DNA from: a virus
IMG/VR virus record: IMGVR_UViG_3300025011_000007
Strand: one strand, 5' to 3'
Length of the DNA stretch: 59,080 bases
Both the position numbers and the translations under genes were made by a program. Shown piece after piece: positions 1 through 59,080 of this stretch (within the stretch, counting starts at the first letter, position 1; every line of letters begins with the position of its first letter). The notes under the pieces were generated by a model, which worked only from the letters and a program-made list of their open reading frames with translations, did not search any database and was not told the DNA's origin.

Positions 1-127
1 ATTGAGCATAATAAATTTTTCAAGATTTTCTTTCTGGAAATTTGTTAAAGATGTTCTATTAAGCTTAATCTTGCATAAATGCTCTTTATCTGATTCTGAA
101 AGTTTTGAAACTTCTTCAGAATACAAA
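1..127. repeat. 127-bp terminal sequence identical to 58954..59080. This is an assembly overlap of a circular or terminally redundant genome with unique length 58,953 bp.
   Basis: Bases 1-127 (attgagcataataaatttttcaag...cttcagaatacaaa) recur exactly at 58954-59080. Confidence 0.95.
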
Positions 128-666
128 ACCGTATTTGTTTTGCTCAGATCCATTAAATTTTTAAAAGAAAAATTGTTATTTTGTTTAATTATTTGTTTAG
201 TTTCTTGTTCAGGTACAAAATTTCTGCCTGTATTATACTTTATATCAGTGTTTATACCTGATGCATTTAATGAAGATACTTCATATTTTTGTGCAGATAT
301 TTCATTTTTTAATGAAGATTCTTCATTCTGATTGCAAAAATTTTTGAGATCCAGTAGTTCATAAAATTTCTTAGTAAAATAAATCTTTTTATCTGTTCGC
401 ATAATTAAACCAGAAGAAACAGAAAGTTGTTTTATTCCGTCCTTGATCTGTCTGATTGAATAACCTGTACAAGCAGCAAGTTTTTCTTCACCCGGGAAAG
501 AATAACCTAATTTTGGATTATACATACTGGATAAAGTTAAAAGAATCATTCTCGATACTGGTTTTAAACCAATTTTTGAAAATAAATCTGTTTTAATAAT
601 TGCGTTTGATAACTCATAGCTTTTAACGTTGACTTGCAACGCTTCTGTTGATGCCGTTTTGTGCAT
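1..666 (-). CDS. Putative replication-initiator or regulator with a winged HTH (HTH_36/DnaD-like pattern), 5' part. The ORF runs off the window start and continues at 58759..58953 through the circular junction (286 aa in total).
   Basis: ATG at 666 on the minus strand, open to base 1 and in frame with ORF 58759..59079. It is absent from the ORF track because its stop lies across the junction. The translation MHKTASTEALQV...LKPVSRMILLTLSSMYNPKLGYSFPGEEKLAACTGYSIRQIKDGIKQLSVSSGLI fits the HTH pattern of phage and plasmid initiator-like proteins. Confidence 0.55.
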   Translation of the reverse strand, partial: MHKTASTEALQVNVKSYELSNAIIKTDLFSKIGLKPVSRMILLTLSSMYNPKLGYSFPGEEKLAACTGYSIRQIKDGIKQLSVSSGLIMRTDKKIYFTKKFYELLDLKNFCNQNEESSLKNEISAQKYEVSSLNASGINTDIKYNTGRNFVPEQETKQIIKQNNNFSFKNLMDLSKTNTVLYSEEVSKLSESDKEHLCKIKLNRTSLTNFQKENLEKFIMLN

Positions 667-706
667 TTTCCTTAAATTCCTCCAAAAATATTTGCATACG
701 AAACTC

Positions 707-775
707 TTGCACTTTTCCGGGAAGGCTGTATAATAATAATTGAAAGTTTTTAATGGTACTTTTTCCTTCCCGGAA
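707..775 (+). promoter_or_regulatory. Sigma70-type promoter (TTGCAC-16 nt-TATAAT, 707-734) reading toward 1001..1660. An 11-bp perfect inverted repeat brackets it.
   Basis: TTCCGGGAAGG at 715-725 and CCTTCCCGGAA at 765-775. The site lies in the divergent region between the HTH gene (666<-) and 1001->. Confidence 0.5.
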
Positions 776-1000
776 TCAGTACCTTATTTATTTGTTTAAT
801 AATTATCATGAATTATAACTTGTGGTAAAATTATGTCAATAGTATGTTTTATAACCTGTTCAAAAGTTTTAAACTAAGTTTTGGAAGAGTTGGGGAATGA
901 GTGTAAAAGCTCGCTACAAAAGAGTTTTAACAATTCTTATTAATTTTATTAAAAACTTAATTCCAGAATAAAAAACAAAACGAAAAGAGGAAGTTTCAGA

Positions 1001-1660
1001 ATGAATTTAGTACCAGTTCCACAACTTGAAAAAGAAGGGAAAATTCGCACATCAGCAGAATATTTAAGGCGAATATGCAAAGAAGTTGATGAGTCAGAGC
1101 ATGGAAAACATGGAGTAAAAAAGAGTTCTGTAAGAAAAGAACCAGTTTCGGAAGGTTCTAAAAAAACACATTGGCTTGTAGATATTAATGATCCAGGGAT
1201 TAAAGATCTTTTAATTTCGGAACAAATAAAAGAAGTTTTGGAAGAAGAAATTCATGATGTGGAATTTTTTGAGGAACAAAATGTTAAAGTTCCGCAACAA
1301 AAACAAAACAAAGATGCTTTAATTCTGGAACTAAATGATAGATGTATTAATTTAGCAGGACAAGCAGGGCAAGTTAAGCTCTTAACTGATTCAGAACAAA
1401 GAACAAGGGAAGAGTATTTTAAGTTAGTGCAAGAAAATGCTGTTTTAAAAGCAAAAGAACCAGTTCTGAAATCCTACATAATATCTATAGTTGCATTAGC
1501 AATAATTTCAACTATAAGCGTTCCCGCAGCAATAGTTTTTTATAACAAACCACCTAAAGAAATAATCAAAACTGAAACTATTGAAAAACCAGTTGAAAAG
1601 ATTGTTTACAAAGATAAACAGCCAGTTAATAATAAACCGGCTGTTAAAAAGGATAAATAA
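1001..1660 (+). CDS. Hypothetical coiled-coil protein with a C-terminal transmembrane anchor
   Basis: SD aagagga lies upstream of the ATG. Hydrophobic segment SYIISIVALAIISTISVPAAIVF sits near the C-terminus. No catalytic motif recognised. Confidence 0.6.
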   Translation: MNLVPVPQLEKEGKIRTSAEYLRRICKEVDESEHGKHGVKKSSVRKEPVSEGSKKTHWLVDINDPGIKDLLISEQIKEVLEEEIHDVEFFEEQNVKVPQQKQNKDALILELNDRCINLAGQAGQVKLLTDSEQRTREEYFKLVQENAVLKAKEPVLKSYIISIVALAIISTISVPAAIVFYNKPPKEIIKTETIEKPVEKIVYKDKQPVNNKPAVKKDK

Positions 1661-1669
1661 TAAAAAATT

Positions 1670-2149
1670 TTAAACTTTTTCTTTTTTCTTAACTTTTTCC
1701 TCTTTTTCTTTAAACTCTTTTTCTCTTAAAGCAGCATGAAATAGTTCTAATAGCCTACGTTCGTTAAAATCTATAATGTCAGCTCTTTTTATAGGTTTAT
1801 TTAAATTATTTGTTTCTCTATCCAATTTCTCTTTAAGAGCTTCAATCACAACACTATTCATGTTTGTTTCGTGATCTTGAACATAAATAAAAGCAGCTCT
1901 ATGTAGTTCTTCAGGGATTCTTACATTGAAACCACCCTTAAAGGACTTTTCTGGTTCGACCCCTTTTATTCTGCAATATTCAAGATGTTCGTCTACAGCT
2001 TCATGAAAATCCTGCTTTAATTCTTGGATGGTTTGCCCTTCGTAAGAAAGCAAGCCTCTTATGCCCTGTACTTTACCAAAAAGGCAATCGTCTTCTTCAC
2101 TATATTCTACTGATCCTAGATAACCCTTGTATTCCATTAAATTTTTCAT
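1670..2149 (-). CDS. hicB: HicB-family antitoxin (N-terminal HicB fold plus RHH-like DNA-binding part)
   Basis: YKGYLGSVEYSEEDDCLFGKVQGIRGLLSYEGQTIQELKQDFHEAVDEHLEYC...GGFNVRIPEELHRAAFIYV matches the HicB pattern. A 4-nt overlap with upstream hicA. Confidence 0.8.
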   Translation of the reverse strand: MKNLMEYKGYLGSVEYSEEDDCLFGKVQGIRGLLSYEGQTIQELKQDFHEAVDEHLEYCRIKGVEPEKSFKGGFNVRIPEELHRAAFIYVQDHETNMNSVVIEALKEKLDRETNNLNKPIKRADIIDFNERRLLELFHAALREKEFKEKEEKVKKKEKV

Positions 2150-2400
2150 AGTAGGTTTTCTCCTTCTAATATTTCAATGACCTGTTTGATGTAGCAAGGT
2201 TTAACTATACCCGGATTGTGTGGCTCGTGTAATGTTATTGGAACTCCGTTTTTATTTATAAACCTTCTTCTTGAGCCTCCTGTTATGCCTGTTTTTTCTG
2301 ATTCAAATCCAAAGATAGATAAAAATACAACTAATTCATCCCAAGTTAAATCTTTTGGAATACTTAAAAACCTTTTTATTAGCTTATCTCGCTTAGTCAT
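2146..2400 (-). CDS. hicA: HicA-family mRNA interferase toxin
   Basis: 84 aa with FGFESEKTGITGGSRRRF...ITLHEPHNPGIVKPCYIKQVIEIL (HicA/YcfA pattern). The toxin-first hicAB order is typical. Confidence 0.8.
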   Translation of the reverse strand: MTKRDKLIKRFLSIPKDLTWDELVVFLSIFGFESEKTGITGGSRRRFINKNGVPITLHEPHNPGIVKPCYIKQVIEILEGENLL

Positions 2401-2414
2401 TTATTAAACCTTTG

Positions 2415-2472
2415 TAACTAACTTTAGTTATATCTTACCATATTATTATATAAATCGCAACTATTTTTAGTT
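2415..2472 (-). promoter_or_regulatory. hicAB promoter region with two palindromic operator-like sites
   Basis: On the minus strand, TTGCGA-17 nt-TAAGAT. Palindromes TAACTAA-ct-TTAGTTA (2415-2430) and AACTA-ttttt-TAGTT (2459-2472) flank it. Confidence 0.45.
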
Positions 2473-2525
2473 ATATTTTTAAGAAATTTTTAAAATACGG
2501 CTTTGTAGAGTGGCTGAAATTGATT

Positions 2526-2711
2526 TTATTTTATGTCCATTAGGTAGGCATCTGTTTTGCAAACCGGACAAGCATCCATAAAATCGTTGGTTTTTTTGTC
2601 AATCATTTTCTCCAAATCGTCCTCATTGTATGCGTTATAACAGTTATTACATCTAATGCTGTATGAAGACATATCCATTTCTTTCAGTGCTTCTTTACGT
2701 AAATCTATCAA
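2526..2711 (-). CDS. Small zinc-ribbon protein
   Basis: 61 aa with CNNC...CPVC pairs. Overlaps the upstream gene by 4 nt. Confidence 0.55.
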   Translation of the reverse strand: MIDLRKEALKEMDMSSYSIRCNNCYNAYNEDDLEKMIDKKTNDFMDACPVCKTDAYLMDIK

Positions 2712-3034
2712 AATACTTCTCCTTTTCGCTTAAGTAACTCTTTTCTGCTTTGCAAAGATTTTAATTCTATTGCTAAATATTTCTTATTCTTTTGATTCAG
2801 GGATTCTCTGTAATAGTCAGCATTAACAAACAATTCAGTTTCTTCTGCCAAGTCAAAACAAGCCTGAATTAAAACATTTTTTGGTAATTCCATGTATTCT
2901 TGGCATATTTCACAACCCCCTGAAAAACCGCCATTTTTATTCATAAAATTTCTTCCTTCTTTGTTTTCTGCTTCAACTTCGAATTCATACGAAATAGTGC
3001 TTTCAATTTCAACTTTAAATTTTTTATTTTTCAT
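2708..3034 (-). CDS. Hypothetical protein
   Basis: 108-aa ORF, translationally coupled to 2526..2711. No family recognised. Confidence 0.55.
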   Translation of the reverse strand: MKNKKFKVEIESTISYEFEVEAENKEGRNFMNKNGGFSGGCEICQEYMELPKNVLIQACFDLAEETELFVNADYYRESLNQKNKKYLAIELKSLQSRKELLKRKGEVF

Positions 3035-3176
3035 GTTTATAACCTTTCGTTTGAGATAATTTACAACCTTATTTACGAGCTTTTTAATATTTTATATAGT
3101 TTGATGTGTTTCTGTCCTTAAAATTTGATTTCAGCCTTTGTGTCCATTCTGGAATTGATTTATTTTCTTTAGTTAT

Positions 3177-3767
3177 TTAATTCTTTATCCAGTTTTTTAA
3201 ATGTTGTTCCATAGCAATTTCATTTAATTTTTTAATTTCTTTATCCTGATGCTGATTTTCTATTTTTGTAATTTCCTTGATCTCTAATTCATTGAACCAT
3301 TCATAAACTTTATAATCGGGAAGCCTTTCCTTAGCTTCTTTTTTTGTTTTGAAAGATTCGTTTATTCTATTTCCTCTCGCAATTACATAAAACGGTTCTA
3401 CGAGTTCAAGGGAATATTCCTCTTTTAAGGTGCAATCAGCTTCATACTTCCAACCCTCATATTTAGATGCGGTCATAACGTGGTTAAAATCCTTGTCATT
3501 ATAGTATTGACAGTAATATCGATTGTTCTCAACACATTTGAAAATATGTAAGCTGTTGTATTCAGTTAGAAATTTAACCGAAATTTTATTCATCTTAGAA
3601 ATTTTAAAAAATTCTGTATCTACTTCACCGATTGCCTTAAAAGCAACTTTGCATTTTTCAAAATGAGAATATTCGAAATTTGCGTTGCAAATAATTTTTA
3701 TCGCTTGCTCTTCGGTTATTTTTCTTGACTCATTAGTTTCTTTGTCTGTATATAAATAACTTTTCAA
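3177..3767 (-). CDS. Hypothetical protein
   Basis: 196-aa ORF with SD aaggaga upstream. No family recognised. Confidence 0.6.
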   Translation of the reverse strand: MKSYLYTDKETNESRKITEEQAIKIICNANFEYSHFEKCKVAFKAIGEVDTEFFKISKMNKISVKFLTEYNSLHIFKCVENNRYYCQYYNDKDFNHVMTASKYEGWKYEADCTLKEEYSLELVEPFYVIARGNRINESFKTKKEAKERLPDYKVYEWFNELEIKEITKIENQHQDKEIKKLNEIAMEQHLKNWIKN

Positions 3768-3823
3768 AAATATTCTCCTTCTCTGCTTTCAAAGCTCAAC
3801 TACAAGCTTTGAAGTCAAAGAAG

Positions 3824-4228
3824 CTAAGAAGCTTCTTTTTCGACTAATTTATGACCTTGATGTTTTATATTTGTAAGCCATTGATTAAGAAATGAATTTA
3901 ATTCTTTTTTGAGTTTTGGATAAACTTTGCCCGGCTCTGGATAAACAACTTGATAAACACCCATATAATCGTTTTGAAAAGTAAGCGCTTCAATCATTTT
4001 CATTTCTCTATGAATCCTTATTTCCATATCGGGATCAGCCATACAATCACCGTTTTGTTTCCCATAATGAGATAAAGCAAGTTTGCAATCACCGATTTTT
4101 TCGATGTTCAGATCCATATAACCTTCAGCTTTTAACTTGTAAGAAGTTACCGGGCCGGAAAGAAAATTTTCAATTCCCCCAGGAATGATTTTGTCTAATT
4201 TTTTATAATTTGATTCGTAAATGCTCAT
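3824..4228 (-). CDS. Conserved-looking hypothetical protein (motif SHYGKQNGDCMADPDMEIRI)
   Basis: 134-aa ORF. The motif resembles small proteins seen on mobile elements, but the family name is uncertain. Confidence 0.55.
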   Translation of the reverse strand: MSIYESNYKKLDKIIPGGIENFLSGPVTSYKLKAEGYMDLNIEKIGDCKLALSHYGKQNGDCMADPDMEIRIHREMKMIEALTFQNDYMGVYQVVYPEPGKVYPKLKKELNSFLNQWLTNIKHQGHKLVEKEAS

Positions 4229-4251
4229 ATAAGTTCCTTTCTTGTTATTAA

Positions 4252-4461
4252 TTAACCTTTTAATTCCTGATAAACTTTTTCACAAAGTTGTTTTCTTATA
4301 ATTTGGCTTCTGCGTGTATTACCTTCTCTTATTTCTGTTAAAAAAGATTGTTCTTGGTTGTAAGCCATTGTAACTGCTACTTCAAAATCAAAACCTTGTT
4401 TTAATAACTCAGGAACTCTACTTAAAAAAGAGTTTTTTATAAGTTTTTTTATATCTTTCAT
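4252..4461 (-). CDS. Hypothetical protein, first gene of the post-lysis accessory operon
   Basis: 69-aa ORF. TTGACA-16 nt-TAAGAT-like promoter on the minus strand around 4520-4550. Confidence 0.5.
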   Translation of the reverse strand: MKDIKKLIKNSFLSRVPELLKQGFDFEVAVTMAYNQEQSFLTEIREGNTRRSQIIRKQLCEKVYQELKG

Positions 4462-4623
4462 TTTGTCTTAAACCTTTACTATTACTAACTTTATGGTGTT
4501 TGTTTGTTTTAATAATCTTATCTTAACTTATTACTAGCGTTTGTCAAGGGTTAAACCCAATAATATTGCAGAAAGTTCATAATTAAGGATGTTCAAAACT
4601 AATATATATCTATAATGTAAGCA

Positions 4624-4657
4624 ATAAAAAACCCCTAATAATTTAATACTAGGGGTT
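4624..4657 (-). terminator. Rho-independent terminator ending the late (lysis) operon
   Basis: Stem acccct (4631-4636) / aggggt (4651-4656), followed on the minus strand by a U-run (A-run 4625-4630 on plus). Confidence 0.65.
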
Positions 4658-4684
4658 GTGAAGAGTTAGAAAGGAGGTTCATTT

Positions 4685-5128
4685 TTACCAGTTTTGAAAT
4701 CTTTGGTAATTATCTACTGCTACGAACATTAAATTAGCTTTTAGTTTCGATACTCCGCAAGATAAAAGCAATTCCTTTAATACAAGACTCGATAAATACC
4801 TGTTATTGTCGATAAGTTTTTTATTATTACAAAGCAAATCATGAACCATTGAGGCTAAAAGAAAATGATTGTCTTCTTTTGAGCCTATAAGCATCCAGAA
4901 AAGCGAGGGAATCGAAGTGCCATCCCATTTAAATCCTGCCTCAAAATTGAGAGTATAAAGCCTTTTTTTGTAATAAACATTAATCCTGACTTTATTATCA
5001 AGTTTAAAAGGAAAATCCTCTTTATCCGTTTTAAGTGCTGGAGGGTCTTCCGGCATTATCATCCTTGCTCGTGTTTTTGGAGTGTCAGAGCAATAAATCT
5101 GCAAATCTTTTGTATTAACTAAAAACAT
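4685..5128 (-). CDS. DUF1353-like protein adjacent to the endolysin
   Basis: GFKWDGTSIPSLFW...ASMVHDLLC matches the DUF1353 'F.tDG.SiP....HD' pattern. Confidence 0.6.
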   Translation of the reverse strand: MFLVNTKDLQIYCSDTPKTRARMIMPEDPPALKTDKEDFPFKLDNKVRINVYYKKRLYTLNFEAGFKWDGTSIPSLFWMLIGSKEDNHFLLASMVHDLLCNNKKLIDNNRYLSSLVLKELLLSCGVSKLKANLMFVAVDNYQRFQNW

Positions 5129-5129
5129 C

Positions 5130-5561
5130 TTATGCCGCCTTTAATTTTTCTAACGGAAAATATTTGCCCGGACACGCAGTTGCGAATTTTTCTCTATGTC
5201 CTACTGTTTTAGTATTTTTAAATCCTTCTCTGATCAGCTTTATAAGTTTTTTACCTGCTTCGAATTGGACCAAAGGCATTATCATCTCTCTGTCATAATT
5301 ACCCTCAAAACAAATCCCGATACTTATAGAGTTGAAATCAGGACAATGAGCGCCGATCATATTTATAGGTCTGCCTCTATAAATAGAACCGTCTTTTTTG
5401 ACATAAAAATGGTATCCACAGCCAGCCCATTTTCGGTTTAAGTGTTCTTGATGAATCGAATTAATATCACCATCGCCAGCTCTATGATGTAAAATTATAT
5501 ATTCAGTTTTTTTTCTTGGGGTTAAGGCTTTGAATTTTAGTTTTATATCAATAATATTCAT
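5130..5561 (-). CDS. N-acetylmuramoyl-L-alanine amidase endolysin (Amidase_2/PGRP type)
   Basis: ILHHRAGDG...GCGYHFYVKKDGSIYRGRP...GAHC...SIGICFEGNY...GHRE...CPGKYFP are typical Amidase_2 motifs. Confidence 0.85.
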   Translation of the reverse strand: MNIIDIKLKFKALTPRKKTEYIILHHRAGDGDINSIHQEHLNRKWAGCGYHFYVKKDGSIYRGRPINMIGAHCPDFNSISIGICFEGNYDREMIMPLVQFEAGKKLIKLIREGFKNTKTVGHREKFATACPGKYFPLEKLKAA

Positions 5562-5574
5562 TTTTAACCACCTT

Positions 5575-5808
5575 TTATTTATTTGAGGCTTTAGCTTTTA
5601 GCCAAATAATATCACCAGTATTTTGAACGATCTGCTTACCCTGTTCTATAAGACCATATTTATTTTCTTTAATATCGTCTTTCATATAGGCAAGATCATT
5701 TCTAATGACTGTTACGCTTATAATCGCTGTACACAATCCACATATTGCACCCGAAACAATAATTGAAATTATTTGTTTATAGATTTCATTCATAATTAAA
5801 GCCCCCAT
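5575..5808 (-). CDS. Putative holin (single-TM small protein upstream of the endolysin). The start may be the internal ATG at 5793.
   Basis: Hydrophobic IISIIVSGAICGLCTAIISVTVI, then a charged tail. Assigned by its position in the lysis cassette. Confidence 0.5.
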   Translation of the reverse strand: MGALIMNEIYKQIISIIVSGAICGLCTAIISVTVIRNDLAYMKDDIKENKYGLIEQGKQIVQNTGDIIWLKAKASNK

Positions 5809-5846
5809 TCGGAGGCTGATTGTATTTTATTCAACTTCAAACCCTC

Positions 5847-7442
5847 TTATAAACTAATATTGGCTTTTATTGCATCAGCGATGCCATCAGCCTGCAATTC
5901 TATAATATAGGGAGAGGCATGCACCCCATCTCCAGTAGCCCAATTAGCCGTGCCGTTTACTTTCCATTTTCCTGAATTTATCGAACTTTCTGAAACAAGT
6001 CTGTTGTCAACAACAAAATCATAATCAGCATAAGTCCCTGCTATTAACTCGTTATTTCTTTGTGCAACAACAGCTGCATAAGCAATAGGTGTTTGGTTTT
6101 CTAACGTTGCAAAGCTATCTGTCGAAGTAGACCCAGGTTCGGTTGTTGATGTAAATACATATTTAACCCCGCAACCTCTTATTTGTGCTATAAATTGCTG
6201 TTCTCTTGTTTTAACTGTTGCATATGGAGATGCCGTACCTATATCATTATAGTTCAGGTTTAAGTAAACTGCTGTCGGTTTAATTATAGACAGTAGTTCA
6301 AACAAATGCTGCCCTCCATATCTGTTGCTAGTAATACCATTATTAAAATAATGGTCTAAAGCAACTCCACCTCTGGAAAAGTTAGCCCAAGGATAGATGC
6401 ATTTGTCCATACTTTCAGACAATGCTCTTTCAAATGGACCGCAAGCACCGTCATCAGAAACCTTATCACAACCTGAAATTGAATCAATACCACTGGCGTT
6501 ACCGATTGTTCTGCTGTCACCTATAGCTACAATTGAAGGCATTTTAATTTTTGGTATACCCATTATTGCCGCTGGTTGTAAAATATAAAACGCAGTTCCT
6601 GCGGTTATAGTAGTCTGATAGCTTTCATCATACCACGAGTTACCGTTATATGCTTCTTCTATTGTGGTGGTTGCACCGTAAGTAGTACCTATTGGACGTC
6701 TACCTGTATAGACATTTGCTCCCCAGCCAAAACAAGCGCGTAGTCCAATTGCTCCACCAACAGGAATATCGCAAGGCATCAAATCAGACTCATATATTCC
6801 GCCTGAAGGGACTAAAACACTCCAATTTATAGTTCCATCTGGTCTTATCCCATTTCTCACAACTTGAATAGCTTTTTGCCCAGTAAATGCTTGGTTGTTC
6901 CATTCTGGGTCAACCCCAACGTGTCCGCCATATGCATAAGCTTTCCAATCAAATGTGAAAATTGCACCAGATCCAGAGCCAGTTGTAGACGCCTGAGAAA
7001 CTCCACTACCGAGAGGAACATTATAAATCCCTCCTGCTATAACTTGTCCTAGTGTTGGAACTCCTGCATTTACTGCTGTTATCATTACTTTAACTGGCTC
7101 TAGTGCGGTTGTAGTCGTTGTTGCAAAAGTTAAAATTTCACCAGCTGCATACCCAACACCTCCGGAAAAAGTAACATTAGATGCAGAAAAAATACTGGGC
7201 GTTATAGGTTTACACCCTGGTACTCCATTCAATATTCTCATACCTGAGTATATTAATTTTATCGCTGTTGCCCCACAAGGTATTAGATGTTTAGAGTGAT
7301 TATTTAGCTGTGTATTTGCACCAAAAGCACTTCCAAATCCACTTAAACCACATCTTTGACCGACCAATTGGAGTTGAGGAGTATAATCATCCTCTCTGAG
7401 TAAACCGCCTGTTTTTTTATTTAAAATATCAACTTTATTCAT
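5847..7442 (-). CDS. Tail fibre/spike protein with a C-terminal SGNH (GDSL) esterase domain
   Basis: SGNH blocks: IVAIGDSRT (I), FSRGG (II), NLNYNDIG (III), GDGVHASP (V). Confidence 0.7.
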   Translation of the reverse strand: MNKVDILNKKTGGLLREDDYTPQLQLVGQRCGLSGFGSAFGANTQLNNHSKHLIPCGATAIKLIYSGMRILNGVPGCKPITPSIFSASNVTFSGGVGYAAGEILTFATTTTTALEPVKVMITAVNAGVPTLGQVIAGGIYNVPLGSGVSQASTTGSGSGAIFTFDWKAYAYGGHVGVDPEWNNQAFTGQKAIQVVRNGIRPDGTINWSVLVPSGGIYESDLMPCDIPVGGAIGLRACFGWGANVYTGRRPIGTTYGATTTIEEAYNGNSWYDESYQTTITAGTAFYILQPAAIMGIPKIKMPSIVAIGDSRTIGNASGIDSISGCDKVSDDGACGPFERALSESMDKCIYPWANFSRGGVALDHYFNNGITSNRYGGQHLFELLSIIKPTAVYLNLNYNDIGTASPYATVKTREQQFIAQIRGCGVKYVFTSTTEPGSTSTDSFATLENQTPIAYAAVVAQRNNELIAGTYADYDFVVDNRLVSESSINSGKWKVNGTANWATGDGVHASPYIIELQADGIADAIKANISL

Positions 7443-7459
7443 TTTATCAATTCCTTATA

Positions 7460-7843
7460 TTATGAGTATGTTACGGTTGTTGCTCTATCATCCCATTTAT
7501 AGGCATAGGTATTATTACCGCCAGAGTTAGTGATTGTGATATTTCCGCTAACATCTGTTACTATTTTTTGAATCCTCCAAGATACAGCACTTGTAACCGT
7601 TCCTGCTATAGCATAACCAATATAAGTGGCATTAGCAGTAGTAGTTTTGTCAGTAAGCATAATGTCTGTTTTGTCTCTTGCTAAAACCACGAGAGAGCTT
7701 AAAATAGCCCCTATATCTACAACAAGCTTTTTTACATATGAAAACAAGCTGTCTGTCGTGTTCGGTGTTCCGTTGTTGGCGGTGTCTGATGATGTGCCAA
7801 AACTTTTAATAATTACTGGCTGTGCTAAATCGAATTGATCCAT
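7460..7843 (-). CDS. Hypothetical tail-fibre-region protein
   Basis: 127-aa Thr/Ser/Asn-rich ORF between two fibre genes. Confidence 0.5.
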   Translation of the reverse strand: MDQFDLAQPVIIKSFGTSSDTANNGTPNTTDSLFSYVKKLVVDIGAILSSLVVLARDKTDIMLTDKTTTANATYIGYAIAGTVTSAVSWRIQKIVTDVSGNITITNSGGNNTYAYKWDDRATTVTYS

Positions 7844-7898
7844 TTATATTTCTCCTTCTGGTTTTATCGGATATACTACGTTATTTATATCAATACTT

Positions 7899-8393
7899 TT
7901 ACAAATCTGAATAATCTATAATAATTGCTTCAATTTCTTCCTGCGATGTAGCGAAATCGATAGCATTTTTTATAATTCTTACTTTGGCATCAAAAGCCAT
8001 ATATTTTTGCAAAACTTCGCCATAAAGTGATTTAAAAGTCGCATTATCTAAATTTTGGATAGGCAAACCGTCATAAGTATAAAAATTACCAGAATAATCA
8101 GGAAAATCAGCGGCGATTAATCCTGTCATGGCAGTTGCTAAACTACCTGCAATCGTATTAAGCCCCAATTTCCCGATAGAAGTTATAAAGTATTTCTTTT
8201 CGTTGATAGCAGTGTCATTTTCAGCAAGTTTTTTGAATTTTAAAATATCAACATCCATATATTTTTCAATAACGGGAAGTTGTACCCAATCAGAATTAAG
8301 CTTTTTAAGATATTTATTAGCTTGTAATTCTGTCAAAACTTCAATGTTTAATTCTTCATTGGTTTTTTTATTTAAAAATCTTAATTTCATCAT
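7899..8393 (-). CDS. Hypothetical protein, possibly a fibre assembly or accessory protein
   Basis: 164-aa ORF in the tail-fibre region. Family not recognised with confidence. Confidence 0.45.
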   Translation of the reverse strand: MMKLRFLNKKTNEELNIEVLTELQANKYLKKLNSDWVQLPVIEKYMDVDILKFKKLAENDTAINEKKYFITSIGKLGLNTIAGSLATAMTGLIAADFPDYSGNFYTYDGLPIQNLDNATFKSLYGEVLQKYMAFDAKVRIIKNAIDFATSQEEIEAIIIDYSDL

Positions 8394-8461
8394 TGTTTAA
8401 AAACCCTTATATTAGGTTGTTTTATGGTATAATTAAATAAATTTAATTAGGAGATATTTTT

Positions 8462-8692
8462 ATGAACAAATTCTTAGAAAATATTAGCAAAATTGAATCC
8501 ATTACAAATGGAAATATAATGTATCAACCTACGATGATTTTAGAAAATGGACAAGAAGCAACTTTAGGCAAACCTTGTAGCAATAAAATAGACGCTCAAC
8601 AAACTTTAGATAAAGTAAAAGAGCAAGCAGAAAAACAGAATCCTGACCGATTTCCTAATCTTGCTTTCTATATTGCAGAAAATAAGCAATAA
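8462..8692 (+). CDS. Counter-oriented small hypothetical protein (moron-like insert 1)
   Basis: 76 aa. Own TG-extended -10 (tggtataat, 8425-8433) and SD aggaga. Opposite strand to the late operon. Confidence 0.5.
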   Translation: MNKFLENISKIESITNGNIMYQPTMILENGQEATLGKPCSNKIDAQQTLDKVKEQAEKQNPDRFPNLAFYIAENKQ

Positions 8693-8710
8693 AATAGACA
8701 CCACGGTTTT

Positions 8711-9709
8711 TTACCTTGTAAAATAAGTATTTGCAACGGTAGGCAAAACAACTGAAGGGTAAGGAAATAATTTAAATGTGCCACTTCCTGCATCTGTTAT
8801 AGCAATTAAACCTGTCGCTCCACCTGCTATAGCATGTTCGACTGTATCATACAGAGTGCATTTGTTAGCGTCAGCACCTTCTCTAAGTCCATAAGTTGTA
8901 TTTTCCGCTAATCCTGTCGGTGCTGTTTTTCCTGCCTCAACACCTATTCTTACCGCTGTTCCTGTTGTTTGTCCGTGTGTGCATTTAATTACAGAAAGGT
9001 CTAAACTAAAAACACCATAATCTCCAATCAAAGGCCTAAAAGAACCCAAACTATCCATAGAATAATATCTAGCGCCATCAGCAGGAACTCTATTTATTGC
9101 GTTTAATGAAACGGTTTGACCTGCTGAAAAGCCATTATATTGATACACCGTATCATCAACCCAATCACCGCCTACTTTAATTTGTGCTTTATAATATAAT
9201 GGCATATAGGTAGGGTAAGTTGTCGAAGATCTAACTGTATGTTTTGTTACTATCTTAGGTGATGGAAAATCTAATTGTAAATAATAGTCAAGACCTCCAA
9301 CATCTCCTGAATCCCAATAATCAGCAGGGTTGTCATCCATACCAAGATATGCTGTTGCATTTCCATGATTAGAACTAGCTGTATAACCACCATCAGAGTT
9401 AGCTGCCATAGTTTTTAAACGTATTGCAGAATCATAGAAACCCCCGTCTTTAGCCCCTAAAAATCCTGCTTCTTTCCACGCTGTATATAAAGCAGAATCG
9501 CTTAAATCTAATGTTGCGCCATTGAGAAGTTGTACTCCTGTTGATCGGCTTAAAGACCCATTGTCATAAAAAGGGATACCTATTGGCATAACAATAGAAT
9601 TATCAACAGCATATTTTAAATACATTAAATTTTCGTTTAAAATATCGGGATTGCAATTTGCTACATCTTTTAAAGTTGCATTATCCGTGAAAGTATAAGG
9701 GTTTGTCAT
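8711..9709 (-). CDS. Tail fibre / receptor-binding protein with a discoidin (F5/8 type C, galactose-binding-like) domain
   Basis: AYLGMDDNPADYWDSGDVGGLDYYLQLDFPSPKIVTKHTV resembles the 'DG...T.W.s....w..vDlg....v' pattern of CBM-like domains. Confidence 0.55.
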   Translation of the reverse strand: MTNPYTFTDNATLKDVANCNPDILNENLMYLKYAVDNSIVMPIGIPFYDNGSLSRSTGVQLLNGATLDLSDSALYTAWKEAGFLGAKDGGFYDSAIRLKTMAANSDGGYTASSNHGNATAYLGMDDNPADYWDSGDVGGLDYYLQLDFPSPKIVTKHTVRSSTTYPTYMPLYYKAQIKVGGDWVDDTVYQYNGFSAGQTVSLNAINRVPADGARYYSMDSLGSFRPLIGDYGVFSLDLSVIKCTHGQTTGTAVRIGVEAGKTAPTGLAENTTYGLREGADANKCTLYDTVEHAIAGGATGLIAITDAGSGTFKLFPYPSVVLPTVANTYFTR

Positions 9710-9712
9710 TTT

Positions 9713-9838
9713 TTAAGCTCCAAATTTGTCAATAATTTCTTGTTTAAGCCACATCAAACATTCATTTAAAATATCTGGGTCAGCTTCTGCTATCCCTGCT
9801 TCTGTAGGGTTATCAGTCCAAGTGTAAGGATTGGCCAT
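9713..9838 (-). CDS. 41-aa ORF paralogous to the N-terminus of fibre 8711..9709 (truncated fibre anchor module)
   Basis: MANPYTWTDNPTEAGIAEADPDILNECLMWLKQ aligns with MTNPYTFTDNATLKDVANCNPDILNENLMYLKY. Stop at 9713, 4 nt before the next start. Not in the ORF track (<60 aa). Confidence 0.4.
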   Translation of the reverse strand: MANPYTWTDNPTEAGIAEADPDILNECLMWLKQEIIDKFGA

Positions 9839-9865
9839 AATTTAATATCCTTTCTGTGTTATAAA

Positions 9866-12688
9866 TTAGTACCCTGCAACTTGTATATTCACAAAGCCTG
9901 TTGTTAAACTTCCAGAATTGTTGTAAAGCTTAATTGTGCAACTTGTTGAACTACTTGCAGTAACTACGGCATAGGAAGAATTGCTTTTTGAGGTTGCTAA
10001 AATTTGTGGTTCTGTAATTATAAAATTCTCGGCAATTTTGCTTTCCAAATCTGTTGAAAAAGTTATAGTGATTCCATCATTTGCAACTGTTATTTCACGA
10101 TTTGTGTAACGTTCCGACCTATCTGGCACATCCACATTCATTACAAAATTGCTGACCATTACAGGAGTTCCGTTGGGGCTACTTATTGTGATTCTTGCCT
10201 GATAATATCTAAATTGATAAGAACCTGTATTAATAAGCGCATAATCGCTCCAAGTGATATTGTCCTCACTGTATCGCCACTCAGTAACAGCAGAGCTTAA
10301 AGAATCGACTTTATAAACATTGTAATTACTACTTATAATAGAATTAAGATTAGCTCCGATGTCATAAACCTGTGATTCATACACTCCAGAAGTTGCAACA
10401 GCAGGATTCCACTTATTGTTAAAATCCGCATAATATCTACTGCCTGAATTAGTCCATTTAACAGGAGTTAAATCCTGCCATAAACCTACTGGATTTAATT
10501 TTAAACGATTTTTGTAAATGTAAGTATTTGTATGCGTTCCTATTGGATTTTCAAATATACTTTGCTCAACAACTATATTAAGGTTAGGTATTGCATCAAT
10601 TTGAATAACATCAAAAATAGCGTTTGCGGAATACTCTAATCCGGTCCATGCTTTAATCCAATACTTTAAAGTACCTTTTTTATTGAGATTAAGTGTATAA
10701 GTATTCCCTTTGATTTCTGAAGCAACGAGTGTTGAATTAATCCAACTTTCTCCCTCTCTTATTTCGTAACTAATATTAGTGCCCGTTATTTCCTGCCACG
10801 TGAATTGTAAAAGCCTTAAATTTTGTACTATATTGAAATTTGTAATATCGGCAGGAATAGCATAAGGATCATTAAGAGTAGTTATAATAACTAAAGGCTC
10901 TCCGCTTGCCATTTCATCATTATATAAATTAACATCGTAAGGTGTGCCATGCACATCAAAAACACCGCTTCTGTCATCTACAAGCTTTGTAATCTTTAAA
11001 TTATAAGTTTGTCCCATTAATAAAGACGGTACAGTTATGATATCACCAATTTCACGCTCTGATATTCTATAATCAGTTGAAAATTTATAAATAAAAGGAC
11101 ATAGAATTTTTCTATTTAAATAATACCAAGCAAGCAAAGAGGCTTGTTGATGATTAGTTATGCTATAAACATCTACTTGATGAGCTATAGCAGGTTCATT
11201 TATGTATGTAAAAAGCTCAGCCTGTGCTACGACTTTAGCCCATTCATAAAGAGGGCTTATGTACTCAATTCTTAAAATATCATAATGATCTTCTAGGGGA
11301 ATCGGGGTGTAGACTTCTGATCCTTGAATAATATCATTTTCAGTAAGAACTTGAACGACATCTCCGGGCATATCAATTTTAAACTGTATTTTTTCACCTT
11401 TGGTAACTAAAGCCCCTCTACAATTCTTTTTAAATTCTTCAATAGCGTCTCTTACGGAATAAACTGAATCGAATACCATATTGAAGGTAAATCTAGGGGT
11501 AGCTGTTCCTCCAGTTAAGAATGTTTTTGATAAAACTGTTACTATCCCAGTTCCATCGTTCAAATCAGCATTATTGACCTTTACAAGTGCCGAAGCGGTG
11601 ACTGAATTATTAATTAAAGAAATAATATCACTTGCTGTTGAAGTAACTACAGAACTTGAATTTGTTGCAAGCTGTATATTAATGTCTTTTCCTGTCACTG
11701 TAATAACTAAAGGTTTGCTTGCTCCTGCATTAGTATAAGCAATTGACACAGTCGAATCATTAGCCTTGCGAGCTTTGAATATTAAATCATTGTTATTTCC
11801 TGTTAGAGCGGTAGTTAATTCATAGTAGGTGAGTGTTTGATTGCAATAAGTAGCGGCATCAATGAAGCTTTGAATATCTAAATGTTTGGCTATTGTTGCA
11901 TTATCAATTAAACCTGTGTTTAATAAAGCCATTCCTGCGCCGTTATAAGATATAAGCATGTCCAGCAAACACCATGCAGGATTATTACTGTAAACAGTAG
12001 TGTAAGCGGTCGGAGTTGTATAAACTCTTACTAATCTGCCTTTAACGACAGCAGTAAGATTGTAATTTTCGTTTATTTTGTCGGATTTCGGGCAAGAAAT
12101 AGCCAAATAAGCAAGATTTTTAAGCCCCCCTACAAGCTCCGCTCTTGCGGCATTATTAGCACCCGAAACAAGTGTTGAAATTTGTTGTGTCGGCGTGCCG
12201 TAGAATTTTTCTATCGTGCAGCCAGAAATTTCTGTATAAGGAATATCGTTTAATCTTATATCTGTAAAATCTTCAATTTCTCCGTCACCAAAAGCGATAA
12301 TCCTTTTTATTGTTGATTCGCCAGATTCATTTTGCCAGATTCTATTGCCCGCAAGTTTAACCTCGCCATAAGGCATTGCAATAGGCAATTTATTGTTTGT
12401 TTGTGTTTGCAAAACAGGGTTTGAGTAAGAGGGGCTTGACTCCATGCCCATACTCATATTTTTACCAATAGAACCAGATTTTGTTAAAGCAATACCACCA
12501 TAAATCAAAGCACCTACAGTTATAGTTGCAGTAGCATAGCCAAGTAGAGCAGCAGCCGTTAAACCAATAGCCCCAGCCGTAGCGGTAAAGACAGCTGCAA
12601 CTATAGCAGTAAAAACAAAACCGCCCTTTTTGCGGCGGCATATTCTTTTAAAAGCAACGTCTAATTTATAGTAAATTCTATAAAGCAT
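9866..12688 (-). CDS. Host-specificity / central tail-tip protein (lambda J / GTA g15-like) with an N-terminal Gly/Ala-rich hydrophobic segment
   Basis: 940 aa, directly after the NlpC/P60 and BR0599-like genes as in GTA-type tail modules. N-terminal GGFVFTAIVAAVFTATAGAIGLTAAALLGYATATITVGALIYGGIAL. Confidence 0.75.
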   Translation of the reverse strand: MLYRIYYKLDVAFKRICRRKKGGFVFTAIVAAVFTATAGAIGLTAAALLGYATATITVGALIYGGIALTKSGSIGKNMSMGMESSPSYSNPVLQTQTNNKLPIAMPYGEVKLAGNRIWQNESGESTIKRIIAFGDGEIEDFTDIRLNDIPYTEISGCTIEKFYGTPTQQISTLVSGANNAARAELVGGLKNLAYLAISCPKSDKINENYNLTAVVKGRLVRVYTTPTAYTTVYSNNPAWCLLDMLISYNGAGMALLNTGLIDNATIAKHLDIQSFIDAATYCNQTLTYYELTTALTGNNNDLIFKARKANDSTVSIAYTNAGASKPLVITVTGKDINIQLATNSSSVVTSTASDIISLINNSVTASALVKVNNADLNDGTGIVTVLSKTFLTGGTATPRFTFNMVFDSVYSVRDAIEEFKKNCRGALVTKGEKIQFKIDMPGDVVQVLTENDIIQGSEVYTPIPLEDHYDILRIEYISPLYEWAKVVAQAELFTYINEPAIAHQVDVYSITNHQQASLLAWYYLNRKILCPFIYKFSTDYRISEREIGDIITVPSLLMGQTYNLKITKLVDDRSGVFDVHGTPYDVNLYNDEMASGEPLVIITTLNDPYAIPADITNFNIVQNLRLLQFTWQEITGTNISYEIREGESWINSTLVASEIKGNTYTLNLNKKGTLKYWIKAWTGLEYSANAIFDVIQIDAIPNLNIVVEQSIFENPIGTHTNTYIYKNRLKLNPVGLWQDLTPVKWTNSGSRYYADFNNKWNPAVATSGVYESQVYDIGANLNSIISSNYNVYKVDSLSSAVTEWRYSEDNITWSDYALINTGSYQFRYYQARITISSPNGTPVMVSNFVMNVDVPDRSERYTNREITVANDGITITFSTDLESKIAENFIITEPQILATSKSNSSYAVVTASSSTSCTIKLYNNSGSLTTGFVNIQVAGY

Positions 12689-13067
12689 TAATTCTATACC
12701 ATTTCACTAAATGTTTATCAAAATAATCAACTTTGCTTATTCTCAAAGTATGTTCACGGAAAACGTGTATTATTCTTTGTTCTCCGATATATAAAGCAAC
12801 ATGAAGTTCTTTCCTAAATTTCGTTACGAGCATATCGCCCGCCTGGATTTCTTCTTTTGTAATTTCTGTACAATGTTTTTGGATTAAATCAATTCCGTAA
12901 TCCCAGTTATCCGCAGGGTCGGCAGTTGGAAGAGGAAATAGTGGAATGTTCTGGAAAACTTTGTAAATTGGATAAAAACAACCTTGATAAAGGTTTTCTG
13001 TATTTTCCCAAAACATTTGGTAAGGACGACCAATTTCTTTTTTTAATTCATTAATTTTGTTTATCAT
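12678..13067 (-). CDS. NlpC/P60-family cell-wall peptidase (GTA g14-like tail protein)
   Basis: Candidate catalytic Cys in QGCFYPIYKVF. GDMLVTKF...LHVALYIGEQRIIHV matches the 'GD.v....H.aiy.g....iH' pattern. Confidence 0.65.
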   Translation of the reverse strand: MINKINELKKEIGRPYQMFWENTENLYQGCFYPIYKVFQNIPLFPLPTADPADNWDYGIDLIQKHCTEITKEEIQAGDMLVTKFRKELHVALYIGEQRIIHVFREHTLRISKVDYFDKHLVKWYRINAL

Positions 13068-13111
13068 TTTGCCTCTATTCGTGTTATAATTTACTTACGG
13101 AGGTTTAAATT

Positions 13112-13330
13112 ATGAATATAATTTATAATATTGTTTTTTTAGGACATACAGATGTTGAACACTCTTGTACGCTTTTTTCTACATTTGATAAAAAAATTGC
13201 TATTGAAAAATTGAAAGAATTTCAAAATAAATATACTAATAAAGGCGACGGAATTAGACTTTTTGCAAGCAAATTAAACGCTGAAAAAAGAACGAAATTT
13301 TTGAAACTATATTTAAAAATTAAGCCTTAA
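13112..13330 (+). CDS. Counter-oriented small hypothetical protein (moron-like insert 2)
   Basis: 72 aa. tgttataat at 13082-13090 and SD ggagg. Its 3' end overlaps the convergent hub gene by 11 nt. Confidence 0.5.
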   Translation: MNIIYNIVFLGHTDVEHSCTLFSTFDKKIAIEKLKEFQNKYTNKGDGIRLFASKLNAEKRTKFLKLYLKIKP

Positions 13331-14657
13331 TAACTTGCTCTGACGGTAAATTGGGATATCCGGAGTACTGTTCTAAATTCCCATATCTCTTGCATGTTTG
13401 CAGAGTGCGATCGCATGAAAGCTGTGAGCCGGAATAATTACAGCGTGAATCCTTGAATTTTCTTAAATTACAATTAACTCCATAGCTCATAAACGGCATA
13501 GACTTGTCAAATCCACCTAAATGACAAACTACATCAAGACTTGCAGTAGTATCATTCAAGACAAGGTTATTAGCCTGACCTATAAATAGAATTTGTTCTG
13601 TGTTCGGGATAAGCGCAAAAGTTTCAGTATTTAAAAACACCTGTGTTAATTTACAATCACAACCTGTAATATTATCGCCATGAGTCCCTATTATTCCAGA
13701 AATTGCTTGACCCACATTAGATATAGATGCTTTCATCCTCGCAACTTCTGTGTTGTCTTCCCTTGCAGGAACTTGAACATCTAAAGGTGCACCTAAATAA
13801 ATTTGACCATCAAAAGTAAGGCTTGCCATTGTTTCGTTATCAAGAATCCTAACTGCGCCTGTAGGTACGTTAATTTCAAGAAGTTTTCTTGGGATTATTT
13901 CATCTCTTTCAAGAATTTCATCGGGCAATAAAGCAGGCTGCCAGACTTCTTTTATAGGTATACTTCTTTTTGCCCACCCTAAGAATGAATCAGCGGTTAA
14001 TTTATCCGTATCGAATCTTACCCAGTAAGTAACACCATCACCGCCTTTTGAAGTTTCCCAAGTCCATTGAAAAGCTTTAAATTTCCCTCTTTTAGAGATA
14101 AAGAAATCTTCTATTTGTCTGCCTACAATCGGATCTTTCTCAAAAGTTAATTCCCATGATTTTTTTGGAGAAGTCCATAAAGCGCGCCTATTATTTTGTG
14201 CTGTTAAAACTTTGTCCATTAAAGTATTAAAATCTAAAGAGAATTTATATTGAGTGTCGTAATAAAAATCAAAGTCTGTGACAGGTGTTATGGCATTGGT
14301 ATCAATAGTGATAAATTTAAGTTCTGTTTCTGTAAATCCCATGTGGTGAAGGTTTTCTTTCAGGGTGTCATTATCAAGATAGCAAGTATAAGTTACATCG
14401 GTAGCGTTTCCGCTTTCTTCTTTCTTCCAAGTCCAAGTGAAAGGCAAAGCACCGCCTTTAATTGATATAAAAAACGCTTCAACGCTCGCTCTTAAAGTAG
14501 GGTCTTTGTCGAATTTAAGCGTAAAAGTTCTTTTTGGATAGATAAATTTAGGGTATCTTTGCTCTCTGCCCTGCTGTTTATCATTTACCTGTGTATCAAA
14601 CTCGATTTCAGAGGTATAAGCTTCTTTATATGTGATTGTAAATGAAGGTGTTGGCAT
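13320..14657 (-). CDS. Distal tail/hub protein: duplicated DUF2460-like N-terminal modules fused to a DUF2163/BR0599-like C-terminus
   Basis: Internal repeat TFTLKFDKDPTLRASVEAFFISIKGGALPFTWTW / SWELTFEKDPIVGRQIEDFFISKRGKFKAFQWTW. C-terminal CNLRKFKDSRCNYSG...CDRTLQTCKRYGNLEQYSGYPNLP (BR0599 Cys pattern). Confidence 0.7.
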   Translation of the reverse strand: MPTPSFTITYKEAYTSEIEFDTQVNDKQQGREQRYPKFIYPKRTFTLKFDKDPTLRASVEAFFISIKGGALPFTWTWKKEESGNATDVTYTCYLDNDTLKENLHHMGFTETELKFITIDTNAITPVTDFDFYYDTQYKFSLDFNTLMDKVLTAQNNRRALWTSPKKSWELTFEKDPIVGRQIEDFFISKRGKFKAFQWTWETSKGGDGVTYWVRFDTDKLTADSFLGWAKRSIPIKEVWQPALLPDEILERDEIIPRKLLEINVPTGAVRILDNETMASLTFDGQIYLGAPLDVQVPAREDNTEVARMKASISNVGQAISGIIGTHGDNITGCDCKLTQVFLNTETFALIPNTEQILFIGQANNLVLNDTTASLDVVCHLGGFDKSMPFMSYGVNCNLRKFKDSRCNYSGSQLSCDRTLQTCKRYGNLEQYSGYPNLPSEQVIKA

Positions 14658-14704
14658 GTATGTTATAATCCTATTTGTTACTTATAAATAAGGGGGTTTA
14701 AAAA

Positions 14705-15010
14705 ATGCAAAATTCAAAAACATCTGCCAAATTATTGATGTTAAAATCAGTTTTGGCAGAAAAACAAAAAATTACTTTAATCACCAATTTTGGAATTATA
14801 TCTGGTGATTCTTGCAAAGAAGAAGCGATAAAACTTTCAGAAAAATGCAATCAATTAAAACAATCATCAGAAGATTTCAAAAATGACGTTTTTAATGAGG
14901 ACGCTGATTTTATTTATTTAAAAAATGTTGAATTAATCACAAATAATGTTAGTTATAAATATGAATCTTTGATTGTATTTATTGATGAAATAAAGGCAAT
15001 CAATTATTAA
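14705..15010 (+). CDS. Counter-oriented small hypothetical protein (moron-like insert 3)
   Basis: 101 aa. tgttataat at 14661-14669 and SD aaggggg. Convergent 4-nt overlap with the tape-measure stop. Confidence 0.5.
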   Translation: MQNSKTSAKLLMLKSVLAEKQKITLITNFGIISGDSCKEEAIKLSEKCNQLKQSSEDFKNDVFNEDADFIYLKNVELITNNVSYKYESLIVFIDEIKAINY

Positions 15011-17916
15011 CTAGACTGTTTAATAATAGTTCTAGCACCATTAACATTGTCTTTTATATTACTATTCTGAATATTCGCAATATCTTTAGCGTGAGCATAC
15101 AGATATTGTTTAACATCTTGCGAATCCCAGGCTTTAATATTGTAATTGTTTATAATTGCAACCGTTCCCGACTGTTGCTGACCGCCCGTATTAAATCCAT
15201 CTGTATTTGGTCTTATATATCCGTTTTGATTTGGTACAAAAATTTCTTGTCTTTTTTCTCCGACAATATATGGTGTTCCTGCTGTTACTGGTCCGCCATT
15301 TTCTCTACGTGCAAAACTTGCTATTAATGCTGCTGTTCCAACTGCTGCTCCAACTGCCAAAGCAGGACCAACAATAGGTATTCCGACTACTGCTTTTATT
15401 GCCGAAACAATAGCTGATTTTGAATTAATAGCAATTTCTTTTAAAGCTGTACTTTCCGTAATAGCTTGCATTGTAAGATGTTCTTTAAGCCATGTTTTTG
15501 TCATATCCATAGCAAGGTTAGCAAAAGCGTTTCTTATAACGCTTGTAGTTGATGTAAAAGCATCTTGAAAAGTCAAAGTTCCGTTAATAAGCTGTCCGAC
15601 TTGATTACTCCAACCGCTTGCTAAATCATCAGTAAAATTAAGCATACGAGCTTGTTTTTTCTGATCTGCTTCAGCTTCAATCTGTTCTCTGGTTAAAGTA
15701 TGTCTTTTTATAATATCTGATTTATTTTGTTCTATTTTTTCAAGTTCTGCCGGATCGTTAGCATACCTTGTTTTCATCCTTTCAATTTCTTGAAGCTCTA
15801 AATCTTTCTTAAAGTTATCAAATTCAATTAAAATTTCTTTTTCTTTTTCAATAGAAGGGGAATTAAGCAATTTTGCATCGACTGAAAGCTGTTCTTTACC
15901 TATGGAATATTCATTAGAGGAACTTGCTTTCTGGTCTGCTATTTGTAAACGAGCTTCTTGTAATTGCAAAGACCTTTGTTCTGCAAGTTCAGATTTTTTA
16001 GCAGTAGTGAGATAGTCATTTTGAGTTATTAATTGTTTCTTTTTAGTTTCGGTTATTTTCTCAATGGCTTTAACTTGTTTATCAGCTTCAGACTCAATAG
16101 CGGATATAGCTTCTGGTTTATTCGTAGCGTTTCCGCTAGAAATATTGATAATATCATCTCTTTTCTTCTTTTTTATTTGGTCTATTGCATCTTGAGATTC
16201 TTTTGTTAATTGCTGTTCAATATCAGATTGTCTTTTAAAATGGTCAATTTCTAAGGTCAATTCTTCATTAAATACTCTATCAGTATCTTTTAAGCCTAGT
16301 TTTCTTAATTCAGCTTTTACTTGATAGGATTTATATAAAAGATTTTTTTCTTCATCAATATTTTTTGATTCTTCTTGAAGCCTTTGGCTGAATTTAGTTG
16401 TATAATCGCCATAACCTATGGTTTCTTTGTCTATTTTGACAGTAGTTGCCTTTTTTGTACTGCTTGTTTTTGTAGAATCTGTATTAGTGCCATTATCTCC
16501 TCCCTTTTTATCCAGATAATCACCAAGAGGATTATTTAATAGTTTTATGTTTTCATTTGATTTTTTTATACTTGCTTCAAGTTTTTTAATCTGCGATTCT
16601 GTCTGAATCATCCCCTTTAATGCTTGTTTTTGGGGTTCATTCATTTTTGTTTGTGTAGGAATTCCTTCCGCTCCACCCTCATAAACAAATTGTTGAGATG
16701 ATGCGCTTATATTTTCTTTTTTAATGTTAGCAAGTTCTTTTTGGGCTTGGGAAAGCTGCTTTTTTGTTTCTGCAATATTAGCTTTTTCGGCTTCAAGAGC
16801 TTCTTGTCTATTTGCTTTAGCTAACAATTCAGTTATTTTAAGTAATGAAGTTTTTTTATCTATTAATTCTTGGATTTTATCAGCATATTTGGGATATATA
16901 GAGATCAATTTCTCTTTAGACTCTTTTAATTGTAATTCGTCAGAAACTTGTTTATTTTGTTTTTTATTTAACTCTTCAATTTTTGACAGCAGATCAGCAG
17001 TGGCTTTTTCTTGGTTCACATAAGCCGTCTTAATTTTATCTGATTGAGTTTCAGTACCAGTCATAATTTTTACATTTTGACTTAATATGCCTATAGCATC
17101 TTTTGCAGCGGTTGTTATAGAAATTAATAAGTCCACCGTTCCTTTTGCTATAGGCATAAAAATATCGCCTATATTTTTAGAAACCAAAGTCCATGCATCA
17201 CCAAGAGTAGATAAACGACCTGTTAAAGATCCGCTTTGTTTGTCCATCATTCCAAAAAATCTGCCACCTTCTGATGTAGCAGCTTTAAAGGCATCTCTAA
17301 CCATGCTTGATGATATTGCGCCCTTTTCCATTTGGTCTTTTAGCTCACCCATACTTTTGCCAGTTTTTTTGCTTATTTCTTGCAAAGGGTTAAATCCTGC
17401 ATTAACCATTTGCAGTAAATCTTGCCCCATCAAACGACCTGTTGCTGACATTTGCGCAAAAGCTAAAGTTAAACTATCTAATTTTTGTTGATCTCCTCCT
17501 GATACATCACCAAGCATTTGAAGAGTTGGCAATATTTCATTAGCAGAAGCACCAAAAGATAATAGCAGTTTCGTGTTTTGTAAAAGCCCCTCTGTATTGA
17601 ATGGAGTAACATTGGCAAAATTTTGCAAGTCTCCTAATAATGATTTAGCTCTATCAGCACTGCCAAGCATTACTTCAAGGGATATACTATATTGCTCAAA
17701 CCTTGCCGCTGTACCTAATGCTGCCTTTCCTCCTGCAATAATTGCAGCAGTAACAGCAGCCAGTCCTAATGCTTTTGGATCTATACCTATAGAAGACAAA
17801 GCTGATTTAGCTTTATCTCCAAATGAATTAGTTTGACTTTCAGCTTTATTTAAGGCTGAAAGGTATTTATCAACTTCAGCTGATATTATTAATTTTAATT
17901 CGTTATTTTGAGGCAT
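15007..17916 (-). CDS. Tail tape measure protein
   Basis: 969 aa. N-terminal TMP-like region (FANVTPFNTEGLLQNTKLLLSFG...LMGQDLLQMVNAGFNPL), long coiled-coil middle and hydrophobic Gly-rich C-terminal part. Position is downstream of the chaperone. Confidence 0.85.
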   Translation of the reverse strand: MPQNNELKLIISAEVDKYLSALNKAESQTNSFGDKAKSALSSIGIDPKALGLAAVTAAIIAGGKAALGTAARFEQYSISLEVMLGSADRAKSLLGDLQNFANVTPFNTEGLLQNTKLLLSFGASANEILPTLQMLGDVSGGDQQKLDSLTLAFAQMSATGRLMGQDLLQMVNAGFNPLQEISKKTGKSMGELKDQMEKGAISSSMVRDAFKAATSEGGRFFGMMDKQSGSLTGRLSTLGDAWTLVSKNIGDIFMPIAKGTVDLLISITTAAKDAIGILSQNVKIMTGTETQSDKIKTAYVNQEKATADLLSKIEELNKKQNKQVSDELQLKESKEKLISIYPKYADKIQELIDKKTSLLKITELLAKANRQEALEAEKANIAETKKQLSQAQKELANIKKENISASSQQFVYEGGAEGIPTQTKMNEPQKQALKGMIQTESQIKKLEASIKKSNENIKLLNNPLGDYLDKKGGDNGTNTDSTKTSSTKKATTVKIDKETIGYGDYTTKFSQRLQEESKNIDEEKNLLYKSYQVKAELRKLGLKDTDRVFNEELTLEIDHFKRQSDIEQQLTKESQDAIDQIKKKKRDDIINISSGNATNKPEAISAIESEADKQVKAIEKITETKKKQLITQNDYLTTAKKSELAEQRSLQLQEARLQIADQKASSSNEYSIGKEQLSVDAKLLNSPSIEKEKEILIEFDNFKKDLELQEIERMKTRYANDPAELEKIEQNKSDIIKRHTLTREQIEAEADQKKQARMLNFTDDLASGWSNQVGQLINGTLTFQDAFTSTTSVIRNAFANLAMDMTKTWLKEHLTMQAITESTALKEIAINSKSAIVSAIKAVVGIPIVGPALAVGAAVGTAALIASFARRENGGPVTAGTPYIVGEKRQEIFVPNQNGYIRPNTDGFNTGGQQQSGTVAIINNYNIKAWDSQDVKQYLYAHAKDIANIQNSNIKDNVNGARTIIKQSS

Positions 17917-17960
17917 TTAAAAATTTCCTATAAATTTCGTGTTAAACTTTATAGTTAAAA

Positions 17961-18164
17961 ATGGAGGTATTTATGGACGCTTTTTTTGGTTTATTACTTA
18001 TATGCTTACTTATTTATATTTACTTTATTCCAACAGTTGTAGCTTCAAATAGAAGCCACAACAATAAAACACCGATATTATTAGTTAATTTGTTTTTCGG
18101 ATGGACTTTTGTTGGATGGGTAACAGCTCTTATATGGTCCTGTACCGATAATGTAAATAAATAG
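17961..18164 (+). CDS. Superinfection immunity (Imm_superinfect-like) membrane protein. The probable start is the ATG at 17973.
   Basis: YFIPTVVASNRSHNNKTPILLVNLFFGWTFVGWVTALIWSC matches the Imm family consensus. SD ggagg precedes the second ATG. Confidence 0.75.
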   Translation: MEVFMDAFFGLLLICLLIYIYFIPTVVASNRSHNNKTPILLVNLFFGWTFVGWVTALIWSCTDNVNK

Positions 18165-18195
18165 TTAAACTTTTATAGTTTTAAAAAGAGGATTT

Positions 18196-18435
18196 ATGTT
18201 TATAAAAATAATTCTTATATTAATTGCGATAGGTTCTGGATTTACCGCATTGCGTGGACTAATTCCAGAAAATTCAATAGTACAAATTTATTACACTCTG
18301 AATAGTTTAATATTTGTTATATGTTTGGGCTTTATCGGAATTTTGCCTGTCAAAAGCAAGGAAAGAAAAACAGACAAAACAGAATCAATATTTACAAGAA
18401 ACTTTGATGTGCCAAGCAGGGACGATAGGTATTAA
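18196..18435 (+). CDS. Small two-TM membrane protein (moron, co-oriented with imm)
   Basis: 79 aa with IKIILILIAIGSGFTAL and LNSLIFVICLGFIGILPV. The upstream 35 nt nearly duplicates the leader of 17961. Confidence 0.55.
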   Translation: MFIKIILILIAIGSGFTALRGLIPENSIVQIYYTLNSLIFVICLGFIGILPVKSKERKTDKTESIFTRNFDVPSRDDRY

Positions 18436-18692
18436 CCCTTTCCTGCCCGCGCTCTCAATCTATCAACACTTTCCTGAGTTTTTTTATTTTTTTCAGCTTC
18501 TTCCTTGTCTTTTTCAGACTGAACTTGCTGTTTTGTCTTTAAACAACCTTCATTGACAAGATGTTGATAATAAAAAGCGTAAAATTTTCGAGGATTAGAT
18601 TCCCAAAATTCTTCTTCTGACCAGTGCAGAATTGCAAGAGCAAAAGTTAATTCTCTTGTCCAATAAGTTCTGTCTGGCTCTCGTTCTTTTTT
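18432..18692 (-). CDS. -1 frame extension of the chaperone (T-like part of the G-T fusion)
   Basis: The -1 frame is open for 85 codons from the slip site to TAA at 18432-18434. It reads ...LAILHWSEEEFWESNPRKFYAFYYQHL..., a typical chaperone T-domain pattern. Confidence 0.65.
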   Translation of the reverse strand, partial: KKEREPDRTYWTRELTFALAILHWSEEEFWESNPRKFYAFYYQHLVNEGCLKTKQQVQSEKDKEEAEKNKKTQESVDRLRARAGKG

Positions 18693-19048
18693 TCAGCTTC
18701 TTTATCCTCTTCAGGAAAATATATTTGATTATAAATTTCAGGTTGAAGAAATATTTTCGTATAGGCTTGAGAAGTGGCTTTAATCATTGCTTCATAATAA
18801 CCAGTAAATTTGCCGACATCTTCCAAAGTTAAATCAGGTTGATGTCTCAATAGTCCTGCAAGTATCAATATTTCAATTTCTTCTTCGCTTAATTTAGCTG
18901 TGATAAATTTATTATAAAATTCGTATCTTCCAAGTTCTGTTTGTTTGGTAATAAATTTAATAGCATTATTATCAAACTCAACAAGCATTTCCTTGCCATT
19001 GGTTTGAATTTTTAACGGTTCGTTGAATAAATCGTCTAATTCTGACAT
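18647..19048 (-). CDS. Tail assembly chaperone (G-like, zero-frame product)
   Basis: 133 aa, upstream of the tape measure gene. Contains the slippery heptamer near its 3' end. Confidence 0.7.
   Translation of the reverse strand: MSELDDLFNEPLKIQTNGKEMLVEFDNNAIKFITKQTELGRYEFYNKFITAKLSEEEIEILILAGLLRHQPDLTLEDVGKFTGYYEAMIKATSQAYTKIFLQPEIYNQIYFPEEDKEAEKKNESQTELIGQEN
18686..18692 (-). promoter_or_regulatory. Programmed -1 ribosomal frameshift heptamer A_AAA_AAG
   Basis: Minus strand reads GAA GCT GAA AAA AAG. The X_XXY_YYZ motif is in the correct phase, 13 codons before the zero-frame stop. Confidence 0.65.
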
Positions 19049-19092
19049 TTTTAACTCCTATAAATTTCTAACATCGGTTTTATCGATGCAAA

Positions 19093-19839
19093 TTAAGCTA
19101 TTACTGATTTATTAATTTTTCTATCCTGAAGCTCTGCTTTATTCACGAAAGCAACAATTTTTCTTTCGGAATAATCTTGTAATTCTTTTTTACGTTGCTC
19201 AAAAGTCCAACCAAGTTCAATAAAAGCAGTATTTAGAATCTGCAATTTGTCTATCAATTTTATTTGAGCAGGGGTTAAATTATCCCTAATGTTCTCCACT
19301 AAGTATTTTTCTCTATATTGTTTTGCTGTATAGCCTGTAACAATGCGATTAATTAAATCTGCTTCATTCGAGTAATGATAAAATTTAGCTGGGTCATGTG
19401 CAGATTGTATTGCATCTGTCAAAGGTCTATAATTAATGCCTGTTTGAAATCTTATTGTTTTATAATCTTCGAGATTGTGAAATAAATCTAAAAGCTTATT
19501 TAAAAGTTTTTTACCAAGTTCTGTATTAGCTTTCAGTAAAATAAGTTCAGCAGTCCTTTTGCTAATAAAATAATCTGTCCTAGCCCTGCCTTTCGTTTGA
19601 TTGATGACCTTTATATAATCTTTGTTTTCTTCAAAATATAAATTTCCAGAATCTTCACATTTTAAACTTATTAAATTTCTTTCAGACCATCTTTGATAAT
19701 TCCCTTCAAGATTTTTTTTGTTCTTTTCTTCCGCTCGGAAGAAAACTTTTTCATAAACATTTTTTAAATTAATAAGTTCATCTTTTCTTACTTCAATTCC
19801 TGTTTCTTTTCTGAAATCCATTAAAATAATTTTACTCAT
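19093..19839 (-). CDS. Anti-repressor-like protein (ORF6C-type C-terminal domain) inserted between the tube and chaperone genes
   Basis: C-terminal NEADLINRIVTGYTAKQYREKYLVENIRDNLTPAQIKLIDKLQILNTAFIELGWTFEQRKKEL resembles the ORF6C/antirepressor domain. Confidence 0.5.
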   Translation of the reverse strand: MSKIILMDFRKETGIEVRKDELINLKNVYEKVFFRAEEKNKKNLEGNYQRWSERNLISLKCEDSGNLYFEENKDYIKVINQTKGRARTDYFISKRTAELILLKANTELGKKLLNKLLDLFHNLEDYKTIRFQTGINYRPLTDAIQSAHDPAKFYHYSNEADLINRIVTGYTAKQYREKYLVENIRDNLTPAQIKLIDKLQILNTAFIELGWTFEQRKKELQDYSERKIVAFVNKAELQDRKINKSVIA

Positions 19840-19867
19840 AAATTTTCATCCTTATTTCTTCATCCTG

Positions 19868-19913
19868 ATAATAAAACCACCCCCTCGATGCAGGATGAAA
19901 ACACCGAGAGGGC
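19868..19913 (-). terminator. Hairpin plus U-run downstream of the 51-aa zinc-ribbon ORF
   Basis: Minus-strand RNA: ccctctcg...cgaggggg stem (8 bp including G-U), followed by uGGUUUUAUU. Confidence 0.45.
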
Positions 19914-19931
19914 TTTTATTTAAATTTTTAA

Positions 19932-20087
19932 TTAGATTAAATTGGCTTTTCTGACTTTATTGTCATGATTACAGGATTTGCATTTAAATCCGCCGACATC
20001 AAAGTTAAGATTGCCTGAAATATCGTTTTTTGTTTTACATTTTGTACAAATAAACGATAATCCGTTGGGTTTCTCTTTTTTAGCCAT
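19932..20087 (-). CDS. 51-aa zinc-ribbon protein
   Basis: MAKKEKPNGLSFICTKCKTKNDISGNLNFDVGGFKCKSCNHDNKVRKANLI (CxxC...CxxC). SD aaggtgg upstream. Below the ORF-track size cutoff. Confidence 0.5.
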   Translation of the reverse strand: MAKKEKPNGLSFICTKCKTKNDISGNLNFDVGGFKCKSCNHDNKVRKANLI

Positions 20088-20100
20088 TACTCACCACCTT

Positions 20101-20694
20101 TTATGTAGTAATAGCGGTAATAGCGGTATCTGCTGCATAAAATTTAGTGTCTTGCATTAAGCCTGCGGTTTTTGCATCGGGCAAGCCTGTATTTCTTGTG
20201 AATTGCTTAACTGTAAAGAATGTCTTTCCTGAAACCTTGATTGTATCAAAGGCATCTTCGCTTGCTCCTGATGTAATTGATTCAACTTTGCATTTCATTA
20301 AATGTAAAGCAGCTGAACCGTTAGGTATTTCAATGCCCTCTGGCTTAATTGCCATCTGGAAAGGTTTTGGGTTATCCCCTTTTTGGAGAGAAAACGTTGC
20401 CGCTGTAGTATTTGTTCTATACCTACCACCAAGTAAAACAACTAAAAGTGGAAAATCAGTTTTAGCGCATTCAAAACTAAATACTCCGTTAATGGTTTTT
20501 GCGAATGAGTCCATTACCACTCCATCGCCTGTTAAATCTGTGCTTTTAAGTTCTGGATTACTTGAAAAGTTTTTGATGCCAGGAATATCAACAGCAGTGC
20601 CTACCGTATAAGCGGATAGGGTATCTGCTGTTATTTCAAACAGTTTTGCATCTGCTGCGCCGAAACTCCATGATTGAGTTGCTACATCTACCAT
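20101..20694 (-). CDS. Major tail (tube) protein
   Basis: 197 aa. Position is between the tail-completion genes and the chaperone. SD ggagaa upstream. Confidence 0.6.
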   Translation of the reverse strand: MVDVATQSWSFGAADAKLFEITADTLSAYTVGTAVDIPGIKNFSSNPELKSTDLTGDGVVMDSFAKTINGVFSFECAKTDFPLLVVLLGGRYRTNTTAATFSLQKGDNPKPFQMAIKPEGIEIPNGSAALHLMKCKVESITSGASEDAFDTIKVSGKTFFTVKQFTRNTGLPDAKTAGLMQDTKFYAADTAITAITT

Positions 20695-20705
20695 TGTTTT
20701 TTCTC

Positions 20706-21170
20706 CTATAAATTACCTGTGTTATACACTCCTGTGAACTGATATTTTATTCCTGCCCCTCTGACGAGAAGCCTATTTTTGTCAACTACAATTTCTTCTA
20801 TTTCTACAAGTTCAACTTTTTTAATAGCAGTATTACTCAAGATATATGTACTTTTGTCTATTGAATTCACAATTAATGCAGTAAATTCAAGGAATTTTTC
20901 CAAGCTTTCCTGCTTTGTTTCCTGTGTATAGTCAATAAGAAGTATCAAATCGCAACTAAAGCGTCTTGCCGCCTCTGTTTTTGATATAAAATTTGTTTCT
21001 AAAATTTTGAATACATCTGGTTCTATAGTTATTGAATTTTTAGAAACATTTTGCTCGTTTGTAGGTATACCCTTATAAATATCTTTTTTAGGGGTTACAA
21101 ACTTATTCAAACTCGAATCACTAATAAGAGTCTGATAAACAGACTCTATAATGCTGTATTCTATTGACAT
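20706..21170 (-). CDS. Tail terminator / head-tail joining protein (by position)
   Basis: 154-aa ORF immediately upstream of the tube gene. Confidence 0.45.
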   Translation of the reverse strand: MSIEYSIIESVYQTLISDSSLNKFVTPKKDIYKGIPTNEQNVSKNSITIEPDVFKILETNFISKTEAARRFSCDLILLIDYTQETKQESLEKFLEFTALIVNSIDKSTYILSNTAIKKVELVEIEEIVVDKNRLLVRGAGIKYQFTGVYNTGNL

Positions 21171-21176
21171 TCTTTA

Positions 21177-21656
21177 TTAATCCCTGTTATTGAATAAATG
21201 TATTTGAAAAAGCCTTATAATTTTCCCTGTCGCTTCTTCTGATAAATCACGCATAAAAGGACGAGCAGGAAGTTTTCTTTTTTTATCTCCGTAGTTATGA
21301 GCTGCTGCATATTCAACATTTGTTTTAACTTCCGCACCAAAAGCATTTGAATATGGTCTTATACTGTTTTTTAGTCTTCCAGTATCTTGCAATATTTTTA
21401 AAGAAGTTCTCCCTTTTTTAACCGTACCTCTTTTAGTAAGCATTTTTCTGCGTTTCATTGTTTGCTTTGTCAGCATTATAGGTCGCCAATGAGTTCCTTT
21501 TTCGTCAGATTCTCCCTCAAACCTTTTCATCACATCAGCATGCATAATCAAAGAAGCCTTCTTAAAAGGAGTTGCCATATTTAATGCTTTTTTCTTCATC
21601 AAATTAATGAGGTTTAAAAGCCCTTTATCGTCAATTTTTACTGTAATATCAGACAT
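21177..21656 (-). CDS. Virion morphogenesis / tail completion protein (Mu G / HK97 gp10-like)
   Basis: THWRPI...LQDTGRLKNSI...NVEYAAAHNYG...LPARPFM is the typical pattern of this family. Confidence 0.65.
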   Translation of the reverse strand: MSDITVKIDDKGLLNLINLMKKKALNMATPFKKASLIMHADVMKRFEGESDEKGTHWRPIMLTKQTMKRRKMLTKRGTVKKGRTSLKILQDTGRLKNSIRPYSNAFGAEVKTNVEYAAAHNYGDKKRKLPARPFMRDLSEEATGKIIRLFQIHLFNNRD

Positions 21657-21661
21657 ATTAA

Positions 21662-22519
21662 TTAACCTGAATAATTTTCAAACATTATTACTGGTTCATT
21701 TGCTTCAACAACCGTTTCAGAAGAAGAATATGAAATAATTTTGTCCGTTTTTGTTAATCCGAAGATAACTTTTTTACCTTTAGAAATATCTTCAAGTTCT
21801 GAAATAGCTTGTTCGTACCGCACTCTTTGAGGGGATTTTGTAGTACCACCTTCAGTAGTTTCAAGATTTGAATGTAAATTGTAAGCAGCAATAACAGCCG
21901 AGTAGCTTTTAATTTGAGAGGGAGTCGAAGTAAACGGGAGTGTATATTCTCCAAGGTACGAATTAATCTGATCATCTGCAATTTCAATTACTCCTATCAA
22001 ATCTTCATCGTCAATGCCTGAAGTTGAACCAATATGACCCATTAAGGCTCTGACATCATCAGGAGTGCAATATCCTGTATAATCAAAGCCAAAATTTAAT
22101 GAACTTATAGAGGGTGTGGCGGTTCCGTTAGAATTTAAAAAGATTCTGATTTTCACTCTGGTTCTTTCAGTCGTGAAAGTTGATAAATTTGCCTGAATCT
22201 CTGCAAGGGTATTGCTTTGCGAATAACTGCCATTAGATACAACCCAACCAGAATGATAATAATAATCCTGTCCGTCTTTTATTAGAGTATATTGAACGGC
22301 TGTTCCGGTCGGCTCTGTTACTATGGGAACAAAAGAGTTTATTGCAGTAAGCGGAATACTCTTTTTAGTTGCAATTGACGGATTTAGATTACAATAATCA
22401 TAAGCGGTAGAATACGCATCAGATAAACGTAAAACACCGCTTGCGGATTCAATCAAGTTTTCATCAAATGTAAAATTATCAGAATATTTGAAAAGATATT
22501 GCTTTAAGCTCTTAGGCAT
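21662..22519 (-). CDS. Head-tail connector (gp6-like C-terminal half) with an extra ~150-aa N-terminal domain
   Basis: C-terminal YCTPDDVRALMGH...IEIADDQINSYLG...IKSYSAVIAAYNLH resembles head-tail connector/adaptor proteins. Confidence 0.5.
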   Translation of the reverse strand: MPKSLKQYLFKYSDNFTFDENLIESASGVLRLSDAYSTAYDYCNLNPSIATKKSIPLTAINSFVPIVTEPTGTAVQYTLIKDGQDYYYHSGWVVSNGSYSQSNTLAEIQANLSTFTTERTRVKIRIFLNSNGTATPSISSLNFGFDYTGYCTPDDVRALMGHIGSTSGIDDEDLIGVIEIADDQINSYLGEYTLPFTSTPSQIKSYSAVIAAYNLHSNLETTEGGTTKSPQRVRYEQAISELEDISKGKKVIFGLTKTDKIISYSSSETVVEANEPVIMFENYSG

Positions 22520-22883
22520 TTCCTTCGGCTTCCTTTATTTTTTTTACAAGAGTCGCATCTTTCATATTTGAAATATTGCCTTTTACACCTGCTTCTTTTG
22601 CTTGAAGCTCTAATGCAATTCTTTCTTCAAGAATTTTTTCAGGATTTATAGCTTCAAGACCAAGTTCGTTTAAATCATCATCTGAATCACTATCAAGATC
22701 CACTACGCTTTCTTCGGGATTTATAGCTTTTATAATTTCATCAAGCCTTTTTTGTGAAACATTAATAACGAATTTACCGGAAGTTAATTTATAAAGACCT
22801 TCTCTTAATTGCTTAACTTCAATTTCATAGTGCAAGGCTTCTGATTTTGGGAGTTTTACACCTTCTTTTGATATTAATTGCAT
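22512..22883 (-). CDS. Hypothetical acidic head-module protein
   Basis: 123 aa with acidic DLDSDSDDDLNELG. Lies directly downstream of the capsid gene. Confidence 0.5.
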   Translation of the reverse strand: MQLISKEGVKLPKSEALHYEIEVKQLREGLYKLTSGKFVINVSQKRLDEIIKAINPEESVVDLDSDSDDDLNELGLEAINPEKILEERIALELQAKEAGVKGNISNMKDATLVKKIKEAEGNA

Positions 22884-22914
22884 AATTTTTTGTATCCTCT
22901 TTTTTAAAAAGTTT

Positions 22915-22943
22915 TAAAGGGGCTATTTTTCAAACCCCTTTAA
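22915..22943 (-). terminator. Intergenic hairpin after the major capsid gene (possible partial terminator)
   Basis: taaagggg (22915-22922) / cccctttaa (22935-22943). A U5 follows on the minus strand. Confidence 0.4.
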
Positions 22944-22980
22944 TAAAACTTTTTATTACTTATAAATAACTTAAATTAAA

Positions 22981-23964
22981 CTATGAATTTGTTACCATTA
23001 CGGCTTTCCACCATGCGCCATAACCGAAACCGCCTCTATAGTTAGCACCATATTTAAGAAGTCCTTCTTCTGTGTATGATTCGCTTTGAAGATTTGGTGT
23101 TGTGAATTCAAGAGCTTTTTCTTCTTGAAAAAGAATTGGACGCATATCGTCAGAAACATCAACTACATAGTAATCGTCACCATCAGTAAACGGCCATACA
23201 TGAATTTCTCCGATATATCCTTTAGCTTCGTTGGTAACTGAGGTTGAAATATTATCCTGAGCTTTTAATGATCTAAAAATCGGAGCTAAGAGAGGAGCGC
23301 AATAGATATCTATTTTAGTAACTCTTGGATTTAACAATCTTTTCGCATCGTCAGAGCCAGTCCAATAGAAGCCTTCTATTTTTCCGATAGCAGTCATAAC
23401 ATCAGCGTGTACTAAAGCTAAAGTTTCACCACCGCCGGAAACTGTATTATCTTGAGTACCAGCTGCATTCCCATAATCGTGTGTTGTATCGAAAAGATTT
23501 TGCCCGTCAATACAAACACCGTAAGTATTAGCATCACCATTTTCAAGCAAAACCATTGCTTTTTCTATTGGATGATCTACTGCTCTTGTCTGAAAACTAT
23601 CAATCTGATCTTGATAGATATTAAGCCCAGAAAGAGGATTTTTCATTGCTGCTGCTGCTGCTCTTTCAAATTTTACTCTTTCAAGAACCATGCCATCATC
23701 GTACTCTACGTTAGGAATAGCCATATTGTACGCTTGGTTTGGAGTTTGATATTTTCTTGCTCCAAGTTTTTCTTTCATTCCGCCCATAAATTTAGAAAAA
23801 GGGTAATTGTTTGATTCAGAAGGGGTAACATTGTATTTTTTTAGAATAGAACCAAGACCTGAACCTGTTAGGCTTTCCAATACTTTTTTAATTCCGCCTG
23901 CTGTTACAACCTTGTTAAAAGCTGTAACTAAACCGTCAACTGTGTAACCTGCTGCTTGAGGCAT
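22981..23964 (-). CDS. Major capsid protein (possibly Mu gpT-like family)
   Basis: 327 aa. Follows the protease/scaffold and decoration genes and is flanked by hairpin terminators. Strong SD aaggaga. Confidence 0.75.
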   Translation of the reverse strand: MPQAAGYTVDGLVTAFNKVVTAGGIKKVLESLTGSGLGSILKKYNVTPSESNNYPFSKFMGGMKEKLGARKYQTPNQAYNMAIPNVEYDDGMVLERVKFERAAAAAMKNPLSGLNIYQDQIDSFQTRAVDHPIEKAMVLLENGDANTYGVCIDGQNLFDTTHDYGNAAGTQDNTVSGGGETLALVHADVMTAIGKIEGFYWTGSDDAKRLLNPRVTKIDIYCAPLLAPIFRSLKAQDNISTSVTNEAKGYIGEIHVWPFTDGDDYYVVDVSDDMRPILFQEEKALEFTTPNLQSESYTEEGLLKYGANYRGGFGYGAWWKAVMVTNS

Positions 23965-23994
23965 TTTTATTTCTCCTTATAAATTTTTACTTAC

Positions 23995-24024
23995 GAAAAA
24001 TCCCTCCCGAAAAACTGGAGGGAA
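23995..24024 (-). terminator. Rho-independent terminator after the decoration-protein gene
   Basis: tccctcc (24001-24007) / ggaggga (24017-24023), with a U-run on the minus strand (A-run 23996-24000). Confidence 0.55.
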
Positions 24025-24060
24025 ACTATATATAAAATGTCTTATTGGTTGAAAATGTTT

Positions 24061-24477
24061 TTAGATTTGAACTTCTGCTAGAGTAGTTGTTATAAATTTT
24101 CTGATAGTACCGACTTGAATATCATTAGTAGTAGTAGCTGCTAATTCTACTTGATCGTCAGATTTTCCATAAACTGCAACGCCTACATCTGTTGCTGCTA
24201 TAGTTCCAGTTTTCATTTCAACTAACGCGCCTGAACCAACAGGAATTACCAGAACAGTATTGTCACCATCAGTTCCACCGGCTGCTTGATTGAGTTCTTC
24301 AAGAGCTACACCGCAAAATTTTTCTCCTGGGGTATCAGCTGTTAATTTCGCAAAACCGTCTGTGCCGTAGTTAAGCAAAGCACCTGCATAAATATGAACT
24401 GCTCCTGCTCCTACCGGAACTCTTTTTCTTGTTTCTTTTTCTACATAAACAGTAGATTTGTTTGCACTTAATGCCAT
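24061..24477 (-). CDS. Head decoration / cement protein (DUF2190-like)
   Basis: 138 aa, Gly/Ala/Val-rich (VPVGAGAVHIYAGALLNYGTDGFAKL). Lies between the protease and capsid genes. Confidence 0.5.
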   Translation of the reverse strand: MALSANKSTVYVEKETRKRVPVGAGAVHIYAGALLNYGTDGFAKLTADTPGEKFCGVALEELNQAAGGTDGDNTVLVIPVGSGALVEMKTGTIAATDVGVAVYGKSDDQVELAATTTNDIQVGTIRKFITTTLAEVQI

Positions 24478-24569
24478 GAGCTTTATCTCCTTGTTTAATT
24501 TTTTGTACTACTATTAGTCCACTATTAAAGAGGTGAGCTGTTCTCTTATTTTTTAAAAGGCTAAAAACC

Positions 24570-26123
24570 TTATGCCATTGCTTTTATTTCTTCATCTGAA
24601 AGACCGCTTGCTTTCAGGATTTCATTAGCTTGTTTCTCTGCTTCAGAGAGGTTTTTATTAGCTTCTTCTTTTTCTTTTTGTGAATAAGTAGCTGTTAAAT
24701 CAATTTTTGGACGATTAGAGAATAAATCTTCAAAAGCATTTGAAATATTAAGTTCCTGTTCTTTGTCGTCTTTACTGAAAGTGATTTTTTCTTCGCTATC
24801 TTCAAGTTTTTCAAGAACAGCTGTAAGGGCTTTTTTCTGATAAGGATAAATAGAACCTTTTGCTATCAAGTCATTAACCTTGATTTCAACTTTTTCTTTT
24901 TTAGCTGCTGCTTTGAATTCAGCAAGTTCTTTTTCTGCTGCTGCTGCTTTGTCAGATTCTTCTTTTGCTTTGGTTTCTGCTGTTGCTTTGTCGGCTTCGG
25001 CTTTAACTTTAGCCGCTTGTTCTACTGCTAATTGTGCTTCGAGTTCTTTTGTCATTTTTTCTTCCTCATTGTCTATTGTATCTTTTTCTTTAGTGAATAA
25101 ATCAGGGATTTCAGGTTGAGTAGCACCCAGAAGGGCTATAGAATCCAACACTAAACCCAATTCTTTATTTTGTATTTTATATTTTGTCCATATTTCCGGT
25201 GATCTTTTGCAAAATAATTGTTTATCTATCAAATTGAAAATCGGCTCTGGGATATTAACTAAATCGCCAACCGCTGATTCTCCGACTTTGCGGATATTTT
25301 CAATACTTCCAAATGCCGGCATCGAATCACTTTTTAACCATTTTTTAAAGTCTTCGGAAAGCATTTCTAGCATTGTCTTGGAATCGTCATGACCGAGTTT
25401 AATCGGCACTTGGTAAGAATAATCTTTCATTAATAAATTAGTATTATTTACAAGGTTTTCAATATCTTTTTCGGTATATGTCTTGTCTTTGTGTGTTCCT
25501 GCCTTAAAAAGTTCCTTGTCCTTGATTGAATAAAGCTTCATTTCTTTGTTTTCAGAAAGTTGCTTGACTGATTCCTTGACGGCTTCCTCAAATTGAGTTT
25601 TCTTGAAGAGCGTAACCTCGTAATCAACAGCCATATTGTCGATAATTTCATCAGCTATTCCGTAAGCAACGGCCTGTTCAGGTGTAAGGATTTTATCCCT
25701 TGTTAATTCTTCTCGTAGAACTTCTTTATCTTTTTTCAAGTTTACGCTGAGAATATCAAGCATTTTCTCATTTATTCTTTTCGCTTCATCAATGCCGATT
25801 TCCATATCTTGAATGTCACCGTGACAACCGCCTGAAACTTGATGAAGAAGAACTCTTGCGTTTTTTGTTATATATCTTTTTTTACCCATACTGAGAAGCC
25901 AAGCTCCACAGCTTGCAGTTTGCCCTATACAAACAGTTTCAAGATTGATATTCATTAAGTTTATTGCATCAATAATAGCTAAAAGGCTTGTTACGCTGCC
26001 GCCTGCGGAATTAATTATTAACCTGATATCTTTAGTAAATTTTGCTTTTACTGCTATTTCTTTAATAAGTCTTTCCGCTGCTCCATCATAGAAATAATCA
26101 AAGAAAAATATTGTTTCAGCCAT
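24570..26123 (-). CDS. ClpP-like prohead protease fused to a coiled-coil scaffold region
   Basis: INSAGGSVTSLLAIIDAI...IGQTASCGAWLLSMG...VLLHQVSGG (S14 ClpP motifs). C-terminal Ala/Lys/Glu coiled coil EAQLAVEQAAKVKAEADKATAETKAKEE. Confidence 0.85.
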   Translation of the reverse strand: MAETIFFFDYFYDGAAERLIKEIAVKAKFTKDIRLIINSAGGSVTSLLAIIDAINLMNINLETVCIGQTASCGAWLLSMGKKRYITKNARVLLHQVSGGCHGDIQDMEIGIDEAKRINEKMLDILSVNLKKDKEVLREELTRDKILTPEQAVAYGIADEIIDNMAVDYEVTLFKKTQFEEAVKESVKQLSENKEMKLYSIKDKELFKAGTHKDKTYTEKDIENLVNNTNLLMKDYSYQVPIKLGHDDSKTMLEMLSEDFKKWLKSDSMPAFGSIENIRKVGESAVGDLVNIPEPIFNLIDKQLFCKRSPEIWTKYKIQNKELGLVLDSIALLGATQPEIPDLFTKEKDTIDNEEEKMTKELEAQLAVEQAAKVKAEADKATAETKAKEESDKAAAAEKELAEFKAAAKKEKVEIKVNDLIAKGSIYPYQKKALTAVLEKLEDSEEKITFSKDDKEQELNISNAFEDLFSNRPKIDLTATYSQKEKEEANKNLSEAEKQANEILKASGLSDEEIKAMA

Positions 26124-26145
26124 TTTATATGCTCCTTTATGTGTG

Positions 26146-26673
26146 TTAAATTATTGCTTCCTGTTTATATGAACGACCTTTCATTATTTGAAAAATGCAT
26201 CCGCTATTGACATTAAACATTTTTGCTATTCTTCCATAGGAATATTGACCTGATTTGTACAAGCCTACTATTTGTTTAATATCATCAGCGTTTAGTTTTC
26301 TTACGCTTTTAGGCCCTAAACTCATGTTTTTCTTTTTATTTTTATCATAGGTGTTTAACCCAGTGCGCCATGCGTGTTGCATATTTTCAAGATTAGTAAC
26401 CCATTCAAGATTTTCTATTAAATTATTTTGTTTATTTCCATCAATATGATTAACAAAAGGCTTGTTTCCCAAATTCTGAATGAAGGTTTCAGCTATTAAT
26501 CTATGAATGAATTCTGTTTTGCTTTTTCCGTTTTGCCTTAAAGACAAAGCCTTATAGCCTTTAGGAGTTATGTGTGAAAGCATAACCCTATTATATTTAT
26601 TACTCCAAATTTGACCATTTTTATTAACCAAATAAGCCCCGTTGTATCTTTCAATGGGATAAAATTTTTCCAT
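26146..26673 (-). CDS. Free-standing HNH homing endonuclease (NUMOD4 + HNH_3 + C-terminal HTH) between the portal and protease genes
   Basis: YLVNKNGQIWS (NUMOD4-like). FIHRLIAETF...VNHIDGNKQNNLIENLEWVTNLEN (HNH_3). Confidence 0.8.
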   Translation of the reverse strand: MEKFYPIERYNGAYLVNKNGQIWSNKYNRVMLSHITPKGYKALSLRQNGKSKTEFIHRLIAETFIQNLGNKPFVNHIDGNKQNNLIENLEWVTNLENMQHAWRTGLNTYDKNKKKNMSLGPKSVRKLNADDIKQIVGLYKSGQYSYGRIAKMFNVNSGCIFQIMKGRSYKQEAII

Positions 26674-26682
26674 AATAACCTC

Positions 26683-28941
26683 TTATCTTATAAGTAAACC
26701 GCTATAACCTTGAAGATTTGGTAATTGAGTTAATATATTTGGCGGCTCTCCTTCGACTGTAGCGTTAACATAGACTGCCACTCCCCTATCTTGGTAATGA
26801 AGTGGATAATTCAGTATTTTATCTAGGTCACTTCCAACTTTTACCGCTTTACCATGAATAAATGCACTAAAAGGGTGACTTCTACCATCTAAAATTTCAG
26901 AAAAAACCTTGTAATAAGTATCTTTAGTTTCTTCGTTGATTTTAATTACTTCGTTATGCCTTGCTTTGTTGAAAGCAGCGTTAATATTTGTCCTTACTAT
27001 TGTTCCAACTCTATTTTGAGTTATTGCAGGAGTTTGAATACTTCCTGCTGATTTAGCTAATTTATATGCTTCATCTAATTGCTGAATAATTTTCTTTTCA
27101 GAAGTTCCGCCCTGAATACCCATTAATAAGATTTGTTTAGTTTCAGCAAGATATTCTCCTGCGAGTTCTCCGGCTATTTCTTTAGATAAAGTTTGTATCC
27201 AAAGAAAATATTCAGGCTCAGGAAGTTCAGAAGCACTTATAGCAAAACTTTTCTTGATGTTTAATTCATCAAGTATGCTTGATTTACCTTCTTTGTATGC
27301 CTGTCCAAGTGTGAATTGAAGCAGCTTTTTGATATCGCCAACTAAAGAGCCTTGAATAGTTAATTTTTCTATTTCATCAAATCTTTTTTCAGTAATAATT
27401 TTTTTATTTACAATTTTATTGCTTATATCAATAAAGATTTTATAGGCTATGTCTGAGAATTCAGCAATTGCTTTATCTTCTTTGTCCATGAAAAAACTAT
27501 CTATTTTAGAAAAATTAACTTTTTTCTCTGCCGGGCTTAATTCTTCACCGTTGTATTTAGTTTTTGAAAAGACTTTTTTTTTAGGCTTTTCTTCGGGATT
27601 ATTTGGATCGGGATTAGGCAAGTTATTATCGGGCTGTGGCTTTGTTTCCAAAATTTCATCTTCATTTACAGCAGGATATTTTAACAAATCAAGAGTTTTA
27701 GCCTCACCTGATTTTGTAGGTCTTACCGCTCCTGCCTTTAATGCTTCGTTATAAAGTTTGATAATTTGCTCTATATCGTCATCATTAACCGGATTGAGTT
27801 TAAATTTTGGGTATTCATCTTGTAGACCATAATTGTAAATCACATAACGCTTGATTAATTGCTCGTTGACTGCTTCTTCAAGTTCTATATTGTCCTGATT
27901 AACCACCCATAAGAAAACATCAAACTGTGTACTTGCTTTTGCGTTGCTTCCGACTTTTGTATTTAAAAAACCAAGTTCAGAAGGTACTTTCATAGCTTTT
28001 GATATAGCGAAATCATATCTATCAAGAGCATTTTCAAACGCTTGCGCTCCACCTGTATCAAGTTGAACAATGTCATGAGCGAAATAATCAGGAATCATTA
28101 TCACGCCACCCTGATGTGTTTTTTTAGTCGTGAGAGCTATACCTTCAAGCTTCTTTCTCGTTTGCTCTTCTGTTAATCCAATGAATGCTTGAGCCGATGG
28201 ATCATATTTCATAATAATCGGCGGTATTCCAAATCTTTCAAGTAATAGATTATACAAAGACATTAATTTCTTTTTGTAAACCCAAGAAACATAGCCGGAT
28301 TTTAAGTCAGAAACTCCAAAATAATTAGAATTTTCCATATTATTGATATGCAAAATCATTTTTTCTTCAGGAAGATTTATTTCTTGTCCGTCAACTTCCT
28401 GCCTGATGCCCTCTTCAAGTAAATTGCCGTATTTATCAGGATAGAATTTTATTAACCTGCTATTTCTTGTTTTAATTCCTGCTATTTTAAGTTTTCCTTT
28501 TTCATTTTGCCAAAGAATTTCAGACAAAGAAAAACCGAAAACCTTTTTTTGTAGCTCGATTTGCTTTAAAGTTTGATAAAAACTGCCTTTGAGATTATTA
28601 AAATTAGCTTCAATTTCTTTTGCAATATCTTCTTTGCCTTCTACTGGCTGAATGGTCCAACCTTTTGCAAGCATAGCCTGAACTCTTACTTCAAGACATA
28701 CATTGACCTGTTCGTCATAACGCATAGAATCATAATCTGTTAACTTTGCTTCATCAGGATTTATACCCTGCATTAACGAATCGCCTGTTAAAAAAGCTAC
28801 AGAAACCTCTTGGCTTTTGTCTTCTATGGTTGAATTATTATTGCTTTTAGCAAAAAAGTTTTTAATTTGGTTTATCAAGGTTTTTTCCTTTTTGGAATTT
28901 TTATTTGTTATTGTGTAAAATTTAAATGTAAAACTTATCAA
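26683..28941 (-). CDS. Portal protein (DUF935/Mu gp29-like) fused to a Mu F-like head-morphogenesis domain. The likely start is TTG at 28878.
   Basis: 752-aa maximal ORF next to the terminase region. C-terminal RVGTIVRTNINAAFNKARH...ILDGRSHPFSAFIHG resembles Mu F/SPP1 gp7. SD aaagga lies 7 nt before the TTG at 28878. Confidence 0.75.
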   Translation of the reverse strand: MISFTFKFYTITNKNSKKEKTLINQIKNFFAKSNNNSTIEDKSQEVSVAFLTGDSLMQGINPDEAKLTDYDSMRYDEQVNVCLEVRVQAMLAKGWTIQPVEGKEDIAKEIEANFNNLKGSFYQTLKQIELQKKVFGFSLSEILWQNEKGKLKIAGIKTRNSRLIKFYPDKYGNLLEEGIRQEVDGQEINLPEEKMILHINNMENSNYFGVSDLKSGYVSWVYKKKLMSLYNLLLERFGIPPIIMKYDPSAQAFIGLTEEQTRKKLEGIALTTKKTHQGGVIMIPDYFAHDIVQLDTGGAQAFENALDRYDFAISKAMKVPSELGFLNTKVGSNAKASTQFDVFLWVVNQDNIELEEAVNEQLIKRYVIYNYGLQDEYPKFKLNPVNDDDIEQIIKLYNEALKAGAVRPTKSGEAKTLDLLKYPAVNEDEILETKPQPDNNLPNPDPNNPEEKPKKKVFSKTKYNGEELSPAEKKVNFSKIDSFFMDKEDKAIAEFSDIAYKIFIDISNKIVNKKIITEKRFDEIEKLTIQGSLVGDIKKLLQFTLGQAYKEGKSSILDELNIKKSFAISASELPEPEYFLWIQTLSKEIAGELAGEYLAETKQILLMGIQGGTSEKKIIQQLDEAYKLAKSAGSIQTPAITQNRVGTIVRTNINAAFNKARHNEVIKINEETKDTYYKVFSEILDGRSHPFSAFIHGKAVKVGSDLDKILNYPLHYQDRGVAVYVNATVEGEPPNILTQLPNLQGYSGLLIR

Positions 28942-28956
28942 ATAGGTTGAAATTGT

Positions 28957-29115
28957 ATGGAAAATGAGAAAGATACAAAAACTGTCGTTATTAGGTACGA
29001 AACATGGGAACGCATAAACAAAATTTGCAATAAATATAAAATGGAAGAAGATGCTGTTGTTGCTGTTGCAATTAGTGATTTATATCTTGAACTTATAGCC
29101 AAAATGGATGATTAA
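28957..29115 (+). CDS. Counter-oriented 52-aa RHH-like protein (insert 5)
   Basis: MENEKDTKTVVIRYETWERINKICNKYKMEEDAVVAVAISDLYLELIAKMDD has a beta-strand plus two-helix pattern. Not in the ORF track (<60 aa). Confidence 0.45.
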   Translation: MENEKDTKTVVIRYETWERINKICNKYKMEEDAVVAVAISDLYLELIAKMDD

Positions 29116-29118
29116 AAA

Positions 29119-29202
29119 TTAGGCACAAAAAAGGCACTTAACGAAAAAACAGGGCATTACTGCTCTGCAAGATCATCAAGTGCCTAATTCTTGATTGTGC
29201 CT
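29119..29202. promoter_or_regulatory. Four copies of an AGGCAC motif, two direct and two inverted (nested inverted repeat)
   Basis: aggcaca 29121-29127, aggcactt 29132-29139, aagtgcct 29178-29185, tgtgcct 29196-29202. Confidence 0.45.
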
Positions 29203-29213
29203 TTATGTATTTT

Positions 29214-29270
29214 AACCAGTCAGGCGATAAGGCGGTCGCTTTTCGGGAGCTAACCTAGACTGGTTTTTAA
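29214..29270 (+). terminator. Long hairpin plus T-run, terminator for the plus-strand insert
   Basis: aaccagtc (29214-29221) / gactggtt (29258-29265), followed by ttttt. The loop is GC-rich and contains an inner gcga/tcgc stem. Confidence 0.45.
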
Positions 29271-29271
29271 A

Positions 29272-29577
29272 TTATCCTAAATATTTACTGGGGATGCCAT
29301 GTAAAATCCTGTCAGCATAATTATTTTCCATTTGTAAGCGTCTTTTTTCTCTTGTTTCTTCTCTTCTTTGTTTATTTTTTACATTATGACGATTAGTTTG
29401 CTCTGATTGCCATTTGTAATACTCGGCAACATCAATAAATATTTTTCTACGGACCCTCTTAATGCATTTATCGAAGCCGGTGATGTCAGAATAAAATATC
29501 AAACTTCTAACGCCACCAATGTTTCCATATATTTTTTCTGCAAACTCTTTAACCGTCATTTGTTTTTTGTCTTCCAT
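29272..29577 (-). CDS. Small basic DNA-binding-like protein (excisionase/HTH_17-like N-terminus)
   Basis: MTVKEFAEKIYGNIGGVRSLIFY... followed by a basic tail KNKQRREETREKRR. Confidence 0.4.
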   Translation of the reverse strand: MEDKKQMTVKEFAEKIYGNIGGVRSLIFYSDITGFDKCIKRVRRKIFIDVAEYYKWQSEQTNRHNVKNKQRREETREKRRLQMENNYADRILHGIPSKYLG

Positions 29578-29611
29578 AATAATTACCGCCTTTCGTAATT
29601 TGTCTTATTTT

Positions 29612-30199
29612 TTATAATTTACCAATTGCCTTATATGGTAAAAAACTTAATAACAATGATTCATCAGGGTTGCATCTGTATATATCAGCGTAGTTTCTTA
29701 ACTGTTTTATGTTTTGTCTTAATTCAAGTAAATCTTCTTGTCTTTTTTCATGCTTCAAAGGGCTGTAATAATGACCTTGATTCCAGTTAAAATCAACGCC
29801 GATAAGATAAATTTCTTTTGCTCCCTGTAAAATAGCGTAATTTATAGCAGGAATAGCTGAACTTTTGTGTCCGTATAATTTACCGCATTCTTCAAGGATA
29901 ATCGTTGTTGAATGTTCAAATAAATAATGGGTTTCTAGCTCAAAGAAGGGCTCTTTTTTGAGTAATGATTCACCTTGAAGAAAATTAACCGACTTTGCGT
30001 TAAGTATAAGTTTTTCAGAACAATTATTATTTTTTATCCACCGAATTGTATCGGAGTCAAAAGCGCATCTATGTGTTGTTTTGCCTTTATCAAACCTGTT
30101 AATTGAAATACTCAAATCATAATTATAAATAAAAGAAAAATCTTCTATTTCATTGATAAAAGGGCTACACCCTAAAATCAAGCATTTTTTTAATTTCAA
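29612..30199 (-). CDS. DUF115/MptE-like or CstII (GT42)-like nucleotide-dependent transferase-fold protein. TTG start abuts the terL stop.
   Basis: CLILGCSPFINEIEDF...DLSISINRF parallels 'IIAGNGPSL..ID....D.fRcNqF'. EIYLIGVDFNWNQGHYY parallels 'IYL.GiDFY'. Confidence 0.4.
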   Translation of the reverse strand: MKLKKCLILGCSPFINEIEDFSFIYNYDLSISINRFDKGKTTHRCAFDSDTIRWIKNNNCSEKLILNAKSVNFLQGESLLKKEPFFELETHYLFEHSTTIILEECGKLYGHKSSAIPAINYAILQGAKEIYLIGVDFNWNQGHYYSPLKHEKRQEDLLELRQNIKQLRNYADIYRCNPDESLLLSFLPYKAIGKL

Positions 30200-31570
30200 T
30201 TAAGCACCAACAATATAATTCTCCGGATTTTCAATCTGAACTCCTTTAGCTGCAATCTCCGCAAAAGCCCTACTTGAAGCATCAACCATATCTTTTTTCG
30301 CGATTACAGGAAATCCTTCAAGTTGCGAAAAATACATTTCGTTCCAAGGCGCTCTTAAGACCTCAATATTTCCAGCTTGCCATTGTGCAGCAAAAGGTTC
30401 TGCTCTTGTTACCTTATCGCCTGACTCTAAGCTTGTTTTTACACTAAATCCCAAAAGAAGTTTTACATAAGATTGCGCCTGTTCTTTTCCTGCTTGTCCG
30501 GGATCCTGAGGAATACTTATTTTCACATAGGCGCTATCATTTTTAGCTGTATTTAGTATGGTTTCTCTGACTTTAGCCGCCTTATATTGCTCATTAATAA
30601 CGTCCATAATGACAATATTGCCATTCTTACGTCTTCCCATTTTTATGCCTGCCGTATAATCAGGATTTGGGTTTGCTTCATTTGGTTCTGATGCCGCTAA
30701 ATCCCATGCTCTTACTGTAAAATCTATATCTTTTGGTAAAAAATCAATCAGCTCTACTTCATGGCGTTTAAAGTACATGCCGGAGCTTGGTTTTACTTTC
30801 CAGTTGCCTTTTTCAAGTCTTTCATTTTCAACTCTCGAAAGAGCTTTTAAGTTAGACAAATAACCTGGATCTGATTCAAGAAGAATTTTATTATCAAAAA
30901 TTGAAGCAGATATAAAAGTAAAACTTTTTATCTCATCAGGATTAATTTTTAATCTTTCTGAAAGTTCTTCTCTGGAATCGCTCCATATTATTTGGTCTTC
31001 TTGTCTGGTAAAATATCTTATTACACCGCTACGCTCTGGTATTGCATAGCCAGTGTCTTGATCTATCCACCAAGATATTAATTCAGCCACCCAGCTTTCA
31101 GCATCAGGGTTTGTTGTTGCTCTAACATAAGGTTTAATCCCGCAAGTTGAACGATTTCGAGAAAGCATATAAAAGAACTGAGTTTTAGTAAAATGGGTAA
31201 GTTCATCAAACGCTATCAGCGGAATTTGTGAACCTTGCCATCCCAGAACATCTCTGTCAAGCTGCAAATGAGAGAATGTAATCTTTGCGCCTGATTCAAA
31301 TATCATTTGCATTTTAGGCTGATTTCTTGGCTTTGCGCCTAACAATGGATAAATACCCATTGCTGTATCCCAAAGACCGCCTTCATTAGTAATTTGAACT
31401 GACTCACGCCTAAATACCACAGAACCAAACGCAGGATTATTAATATGTCTTAGGTTTTCAAGCAGTAAAGCGTATGTTTTACCGCCCCCTGCTGCGCCTC
31501 CGTATATTGCGATATCCGCCGATGTCGACAAGAAAACTTCTTGCGGTCCGGCTTGCGGTCTTATATTCAT
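30200..31570 (-). CDS. terL: Terminase large subunit
   Basis: Walker A YGGAAGGGKTY, Walker B-like LIAFDELTHF, and a C-terminal nuclease region (RAWDLAAS...DMVDASSRAF). Confidence 0.9.
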   Translation of the reverse strand: MNIRPQAGPQEVFLSTSADIAIYGGAAGGGKTYALLLENLRHINNPAFGSVVFRRESVQITNEGGLWDTAMGIYPLLGAKPRNQPKMQMIFESGAKITFSHLQLDRDVLGWQGSQIPLIAFDELTHFTKTQFFYMLSRNRSTCGIKPYVRATTNPDAESWVAELISWWIDQDTGYAIPERSGVIRYFTRQEDQIIWSDSREELSERLKINPDEIKSFTFISASIFDNKILLESDPGYLSNLKALSRVENERLEKGNWKVKPSSGMYFKRHEVELIDFLPKDIDFTVRAWDLAASEPNEANPNPDYTAGIKMGRRKNGNIVIMDVINEQYKAAKVRETILNTAKNDSAYVKISIPQDPGQAGKEQAQSYVKLLLGFSVKTSLESGDKVTRAEPFAAQWQAGNIEVLRAPWNEMYFSQLEGFPVIAKKDMVDASSRAFAEIAAKGVQIENPENYIVGA

Positions 31571-32184
31571 ACATTTTTAGCATCTCTATTATTATCTGGG
31601 ATATAAATATTAATATGGCTTATTTCGTGGTCAACTTTGCCCGATTGTTTACTGTTTTCAGTACTTAAGCCTTCATTAAGTCGTGAAGTAGTATTGGCAG
31701 ATTTAACGCTCTCAACACCTTGCCTTACTTTTTCTATTTGGATCAAGGGAACTTCTGCGACTTCAACAGTTTTACACATAATAGGCTTGCCCTTTTCATC
31801 AAAAATAACCTTTCCTTCTGTATCAAGGTAAGGTTTTGTTGTTTCAACTAAGCAACGTTTATAATCTCCATTCTCGAAATATTCTTTTACGGCTTTTAAA
31901 GAAAGGTCATTTATTTCAAGAATTTGTTGATTTCTACTTGCTATTTGTTCGGCGTTTTTTTCGGCTAATTGTTCAATTTTTTCTTCAACTTTTTTCTCTG
32001 TTTTTTCAGCAAGTTTTCCGCAAAAATCCCGTCGTTTTTCCACCCATTTATTTTCGCTTGAATACTTTTCTAACGTACGTTCGGGAACTTTATATTTCAC
32101 CGCTAATTTTGCAATTGATATTTTTTTTACAGAAGTAATGTAATCTCTTTCAATTTTTTTGAAATCTACTTCTTTTTTAGCCAT
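31567..32184 (-). CDS. terS: Terminase small subunit (start taken at MAKKEV, 32184)
   Basis: N-terminal HTH-like ISIAKLAVKYKVPERTLEKYSSENKWVEKR. A 4-nt overlap with terL. Confidence 0.6.
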   Translation of the reverse strand: MAKKEVDFKKIERDYITSVKKISIAKLAVKYKVPERTLEKYSSENKWVEKRRDFCGKLAEKTEKKVEEKIEQLAEKNAEQIASRNQQILEINDLSLKAVKEYFENGDYKRCLVETTKPYLDTEGKVIFDEKGKPIMCKTVEVAEVPLIQIEKVRQGVESVKSANTTSRLNEGLSTENSKQSGKVDHEISHINIYIPDNNRDAKNV

Positions 32185-32295
32185 AATAAACCTTTTTAAT
32201 ATTTCATTATCTCGAGATATTTTTATATCCACTCGGCGAGAGAATAGCATTTTATTCAAATATAGCTTGAAAGTTATTTTTGTTTGTTTTTATAA

Positions 32296-32646
32296 TTATA
32301 ACCCTGTGTGATCTTGTCTTTGAGATTTACGTCTGCTTTGTAATTCAATTATTTTAAGCCTGTAAAGTTCTGCAAAATCCCTATAATTCTTGTAAAGACA
32401 TTCGTTTATACTGTAAATGTTGCTTAAGTTTTCAACTTCTTTTTGTATTTCTGGGGTTTTTAATAATAATTGGATTTTATTTTCAAAACTTGCTGAGGAT
32501 TTATCAATATATTGAGCCATTAAAATAGTTAATCTTGCTCTCGCTCTCCCAAACTCTTCTCTGTATTGAGCTTTTAAAACAATATTTTCTGCCATTGTTT
32601 CAAGAAAACTGTCAATATCCTTTTCAAAATTAGGCAAGATAAACAA
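32296..32646 (-). CDS. Hypothetical protein (start uncertain, possibly TTG at 32637)
   Basis: 116-aa ORF upstream of terS. Confidence 0.5.
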   Translation of the reverse strand: MFILPNFEKDIDSFLETMAENIVLKAQYREEFGRARARLTILMAQYIDKSSASFENKIQLLLKTPEIQKEVENLSNIYSINECLYKNYRDFAELYRLKIIELQSRRKSQRQDHTGL

Positions 32647-32743
32647 CCTCTTTTAAGTCAATCTTCTTAAACATCCACCCCTTATAAGAATTTGCCTTCT
32701 TCTTATTCAGGGCATAATTGACAGAACAAGAAATTTCGGTCAC

Positions 32744-33073
32744 TTATGTTTCCTTGTCTGTATAAACCACTTCTTCAAGTGCTATGCCCCAGCGCTTTTT
32801 AAAATTTAATGTTCTTGAATTAATATCGTAATTCATATCAGCTGGCATTAATATTAGTTTTTGGAGTTTTATAAGTCCTTCTCTTTTTTCAGGATGCTTT
32901 TTAAGATATTTCTTCTCAATAAAATGATGAAACTGCCATTGAGTACCGGGGAAATTTAAAATCGTATCTTTTTTTATAGGATCAATCTTTTTTGATTCAG
33001 GATTATAGAAAAATAGCGGAAATTTATCTGTATCGTTCATAAAATTTCTGGCAAAATCATTAAAAATAAGCAA
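32744..33073 (-). CDS. Hypothetical protein
   Basis: 109-aa ORF. No family recognised. Confidence 0.5.
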   Translation of the reverse strand: MLIFNDFARNFMNDTDKFPLFFYNPESKKIDPIKKDTILNFPGTQWQFHHFIEKKYLKKHPEKREGLIKLQKLILMPADMNYDINSRTLNFKKRWGIALEEVVYTDKET

Positions 33074-33107
33074 AAAAGATAAAAAGAACTTATGAATATT
33101 TCCATTT

Positions 33108-33413
33108 TTAAATCGCTTCCCTTATTTTTTTGAATATTAATTCTGAATAATGTTTTTTAAAGCCACGCATTGCTTTTAAATATGCTTTTAGTTTGATTCT
33201 TCTGAATTTTGGTTTTAGCCAGTCTTTTAAATCACTATCAGCTTTTTCATTATTACAAGGAGCGCAAGCACAAACTATATTAGATAAAGCTCCTTTGCCT
33301 CCTTTTGATTTTGGTTTTAAATGATCAATTGTTTTTTGTTCATAATAAAAAAATGGATGTCCGCAATAAGCACAAAATTGAGAATATTTTTTCAACTCTC
33401 TGCTTAATTTCAA
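33108..33413 (-). CDS. HNH endonuclease (terminase-associated type)
   Basis: CAYCGHPF...IDHLKPKSKGGKGALSNIVCACAPCNNEKAD. TTG start with SD aaggaga. Confidence 0.85.
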   Translation of the reverse strand: MKLSRELKKYSQFCAYCGHPFFYYEQKTIDHLKPKSKGGKGALSNIVCACAPCNNEKADSDLKDWLKPKFRRIKLKAYLKAMRGFKKHYSELIFKKIREAI

Positions 33414-33551
33414 AACAAGCTCTCCTTTAATAAACGCAGGGGCAATTTTAGCATCGTTGATAGGCTCGCCCCTGACTATTTAGACTAAAGTTTCGCGACT
33501 TTAAATTATTCAACAAATAAATTACATCTTATAAGTTTTATGCTGTAAAAT

Positions 33552-34211
33552 TCAATTTAAATTAAGGTTTAGATTAAAACATTCATTTTGATTTGTTTTA
33601 ATATCGATAATTTCGCTGTGAGTATCCTTTATACAATCAAAAATAAACTTTCCAATCTCAGGAACTACACAATTTCTTAAAATTTGTCTTTTATCGGATA
33701 TTTTAAATTCAGACAAATCAAAACCTAAATATTCCTGCAAGTCTGTTATTTGTGCTGACCTTAGTTTTGATTGTTTAAAATCTTTATCTATTATTTCAAA
33801 ATTAGCCCAGAATAAATGTCTTTGTAGTTCCTTAGTGGACTCTATGAGTGGCTTATAATAGGGCTTTACGTTCTCAACTACCCACTTGCCTTTAAAATTG
33901 TGCTGCAGAAATATTATTTCTTGATAAAGCCTCATATCCGCGTATTTTGGCTGTTGCCCTCTGCATTGCACTTGCAAAAATTGCCTCATGCGACTATGCG
34001 TTTGACAAGGCGGTGAAGCCCATATAAAATCAAATTCCTTGAAATGATTTAATAAATAATCGTGTGCGTCTGCGATTATTAAATTATCATCAGGAAAATT
34101 ATGCCTATAGATATTAGCAATATCAGGATTGTATTCAACTGCTGTCACTTCGCAATTTTCCCAGTTTTTTCTATTCCCGCCTATTCCAGAATATAAATTT
34201 AAAACTTTCAA
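33552..34211 (-). CDS. Unusually compact (219 aa) DNA cytosine-5 methyltransferase-like protein
   Basis: Motif I LYSGIGG, motif IV SPPCQTHS, motif VI VVENV and motif X-like RNCVVPEI. Very little room remains for a target-recognition domain. Confidence 0.65.
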   Translation of the reverse strand: MKVLNLYSGIGGNRKNWENCEVTAVEYNPDIANIYRHNFPDDNLIIADAHDYLLNHFKEFDFIWASPPCQTHSRMRQFLQVQCRGQQPKYADMRLYQEIIFLQHNFKGKWVVENVKPYYKPLIESTKELQRHLFWANFEIIDKDFKQSKLRSAQITDLQEYLGFDLSEFKISDKRQILRNCVVPEIGKFIFDCIKDTHSEIIDIKTNQNECFNLNLNLN

Positions 34212-34226
34212 ATTTTTAACCTTTAA

Positions 34227-34433
34227 TTAATGTGATAAAATATTTTTAGAAATTTTTTCAAGAGTTTGCTTTATGCTTGAAATACATCTTTCGCAAAGAT
34301 CAAGTTTTACAATATTATTGTCACCGCTTCCGGCAGCATCAGTGAATCTTTCAGAAGAAAATTTATAAGTATCTGAATTACTTGTTATTTCTTTTCCGCA
34401 GCCATCGCAAACTAATATATTTTTTAACACCAC
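34227..34433 (-). CDS. Small zinc-ribbon protein
   Basis: 68 aa with CDGC...CERC. Confidence 0.5.
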   Translation of the reverse strand: MVLKNILVCDGCGKEITSNSDTYKFSSERFTDAAGSGDNNIVKLDLCERCISSIKQTLEKISKNILSH

Positions 34434-34729
34434 TGAACCTCACCTTGTTTTATGAAAAAATGACTTTTGCAGCCATTCAGTTGCAATATTGAAGGACTAA
34501 AACTAATTAAATTGTTTTCTATTGAGGTATTCCAACTTGGAAATACTTTATGGTCATCAATACGCAAAACAATGTCAGCTCCACATCCACATGGACATTT
34601 AAACCAAGCAAATTGCTCTTTTAGTACATAGATTATTCCTGGCTTAATTAATGTTTTATCTTTAGGTAAAATAAAATCATCGTCAAGAAAATCTGAAACA
34701 TATTCAAAAGTATAATTATCTATTTTCAA
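34424..34729 (-). CDS. Small CPCGC-motif protein (DUF6527-like?), TTG start
   Basis: WFKCPCGCGADIVLRI...SFSPSI...C.SHFFI pattern. Family assignment is tentative. Confidence 0.4.
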   Translation of the reverse strand: MKIDNYTFEYVSDFLDDDFILPKDKTLIKPGIIYVLKEQFAWFKCPCGCGADIVLRIDDHKVFPSWNTSIENNLISFSPSILQLNGCKSHFFIKQGEVQWC

Positions 34730-35042
34730 TTTTTAACCCTTTTTAAAAACTATATCTTTTAGAAACAGTCCGATAATGTTTCTTTTGTACTTTTTAACGA
34801 TTTTTGGATTTCAGGATGTAATACCTTTCAAGAAAAATTAACTTGACCTTCCTGAGTCTTCTGCAAAATATATTTTTATAGATTTTTGTATTTTTCAAAA
34901 GCTTGAGTATATCCTCATAAAAATTTATTTCTGATATTGCAAAAATTTATTTTAGAGAAAATTCAGGCACAAAATTACTAAGAAAATTATTAAGAAAATG
35001 AAATTTATAGATAGAAACACATTAAAAGAAGTTTTTGTCATC

Positions 35043-35258
35043 TTATTCCCATAACCTCTTTATTTTTAACGATAATATTCTCATTAATGCTAGAGCTTCG
35101 GTATTTTTATTGTCTTTTAGCAAAGAAAAAATAAGGGAAAGAGTCTCTTTGTGTTCTTCTCTGTTTTTTTGTGGGATAAATTCTAAAATACTGTTCTTTT
35201 TGGGTTCGCGATGTATATATTTCTTTCCCGCCCTTAGTTTTTTAGATAAAATTATCAT
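35043..35258 (-). CDS. Hypothetical basic protein
   Basis: 71-aa ORF. No family recognised. Confidence 0.4.
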   Translation of the reverse strand: MIILSKKLRAGKKYIHREPKKNSILEFIPQKNREEHKETLSLIFSLLKDNKNTEALALMRILSLKIKRLWE

Positions 35259-35439
35259 TTTAATGTATTTTCTTGAAACTTGACGATTCCCATTCTTGCT
35301 TTATCGAAAGTAAATCGTTGTATCTTTCCTTGTCCGATTACTGCAAAGGGGGATTATTTATAACTTTAAAGGTAAGTCTGTCAAATTCTTCTGCTTGTTT
35401 TAAATTTAATTTTTCACACATATTGTTTCCAATCAAATC

Positions 35440-35481
35440 AAAAAATAAAATATAGGTTGCCGAAATATTACCGACAACCTA
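35440..35481 (-). terminator. Rho-independent terminator downstream of 35583..36059
   Basis: Minus RNA: agguugucgg-uaauauu-ucggcaaccu (one G-U), followed by AUAUUUUAUUUUUU. Confidence 0.6.
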
Positions 35482-35582
35482 TAGACATAGGGAGAGAGTT
35501 CCCATTAGGGGAGGAGTAAAAGAAAACCCTGATTTCTCAGGGGGTATGTGTCAAGTGTATTATATATTGCCGAACGGAAATT

Positions 35583-36059
35583 TTAAGCTATTCTTATAAA
35601 CTCAGGTTTGTATCTTTTTTCTTCTGGTCTTGTTTCTGGTTTAAAATCTGTTTCAAAATCATCAACTTTATGATGGTTAGATAATCTTCTTATTGGGCAG
35701 GTTTGGTGATTATCTTTTGTTATTGCCTCTTTTCCGTCTATACAAGTATAGCCAAGTGCATTATCTGGCTTCTGTTGCCTATAATTTTTTACTTTTACTT
35801 TTTCCTGCTCAACAAATTCTTTCTCTCTTTTTACTTCTTTTGTTTTTTCTATATATTGAATAACAGGCTCATCGTTTCTATTAGTATTTATTTTTACTGC
35901 CTTCATGCTCTTACATTTAGGATTAACGCATGAAAAAATATAAACTTCACGCTCTTTCCAGATAGAAGTTGATGTCAAAGTTTCTTTTTCGATGACCCTA
36001 TCTTTATTACAACATTTTTTGAAATTATCAGGTAATCCATCAAATAATTTTCGTTGCAC
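35583..36059 (-). CDS. Hypothetical Cys-containing protein, GTG start
   Basis: SD aagggagg lies 6 nt before the GTG. 158 aa. First gene after the putative late control region. Confidence 0.55.
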   Translation of the reverse strand: MQRKLFDGLPDNFKKCCNKDRVIEKETLTSTSIWKEREVYIFSCVNPKCKSMKAVKINTNRNDEPVIQYIEKTKEVKREKEFVEQEKVKVKNYRQQKPDNALGYTCIDGKEAITKDNHQTCPIRRLSNHHKVDDFETDFKPETRPEEKRYKPEFIRIA

Positions 36060-36168
36060 AGGCGACCTCCCTTTATCTTCAGCGACACCTTTTGCAACTC
36101 GTGATGTTATCTCAGCGGCTACTCGGACAACTAATAGATTTTACAATTCCCTATTAAAGAAAAACTCA

Positions 36169-36215
36169 AGGACAAGTGCTGAATTGGAATCAGTCTTGAT
36201 TTACGCAAACTTGTC
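36169..36215 (-). terminator. Leader hairpin plus U-run between the putative late promoter and 35583..36059 (attenuator/antitermination target candidate)
   Basis: ggacaagt (36169-36176) / acttgtcc (36208-36215). On minus-strand RNA the stem is followed by UUGAGUUUUUCUUU. Confidence 0.45.
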
Positions 36216-36277
36216 CCTAAAGCTAAGAAAGGATTAAACTATTAACATTATTTATTATAAAGCAAGTTTCACTAAAA

Positions 36278-36314
36278 GGGCGGCTACACTTTTACGGGGG
36301 CGGCTACGCTTTTA
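36278..36314. promoter_or_regulatory. Two 17-nt direct repeats, GGGCGGCTAC(A/G)CTTTTA, 20 nt apart. They overlap the -35 region of a minus-strand TATAAT (36254-36259).
   Basis: Repeat 1 at 36278-36294 and repeat 2 at 36298-36314. They are GC-rich islands in an AT-rich background. Repeat 2 overlaps the stop of the LuxR-like gene. Confidence 0.5.
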
Positions 36315-36522
36315 AAAAATCAAAATAATTATGAATATTTTCAATAGTTTTTTCCTCTATTGCCAGCTTTTCATAGATTTTTCTGAGATATTTTTTAACC
36401 AACGACTCAGAACAATTTAATTTTTCCGCTATTTCTTTTCTTGTAACCCTTTTTTGTTGAAAAATCACTTTAATTATATTTTTTTCTTCAAGTTTAAGTT
36501 GACTTAATCCCTGTTCGCCCAT
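36304..36522 (-). CDS. Small LuxR/GerE-type (sigma region-4-like) HTH regulator, candidate late-gene activator
   Basis: RVTRKEIAEKLNCSESLVKKYLRKIYEKL is a GerE/LuxR-type HTH. 72 aa. Confidence 0.6.
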   Translation of the reverse strand: MGEQGLSQLKLEEKNIIKVIFQQKRVTRKEIAEKLNCSESLVKKYLRKIYEKLAIEEKTIENIHNYFDFLKA

Positions 36523-36550
36523 AATTACACTCCCATATCGACTAAAAACA

Positions 36551-36808
36551 CTATATAAATTTACTGTTTATGAGTTTTATATTGCTTAATCTATGCAATT
36601 CATCAATGAATTTGTACTTATCAGTAACATAAAATTCGTTATTCATTGTTATTATGAAGCTTCTAAGGGTATAATATCGAGCTATCCATCCCTTTAAGCT
36701 ATTTTCAAGAACTGATGCTTTTTGAAGGTTATCATTTTCACTAGTCAAACCTATGGCTATTTCATAAAGATACTCACCTTTAGCCTTGATATTTAAGTTT
36801 GTTTTCAT
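36551..36808 (-). CDS. Hypothetical protein
   Basis: 85-aa ORF. Confidence 0.5.
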   Translation of the reverse strand: MKTNLNIKAKGEYLYEIAIGLTSENDNLQKASVLENSLKGWIARYYTLRSFIITMNNEFYVTDKYKFIDELHRLSNIKLINSKFI

Positions 36809-36821
36809 AATTTATTACCCT

Positions 36822-37568
36822 TTAACTTAATAAACTTAGCTGCTGTGTTGATTCTTTTATTCTTTGTTCTGCAATTTTGATATAGTTAGTGTTAAGCTCT
36901 ATACCAATATAATTCCTATTATTTTTAGCTGCTGCTACTGCTGTTGTGCCTGAGCCGAGAAAAGGATCAAGTACTATTTCCCCTTCTTTAGAAGAATTTT
37001 TTATTAGAGTTTCAATAATATGTAGGGGTTTTATTGTCGGGTGTCCGTATTTTGCTTTGTCAGATTTGTTGCTTTGAGTTAAAAAATAAGTTCTTTTTGT
37101 TTCAAAACTACCGCCTAAATATACTCCTGATTCTCTAAAAAACAAACAATATTCAGTATCTGGAAGGTATTTATTATTAACTGTTGGTACAGGATTAGTT
37201 TTATGCCAAGAAAGTATATTAAAATAGCATTTTCTTTGTGTTACAAAATAATCAAGAAGCGCAGGAATTTGTTTTTGGCTACAAAAAATATAAATATTAA
37301 TTTTTTTCAAAACTCTGCAAAATTCATCAAGTATTGCCAAATCAAAACCTTTGCAAATATTTTCTATTTGAGTAAAAGTAATTTTTTTATTTACTCCAAA
37401 TGCACCCGCACCATGATCAACACTCATTTCATAATCAGGATCTGTGACAATTAAATCAACAGAATTATCTAACAAGGTTTTTATTATTTCTGAATTATCG
37501 CCATGATATATTTTATTCTTACCTTCTGATGCGTACATATAGTTATATTCTCCTGCATTAGTTGCCAT
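36822..37568 (-). CDS. DNA methyltransferase, N6-adenine/N4-cytosine type (beta class)
   Basis: C-terminal AdoMet motif VLDPFLGSGTTAVAAAKNNRNYIGIELN. Catalytic-position motif IVTDPDYEM (DPDY instead of canonical DPPY). Confidence 0.8.
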   Translation of the reverse strand: MATNAGEYNYMYASEGKNKIYHGDNSEIIKTLLDNSVDLIVTDPDYEMSVDHGAGAFGVNKKITFTQIENICKGFDLAILDEFCRVLKKINIYIFCSQKQIPALLDYFVTQRKCYFNILSWHKTNPVPTVNNKYLPDTEYCLFFRESGVYLGGSFETKRTYFLTQSNKSDKAKYGHPTIKPLHIIETLIKNSSKEGEIVLDPFLGSGTTAVAAAKNNRNYIGIELNTNYIKIAEQRIKESTQQLSLLS

Positions 37569-37822
37569 TATTTAACGTCCTTTTGCTTGTATTGACTAAA
37601 TTTCGTTACCATGTTGACATAGTATTGCCTTGAAAACATTTTACAATTCCCACCTTCAGGCTCTATTAAGCATTCGATAACGACTTTTTGGAAGTCAGCC
37701 ATCATCTCGTCATATAATTGGTTTAAAGTCTCGTCTTTTTGAATTTGATTCAATAATTCATCATAATCATAGCCACCGGTAAGCCCTAAAATTTTCTTAC
37801 TATAAGCACTGATTTTTCCCAT
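37568..37822 (-). CDS. Hypothetical protein
   Basis: 84-aa ORF, start/stop coupled to its neighbours. Confidence 0.5.
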   Translation of the reverse strand: MGKISAYSKKILGLTGGYDYDELLNQIQKDETLNQLYDEMMADFQKVVIECLIEPEGGNCKMFSRQYYVNMVTKFSQYKQKDVK

Positions 37823-38214
37823 TATTCAAAAACCTTTCTTACTTCTTCTTTAGTTAAAATATTAGCTTCTATCAGCTTTAAAATAAGTTCTAGGAGTGCT
37901 TCCTGTCTAGTTTCATATCTTATATTCCATGCTTGATTCTCTGTAAATATGCTTATATAGGCATAACCTTGAAAACCATCATCTGAATAATCAAAATAAA
38001 GTATTATTTTACCTTTGCCTAATACTCTTAAAATCAACTCCTCAAGCTTCAGGATGTGGTCTGATGTTATGGTGGGGTAAACCTCTTCAATGCCTGTTAA
38101 ATACTTACTATCAGTATAAGGATGCCCTTTTATGATTTCCATAGGGGCATCTTTCGCAAATCTTTGTTTAACTTCAGGTTCAGCCTCTATCGCCTTAAAA
38201 AATTTATTTGTCAT
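37822..38214 (-). CDS. Hypothetical protein
   Basis: 130-aa ORF. Confidence 0.5.
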   Translation of the reverse strand: MTNKFFKAIEAEPEVKQRFAKDAPMEIIKGHPYTDSKYLTGIEEVYPTITSDHILKLEELILRVLGKGKIILYFDYSDDGFQGYAYISIFTENQAWNIRYETRQEALLELILKLIEANILTKEEVRKVFE

Positions 38215-38359
38215 CTGTTATCCTTTCAAATTCAGCCATGAGGCAATTAATACAGCTATTTTCATCTGGACAAGCTGTACTATTACAAAAATTATCATCC
38301 CAAAAATTATCCAAGACCTGTTTTATCTGCTCTAAACTTAGCTTTTTAACTACTGGCAT
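38204..38359 (-). CDS. 51-aa Cys-rich small protein
   Basis: MPVVKKLSLEQIKQVLDNFWDDNFCNSTACPDENSCINCLMAEFERITDDK. Fills the gap between annotated ORFs. Below the track cutoff. Confidence 0.4.
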   Translation of the reverse strand: MPVVKKLSLEQIKQVLDNFWDDNFCNSTACPDENSCINCLMAEFERITDDK

Positions 38360-38362
38360 TGG

Positions 38363-38563
38363 TTAGTCCTCCAAAAGTTCATTTACTGCTTTGTAAAGTT
38401 TAGGAACTTTATACAAAAACGCTAATGTCCTAGCCCTGTCATTTAATGAGGATTTTAGTAAATTTTGTTTTAATTCCTCTGGAGTTTTTTCTAAACTTTC
38501 TGCGAAAAATTCTAGTATTTTTAGCTCTTTAGGACTAAAGTCGTTGATATCTACACTCATCAT
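38363..38563 (-). CDS. Hypothetical protein
   Basis: 66-aa ORF. Confidence 0.45.
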   Translation of the reverse strand: MMSVDINDFSPKELKILEFFAESLEKTPEELKQNLLKSSLNDRARTLAFLYKVPKLYKAVNELLED

Positions 38564-38696
38564 TTATTCGTTCCCTTCCTTTTGTGCTTCAATTTTACCT
38601 AATCGCCGTTCTTCTTTTATAAATAGACGTTTATACCAAGGCTTAAAGATTTCATCTTTCCAATGTTTTTTAAATAATGGCTTTTGTTTCTTCATC

Positions 38697-38855
38697 TTAT
38701 TTAGCCCCTTCCTTTTGTTCGTTGAGTACCCATCCAAGAGCCCACAAGGAGCCCTCGCATTGAAACATTATTGATTTACATCCTAATTCTACGGCAGTTT
38801 TCATCCTATTTCTTTCCCACTCGATTTGTTTTTTTATTTCTTCTTCTGAACGCAT
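38697..38855 (-). CDS. 52-aa small protein
   Basis: MRSEEEIKKQIEWERNRMKTAVELGCKSIMFQCEGSLWALGWVLNEQKEGAK. Its ATG overlaps the stop of the HNH-AP2 gene (TAATG). Confidence 0.4.
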   Translation of the reverse strand: MRSEEEIKKQIEWERNRMKTAVELGCKSIMFQCEGSLWALGWVLNEQKEGAK

Positions 38856-39484
38856 TATTTGCCCTCCAAAATTGGTCTATGATATTTATCTTCGGCTGTT
38901 ATTCTTGCTACTTTTGCACTCTCAAAATCATTAAAAGTACCTAAATAATATGTTTTATTGCGAACTCTTATGTTGGCTGTATATGTACCTTCTGTTTTGC
39001 CAAAATAAACTCCTTTTTGCCCTGTTTTATTATTTTTATATTTGTTAGTATTTATACAATTCAAAGTATTATCTGCTATTCTTAAGTTATTTACTCTATT
39101 ATCAAGAGGGTTTCTATTTATATGGTCTACTAAATGCTTGTCATTTTCCTGTACGTTTAATAAAAATCTATGCAATAATATATATTTTGATATTGGCTTT
39201 TTATTTTTTCTGCCAAGTTGAATACAGGAACTTGCATAACCAGAATTATTTATATACCAAGTAAACCCTGAAACTTTTTCTATATCTTTTAAATCTATAA
39301 TGATGTTACCCTTCTTTGTGATTATTTCCGCATGGGATTCATGACTAACAATCTCATTTGGTTTTTTCTGTAAACTATATCTACATTCATTAGTGCAACA
39401 AATATTTTTAACTACGAGCCTCATCCTATGAGCCGGTATTTCAAATATTTTATTACAATATGCACACTTTACCTCAGTCCTCAA
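38855..39484 (-). CDS. HNH homing endonuclease with an AP2-type DNA-binding domain
   Basis: LLHRFLLNV...LVDHINRNPLDNRVNNLRIADNTLN (HNH_3). GVYFGKTEGTYTANIRVRNKTYYLGTFNDFESAKVA (AP2). Confidence 0.8.
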   Translation of the reverse strand: MRTEVKCAYCNKIFEIPAHRMRLVVKNICCTNECRYSLQKKPNEIVSHESHAEIITKKGNIIIDLKDIEKVSGFTWYINNSGYASSCIQLGRKNKKPISKYILLHRFLLNVQENDKHLVDHINRNPLDNRVNNLRIADNTLNCINTNKYKNNKTGQKGVYFGKTEGTYTANIRVRNKTYYLGTFNDFESAKVARITAEDKYHRPILEGK

Positions 39485-39863
39485 TGGTGTTTCCTCCTGT
39501 TAAAACGACTGTGCCGGTAAAGTATTTTTTATTTTCTTCCACGACCTTGTTATGTTCATCTTGAATAAATGTTGGATTTTCGTATACATTCCCAACAACT
39601 TTAACTTTTAAAGATTTTATTCTGTCATTATCGGTGTAATAAGACATAGGGCAGCAACCCTCACCACCTTGTTTGTTGTCATCCCATTTTGAACTTGCTA
39701 AGAACCACATATTCCACTTCGTATTCCATACAACGAAATGATAAAGATAATATATTTTTCTCCCTTGTTTTCCGCCTCCGAAATGGTAAGACTGTAAAAT
39801 ATCGCCTTCTTTTATTTCTTGCTTCTTAAAATCTCTGAATCCTGTATTTTTTCCTTGAATCAC
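39474..39863 (-). CDS. YopX-family protein
   Basis: IKEGDILQ...VVGNVYENPTF matches the YopX 'eGDi......iGNiyenp' pattern. Confidence 0.65.
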   Translation of the reverse strand: MIQGKNTGFRDFKKQEIKEGDILQSYHFGGGKQGRKIYYLYHFVVWNTKWNMWFLASSKWDDNKQGGEGCCPMSYYTDNDRIKSLKVKVVGNVYENPTFIQDEHNKVVEENKKYFTGTVVLTGGNTIED

Positions 39864-40045
39864 CGCTCTATACCTCCTGTTATGATTTTTGTAAACTCAT
39901 TTAAATTGCCATATCTGCTTATCGTAAATGAGTCATGTGCTGCAAAAGCTACATTAAGAAGGTTTTCTTTTACAGAATCTTTAAAGTACATTGAGTTTAT
40001 AACCCATAACAATGATCCGTCTTTATCATGACAAGCTGTGTACAC
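39860..40045 (-). CDS. Hypothetical protein
   Basis: 61-aa ORF in the tightly coupled early gene array. Confidence 0.4.
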   Translation of the reverse strand: MYTACHDKDGSLLWVINSMYFKDSVKENLLNVAFAAHDSFTISRYGNLNEFTKIITGGIER

Positions 40046-40315
40046 CTATTCACCTCCAAGCAAATCTGTATAATTTAAATTTTGAGAACATCCTTGTATA
40101 ATGGTCGAAGTAAAATGACTTAAAAATAAAACCGCATTAGGCTTTTGAGATAAATAATATTTTGCAACTCCGATTGCTTCATTCCTATCATTAGAGGTGT
40201 AAATAAAATTTCCTTGATTTTCAACACCTTCGTGTAAAACATATTCAGATTTATGATTGTCAAAAAATTCTCTAATTACTTTATATTTTTCTATTCCAGT
40301 AATTTTATGCTGCAT
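40046..40315 (-). CDS. Hypothetical protein
   Basis: 89-aa ORF. Its 3' junction carries the repeated acctattcacctccaag box. Confidence 0.5.
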   Translation of the reverse strand: MQHKITGIEKYKVIREFFDNHKSEYVLHEGVENQGNFIYTSNDRNEAIGVAKYYLSQKPNAVLFLSHFTSTIIQGCSQNLNYTDLLGGE

Positions 40316-40318
40316 TAC

Positions 40319-40657
40319 CTATTCACCTCCAAGTGCTTTGCGTGCTATGTCTAAGACCCTGCGAATAAACCCAAGACTAACTTTCATCCCTCTTGTGGTT
40401 GCCATCTCATTAATTTCACATCCTTTAATTATCTCCCTCAAAGCCTTCTCGTATTGATCGTTTGTTGTTTTCAGGGTTTCATATTTTCTATCCTGCTTGC
40501 AAACGTAATCCTCTAAATGGTCAACTACTTTATTTAGTTGAGAAAGTTTATATTCATAATCTTTTATTATTTGACAACTTAAGCAAATACCTATTTCTTT
40601 TTCGCTTTTTGTCTTTAAAATGCTATCGCTACAAGATGGACATTTGTTTTCACTCAT
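40319..40657 (-). CDS. Hypothetical zinc-ribbon/coiled-coil protein
   Basis: 112 aa with N-terminal CPSC...CLSC. Confidence 0.5.
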   Translation of the reverse strand: MSENKCPSCSDSILKTKSEKEIGICLSCQIIKDYEYKLSQLNKVVDHLEDYVCKQDRKYETLKTTNDQYEKALREIIKGCEINEMATTRGMKVSLGFIRRVLDIARKALGGE

Positions 40658-40881
40658 TATTTACCGTCTTTCTTTAGAGTTTTATTAACAAAATTTTTCA
40701 TAAAATCCTCAAATTCTTGTTTTCCTTCTTTTGTCCAATGTTTATGAGGTTTTCCATAATTTTGGCTTACTTTGCTGTAAAATAGTATGTACCTAGTAGG
40801 GGTAGGAATATTACTATTTTCAGGAGGATTATTTTTCTCATATTCCTCAAATAATATCCATAAAGGCTGTTTGTTTATCAT
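40657..40881 (-). CDS. Hypothetical protein
   Basis: 74-aa ORF. ATGA-type coupling on both sides. Confidence 0.5.
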   Translation of the reverse strand: MINKQPLWILFEEYEKNNPPENSNIPTPTRYILFYSKVSQNYGKPHKHWTKEGKQEFEDFMKNFVNKTLKKDGK

Positions 40882-41249
40882 TATTTACCGCCTTTCAGGG
40901 TTTGTAATAATTGTTTTGGGATACATCCTTCACATGCACAAGGTTTTTCGCAAGTATCGCAATTAATTAACATCTCGCCATATCCTATTGCCTCCGCTAA
41001 CTGATCTTTTAATGCGGTGTTTTCGGCTTTTATCTTCCTGTATTTTCTATTTAACTCATCTGCGAAAAATACAAATAATTCATATTCTGTAGATATTTCC
41101 TGTAAATTTTCGCCAAACTCTGCTTCAAGTTTTCCTTCTTCATTTAAAAAAGCATATACAGAAACATCTTTGCCAATTTCACAAACAGGAACTACAAAAC
41201 TAAAACTTTTTGTTTTTATTCCTGCTCTAAATTTAAATCTATCTTGCAT
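40881..41249 (-). CDS. Hypothetical protein
   Basis: 122-aa ORF. C-terminal Cys cluster CDTCEKPCACEGC. Confidence 0.5.
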   Translation of the reverse strand: MQDRFKFRAGIKTKSFSFVVPVCEIGKDVSVYAFLNEEGKLEAEFGENLQEISTEYELFVFFADELNRKYRKIKAENTALKDQLAEAIGYGEMLINCDTCEKPCACEGCIPKQLLQTLKGGK

Positions 41250-41535
41250 TTAATCCTCCTTTTATCTTTAAAATAGCTGTTCTAATCCAACTATCATAAA
41301 CAACAATTGTTATATTCATTTTATCAAGTTGGTTTCCAGCTTTTGTTATAATCCCCTTTAAATATTTTTGGTCATCTTTAGGGTATTTTTTTACAAAAGT
41401 ATCTATCTGGTTAGGAGTTAGCTTCTTTTTTATTTCACTCAGTCCGAAAGACGGTTTTTTATTCCAGATAATTACCGGCTGTTTATCTTTTGGCGGTATT
41501 CCGTTAGGTATGTTTATTAATGGTTGAATATTCAT
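41239..41535 (-). CDS. Hypothetical protein
   Basis: 98-aa ORF. Confidence 0.5.
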   Translation of the reverse strand: MNIQPLINIPNGIPPKDKQPVIIWNKKPSFGLSEIKKKLTPNQIDTFVKKYPKDDQKYLKGIITKAGNQLDKMNITIVVYDSWIRTAILKIKGGLNAR

Positions 41536-42389
41536 GATATTTTTCCTTTTTCTTTTAGATAACAGAGTGCTTCAAACTCTGATTCTGGGAAATCCCATCT
41601 TTTTTGTATATTTTTAATAATTTCTATGTCTTTTTCTTTGGTGTTATGACGATGATAGCCATTTAATATAATTCTACATTGTTGCTCATCTTCTAAATAC
41701 TTGCCTGATTTAGTTTTTGGAATATTTTTAGGTGTATTTTTTTTAATTAAAGTTTCAAGTTCTTTTTTGTTTACTTTTTGTTCAATAGCGTCAAATACCC
41801 ATCTGCGAAGCGTTAAATTATCACTTGTAGTCTTGTAATTTTTTTCTGCTTTATAAAGTGATAAATATTCTATGGCTTCGTTAGTTTTAGGCTCTCCAAA
41901 TTCCTCAAAAAGTTTTGTTTTTTCTATGGCTGTTAATTCAATATTTTTTTGCTGTCCGTATTTTTCTTTTTCCGTTTCTTGTTCTTTATCTTTATCTTTA
42001 TCTTTATCTTGTTCTTTATCCATAAGGGTATCTAAACCCTTCAAGTACCCTTTAATTTCTTTATAATATTTTTTTAAAATTTTTATAATCGGAATATGAG
42101 GATTACATTTTTCAGATAAAGTACCATATTGAAAATCTATAAAATCAATTAAAAAATAACTTCCGTTACTCAATTTGATTAATCTTTTTTTGTCTTTATT
42201 TAAAATTTCAATATCTTTTTCAGAGATATCTTCACCAATAACAAAAGTCGCCTGTCTAAAATTTGTATCCCAAATTCCTGCAGCATTGCAATTGGAAAAT
42301 AAATACTGAAAAAAACATTTATGCTTGCAACTCAAAAGCTGAAACCACTCTTTACTCCATAATTCGGTATCAGTGAATCTCTTAGCCAT
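41532..42389 (-). CDS. Putative replisome organizer / replication protein
   Basis: N-terminal FTDTELWSKEWFQLLSCKHKCFFQYLFSNCNAAGIW resembles phage replisome-organizer N-domains. Central DKDKDKDKEQ linker. Confidence 0.4.
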   Translation of the reverse strand: MAKRFTDTELWSKEWFQLLSCKHKCFFQYLFSNCNAAGIWDTNFRQATFVIGEDISEKDIEILNKDKKRLIKLSNGSYFLIDFIDFQYGTLSEKCNPHIPIIKILKKYYKEIKGYLKGLDTLMDKEQDKDKDKDKEQETEKEKYGQQKNIELTAIEKTKLFEEFGEPKTNEAIEYLSLYKAEKNYKTTSDNLTLRRWVFDAIEQKVNKKELETLIKKNTPKNIPKTKSGKYLEDEQQCRIILNGYHRHNTKEKDIEIIKNIQKRWDFPESEFEALCYLKEKGKIS

Positions 42390-42430
42390 GCTCTTGACCC
42401 TCGTATTCTTTGTCCAAATTGTTCATAATT

Positions 42431-42649
42431 TTACGCTCCAACTTTTAATTCTTTTTGTACAAGAAAATAGAAATTGTATTTTTTCCCCGGCTTTCTTCGA
42501 ACCGCTATATCATGTCCTTCTTTTCTTAAATCCCTGATTATGCTTGACAAATACATAGTGCTAAAAGGAGGTCTTGCCGCTTCTAATGGCGTAATCTCAA
42601 ACCCTTTTTTTAAATGTTCTAAAATTAAATCGCTTTGTGTTTTTTTCAT
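42431..42649 (-). CDS. Winged-helix DNA-binding protein (HTH_39-like)
   Basis: ILEHLKKGFEITPLEAARPPFSTMYLSSIIRDLRKEGHDI matches the 'il..L..G..iTplEA...g..rLaarI.DLR..G..I' pattern. Confidence 0.6.
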   Translation of the reverse strand: MKKTQSDLILEHLKKGFEITPLEAARPPFSTMYLSSIIRDLRKEGHDIAVRRKPGKKYNFYFLVQKELKVGA

Positions 42650-42650
42650 C

Positions 42651-42923
42651 TCACATATCCTTATTTTTTATATATTTTTCGATTAATTCAGTTTCAATAT
42701 CGCCTTTTCTGCAATATACTTCTTCTTCGCAGTGGTAAAAATCTTTTATTTGCTCTGTCAGAAATTCTACATTTGCCAGTTTCCTTACAAGATAAGCAAA
42801 AGACCTTTTGTTATTTGAATATTTAACCTGCACTGCGGCTTTTTCAAGTTTTTTACAGGCTTCTTCAAGTCTTTCAAGCTGCTCTTTTTCTCCAAAAAAA
42901 CTATAAATGTTTTCCTTGCTCAT
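42651..42923 (-). CDS. Hypothetical protein
   Basis: 90-aa ORF. Confidence 0.5.
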   Translation of the reverse strand: MSKENIYSFFGEKEQLERLEEACKKLEKAAVQVKYSNNKRSFAYLVRKLANVEFLTEQIKDFYHCEEEVYCRKGDIETELIEKYIKNKDM

Positions 42924-42938
42924 TATTTACTCTTTCGA

Positions 42939-43109
42939 TTAACTTTTTCTTTTGAATAATCTGTCACTTAGACAGATGCTTGCTGTGTTGAAAGTAGGAC
43001 ATTCTCTTGTTTGTTTTATCGAACAAAGAAAGGTTAATTTACCTTTTGGAACTTCTGAATATCCTTCGCAGTTTTCACAATTAACACCGTCGTAGTTATA
43101 CCTTGTCAT
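42939..43109 (-). CDS. 56-aa zinc-ribbon protein
   Basis: MTRYNYDGVNCENCEGYSEVPKGKLTFLCSIKQTRECPTFNTASICLSDRLFKRKS. Its ATG overlaps the 3' end of the MerR-like gene. Below the track cutoff. Confidence 0.4.
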   Translation of the reverse strand: MTRYNYDGVNCENCEGYSEVPKGKLTFLCSIKQTRECPTFNTASICLSDRLFKRKS

Positions 43110-43503
43110 TGCTTTTTCTGCCTCTTCTTGAGAGTTTTATTTTGTTTTCTGCTTGTGCTTCTGGAGAGATATAAGCAGCTGCCACATCTTCAATTAATTG
43201 TTTAATTCCTATCTCTAATAAGACTTCTTGGGAATTTAACGTAATTAACTCATATAATCCTAATATAGCCTTGATTCCCGCAAGATTTATACCTAATTCC
43301 CTAGTTAAATACTGAACAAACTTGCCTCTTTCGATATCGTTCATAGAATAAAGCCGTCTATTTTTTGGAGATCTTCCAGGAACAAGAATTTTTTCATCAT
43401 CGTAAATCCTCAAAGTTCTTTGATGGACCTGTAATAAATCAGCTACAACACTGATTGGAAACATTGGCTTAGATGAATCAAGTTGGTTTTCTGTAGTTTT
43501 CAT
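43096..43503 (-). CDS. MerR-family (HspR-like) transcriptional regulator
   Basis: FPISVVADLLQVHQRTLRIYDDEKILVPGRSPKNRRLYSMNDIERGKFVQYLTRELGINLAGIKAIL. Confidence 0.75.
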   Translation of the reverse strand: MKTTENQLDSSKPMFPISVVADLLQVHQRTLRIYDDEKILVPGRSPKNRRLYSMNDIERGKFVQYLTRELGINLAGIKAILGLYELITLNSQEVLLEIGIKQLIEDVAAAYISPEAQAENKIKLSRRGRKSNDKV

Positions 43504-43554
43504 AATTTTTCCTTTCGTTTTTTAGTAAATACAGTTTTTTATTTAAACTGTTAT

Positions 43555-43624
43555 GTCATCCGGCATTAAAGCTAAATAGAAAAAGTAAAAAATATTTTAG
43601 TAATAATGGTAAATGTCGGATGAC
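43555..43624. promoter_or_regulatory. 12-bp inverted repeat (11/12 match) spaced 46 nt apart, upstream of the MerR-like gene
   Basis: gtcatccggcat (43555-43566) / atgtcggatgac (43613-43624). Confidence 0.4.
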
Positions 43625-43762
43625 TAAGAGTTCGGAATAAATCAATTTATTAGCTCATAATTACACCGCCTTTTCGATAAACTACATTCAGTTATAATTT
43701 TTTGTTTTTACACCTTTAAAACCCAACGAGTCGGGCTGAAAAGGTTATTTGGTTTTAAAAAA

Positions 43763-44275
43763 TTAAGTTACAAGTTGAAGCTTGCCTTGCATATTTTTTC
43801 TTTTGCCTTCCATAAAAAGCTTTGCTTCTCCTTCCACCTTTTTAATCATTAATTCAGTTCTTTTTGGAAGTCCAATAATCCCCTCTTTACAGTTAGCTTC
43901 AAATTCTAAATATGGAGTATTAAGACATAAAGCCTTATTACCTAAATCAGGAAATTTTTTAACTGCTGTTATAACGGCTCCTTGTCCAAGTGAAATTCCT
44001 CTTGTGTTCATATTTCCCGCATATTCGTCCGGAAGTTCTAACAAAAATAAAAGTTCAGGAGTTAAATCTTCAAGAGCATTTATAAAATCCGAATGCGGCA
44101 TATCTAAAGATTTAAAAACAGTTTCTTTTGTGTCTATGCCTGTTTCTCCAGACCATTCAATGTAATGGACCTCTGTTTCTTTTCCGTCATACTTGATTTT
44201 AGATATACGAATGTTCGTATCTGATGTTTGTTTTTCTGTTTCTTCTTTTTCATTTAAAATTGCTTGATTTTTCAA
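43763..44275 (-). CDS. Hypothetical protein
   Basis: 170-aa ORF. Confidence 0.55.
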   Translation of the reverse strand: MKNQAILNEKEETEKQTSDTNIRISKIKYDGKETEVHYIEWSGETGIDTKETVFKSLDMPHSDFINALEDLTPELLFLLELPDEYAGNMNTRGISLGQGAVITAVKKFPDLGNKALCLNTPYLEFEANCKEGIIGLPKRTELMIKKVEGEAKLFMEGKRKNMQGKLQLVT

Positions 44276-44289
44276 TTTTGTATCTCCTT

Positions 44290-44700
44290 TTAATTAATGT
44301 CATTAAGGCTAAAAACTATTCCTTTGCAGGAAACTTCATCGTCCTCTACGATGTCGAATGTTTCATGTGGGACAGGATTGTTAAATTTAAACATCCAACC
44401 GTTCGGCATTTCAGGGAACCCGCAATATTCTGAATGAATATAATTAGCGGATTCTATTAATTCTTGATAATAAGGGCAATCTTCGTCATCGCATTTATTT
44501 TCAATAAGTCCATTTTTGTTTAGATAAATACGATCTATCCCAAATTCTTCATCAATAGCACCTTTTAACTCTACTCCATCATCGGAGTAACCAAAAACAA
44601 CAACCAAATTGTTTTCTTTCGCCTGTTTAGCTTCTTCTTTGGTAATTTCAGAACCGTATTGCCTGCCATTTAATAATTTTGCTAATTCTTTTGAATGCAT
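44290..44700 (-). CDS. Hypothetical protein
   Basis: 136-aa ORF. Confidence 0.55.
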   Translation of the reverse strand: MHSKELAKLLNGRQYGSEITKEEAKQAKENNLVVVFGYSDDGVELKGAIDEEFGIDRIYLNKNGLIENKCDDEDCPYYQELIESANYIHSEYCGFPEMPNGWMFKFNNPVPHETFDIVEDDEVSCKGIVFSLNDIN

Positions 44701-44706
44701 AATGCT

Positions 44707-45072
44707 TTAAACCTCCTTTATTGTTACTTCTATACGAGCATTATCCTTATCTACAGAGAATTTATCTTCAAAACTTTCTACATTTTCCCAACCATCGTTT
44801 TCAATTACTCCTGCTTGCTGCATGCCGTCAAAAATATATTTTTTAGCTGAAGCAATATTGTCTTTATCACGTTTTTTGTTTGGCTCAATCCAATGAAAAA
44901 TTACATGAATTTTTTTATATTTTTTCTTGCAATATCTACGAAAATACATTTCACAAATAGTTGTCATTTCTTGTTTTAAAGCATTTCCTGCTTTATGATG
45001 TTTGTTTGTTTCGTGTATTAGCTCGTTAAGCCCTACTAAACGTCCTTGAATTGTTATTATTTCGCTCTTCAT
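44707..45072 (-). CDS. rusA: RusA-like Holliday junction resolvase
   Basis: GLNELI...PNKKRDKDNIASAKKYIFDGMQQAGVIENDGW matches the RusA 'D.DN..K...D.l...gv..DD' pattern. Confidence 0.65.
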   Translation of the reverse strand: MKSEIITIQGRLVGLNELIHETNKHHKAGNALKQEMTTICEMYFRRYCKKKYKKIHVIFHWIEPNKKRDKDNIASAKKYIFDGMQQAGVIENDGWENVESFEDKFSVDKDNARIEVTIKEV

Positions 45073-45411
45073 CTATAACAACTCCCAAGCTCTTTGTAAT
45101 TTTTCAACATCTTCTTTCTTTGCCATTTTTGGGGCATTATTTGCTGTATAATCTATATTTTCAGTGCTTATGTTTTTTTCAACTAAAATATCGATAGCTT
45201 CTTTAACAACAACTATCGCAGTACTAGTAGAACAGTTTTTATCTATTGACTGTACAAGAGCATCTCTACAGTCTGTCATGACTACCAACTCGCCTCTTTT
45301 CAAGGAAAGTTCTGCTCGTAATTTCATGTTTCTAATAAAAAGAGCTATAAACGCATAAAGACAAAATGCTTCTATTGCTATAATTGCGTGCCACATATTT
45401 TCATATCCCAT
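45073..45411 (-). CDS. Small membrane-anchored hypothetical protein
   Basis: N-terminal TM segment WHAIIAIEAFCLYAFIALFI. Confidence 0.5.
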   Translation of the reverse strand: MGYENMWHAIIAIEAFCLYAFIALFIRNMKLRAELSLKRGELVVMTDCRDALVQSIDKNCSTSTAIVVVKEAIDILVEKNISTENIDYTANNAPKMAKKEDVEKLQRAWELL

Positions 45412-45437
45412 ATCTAAAATTTACTAACCGTTTTTGT

Positions 45438-46088
45438 TTAATATCTGTAATTAGCCTCGTTTAAAGCTAAATTTGCATTATATAAGTTCAAACAAGCTTC
45501 AAATCTATTTTCGTGAAGTTCAATATCTTGAACCTGAATAACTTCAAAATCTTCCTCCTCTTTGCTTCTACCAATACGAATTATTTTGTAATCATCAACC
45601 TCATATTCGTTATGTCTTAATAGCATTGCACCTGCTACAACCTGCGTATGAGCTTCTAAAAAACACTTTTTTGATGTTTTGATATCAATAATTGTCTTTT
45701 TTCCGTTAAGCTCACAATAAAGGTCGAGAGTGCCGCAAAACCAATCAGAAGTTAATCTTATTTCTGATTCAATTATTTTAAAATCTTGTGTTTTAACCCA
45801 ATTGAAGAAATGTTGGGCTTTATTCTTGCAATAAGCAATTTGTTGAGGTGTATAAATATTTTTCAAATATTCAAAGTCAATTTTGCCTATTTTTAAGAAT
45901 TGCTCTATCATTTTATGAATAAGTTTTCCTGCTTCGGCTTCTTTACTACGGTATTCAGAATATTTATGACCTTCTAAGCCGATTTGGTTAGCCCAATAAA
46001 CAAGACTGGGCTTTGACATTACATCGATAATTGTTGTGATACCGGGAACTTTTTTATATTCTGTTTTTGCCGTATTTGCTGTTGTCAT
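45438..46088 (-). CDS. PD-(D/E)XK-family nuclease (phage exonuclease/Cas4-like fold)
   Basis: GKLIHKMIEQFL...CGTLDLYCELNGKKTIIDIKTSKK...HTQVVAGAMLL (D...D-x-K core). Confidence 0.65.
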   Translation of the reverse strand: MTTANTAKTEYKKVPGITTIIDVMSKPSLVYWANQIGLEGHKYSEYRSKEAEAGKLIHKMIEQFLKIGKIDFEYLKNIYTPQQIAYCKNKAQHFFNWVKTQDFKIIESEIRLTSDWFCGTLDLYCELNGKKTIIDIKTSKKCFLEAHTQVVAGAMLLRHNEYEVDDYKIIRIGRSKEEEDFEVIQVQDIELHENRFEACLNLYNANLALNEANYRY

Positions 46089-46102
46089 TTTGAATGCCTT
46101 TT

Positions 46103-46291
46103 TTAACTATTTTTAAATTCTTCAATTGATTGACTAACTTCTCTTTTAAAAACCTGAAAAGAGTCTTCGCAGTAAGCTATGGTTTGATCGTTTGCAGTTC
46201 GATATTGGTTTTCAGCAATCATTCCTGCTAAATCAATTTGAAATTCAAGCATTTTTGCTTTAAACAACTCGAGTTTTATTTGTTTTTCCAT
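46103..46291 (-). CDS. Hypothetical protein
   Basis: 62-aa ORF. Confidence 0.45.
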   Translation of the reverse strand: MEKQIKLELFKAKMLEFQIDLAGMIAENQYRTANDQTIAYCEDSFQVFKREVSQSIEEFKNS

Positions 46292-46302
46292 AATGCCGTT
46301 CC

Positions 46303-46926
46303 TTATTTTTTAAAAAGTTCTAAATTGCTTGTCCATCCTGTTATTTTTTCGTTTTCGATTAAAACAAAATCTAAAACTCTATCCTTGTGTTTTAACAAAG
46401 ATTTTTCTTCGTATTCCTCAGTTTCTTCAATATAAACATCAAAAATGCACTGAACACCGTCATCTACGCTTGTATTCTTAAATACAAAATACGGATATTT
46501 TTCTGCATCTATATTTTTTATAATCTGTGCAATTTCTTTGAATCTATTGAAAATATGTTGTTCATATTCCCCTTTGCTATAAGCAGGACTTGATAAAAAC
46601 AATAATATTGATTTATGAATAAAATCTTTATCTTTGCTGAAAAATGCTTGTTGATTGCATAATTCCCATACAACCCTATCTGGTTCACTATCTGAATTAT
46701 TCAGAATTTCATTTAGTCTGCCAAAAAGAGTAGTATCAAACATGGATTCACTTAAAAAATTTCTTGTTTCTTCCTGTTTTAAGGGAAAACTTTGTCGTCT
46801 TTCCGGTTGATATTTATTTAATAAAATATTCCAAACAATTGGACTAAAAAGCCAAGAATTTTGAAATTCATATAATTCATGACCTTTGAGGTCTATATCT
46901 ATTAAAAATAAACTGCTATAACTCAC
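46303..46926 (-). CDS. Hypothetical 207-aa protein, GTG start, downstream of the structured element
   Basis: SD aaggaga lies 6 nt before the GTG at 46926. No family recognised. Confidence 0.55.
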   Translation of the reverse strand: MSYSSLFLIDIDLKGHELYEFQNSWLFSPIVWNILLNKYQPERRQSFPLKQEETRNFLSESMFDTTLFGRLNEILNNSDSEPDRVVWELCNQQAFFSKDKDFIHKSILLFLSSPAYSKGEYEQHIFNRFKEIAQIIKNIDAEKYPYFVFKNTSVDDGVQCIFDVYIEETEEYEEKSLLKHKDRVLDFVLIENEKITGWTSNLELFKK

Positions 46927-47192
46927 TTATTTCTCCTTATTTTTAACTCATTCCCCCAAGGGGATCCGGTTTTTATCTCTTAAAAAATGGATAACCGGCA
47001 ACCGTTTTTGTTGATATATCTGGGAGCTAACTATCAACTCAGGACTGCTTTTCATATAGCGTAAATGTCCCCTTGCTCTATCGGGCATTTCCCTTATGTC
47101 CGCCTCTCTTGTTTAAGCTGCCTGAGAGGTTTATTAAGCAGCATTGCCCATTGCCATAATGGCAAGCATATAGCTTGCCTGCTCGGCGGGGG
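46927..47192 (-). other. 266-nt GC-enriched, hairpin-dense non-coding element (candidate structured RNA leader or DNA site such as an origin)
   Basis: No ORF of 60 aa or more. Stems: 47161-47167/47173-47179, 47151-47156/47160-47165, 47010-47016/47032-47038 and 46966-46971/46993-46998. Interleaved stems 47103-47108/47124-47129 and 47117-47121/47138-47142 are pseudoknot-capable. Confidence 0.45.
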
Positions 47193-48146
47193 TTAGCTTG
47201 CCATTAAGTCGTAATAAGTATTTAGACTTACCTGATTGTTATTTTCTTTAAGCAGCTTTAAGAAAGCTTCTTTACCAATTTTCTTTTCAAGTGCTTCAAG
47301 TTCTATTTCGCTTGCAAATTCACTTTCAGGATCTGAAAGTTGAGATGAATCAGCTAAAAAAGGGTCGTCGTTTGTTTCAGGGATTGGAGTGCTTTTTGCT
47401 GCTCTTGGTTTTATATCGATGATTTTCTCGTCTGTTTTATCAAAATCAATATCACTGCCCTCAATATAAGCTTTTTGCTGCTCTTGGTTATCAAAATCAA
47501 TCTCAATGTTTTTACAGAGCCTTCTTTGTACAGTTTTTTTGTACATTTCCCCTGTTGTATTAACCCAAGCTTTGCTATTTTTAGCCTTTGAAAAATTTTC
47601 TCTAATGCCTTCAATTTCCTCTTTACCCATAGATTCATAAGCTAATGAACCGTCCATATAAAGTACAACAGCAAAAGCTCCCTTTATAGGTGCATTATTA
47701 AAAGGAATTGGAGTAAAATTAATTGTTTGCACTCCATCAATAACTTTTTCCTCGAAAAAATCGCCTTCCCTGACCAATTTTGGATAAATGTCTTTTATCG
47801 GGGTTATACTATATTTTTTAGCGATTTTTTTATCACCTTTATAATCAGTCTGAAACTGTAATTCATTTCCATAAGGGATGGCATAACATTCTCTTCTGAA
47901 GAAATCTAAGCCTAAAAAAGCCCCTTTGAGCATAGTTCTTGCAACGCTAAGAGGTTGCATATTTTCAATACCTTTGGTATCATTTAAAACAGTCATACAG
48001 TTTTGCAAGAAACGTGTTTGATTGAAATCTTTCGGTAGAGCTGCCGCTTTTTCGTCAAGTAAAGTATTTAAATTGCTATGAATTTTTTCTAATGGTGTCA
48101 TAGGTCTTTGTTGTTGTTTTGTTAAGGTATTTTGTACTAACATCAA
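47193..48146 (-). CDS. recT: RecT-family single-strand annealing recombinase
   Basis: FLGLDFFRRECYAIPYGNELQFQTDYKG...REGDFF...IKGAFAVVLYMDGS...W...GEMYKKTVQRRLCK matches the RecT pattern. Confidence 0.85.
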   Translation of the reverse strand: MMLVQNTLTKQQQRPMTPLEKIHSNLNTLLDEKAAALPKDFNQTRFLQNCMTVLNDTKGIENMQPLSVARTMLKGAFLGLDFFRRECYAIPYGNELQFQTDYKGDKKIAKKYSITPIKDIYPKLVREGDFFEEKVIDGVQTINFTPIPFNNAPIKGAFAVVLYMDGSLAYESMGKEEIEGIRENFSKAKNSKAWVNTTGEMYKKTVQRRLCKNIEIDFDNQEQQKAYIEGSDIDFDKTDEKIIDIKPRAAKSTPIPETNDDPFLADSSQLSDPESEFASEIELEALEKKIGKEAFLKLLKENNNQVSLNTYYDLMAS

Positions 48147-48154
48147 TTTTCTCC

Positions 48155-48526
48155 TTATTTTTTAATGTATTTATCTACTAACTCATAATGTTTTTTAGTT
48201 GCTTCTGCTGAATCGTCGCATCTGTAGCCATCTATAGAACTCCAGTTTTTGACTTCTCCGTTTTTATCCTCTCTAAAAACCATTGTTTCTATAAGAGATT
48301 CGCTGTTTATCTTCTCAAAAGGGTTTGCTTTATCATTGCCCGAATATGTTCTCATCATTCCAACCGTGCTAATCCTGAACCGTTTGCCTTTTCGGGAAAG
48401 AATGTGGTGATGAAGCCTAAGCAAGCATTTTTCATGACAGATAAAATGACCTGCAAAACAGTCTGCTCGATGAGTACCATTTTCTGTAGGATATATTGTT
48501 TCAAACTGTTCTTGGGTTAATGACAA
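48155..48526 (-). CDS. Hypothetical protein
   Basis: 123-aa ORF. Confidence 0.55.
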   Translation of the reverse strand: MSLTQEQFETIYPTENGTHRADCFAGHFICHEKCLLRLHHHILSRKGKRFRISTVGMMRTYSGNDKANPFEKINSESLIETMVFREDKNGEVKNWSSIDGYRCDDSAEATKKHYELVDKYIKK

Positions 48527-48527
48527 G

Positions 48528-48743
48528 TTATTCTCCTTCTAAATTTCTAATTTCACCGTATTTAGAGATTCTTTCGCCTTCAAGTTCGTGTATTTTAATC
48601 AAGGCTCTTTCTTTATAACCTTCGGCTTCTTTTATATTATTGATAATTCTGACTACAGCACATGCGGTTTCGTTTATTTTGTTGTTTAAACAATCTATAT
48701 CAGCCTGTAATAGTTTTCTTTTTGACTCGGTTATTGAATCCAT
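48528..48743 (-). CDS. Small coiled-coil protein
   Basis: 71-aa ORF. Confidence 0.5.
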   Translation of the reverse strand: MDSITESKRKLLQADIDCLNNKINETACAVVRIINNIKEAEGYKERALIKIHELEGERISKYGEIRNLEGE

Positions 48744-49616
48744 CTACTTAACGCTCCCAAATTTTATGCCATTATTAAGCAGAAATTGTTTTAAGTCGTC
48801 GAATTGTTCCTGTGTACCTTCAACCCAAAATTTAACTATTCTGGTTTCAGGTTTTTCAAGAATTGCAACTGGTGATTGTTCCGGCATTGGTTGAACTGGT
48901 AAAATTTCCTTACTTGTTGGCTGAACTGCCTGAGCTAAAACCGTTGAAATTGTTTGCTGCTTTGCCTGTGCTTCCTGTATTGCTTTTTCTTCTAAAGATG
49001 CTTTTCTTTCTTCAAGCCTTGTTTTTTCTCTTAAAGCAGAAGAAATATCAAAAGTTTTTAAATATGTATCTTTGATATTTAATTCAAATTCACTTTTTAA
49101 ATCGTTTATAGTAGCCAAATCGAATTGAACTTTAGCAAGAAATTCGCTTATTTCAGTTTCGATATTTTTCATAGAAACAGTTACGTTAAGCCATTTCTGG
49201 TTAAAAATCTTCTCAAGAGGTACTAAATTTGCTAAATCGCCAACATTATTCAGGTAAAAACTTGTTATTTCTTCACGTTTTTCAGTCTGTTTTTTTGTTT
49301 CGTAAGCTTTTACCTGTGTGTCAATCTCTAAAGCGACATTATCAACAAGGCATACAAGCTCTTTCATCTGTGCTTCAAATTGCTCAACAGGTTTTAAACA
49401 CACTGCTTTAACTTTTTTACGTTCGGAATCAAAAGCAGCTTTTACTTTGTTAAGGGTTGCTCTGTCTTTTTTAGCTTCTTGTATTGCATCATCTGTATAT
49501 TTCAACCCTTTGAATTTTTCGGTACTTTCCTGAAGCCAAGTTTTTATTTCTTCAAAATTAAAAGCGATGGGCTTATATTCTTGCTCTTGTAATGCCGGCA
49601 AATATTTGATTTCCAT
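48744..49616 (-). CDS. DUF1351-family protein (start taken at MEIKYLP, 49616)
   Basis: MEIKYLPALQEQEYKPIAFNFEEIKTWLQESTEKFKGLKYTDDAIQEAKKDRATLNK is the typical DUF1351 N-terminus. SD aaaggag. The family often neighbours recT. Confidence 0.7.
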   Translation of the reverse strand: MEIKYLPALQEQEYKPIAFNFEEIKTWLQESTEKFKGLKYTDDAIQEAKKDRATLNKVKAAFDSERKKVKAVCLKPVEQFEAQMKELVCLVDNVALEIDTQVKAYETKKQTEKREEITSFYLNNVGDLANLVPLEKIFNQKWLNVTVSMKNIETEISEFLAKVQFDLATINDLKSEFELNIKDTYLKTFDISSALREKTRLEERKASLEEKAIQEAQAKQQTISTVLAQAVQPTSKEILPVQPMPEQSPVAILEKPETRIVKFWVEGTQEQFDDLKQFLLNNGIKFGSVK

Positions 49617-49639
49617 TTGTACTTTTGCTCCTTTTTTGT

Positions 49640-49882
49640 TTACCCCAAAATAGGGTGTCTGCATTCGTATTTGTTTTTTAATAAATTTATTGTTTCGGTA
49701 TCGTTGAAATATCCTGAGCAATAACCAATATTTGAATTTACTATTCTTGTCGCTTCCTCACTGCTTTTGCCTGTATCTTTAATCACTTCGTTTATATATG
49801 CCTTTTTAGCCATTTTGTGATGATTAGATTTAGCGGCTCTAACAAGAAAATCAATCATTTCGCCCATATTTTTCTTTTTCAT
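49640..49882 (-). CDS. Hypothetical protein
   Basis: 80-aa ORF between the exonuclease and DUF1351 genes. Confidence 0.5.
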   Translation of the reverse strand: MKKKNMGEMIDFLVRAAKSNHHKMAKKAYINEVIKDTGKSSEEATRIVNSNIGYCSGYFNDTETINLLKNKYECRHPILG

Positions 49883-49893
49883 TTGTTTTGTCC

Positions 49894-50529
49894 TTATATT
49901 GATGGAAGCTTAAGAGGTGGCATTTGGTCGTTTTTCACATATTCCCAGAACTTAATTTCTTCGTTTTCAACAAGTTCTATGTCTAATAGTCTTTCTGAGC
50001 GTTCAAAATGGTAAACGTCTTCCCATATTTTCTTTTTTCCATCTCGTTTAGAGATAAACCTTGCGTTTAATATTGCAAATTCATATCCTGTAGCTAAAAG
50101 CCCCTGTATTACTTGTATGTAATAATGTTGTGGCACTTGGTTATCCCATTTTTGTCTTTGAACAGATGAATCTAAATGAACTGTTTTTGATTCATAAACT
50201 CCTTTTCTGCCTGTTGATTTTTCGGTAAGTTCCCCATCAAGCGAAGAAAAGATAAAATTGTGTTTTGGATGTGTTCTTAGGTCAAATGGTTTATGTATTA
50301 GCTCATATTCAGGATAGTCAAGCTTAAAAAGCTCTATAATATGAATTTCTGCTTTATTACCATAGTCAACACGTGGGTTTTCGGAAATATCTTTCTGCTT
50401 TTTTCTACCTGTTTTTATTTCCCAAAGGTCAACATTAGTCATGTATGGGCTGTAACCTAATATAGCTGCAACATCTGATCCGCCTATGCCTTTATTTCTT
50501 TTTTTTAGCCATTCTTCTCTGGTTGTCAT
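49894..50529 (-). CDS. YqaJ-like viral recombinase-associated exonuclease
   Basis: REEWLKKRNKGIGGSDVAAILGYSPYMT... is the typical YqaJ N-terminus. Paired with recT. Confidence 0.8.
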   Translation of the reverse strand: MTTREEWLKKRNKGIGGSDVAAILGYSPYMTNVDLWEIKTGRKKQKDISENPRVDYGNKAEIHIIELFKLDYPEYELIHKPFDLRTHPKHNFIFSSLDGELTEKSTGRKGVYESKTVHLDSSVQRQKWDNQVPQHYYIQVIQGLLATGYEFAILNARFISKRDGKKKIWEDVYHFERSERLLDIELVENEEIKFWEYVKNDQMPPLKLPSI

Positions 50530-50583
50530 TGTTTTTCCTTCATAACTTTTAAGGGGGATGGGAATACAGTATGTTGGTAGGGA

Positions 50584-50733
50584 TTACTGCATTCCCTGTT
50601 CACTTTTAACTTTATTTAGCAAAACAGTTATGTTTAATGCTATTAAATCTAATTGACCTTCGTTATAGTTATCTTTGTTTTGTTTTAGTGCTTTATGCGC
50701 TAATGTTGACATTTCTTCCAATATTGTTTTCAT
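50584..50733 (-). CDS. 49-aa small protein
   Basis: MKTILEEMSTLAHKALKQNKDNYNEGQLDLIALNITVLLNKVKSEQGMQ. SD gagaggt. Below the track cutoff. Confidence 0.35.
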   Translation of the reverse strand: MKTILEEMSTLAHKALKQNKDNYNEGQLDLIALNITVLLNKVKSEQGMQ

Positions 50734-50744
50734 TTTTACCTCTC

Positions 50745-51008
50745 TTAAAACGGTATTTCGTCTTCTAACCTTGCTTTTGACTTAAAAATATCTTTAATTA
50801 GCTTGAATCTATAAGTAAAAAAGAGTTCTATTTTCCATAATTTCAGTTTAATTTTTTGCTTTAAGGTTTTATTAGTGTAATAACGCTTTGTTGTGAATGT
50901 TTCGTTTAATCCAGTATCTATATTGTCGGAATAATCTTGATGCTCTGCTTCCCAAAATGCTTCATATCCACTGCGTTCGGCATCTGCCTCTAACCAATCA
51001 TCAAACAT
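50745..51008 (-). CDS. Hypothetical protein
   Basis: 87-aa ORF. Confidence 0.5.
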   Translation of the reverse strand: MFDDWLEADAERSGYEAFWEAEHQDYSDNIDTGLNETFTTKRYYTNKTLKQKIKLKLWKIELFFTYRFKLIKDIFKSKARLEDEIPF

Positions 51009-51271
51009 TAAGACACCTCAAGATATTCTCTTTGTTCGCAATCAATAGAGCACAACTTGTTTGAAAATGAGCCTGTTCTCTCATACAATTCACCGCATGA
51101 ATAACATTCATAGAGTTCATATTCTTCAAGAATCCTTCTTTTTGTGTCTTTTAGCGTATTAACGGCAATGGCTATTTTGTATTGAGGAATTCCGCATTTA
51201 GTCCAACTGCCGGAAATTGATATAATCTGTTTGTTGATGATTTCTATAGTTTTTGCTACATCTTGGTACAT
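51008..51271 (-). CDS. Hypothetical Cys-containing protein (start taken at MYQDV, 51271)
   Basis: SD ggagaa lies before the ATG at 51271. The longer track ORF would overlap the RHH gene 51315..51473. Confidence 0.5.
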   Translation of the reverse strand: MYQDVAKTIEIINKQIISISGSWTKCGIPQYKIAIAVNTLKDTKRRILEEYELYECYSCGELYERTGSFSNKLCSIDCEQREYLEVS

Positions 51272-51314
51272 AATTTTCTCCGTATTTGTTATACAAATAG
51301 ATGATTCTACTGTT

Positions 51315-51473
51315 TTACTTTGTGATGTATAATTGTTTATCAGGTACGAAACCTTTAGAAATATAATCGAGCAATAACTCTGTAAGATTGTTAAAACCTT
51401 TCTTGGCGGCAATAATACGAAGTTCTTGTTTATTTATATTTTCTGGAAGCCTTAAACCTACTTGTTGATTCAT
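51315..51473 (-). CDS. 52-aa RHH (CopG/Arc-like) protein, Cro-like first gene of the early leftward operon
   Basis: MNQQVGLRLPENINKQELRIIAAKKGFNNLTELLLDYISKGFVPDKQLYITK. Divergent from the plus-strand RHH/XRE pair. Below the track cutoff. Confidence 0.5.
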   Translation of the reverse strand: MNQQVGLRLPENINKQELRIIAAKKGFNNLTELLLDYISKGFVPDKQLYITK

Positions 51474-51500
51474 TTTGTATCCTTTCGTTTATCTGTTATA

Positions 51501-51533
51501 CAGTTTAACATATTTAGTTATTATGTTCAACTG
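51501..51533. promoter_or_regulatory. Operator-like inverted repeat in the divergent switch region
   Basis: cagtttaacat (51501-51511) / atgttcaactg (51523-51533), 10/11 complementary with an 11-nt spacer. Additional actgtt repeats lie nearby. Confidence 0.45.
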
Positions 51534-51567
51534 TTTTACTGTTTATTATTACGAGGTTTTAACATTT

Positions 51568-51762
51568 ATGTCTAAAAAATCTACCAGTATGGGTTTTAGA
51601 TGCAGTGAAGATTTAAAACGTATACTAGAAATCATTTCAGCACTTGAAGGTATCAATACTACTGAATTTATTGTTGATTGTCTTAATTCCAAGGTTAAAA
51701 ATTATTTAAAGGAAAATCCTGATGTTATTGAGATTCTTAATAAAAAAGGAGTTAAAGTTTAA
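51568..51762 (+). CDS. 64-aa RHH-type DNA-binding protein (start at the ATG at 51568)
   Basis: STSMGFRCSEDLKRILEIISALEGINTTEFIVDCLNSKVKNYL has a strand-helix-helix pattern. Confidence 0.55.
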   Translation: MSKKSTSMGFRCSEDLKRILEIISALEGINTTEFIVDCLNSKVKNYLKENPDVIEILNKKGVKV

Positions 51763-51770
51763 ATTCTAAA

Positions 51771-52067
51771 ATGCAAAGATTATCGCTAAAATTAAAAACT
51801 ATTCGTAAAACACTCGGCATGACAGCCACTGCTTTTGCTGAAAAATTAGATTTACAACAAAGAACTTATGCCAGTTACGAAACAGGGCAATCAATGCCAC
51901 CAATTATAGTTTTATCACTTATCGTGGAAAAATTTAATGTTAATCCTTCATTTCTTTTAACTGGAAAGGGCGAACCTTTTTTAACTGAATCTGCTGATAT
52001 TCTCGAAGGGATTATGAAAGTTAAAGTTCCTAAAGGAACAAAGCTTTTAATTGAATACGAAGAGTAG
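51771..52067 (+). CDS. XRE-family HTH repressor-like protein
   Basis: LKTIRKTLGMTATAFAEKLDLQQRTYASYETGQSMPPIIVLSLIVEKFNVNPSFLLTGKG. Confidence 0.75.
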   Translation: MQRLSLKLKTIRKTLGMTATAFAEKLDLQQRTYASYETGQSMPPIIVLSLIVEKFNVNPSFLLTGKGEPFLTESADILEGIMKVKVPKGTKLLIEYEE

Positions 52068-52073
52068 ACTATA

Positions 52074-52116
52074 GACACCTCGCACCTCATAACCACGAGA
52101 TGTCATAAAATTTTTT
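52074..52116. terminator. Hairpin plus T-run between convergent genes
   Basis: gacacctcg (52074-52082) / cacgagatgtc (52094-52104, one mismatch), then tttttt at 52111-52116. Confidence 0.4.
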
Positions 52117-52157
52117 GCATATATTTAATTTTCAAGGTGCATCGAGTCTAGTGAAAT

Positions 52158-52289
52158 TTAAAACCCGCCGATATAAACTGGGGTCACGTTTTGCATAGCT
52201 CCTGCGCTACAAAGTAAAGCGATTAAAGAAATTACAAGAATTTCTAAAACAAATTTTTTGAATCTAAACATTGCCCAGTGATGTTTCAT
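52158..52289 (-). CDS. 43-aa hydrophobic small peptide
   Basis: MKHHWAMFRFKKFVLEILVISLIALLCSAGAMQNVTPVYIGGF. SD aaggaa. Below the track cutoff. Confidence 0.4.
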   Translation of the reverse strand: MKHHWAMFRFKKFVLEILVISLIALLCSAGAMQNVTPVYIGGF

Positions 52290-52426
52290 TTTATATTTTC
52301 CTTCTGATTGTTCTAAGAAAAGCCGTTTCCGGCGAGGTGAAAAGTTGTTTTAGGAGTTTTGGTTCAGATTCCTACGAAGAATCTATGCGAGGCTATTTAT
52401 AAGCCCCGATTAGATTGTTCAGGCTA

Positions 52427-52780
52427 TCAAGCAGCCTTATAATGCAAAGGCAAATATTTTCTATAAAGTTTTTCTTGTTTTCCGTTTTTAGTTGTTACGA
52501 AAAAATGAATAGCGTCATTTTGTATTACATTGCTTCTCAACAATTTTATAAATTTACAGTTTTTTATCATTGATTTTAGATTGCCTTTAAACCATTTATC
52601 CCAAGATTCAGCAGTGTTAGAAAACTCATAATTGCTAAAAGGGTAAGGATTTTTACTCAAATCGTATAAATGATAATGTGTTTCGTATTTTCTGCCACCA
52701 CAACCCATTCGCAAAGAAATTGTGAGTTCATAGCTACTATAATCAGAGGTGAGTAAAAATGTTTTTGAACGTAAATTCAT
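52427..52780 (-). CDS. Hypothetical 117-aa protein (start at MNLRSK, 52780)
   Basis: SD aaggaga lies 6 nt before the ATG at 52780. Confidence 0.5.
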   Translation of the reverse strand: MNLRSKTFLLTSDYSSYELTISLRMGCGGRKYETHYHLYDLSKNPYPFSNYEFSNTAESWDKWFKGNLKSMIKNCKFIKLLRSNVIQNDAIHFFVTTKNGKQEKLYRKYLPLHYKAA

Positions 52781-52915
52781 AATTTTTCTCCTTTTTGTAA
52801 GCCTCGCCATCCCTAAGCCTTTTGACTTTTTAGCCTCTGATGCTTAGGAATGACTTATTATATTAATCTGTTGAGTTCTATTTTTTTGAAACGTGTTTTA
52901 TAATGTTTTTGTAAA

Positions 52916-53086
52916 TTAAGTTACGAGGTTCAATTTTTCCTTTATGAAAGATTCAAAACGTTTACTGTTAAGATTCCCTTTTAGAAACTGGCATACAAAT
53001 GTCTTTGTACAACCATATTCTTCTGCAAGTTTCACTTGCGTAATCCCTTGTGCAAATAGTTGAACTTTTAAATCTTTTCGTGTCAT
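52916..53086 (-). CDS. 56-aa HTH protein (Cro/XRE-like)
   Basis: MTRKDLKVQLFAQGITQVKLAEEYGCTKTFVCQFLKGNLNSKRFESFIKEKLNLVT. Below the track cutoff. Confidence 0.5.
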   Translation of the reverse strand: MTRKDLKVQLFAQGITQVKLAEEYGCTKTFVCQFLKGNLNSKRFESFIKEKLNLVT

Positions 53087-53247
53087 AATTAGCCTTAACT
53101 TTAAATAATTAACTTTATGTAATTAAATATAGAGGAAATTTACTCCAAAGTCAAGGGGGTTTTCCACTAAATTTTATTTATTTTTGTAACGAATTTTCAA
53201 TAAACGTGTAAATAGTTGTTATTCGCGAGTAAAGGAATTTTAAAAGA

Positions 53248-53661
53248 ATGAAAAAATTATTATTATCAATATTGTTAGTATGTTGCGTAATGGGGCTATC
53301 GGCTTGTTCTTCTCAAAAAGTTGTAAAAGTTGAAAATGCAAAAGCTGAAGAAATAAGTAATCTTATTCAGGATTTTGCTACAATGAACGGTTTTAAATTA
53401 GTGTCAGTAGACAAAGAAAGGCAAATTTATAAAGTTGAAACAATAACAGAGAGTATGTATCAGCCTTTAACTAATAAGCCCATGCTAACGCTTGATGCGG
53501 GATTCGGAATAAAATTGAAACAGGTAAATAATGATGTGTTGATAAATGCTCGTTCTTACGGTTATAGCTATATGGGATATGTCTATAACAAAACAGGCAG
53601 ATTTTTAAAATCCTTAAAACAAGAGGGCTATACAGTAAGTAATATTAAAGAAAAGCTTTAG
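53248..53661 (+). CDS. Lipoprotein (moron, possible surface or exclusion function)
   Basis: Signal peptide with lipobox MKKLLLSILLVCCVMGLSAC|SS. Confidence 0.7.
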   Translation: MKKLLLSILLVCCVMGLSACSSQKVVKVENAKAEEISNLIQDFATMNGFKLVSVDKERQIYKVETITESMYQPLTNKPMLTLDAGFGIKLKQVNNDVLINARSYGYSYMGYVYNKTGRFLKSLKQEGYTVSNIKEKL

Positions 53662-53775
53662 GATATAAAGCCAGTAATAATAAGGAAAACGGAATATTGT
53701 CTATTGTTTCCGACAATAAAGAACATTTTGTATTAATGGAAGATATTAACGAGATTATCATAGATAAAGGACTTT

Positions 53776-53928
53776 TAACCTGAAATAGTAAAATAATTTT
53801 CTATTTTAAACTCCCATTCAGAAAGATTAAGATGATGTAAAACCAATAGTTTATGTATATCATTTCTAAATGCATCAAGGCTTGTTTTTAATGGGATTTT
53901 AACTTCAATTTCTTTTTTATCACTCATA
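53776..53928 (-). CDS. 50-aa small protein, paralogue A
   Basis: MSDKKEIEVKIPLKTSLDAFRNDIHKLLVLHHLNLSEWEFKIENYFTISG. SD gaggtg. Paralogous to 54197..54349. Confidence 0.45.
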
Positions 53929-53975
53929 ATAAACACCTCGTAAATTAACTAATAACAATATAATGGAGAGAAAAA

Positions 53976-54200
53976 ATGAAGCAATTACTGATAGAAATAA
54001 TCAATGATACCGAAGAAAAAGAGATTAAAATAATTTTAATTAGTAAAGAAATTCCAATAACAAAAGACGAAATTCATTTAAAGGAAAATTATTTAGTAAT
54101 AAAACAAGGAAATAAGGAAGCCTACTATCTTTATTCGTCAATATTAGGAGTGGAAACAATAAATAAAACTAAAGGCATTGGTGTTATTACAGGTGCTTAA
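53976..54200 (+). CDS. Hypothetical 74-aa protein
   Basis: TATAAT and SD ggagag upstream. Divergent from paralogue A. Confidence 0.5.
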   Translation: MKQLLIEIINDTEEKEIKIILISKEIPITKDEIHLKENYLVIKQGNKEAYYLYSSILGVETINKTKGIGVITGA

Positions 54201-54349
54201 ATAGATGTAATGGTAATAGAGCCGTGAAAATCTTCTACTTTTAACTCCCAAGTGTTGAAGCCGAGATTATGTTTTTTTAATAATTCAGCCTGTTCCTCCC
54301 TGAATTTTCTTACAGCATCTGTTAAAGGACTTTCAAGAACATCACTCAT
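54197..54349 (-). CDS. 50-aa small protein, paralogue B
   Basis: MSDVLESPLTDAVRKFREEQAELLKKHNLGFNTWELKVEDFHGSITITSI. SD ggaggt. Convergent 4-nt overlap with 53976..54200. Confidence 0.45.
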   Translation of the reverse strand: MSDVLESPLTDAVRKFREEQAELLKKHNLGFNTWELKVEDFHGSITITSI

Positions 54350-54407
54350 AAAAAACCTCCAATTTATTAACTTATTTATTATAACATGAAAGTGTAAATT
54401 TCCACCA

Positions 54408-54791
54408 ATGAAGCCAAGGGAAAAAATAAAAGAATTAAGAAAAAATCCTAAAATTAGTCAACAGGGATTGGCTAATAAATTAAATGTGCCGGTGGACCAT
54501 ATTAAAAGTTTCGAATCGGGGAAGCAAAAAGTAATTTCTGACGAACTCGCCCTTGCTCTTGAAAAAGAGTACAAAATCCCTTTCAAGTGGTGGAAAACAG
54601 GCGAAGGCGATATGTACCTCAACGAACTATCTCCTGAAGAAAAAGAAATAACTATTGATCCAGATACTAAGGAAATTATAGATTTATATGAAAAATTTAA
54701 AATAACAAGGGATGAAGAGCTAGGAGAGCTAATTAAACAAAAAATTAGCTGGATGCAAGCAATCAATAAAAAAACAAAACAGAAAGATTAG
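54408..54791 (+). CDS. XRE-family HTH regulator with a C-terminal extension
   Basis: IKELRKNPKISQQGLANKLNVPVDHIKSFESGKQKV. Confidence 0.7.
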   Translation: MKPREKIKELRKNPKISQQGLANKLNVPVDHIKSFESGKQKVISDELALALEKEYKIPFKWWKTGEGDMYLNELSPEEKEITIDPDTKEIIDLYEKFKITRDEELGELIKQKISWMQAINKKTKQKD

Positions 54792-54904
54792 CCGAATGGC
54801 TAAAAATAAAGGGTTTAACTCTTTTTTAAAAAAGGTTATAATAAAATAATTAAAGTTTTTTAAAAAATATGCGATAATTCTAATAATAACAAAAGGAGCA
54901 TAAA

Positions 54905-55237
54905 ATGGCTGTAGAATTCTCAAGACGAGCTAAACATATAGAAGCACAATATAATTTTGATATCCCACCTTTTGTTGTAGACTTTAACCACATGTTAAAA
55001 ACAATAAAAAACATTGAAACAGTTGAAAGCGTTTATTTAAGCACTTCTAAATTTACTAAAAAATTAGAAATCTATGTTTTTTATCAAACTGAAAATTTAG
55101 ACATTGAAGAAAAAATTATGGCTATTTTTACAAACTGGGAAGAAGATTACCAATATTTTCCAGAAATATATATTTATCCTATGGATAAAATAGATGACAA
55201 ACATTTCTGTCTTCCAAGCGGTGCAAGCGAATATTGA
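54905..55237 (+). CDS. Hypothetical 110-aa protein, possibly a degenerate minimal nucleotidyltransferase-like partner
   Basis: IETVESVYLSTSKFTKKLEIYVFYQTENLDIEEK has the layout of 'v..vyLFGS.arG....SDiDl.v' but lacks the catalytic residues. SD aaaggag. Confidence 0.35.
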   Translation: MAVEFSRRAKHIEAQYNFDIPPFVVDFNHMLKTIKNIETVESVYLSTSKFTKKLEIYVFYQTENLDIEEKIMAIFTNWEEDYQYFPEIYIYPMDKIDDKHFCLPSGASEY

Positions 55238-55238
55238 A

Positions 55239-55616
55239 ATGAATAAAGAAAAAATTGTTAATAGATATATTGAAAAATCAGAAGAAAATTATAAACTATA
55301 CGAGCATTTAAATAGTATTGATTCTTTTATAGAATGGCAAATTGTTGCTCTTTTTTATAGTGCGTTATGCCACGTAAAAGCTTATTTGTATAATAAAAAT
55401 AGCCTTGATCTTAATTCTATTAATTCGCATGATGACATAAGATTTTATTTAATTAATGAGAGCCAAGCAAAGCGCATTGGTGTTTTTCGGTATTATGATA
55501 TTTTGTACAAAGAAGGAAGAGATGCCAGATATAATTGCATAAAAACAACCAAAGAAAGACTTTTTGCCACTCTGAAAAATTATCAAAAAGTTAAAGAATT
55601 AATAAAAATAAATTAA
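55239..55616 (+). CDS. Hypothetical 125-aa helical protein, HEPN-like (start at the ATG at 55239)
   Basis: EWQIVALFYSALCHVKAYL...SHDDI...FRYYDILYKEGRDARYN is reminiscent of the HEPN-domain 'a..h.qqa.EkalKa.l...H.l...Y...RY' pattern. The start lies 1 nt after the upstream stop. Confidence 0.35.
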   Translation: MNKEKIVNRYIEKSEENYKLYEHLNSIDSFIEWQIVALFYSALCHVKAYLYNKNSLDLNSINSHDDIRFYLINESQAKRIGVFRYYDILYKEGRDARYNCIKTTKERLFATLKNYQKVKELIKIN

Positions 55617-55661
55617 TTATCAGGACTTTAAAAAGCTCTTTTTGGGGTGTATAATATAATT

Positions 55662-55821
55662 ACTGGAGTATTCAACTGGCTTTGTTCCATAAAGTTGAAT
55701 AAGATTGTCAAGCTAGCAATGATAATCTGGTAAAAGCCTTATGGCATCCTCCGGTTCCTGTTCCAACTCAAAACAGGTTAGGTAACCAAGACCGCCCTGA
55801 AATATGGGTGGTTTTTGTTTT
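55662..55821 (+). ncRNA. Candidate ~160-nt sRNA, from promoter to intrinsic terminator
   Basis: -10 tataat at 55650-55655. Stems 55670-55677/55693-55700, 55702-55710/55720-55728 and 55757-55762/55772-55777. Unpaired CCUCC at 55748-55752. Terminator accgccc/gggtggt (55791-55812) followed by UUUUGUUUU. Confidence 0.45.
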
Positions 55822-56044
55822 ATAAAATTCATCAGAAAACCTTTCTATCTATTTCTTGAACATTACTATTTTTTATTTATGTCATTTAATATTTTTTTAA
55901 ACAAGACTCCTTTAGCTTTTTCTTCTCCAACTTTTTTAATCAATTTCTCATAAAAATTCCGCACGTCAATTTTCGCAATAGATTTTTCCATTCCTTGACA
56001 CCTTCCAGCTTAAATGCTATCTTTTTAAAATATTCAAATTAAAA

Positions 56045-56090
56045 GGGATAAGACTTGTTTACAACCCACGTCTTATCTTCTTTTTTGTTT
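56045..56090 (+). terminator. Intrinsic terminator of a second very short transcript
   Basis: gataagac (56047-56054) / gtcttatc (56070-56077), then ttcttttttg. TTGACA (55995-56000)-17 nt-TATCTT lies upstream. Confidence 0.5.
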
Positions 56091-56339
56091 ATTCGCAAGC
56101 AAATTAATCACCAACCTTTCTCAAAACATTAAAAATAAAGAGAAAATACACTTGATTTTCTCTAAAACCCTTATAAAACATGAAAAAGAGTATCAAAACA
56201 TAAATCTATCTGCAAGGTTTTGATTAAATTAATTTATAATTTTTGTGTATAATATTGTTTACGATTCATGTATAACAATGATTTATACCTATTTTTACAC
56301 TTTGTAATATAATAAACTCCATAAATAGTACATTTTGAA

Positions 56340-56633
56340 TTATTTCAATCTGTTTATAAGAGAATTTATATAATCTTTGTCTTTATCAGATAAACCGTGG
56401 AAACTGCCGAACATTTCACCAGTTCCAGAATACAGCCAATCCAAAGATACATTATATTCTTTTGCAAGGATTACAGCTGTTTCAGGTACGATCATTAACC
56501 TACCTTTTTCTATATCCTTAATTTTGCTTTGAGAACATCCTAAAACCTCACCAAGCTCTTGTTGAGTCAGTTTTAAATATTTTCTGGCAATCTTAAAACG
56601 ATCACCAACTTTTTTTCTGAATTCTTCACTCAT
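56340..56633 (-). CDS. XRE-family HTH repressor-like protein
   Basis: IARKYLKLTQQELGEVLGCSQSKIKDIEKGRLMIVPETAVILAKEYNVSLDWLYSGTG. Confidence 0.75.
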   Translation of the reverse strand: MSEEFRKKVGDRFKIARKYLKLTQQELGEVLGCSQSKIKDIEKGRLMIVPETAVILAKEYNVSLDWLYSGTGEMFGSFHGLSDKDKDYINSLINRLK

Positions 56634-56702
56634 AAATTCAGATACTTGTTTTTTAGTACAATTTGCATTAAAATATTATTTACAATTTAAATATAATCAA
56701 TG

Positions 56703-56748
56703 TTGAAAGCATAACATACAAAATGCTATGCTTTCAATTTCTTTTTAC
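56703..56748 (+). promoter_or_regulatory. Perfect 11-bp inverted repeat plus T-run just downstream of a TATAAT (56692-56697): operator or leader terminator
   Basis: ttgaaagcata (56703-56713) / tatgctttcaa (56727-56737), followed by tttcttttt. Confidence 0.5.
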
Positions 56749-56827
56749 TGTTTAATAAAAACCGAAAATATGATAGGTTCAAAATTCAATATTAAGAGCA
56801 TGATTTATTTATTAAGGGAACGCTATA

Positions 56828-56965
56828 TTGGATTTAATTTTAAACATTGCCGGAATATGGTTTTTAGTAATGGTAATTATATTGCCATTTACTTTGTCAT
56901 TTTTGAAATCAGGAAAAATTGCAGATAAATACAATAAACTTTCAGAAAAAGAGGAAAATAAATGA
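56828..56965 (+). CDS. 45-aa single-TM micro-protein (TTG start)
   Basis: (M)DLILNIAGIWFLVMVIILPFTLSFLKSGKIADKYNKLSEKEENK. SD aaggga lies 8 nt upstream. ATGA overlap with the next ORF. Confidence 0.4.
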   Translation: MDLILNIAGIWFLVMVIILPFTLSFLKSGKIADKYNKLSEKEENK

Positions 56966-57063
56966 ATTTTAATGATTTTATTTATATTAGTATTATTTTA
57001 ACTTCTTTGGTATTTAATATTTTTTTACTCTATGAAAACAAATCTTTAAGAAATGGGAAATAA
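56962..57063 (+). CDS. 33-aa single-TM micro-protein
   Basis: MNFNDFIYISIILTSLVFNIFLLYENKSLRNGK. TAATG overlap with 57063..57440. Confidence 0.35.
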   Translation: MNFNDFIYISIILTSLVFNIFLLYENKSLRNGK

Positions 57064-57440
57064 TGAAAAGATTTTTAATAACAATTTTAACTATTTTGTT
57101 GATGTCAACAATACAGTGCAATATGGCATCAGCAAAACATCTTAATCCTGAATCCTACTATCAGGATAAACTTTGTGGACAACTTAGCGGACAATTGGAA
57201 TATCTATTACCTGATAATACTCGTGTTGATTGCTTAACTTCTGAATACGCAATAGAAATAGGCTTTATTGACCATAAATACGAAGATGTAGGGCAAAGCC
57301 TTTACTATTCATTAATAACTGGTAAAAAACCGGCTATTGCTACAATAATTGAAAATCCAAAAATTGCTGAAGAACATTTACATATTTTGCAAAAATTAGC
57401 TGAGAAATACGATATAAAAATTTTTATATTACAGCCGTAA
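57063..57440 (+). CDS. Secreted 125-aa hypothetical protein
   Basis: Signal peptide MKRFLITILTILLMSTIQCNMASA. Mature part includes RVDCLTSEYAIEIGF. No family assigned with confidence. Confidence 0.55.
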   Translation: MKRFLITILTILLMSTIQCNMASAKHLNPESYYQDKLCGQLSGQLEYLLPDNTRVDCLTSEYAIEIGFIDHKYEDVGQSLYYSLITGKKPAIATIIENPKIAEEHLHILQKLAEKYDIKIFILQP

Positions 57441-57547
57441 TTTATGCTATAATTTGTGTGGGATAGCCCGACGGGGCGACAAGTTAAGTAATCCTTGCTT
57501 AACTTCCCACCATTAATCAAGGAATTGCTAAAGGAGGCAACGTTTTT

Positions 57548-58477
57548 ATGTCAAAATTATGCTTATGTTGTTTTGTCGAAAAAGATTTTTCAGAATTCTA
57601 TAAAATGAAGCAAGCAAAGGATGGCTACCATAATAAATGCAAGGAGTGTACCAAAAAGGGATTAAAAATAAGAACTATTGCATTAAAACAAGAATTTAAA
57701 CTTTGCTCAAAATGTAAAAATACTTATAAAAGAACTAATGAAAATTTTTACAAAAGCATAAAGAACCCTGACGGTTTATCACGCTATTGCATTAAATGCG
57801 ATAAAGAAGTTAAAAACAAATATAAACAAGAAAATAAAGACAAAGTTATTGAAAGTTATAAAAAAACATATAGGAATACACTGGAAACACGTAAAGAATA
57901 CCAAGAAAAGAACAAAGAAGAATTAAAAGAATATCATAAAAATTATGCACAAAAAAATAAAGAAGAATTAAAATCAAAATCTCAAATATATAGAGAGAAA
58001 AATAAAGAAAAAATAGCAGCAAGAAGAAGAAAATACTATTTGGAAAATAAAGAACATATAATAGATAGAGTTAAAATTTATTATAGAAACAATAAAGAAT
58101 CTGTACAAAAGTACAAAAGATTATACTTAATAAAAAACAATGATAAACAAAAAGCCAAAAATAAAAAGTTTAGAATATTGTTTCCCGAAAGGTATAGGGC
58201 ATATGCTAATAACTATACTTTAAGAAAGAAAAATGCTATGGGGAATTTTAGCAATAATGACATTAAAAATAAATTAATAAAACAAAACAACAAATGTTAT
58301 TGGTGTAATTGCAAACTTGATAATAAATACCAAATTGATCATATTGTGCCACTTTCCAAAGGTGGAACGAATTATCTTGAAAATATTGCTATTACTTGCA
58401 TTTCTTGTAATGCTTCAAAATCTGATAAAATGCCAGATGAATGGGAACGTTATTTAAAAAATGTTGTCATTCGTTAA
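57548..58477 (+). CDS. HNH endonuclease with N-terminal zinc-finger motifs and an internal Lys/Asn/Glu-rich repeat region
   Basis: C-terminal CYWCNCKL...IDHIVPLSKGGTNYLENIAITCISCNASKSDK. N-terminal F..FYK....DG....CK.C occurs twice. Repeats of the type KNKEELKEYHKNY / KNKEELKSKSQIY / KNKEKIAARRRKY. Confidence 0.8.
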   Translation: MSKLCLCCFVEKDFSEFYKMKQAKDGYHNKCKECTKKGLKIRTIALKQEFKLCSKCKNTYKRTNENFYKSIKNPDGLSRYCIKCDKEVKNKYKQENKDKVIESYKKTYRNTLETRKEYQEKNKEELKEYHKNYAQKNKEELKSKSQIYREKNKEKIAARRRKYYLENKEHIIDRVKIYYRNNKESVQKYKRLYLIKNNDKQKAKNKKFRILFPERYRAYANNYTLRKKNAMGNFSNNDIKNKLIKQNNKCYWCNCKLDNKYQIDHIVPLSKGGTNYLENIAITCISCNASKSDKMPDEWERYLKNVVIR

Positions 58478-58758
58478 TATGGACAAGCTACAGGAAAACA
58501 AGCTAAATCTGTTTTGATAGTTGAGAGTCCTGAAGAACAAAAATTTATTGATCGAGTTTTACAGGTTGTTAAATTTTATAATTTACCGGTTATTATAGAA
58601 GTTTATAAAGCCTATTAAAGATTAAACCCTTAACTCTTAATGAATTATTTTCTATTAAAGTTTACTCGAGTTATCTTTAATCTCTATAGTATCACTTTCG
58701 ACTCATATTCGTATCATTTTTAGTATCAGGTAGTTTTTATTATCGAATCATCAAAACT

Positions 58759-59080
58759 TTAATTTACGGGCTTTGTACGCTCGGAAAATAAGGTTTTAAA
58801 CATATCTTTTGGTGGTGGTGATACTAAAAACTTATCAACTTTCGATTTTTCCTGAAATTCCCTAATTTTTTTCATACGAGCATTATAATAAATATCAATT
58901 TTTTCTTGCTTATAGTAAGGTTCTTTAGTGTTTATAACCTGTATTTCTGAATCATTGAGCATAATAAATTTTTCAAGATTTTCTTTCTGGAAATTTGTTA
59001 AAGATGTTCTATTAAGCTTAATCTTGCATAAATGCTCTTTATCTGATTCTGAAAGTTTTGAAACTTCTTCAGAATACAAA
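58759..59080 (-). CDS. 3' part of the junction-spanning HTH/initiator-like gene (see 1..666)
   Basis: The ORF reaches the window end. 58954-59080 duplicates 1-127 and is in frame with the ATG at 666. Confidence 0.55.
   Translation of the reverse strand, partial: LYSEEVSKLSESDKEHLCKIKLNRTSLTNFQKENLEKFIMLNDSEIQVINTKEPYYKQEKIDIYYNARMKKIREFQEKSKVDKFLVSPPPKDMFKTLFSERTKPVN
58954..59080. repeat. Second copy of the 127-bp terminal overlap
   Basis: Exact identity to 1-127. Confidence 0.95.

Follow-up and report, generated by a model that had tools for sequence, protein, structure and literature searches.

Small RNAs of the 3'-UTR type, such as DapZ and MicL of enterobacteria, have their terminator in common with the upstream mRNA and their own promoter near the end of the gene. 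Phage 'morons' are accessory cassettes that are bounded by a promoter and a factor-independent terminator. Short countertranscripts have also been described in phages: the sar RNA of P22 (68/69 nt) pairs with the ant mRNA, and the OOP RNA of lambda (77 nt) is antisense to cII (PMC12197685). By analogy, 3'-UTR-type sRNAs and these countertranscripts appear to be the closest known kinds to the locus that is analyzed here.

This locus is a gap at positions 55617-56339 of a 59,080-nt stretch of phage DNA (hereafter the window, meaning the whole stretch that was analyzed). A first-pass annotation, made from the letters of the window, had proposed two small-RNA candidates in the gap, each running from a promoter to a terminator: candidate 1 directly behind the upstream gene, and candidate 2 near the middle. 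Our preferred reading, to which we assign a probability of roughly 0.5, is that the gap is a convergence zone of two transcription units, in which a predicted structured RNA closes an XRE-MNT-HEPN operon and may also be a ~160-nt sRNA.

Genome and flanking genes

Sibling contigs of the window are found in groundwater metagenomes of the Rifle aquifer projects (ENA ERZ909595, ANAN16-1 scaffolds, and JGI and Logan assemblies). The two ends of the window (1-127 and 58954-59080) overlap by 127 nt and one Logan contig spans the junction; the phage genome is therefore circularly assembled, with a length of ~58.95 kb. It encodes a T4-type large terminase, a Mu-like portal and head protein, ClpP, RecT, a YqaJ-like nuclease and methylases, and most of its genes carry strong Shine-Dalgarno sequences. 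The terminase is only ~55% identical to that of the nearest cultured phages. No integrase, transposase or partition protein was detected by Pfam among the 20 larger ORFs that were run, and the whole window encodes at least four XRE/cI-like and two RHH-like regulators. Elsewhere in the genome, a match to the int-alpA RNA (Rfam RF02996; 29200-29265, minus strand; 46 bits against a gathering score of 35.8) sits just upstream of the Mu-like portal gene, and the windows around it (29081-29280) are the most structured of the whole genome.

A rough gene call, which accepted ORFs of 50 aa or more if their codon usage was gene-like, leaves no gap larger than the 723 nt of 55617-56339; the second largest measures 429 nt. 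The description of the region as coding-poor is correct in this sense but needs qualification, as gene callers put two minus-strand ORFs of 41 and 39 aa inside it and the 41-aa ORF scores as gene-like. To the left of the gap lie an XRE gene and then a tightly coupled MNT-HEPN-like pair. Homologues of the second protein of this pair bear the Pfam HEPN domain. The Atlas predicted model of the first matches NTP_transf_2 clusters (TM 0.6-0.7), and judged on that model the protein resembles minimal nucleotidyltransferases. The right flank is formed by a minus-strand gene for a cI/XRE-like protein of 97 aa. Beyond it, in the divergent promoter region between this cI-like gene and a rightward operon, lies an inverted repeat (56703-56737; 15-nt arms, 93% complementary) that is likely an operator or a leader hairpin.

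Contigs from independent assemblies end at the same points in the gap (55770, 55845, 56246 and 56295-56304), and are aligned at 99.9-100% up to those ends. These common ends suggest that the assembly graphs branch there, and perhaps that strain-level mosaic junctions flank the 55770-56304 segment on both sides.

A strand-specific predicted RNA fold behind the HEPN gene

A promoter-like TTTAAA-17-TATAAT (55627..55655, plus strand; 10/12 matches) starts 11 nt past the HEPN stop codon, and its -10 box is the TATAAT to which the first-pass annotation had pointed at 55650-55655. By itself this site is weak evidence for a promoter, because such sites are no commoner here than in shuffled sequence (locally 14 sites are present and 13.4 expected; over 20 kb, 69 are present and 96 expected); the hexamer TATAAT alone occurs 121 times in the whole window. 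A transcript starting ~7 nt past the -10 box would begin at 55662, which is the first base of the closing helix (P1) of the fold described below.

At the other end of candidate 1 is a predicted intrinsic terminator (55784..55821, plus strand) with a G+C-rich stem that includes two G-U pairs, an 8-nt loop and UUUUUGUUUU. Its hairpin (55788-55815), which is followed by TTTTTGTTTT, comprises 10 pairs, five of them G-C, and the site is listed first among the 17 terminator-like sites in a scan of 39.1-59 kb. When it is folded alone the terminator reaches -16.9 kcal/mol (z -4.9) on the plus strand versus -9.4 on the minus strand. The earlier view that candidate 1 is closed by a strong intrinsic terminator is thus well founded, in that the G+C stem, short loop and U-tract expected of one are all predicted, and on the plus strand only. 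The terminator scan lists nothing from the HEPN stop codon up to the structured element. On the minus strand, no terminator turned up in the interval that separates the 41-codon gene from the HEPN gene.

The sequence of candidate 1 (55662-55821, plus strand) has a predicted folding energy of -51.3 kcal/mol (z -4.27), which was equaled by none of 200 dinucleotide shuffles. The reverse strand reaches -39.4 kcal/mol only, so that the plus strand is better by ~12 kcal/mol, and four G-U pairs exist on the plus strand only. On its exact ends, candidate 1 lies ~3.8 sd below the GC-adjusted mean of 2,948 windows of this genome, although this figure is helped by the choice of ends, and windows that are not registered to them give z values of -2.1 to -2.4. 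Genome-wide, the int-alpA region alone is more structured. Candidate 1 is also an island of 40% G+C between flanks of 22-28%.

In the minimum-energy fold, a four-way junction closed by ACUGGAG/CUCCGGU is followed by a hairpin and then by the terminator. The predicted junction domain (55662..55755, plus strand) has pair probabilities that are mostly 0.9-1.0. It is built from P1, in which the first seven bases pair with CUCCGGU, P2 (55669-77/55693-701), P3 (55702-10/55720-28, with one G-U) and P4 (55736-38/55743-45). The hairpin that follows it, P5 (55757..55777, plus strand; CCUGUU/AACAGG), has a 9-nt loop and pair probabilities of 0.76-0.92. Folded by itself, the 94-nt junction domain reaches -28.9 kcal/mol on the plus strand versus -20.7 on the minus strand. 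All three stems that had been proposed by eye (55670-77/55693-700, 55702-10/55720-28 and 55757-62/55772-77) are part of this fold, with pair probabilities of 0.76-1.0.

The same fold contradicts a further proposal, namely that a single-stranded CCUCC (55748-52) could mask Shine-Dalgarno sequences. Positions 55749-52 are predicted to pair with the 5' end of the RNA at a probability of 0.97-1.0, the probability of their being unpaired is ~0, and opening the CCUCC in candidate 1 costs 6.4 kcal/mol. A duplex scan of the RNA's loops against 98 translation-initiation regions of the phage yielded nothing above shuffled controls, and the idea of trans targets in the phage thus found no support there. 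An anti-Shine-Dalgarno sRNA with a free CCUCC seed was rejected on both grounds, as the CCUCC is paired and no target rises above the shuffles. Within the phage, neither a second copy of the RNA nor any complementarity to it extends beyond 12 nt.

The only SNPs inside candidate 1 among the seven sibling contigs are 55678 G>A and 55716 G>A, which occur together. The first lies in the loop of P2 and the second in the loop of P3, and two loop SNPs are too few to serve as evidence.

Search for relatives of the element

Searches of Rfam (4,227 families) with the 59 kb, with 1.3 kb and with 171 nt, at gathering thresholds and with E up to 10, returned terminator-like chance matches only. The best match at the locus scored 21.9 bits against a threshold of 47 and covered only the terminator, and the Rfam comparison that had been recommended therefore assigns the locus to no family (Rfam 15). 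ARAGORN found no tRNA or tmRNA, and blastn against phage records found nothing. Exact-pattern scans with three pieces of the gap gave no match in viral contigs or JGI metagenome contigs, and a covariance model of the element (R1) gave none in 30 fetched loci and four whole viral records. The seven sibling contigs are 99.7-100% identical; no relatives of the element were found outside contigs of this identity, hence no covariation or conservation was seen.

The flanking genes extend this comparison. The HEPN and the cI-like protein each have near-identical copies; all other relatives that were found for them are distant and sit in other contexts. The nearest phages by RecT (68% identity) lack the whole accessory island. 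The first-pass annotation would have counted absence of the region from close relatives against its own proposal; such an absence is seen here, but in a weak sense, since the sole relatives that could be reached are without the entire island.

Other MNT-HEPN cassettes (52-56% identity) occur in a second phage lineage, in rumen genomes and on one viral contig. In the five such cassettes whose DNA was examined, the next gene follows directly after HEPN. A search with a HEPN alignment in metagenome, genome and viral collections added seven more loci, and the element was present in none of them. The closest HEPN homologues, at 56% identity, are P0007 (on ENA contig ERZ27257202, 4,734 bp) and P0002 (on ENA contig ERZ27257204, 1,751 bp). 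No gene is called after HEPN for 1.4 kb on the contig of the former and for at least 0.7 kb on that of the latter, and one of the two homologues lies behind a cI-type repressor gene. The rumen cassettes (L020 2908-3249, L025 1900-2243 and L026 1903-2244) follow the RNase P RNA gene at a distance of ~450 nt and have a ZorA-like/OmpA pair on one side and an MmeI-type restriction-modification gene on the other, a setting that looks like a defence island next to rnpB.

Taken together with the folding statistics, the predicted RNA structure is real and statistically unusual, and it is confined to one phage population. The main rival to our reading accepts this structure and denies its function: the terminator would be that of an ordinary accessory cassette (a moron), accompanied by a non-functional spacer, its hairpin would be the sole part of importance, the upstream structure would be incidental or a relic, and no discrete sRNA would be made. 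The promoter-genes-terminator layout of this region is that of phage accessory cassettes, and an element that has no relatives, that is absent with its island from the nearest phages by RecT, and that has no counterpart at other MNT-HEPN cassettes is what this explanation would lead one to expect. The chance frequency of the promoter boxes fits it equally, as do the contig ends at 55770, 55845 and 56246-56304, with their hint of mosaic junctions. It accounts less readily for a 94-nt domain that folds independently and preferentially on one strand, for a closing helix that begins exactly at the start predicted from the -10 box, and for the presence of a G+C island within AT-rich DNA. We consider it somewhat unlikely, while giving it more weight than any other competing explanation.

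Small open reading frames in the gap

The longer of the two called ORFs (55866..55991, minus strand) is a probable gene of 41 codons. Its codon score of 0.27 equals the median of true genes and was reached by none of 139 spurious ORFs, and it has a GGAAGG 9 nt before its ATG (Shine-Dalgarno at 56001-06, ATG at 55989-91), a Shine-Dalgarno sequence that is typical of this phage. Gene finders call it on all sibling contigs, whereas the 39-aa ORF is called on most. The predicted peptide is Lys/Glu-rich and soluble-looking. No relatives of it were found in 5.8 billion proteins, in PHROGs or in the Atlas, and no clear promoter for the gene was found. On its codon usage and Shine-Dalgarno sequence, the 41-codon ORF is probably a real gene, at odds a little better than even. 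A kinship of the peptide with the N-terminus of the cI-like protein, to which a 27-nt DNA repeat had pointed, was discarded when BLASTP gave no alignment. A conserved small protein gene that explained the conservation of the region would have spoken against the RNA candidates; the 41-codon ORF may well be a small protein gene, but it lies outside candidate 1 and is without relatives.

The shorter ORF (55713..55832, minus strand) is doubtful. It consists of 39 codons antisense to the terminator and to P3-P5, and its codon score of 0.09 is ambiguous, with 4% of true gene windows scoring as low or lower and 6% of spurious ORFs scoring as high or higher. Its sole matches in 1.84 billion representatives are low-complexity repeat proteins. 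Judged on these scores, the 39-codon ORF is probably spurious, an artefact of the G+C-rich RNA element. A coding test by comparison of frames is uninformative here, as it is dominated by stop codons in the off-frames.

These ORFs are the basis of a second alternative, in which the minus strand codes for protein: the 41-aa and the 39-aa ORF would belong to one small operon that lies behind the cI-like gene, and the RNA structure would be a side effect of the coding. Both ORFs are called on siblings, the 41-aa ORF has the codon usage and Shine-Dalgarno sequence of a gene, and the G>A at 55716 changes no amino acid of the 39-aa ORF. The difficulty lies with the 39-aa ORF, which has an ambiguous codon score and no real relatives, and which would have to hold a strong terminator for the opposite strand. 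The fold, moreover, is better by 12 kcal/mol on the plus strand, and by our estimate ~3 ORFs of ~40 codons are expected by chance in 723 nt. We regard this alternative as unlikely.

A putative facing promoter and the AT-rich right part

Candidate 2 begins, as the first-pass annotation had noted, with TTGACA-17-TATCTT (55995..56023, plus strand), a promoter-like site that has a perfect -35 box and also a TG-n before its -10 box. Of the 69 promoter-like sites in 39.1-59 kb, 60 are listed, and no other of these 60 has a perfect -35 box. The -35 box and spacer of this putative promoter overlie the Shine-Dalgarno region of the 41-codon gene on the opposite strand.

The terminator that was proposed for candidate 2 fared less well. 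The hairpin in question (56044..56090), which is formed by GGGAUAAGAC/GUCUUAUC(U)UC, is preceded by an A-run and followed by a T-run. Its loop is 15 nt long, beyond the 8 nt that the terminator scan allows, and the scan accordingly does not list it. It is moderately stable, at -14.8 kcal/mol on the plus strand (z -3.3 to -3.6) and -13.0 kcal/mol on the minus strand (z -1.8). This hairpin could end a plus-strand RNA of ~60 nt, or could act on minus-strand transcripts. The predicted RNA (56030-56090) overlaps only the leader of the 41-codon gene, whose Shine-Dalgarno sequence and ATG lie under the promoter.

Further to the right there is a 9-bp AT-rich hairpin (56120..56163, minus strand). The stem that had been reported exists, but its arms are at 56139-47/56155-63 and not at 56148-72; it is followed by UUAUUUUUAAUGUUUU on the minus strand only. 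With a folding energy of ~ -8 kcal/mol it resembles shuffled sequence (z -0.9 on the minus strand), and it lies ~175 nt behind the cI-like gene. Judged from its sequence and position, it may be a weak minus-strand terminator of the cI-like transcript. The remainder of the gap (56164..56339) is an AT-rich spacer of 19-23% G+C behind the cI-like gene. It contains a second copy of GTGTATAATAT at 56245-55 and TGTATAA boxes at 56246 and 56269, and several assemblies break at 56246-56304. By estimate, the 11-nt repeat and the repeated boxes are at about chance level for the local base composition.

This AT-rich part is the main attraction of a third alternative, in which the gap holds a DNA-level site such as an attP, a dif-like Xer site, a replication origin or a packaging site. 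The stretch 56100-56339 with its repeated TGTATAA and TTGTTTAC boxes, and the assembly breaks at 56246-56304, would suit such a site, but repeats at about chance level carry little information. The attachment site that the first-pass annotation had entertained finds no support, in view of the lack of an integrase or recombinase among the 20 larger ORFs (Pfam), of any tRNA-like piece, and of a dif-like 28-mer in the gap, the best matches to which lie elsewhere and have at least 6 mismatches. An origin or packaging site would be expected in other parts of the genome, given the replisome-organiser-like gene at 41.5 kb, a kind of gene that usually carries the origin in known phages, and the terminase genes at 30-32 kb. 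A DNA-level site is therefore quite improbable.

Least probable of all is a type I toxin-antitoxin system (the first-pass annotation had mentioned type I/III antitoxin-like RNAs), with a toxin encoded after a structured leader by a hydrophobic 49-aa plus-strand ORF (55804-55953) and an antitoxin supplied by convergent antisense transcription: the ORF is Phe/Leu-rich and has its ATG within a hairpin that follows a highly structured leader, but its codon score of -0.09 is non-coding (29% of spurious ORFs score as high), it has neither a Shine-Dalgarno sequence nor a PHROG match, its hydrophobicity is as expected for an ORF antisense to a Lys-rich ORF in AT-rich DNA, the canonical U-tract after the hairpin is such that transcription should stop there, and the 41-aa peptide is Lys/Glu-rich rather than hydrophobic.

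A model of the gap as a convergence zone

We return to the reading that we prefer, in which two transcription units converge in the gap. The basis of a promoter-to-terminator unit here is sequence and thermodynamics only, and on that basis two parts of the first-pass proposal stand, namely a strand-specific structured unit (candidate 1) and a consensus promoter (candidate 2), whereas the free CCUCC does not; membership of an Rfam family and targets in the phage found no support either. We infer that these RNAs are made, as well as their ends and their roles, as follows.

The structured RNA (55662-55821) would be the 3'-terminal part of the XRE-MNT-HEPN accessory operon. Given the -10 box directly after the HEPN stop codon, the same sequence could also be released separately as a ~160-nt sRNA that has the terminator of the operon in common with it, in the manner of 3'-UTR-type sRNAs. 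A paired 5' end at one side and a terminator at the other would give a stable RNA. As there is no minus-strand terminator between the 41-codon gene and the HEPN gene, any transcript of the opposite unit that read through would be complementary to this RNA over its whole length.

In the middle of the gap, the putative 41-codon minus-strand gene would be faced by the consensus plus-strand promoter. A ~60-nt transcript from this promoter (56030-56090) would run antisense to that gene's leader, and firing of the promoter would interfere with leftward transcription. The right third would be an AT-rich spacer with a weak, terminator-like hairpin on the minus strand behind the cI-like gene.

If the RNA of candidate 1 is made, it would be one more phage sRNA or 3'-UTR element beside a toxin-antitoxin-like defence cassette, in this case in an uncultured groundwater phage, which would be useful for annotation and unsurprising. 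A bolder proposal is that the junction domain is a new structured RNA that works with the MNT-HEPN pair, as a decoy, substrate or regulator of the HEPN ribonuclease or of the nucleotidyltransferase, and that it has relatives in the gene-free DNA after the two closest HEPN homologues; we think this very unlikely. The discovery of relatives with compensatory changes beside other MNT-HEPN modules would nevertheless raise the interest of the element, because we know of no RNA partner for the MNT-HEPN system.

Comparison with known systems

On its sequence, candidate 1 is plausible as a fairly ordinary small-RNA candidate. Like DapZ and MicL, it has a -10 box that directly follows the final gene of an operon, past its stop codon, it finishes at what would be the operon's terminator, and its predicted length is ~160 nt. 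It differs from them in that its body is predicted to be a closed four-way junction and not an open seed, and in having no conserved seed, known target or relatives. The degree of structure that is predicted for it is comparable to that of int-alpA (RF02996) in the same genome; unlike int-alpA and other phage and mobile-element RNAs in Rfam, it matches none of the 4,227 families.

The cassette as a whole resembles a moron, with XRE-MNT-HEPN genes in an island that is absent from related phages, and with the strongest terminator of the neighbourhood behind them. What sets it apart from a moron is the additional, well-folded 94-nt domain between the stop codon and the terminator.

For candidate 2, the comparison is with sar and OOP. 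As in those systems, a strong promoter would lie opposite a small gene beside a repressor gene and would produce a short RNA, predicted here at ~60 nt, that ends in a hairpin and a U-run. In contrast to sar and OOP, to which it has no sequence similarity, the predicted RNA covers the leader upstream of the Shine-Dalgarno sequence and only its promoter overlaps the ribosome-binding site, and its hairpin, with a 15-nt loop, falls outside the terminator criteria. The two candidates would thus stand closest to different known kinds, candidate 1 to the 3'-UTR-type sRNAs and candidate 2 to the short phage countertranscripts.
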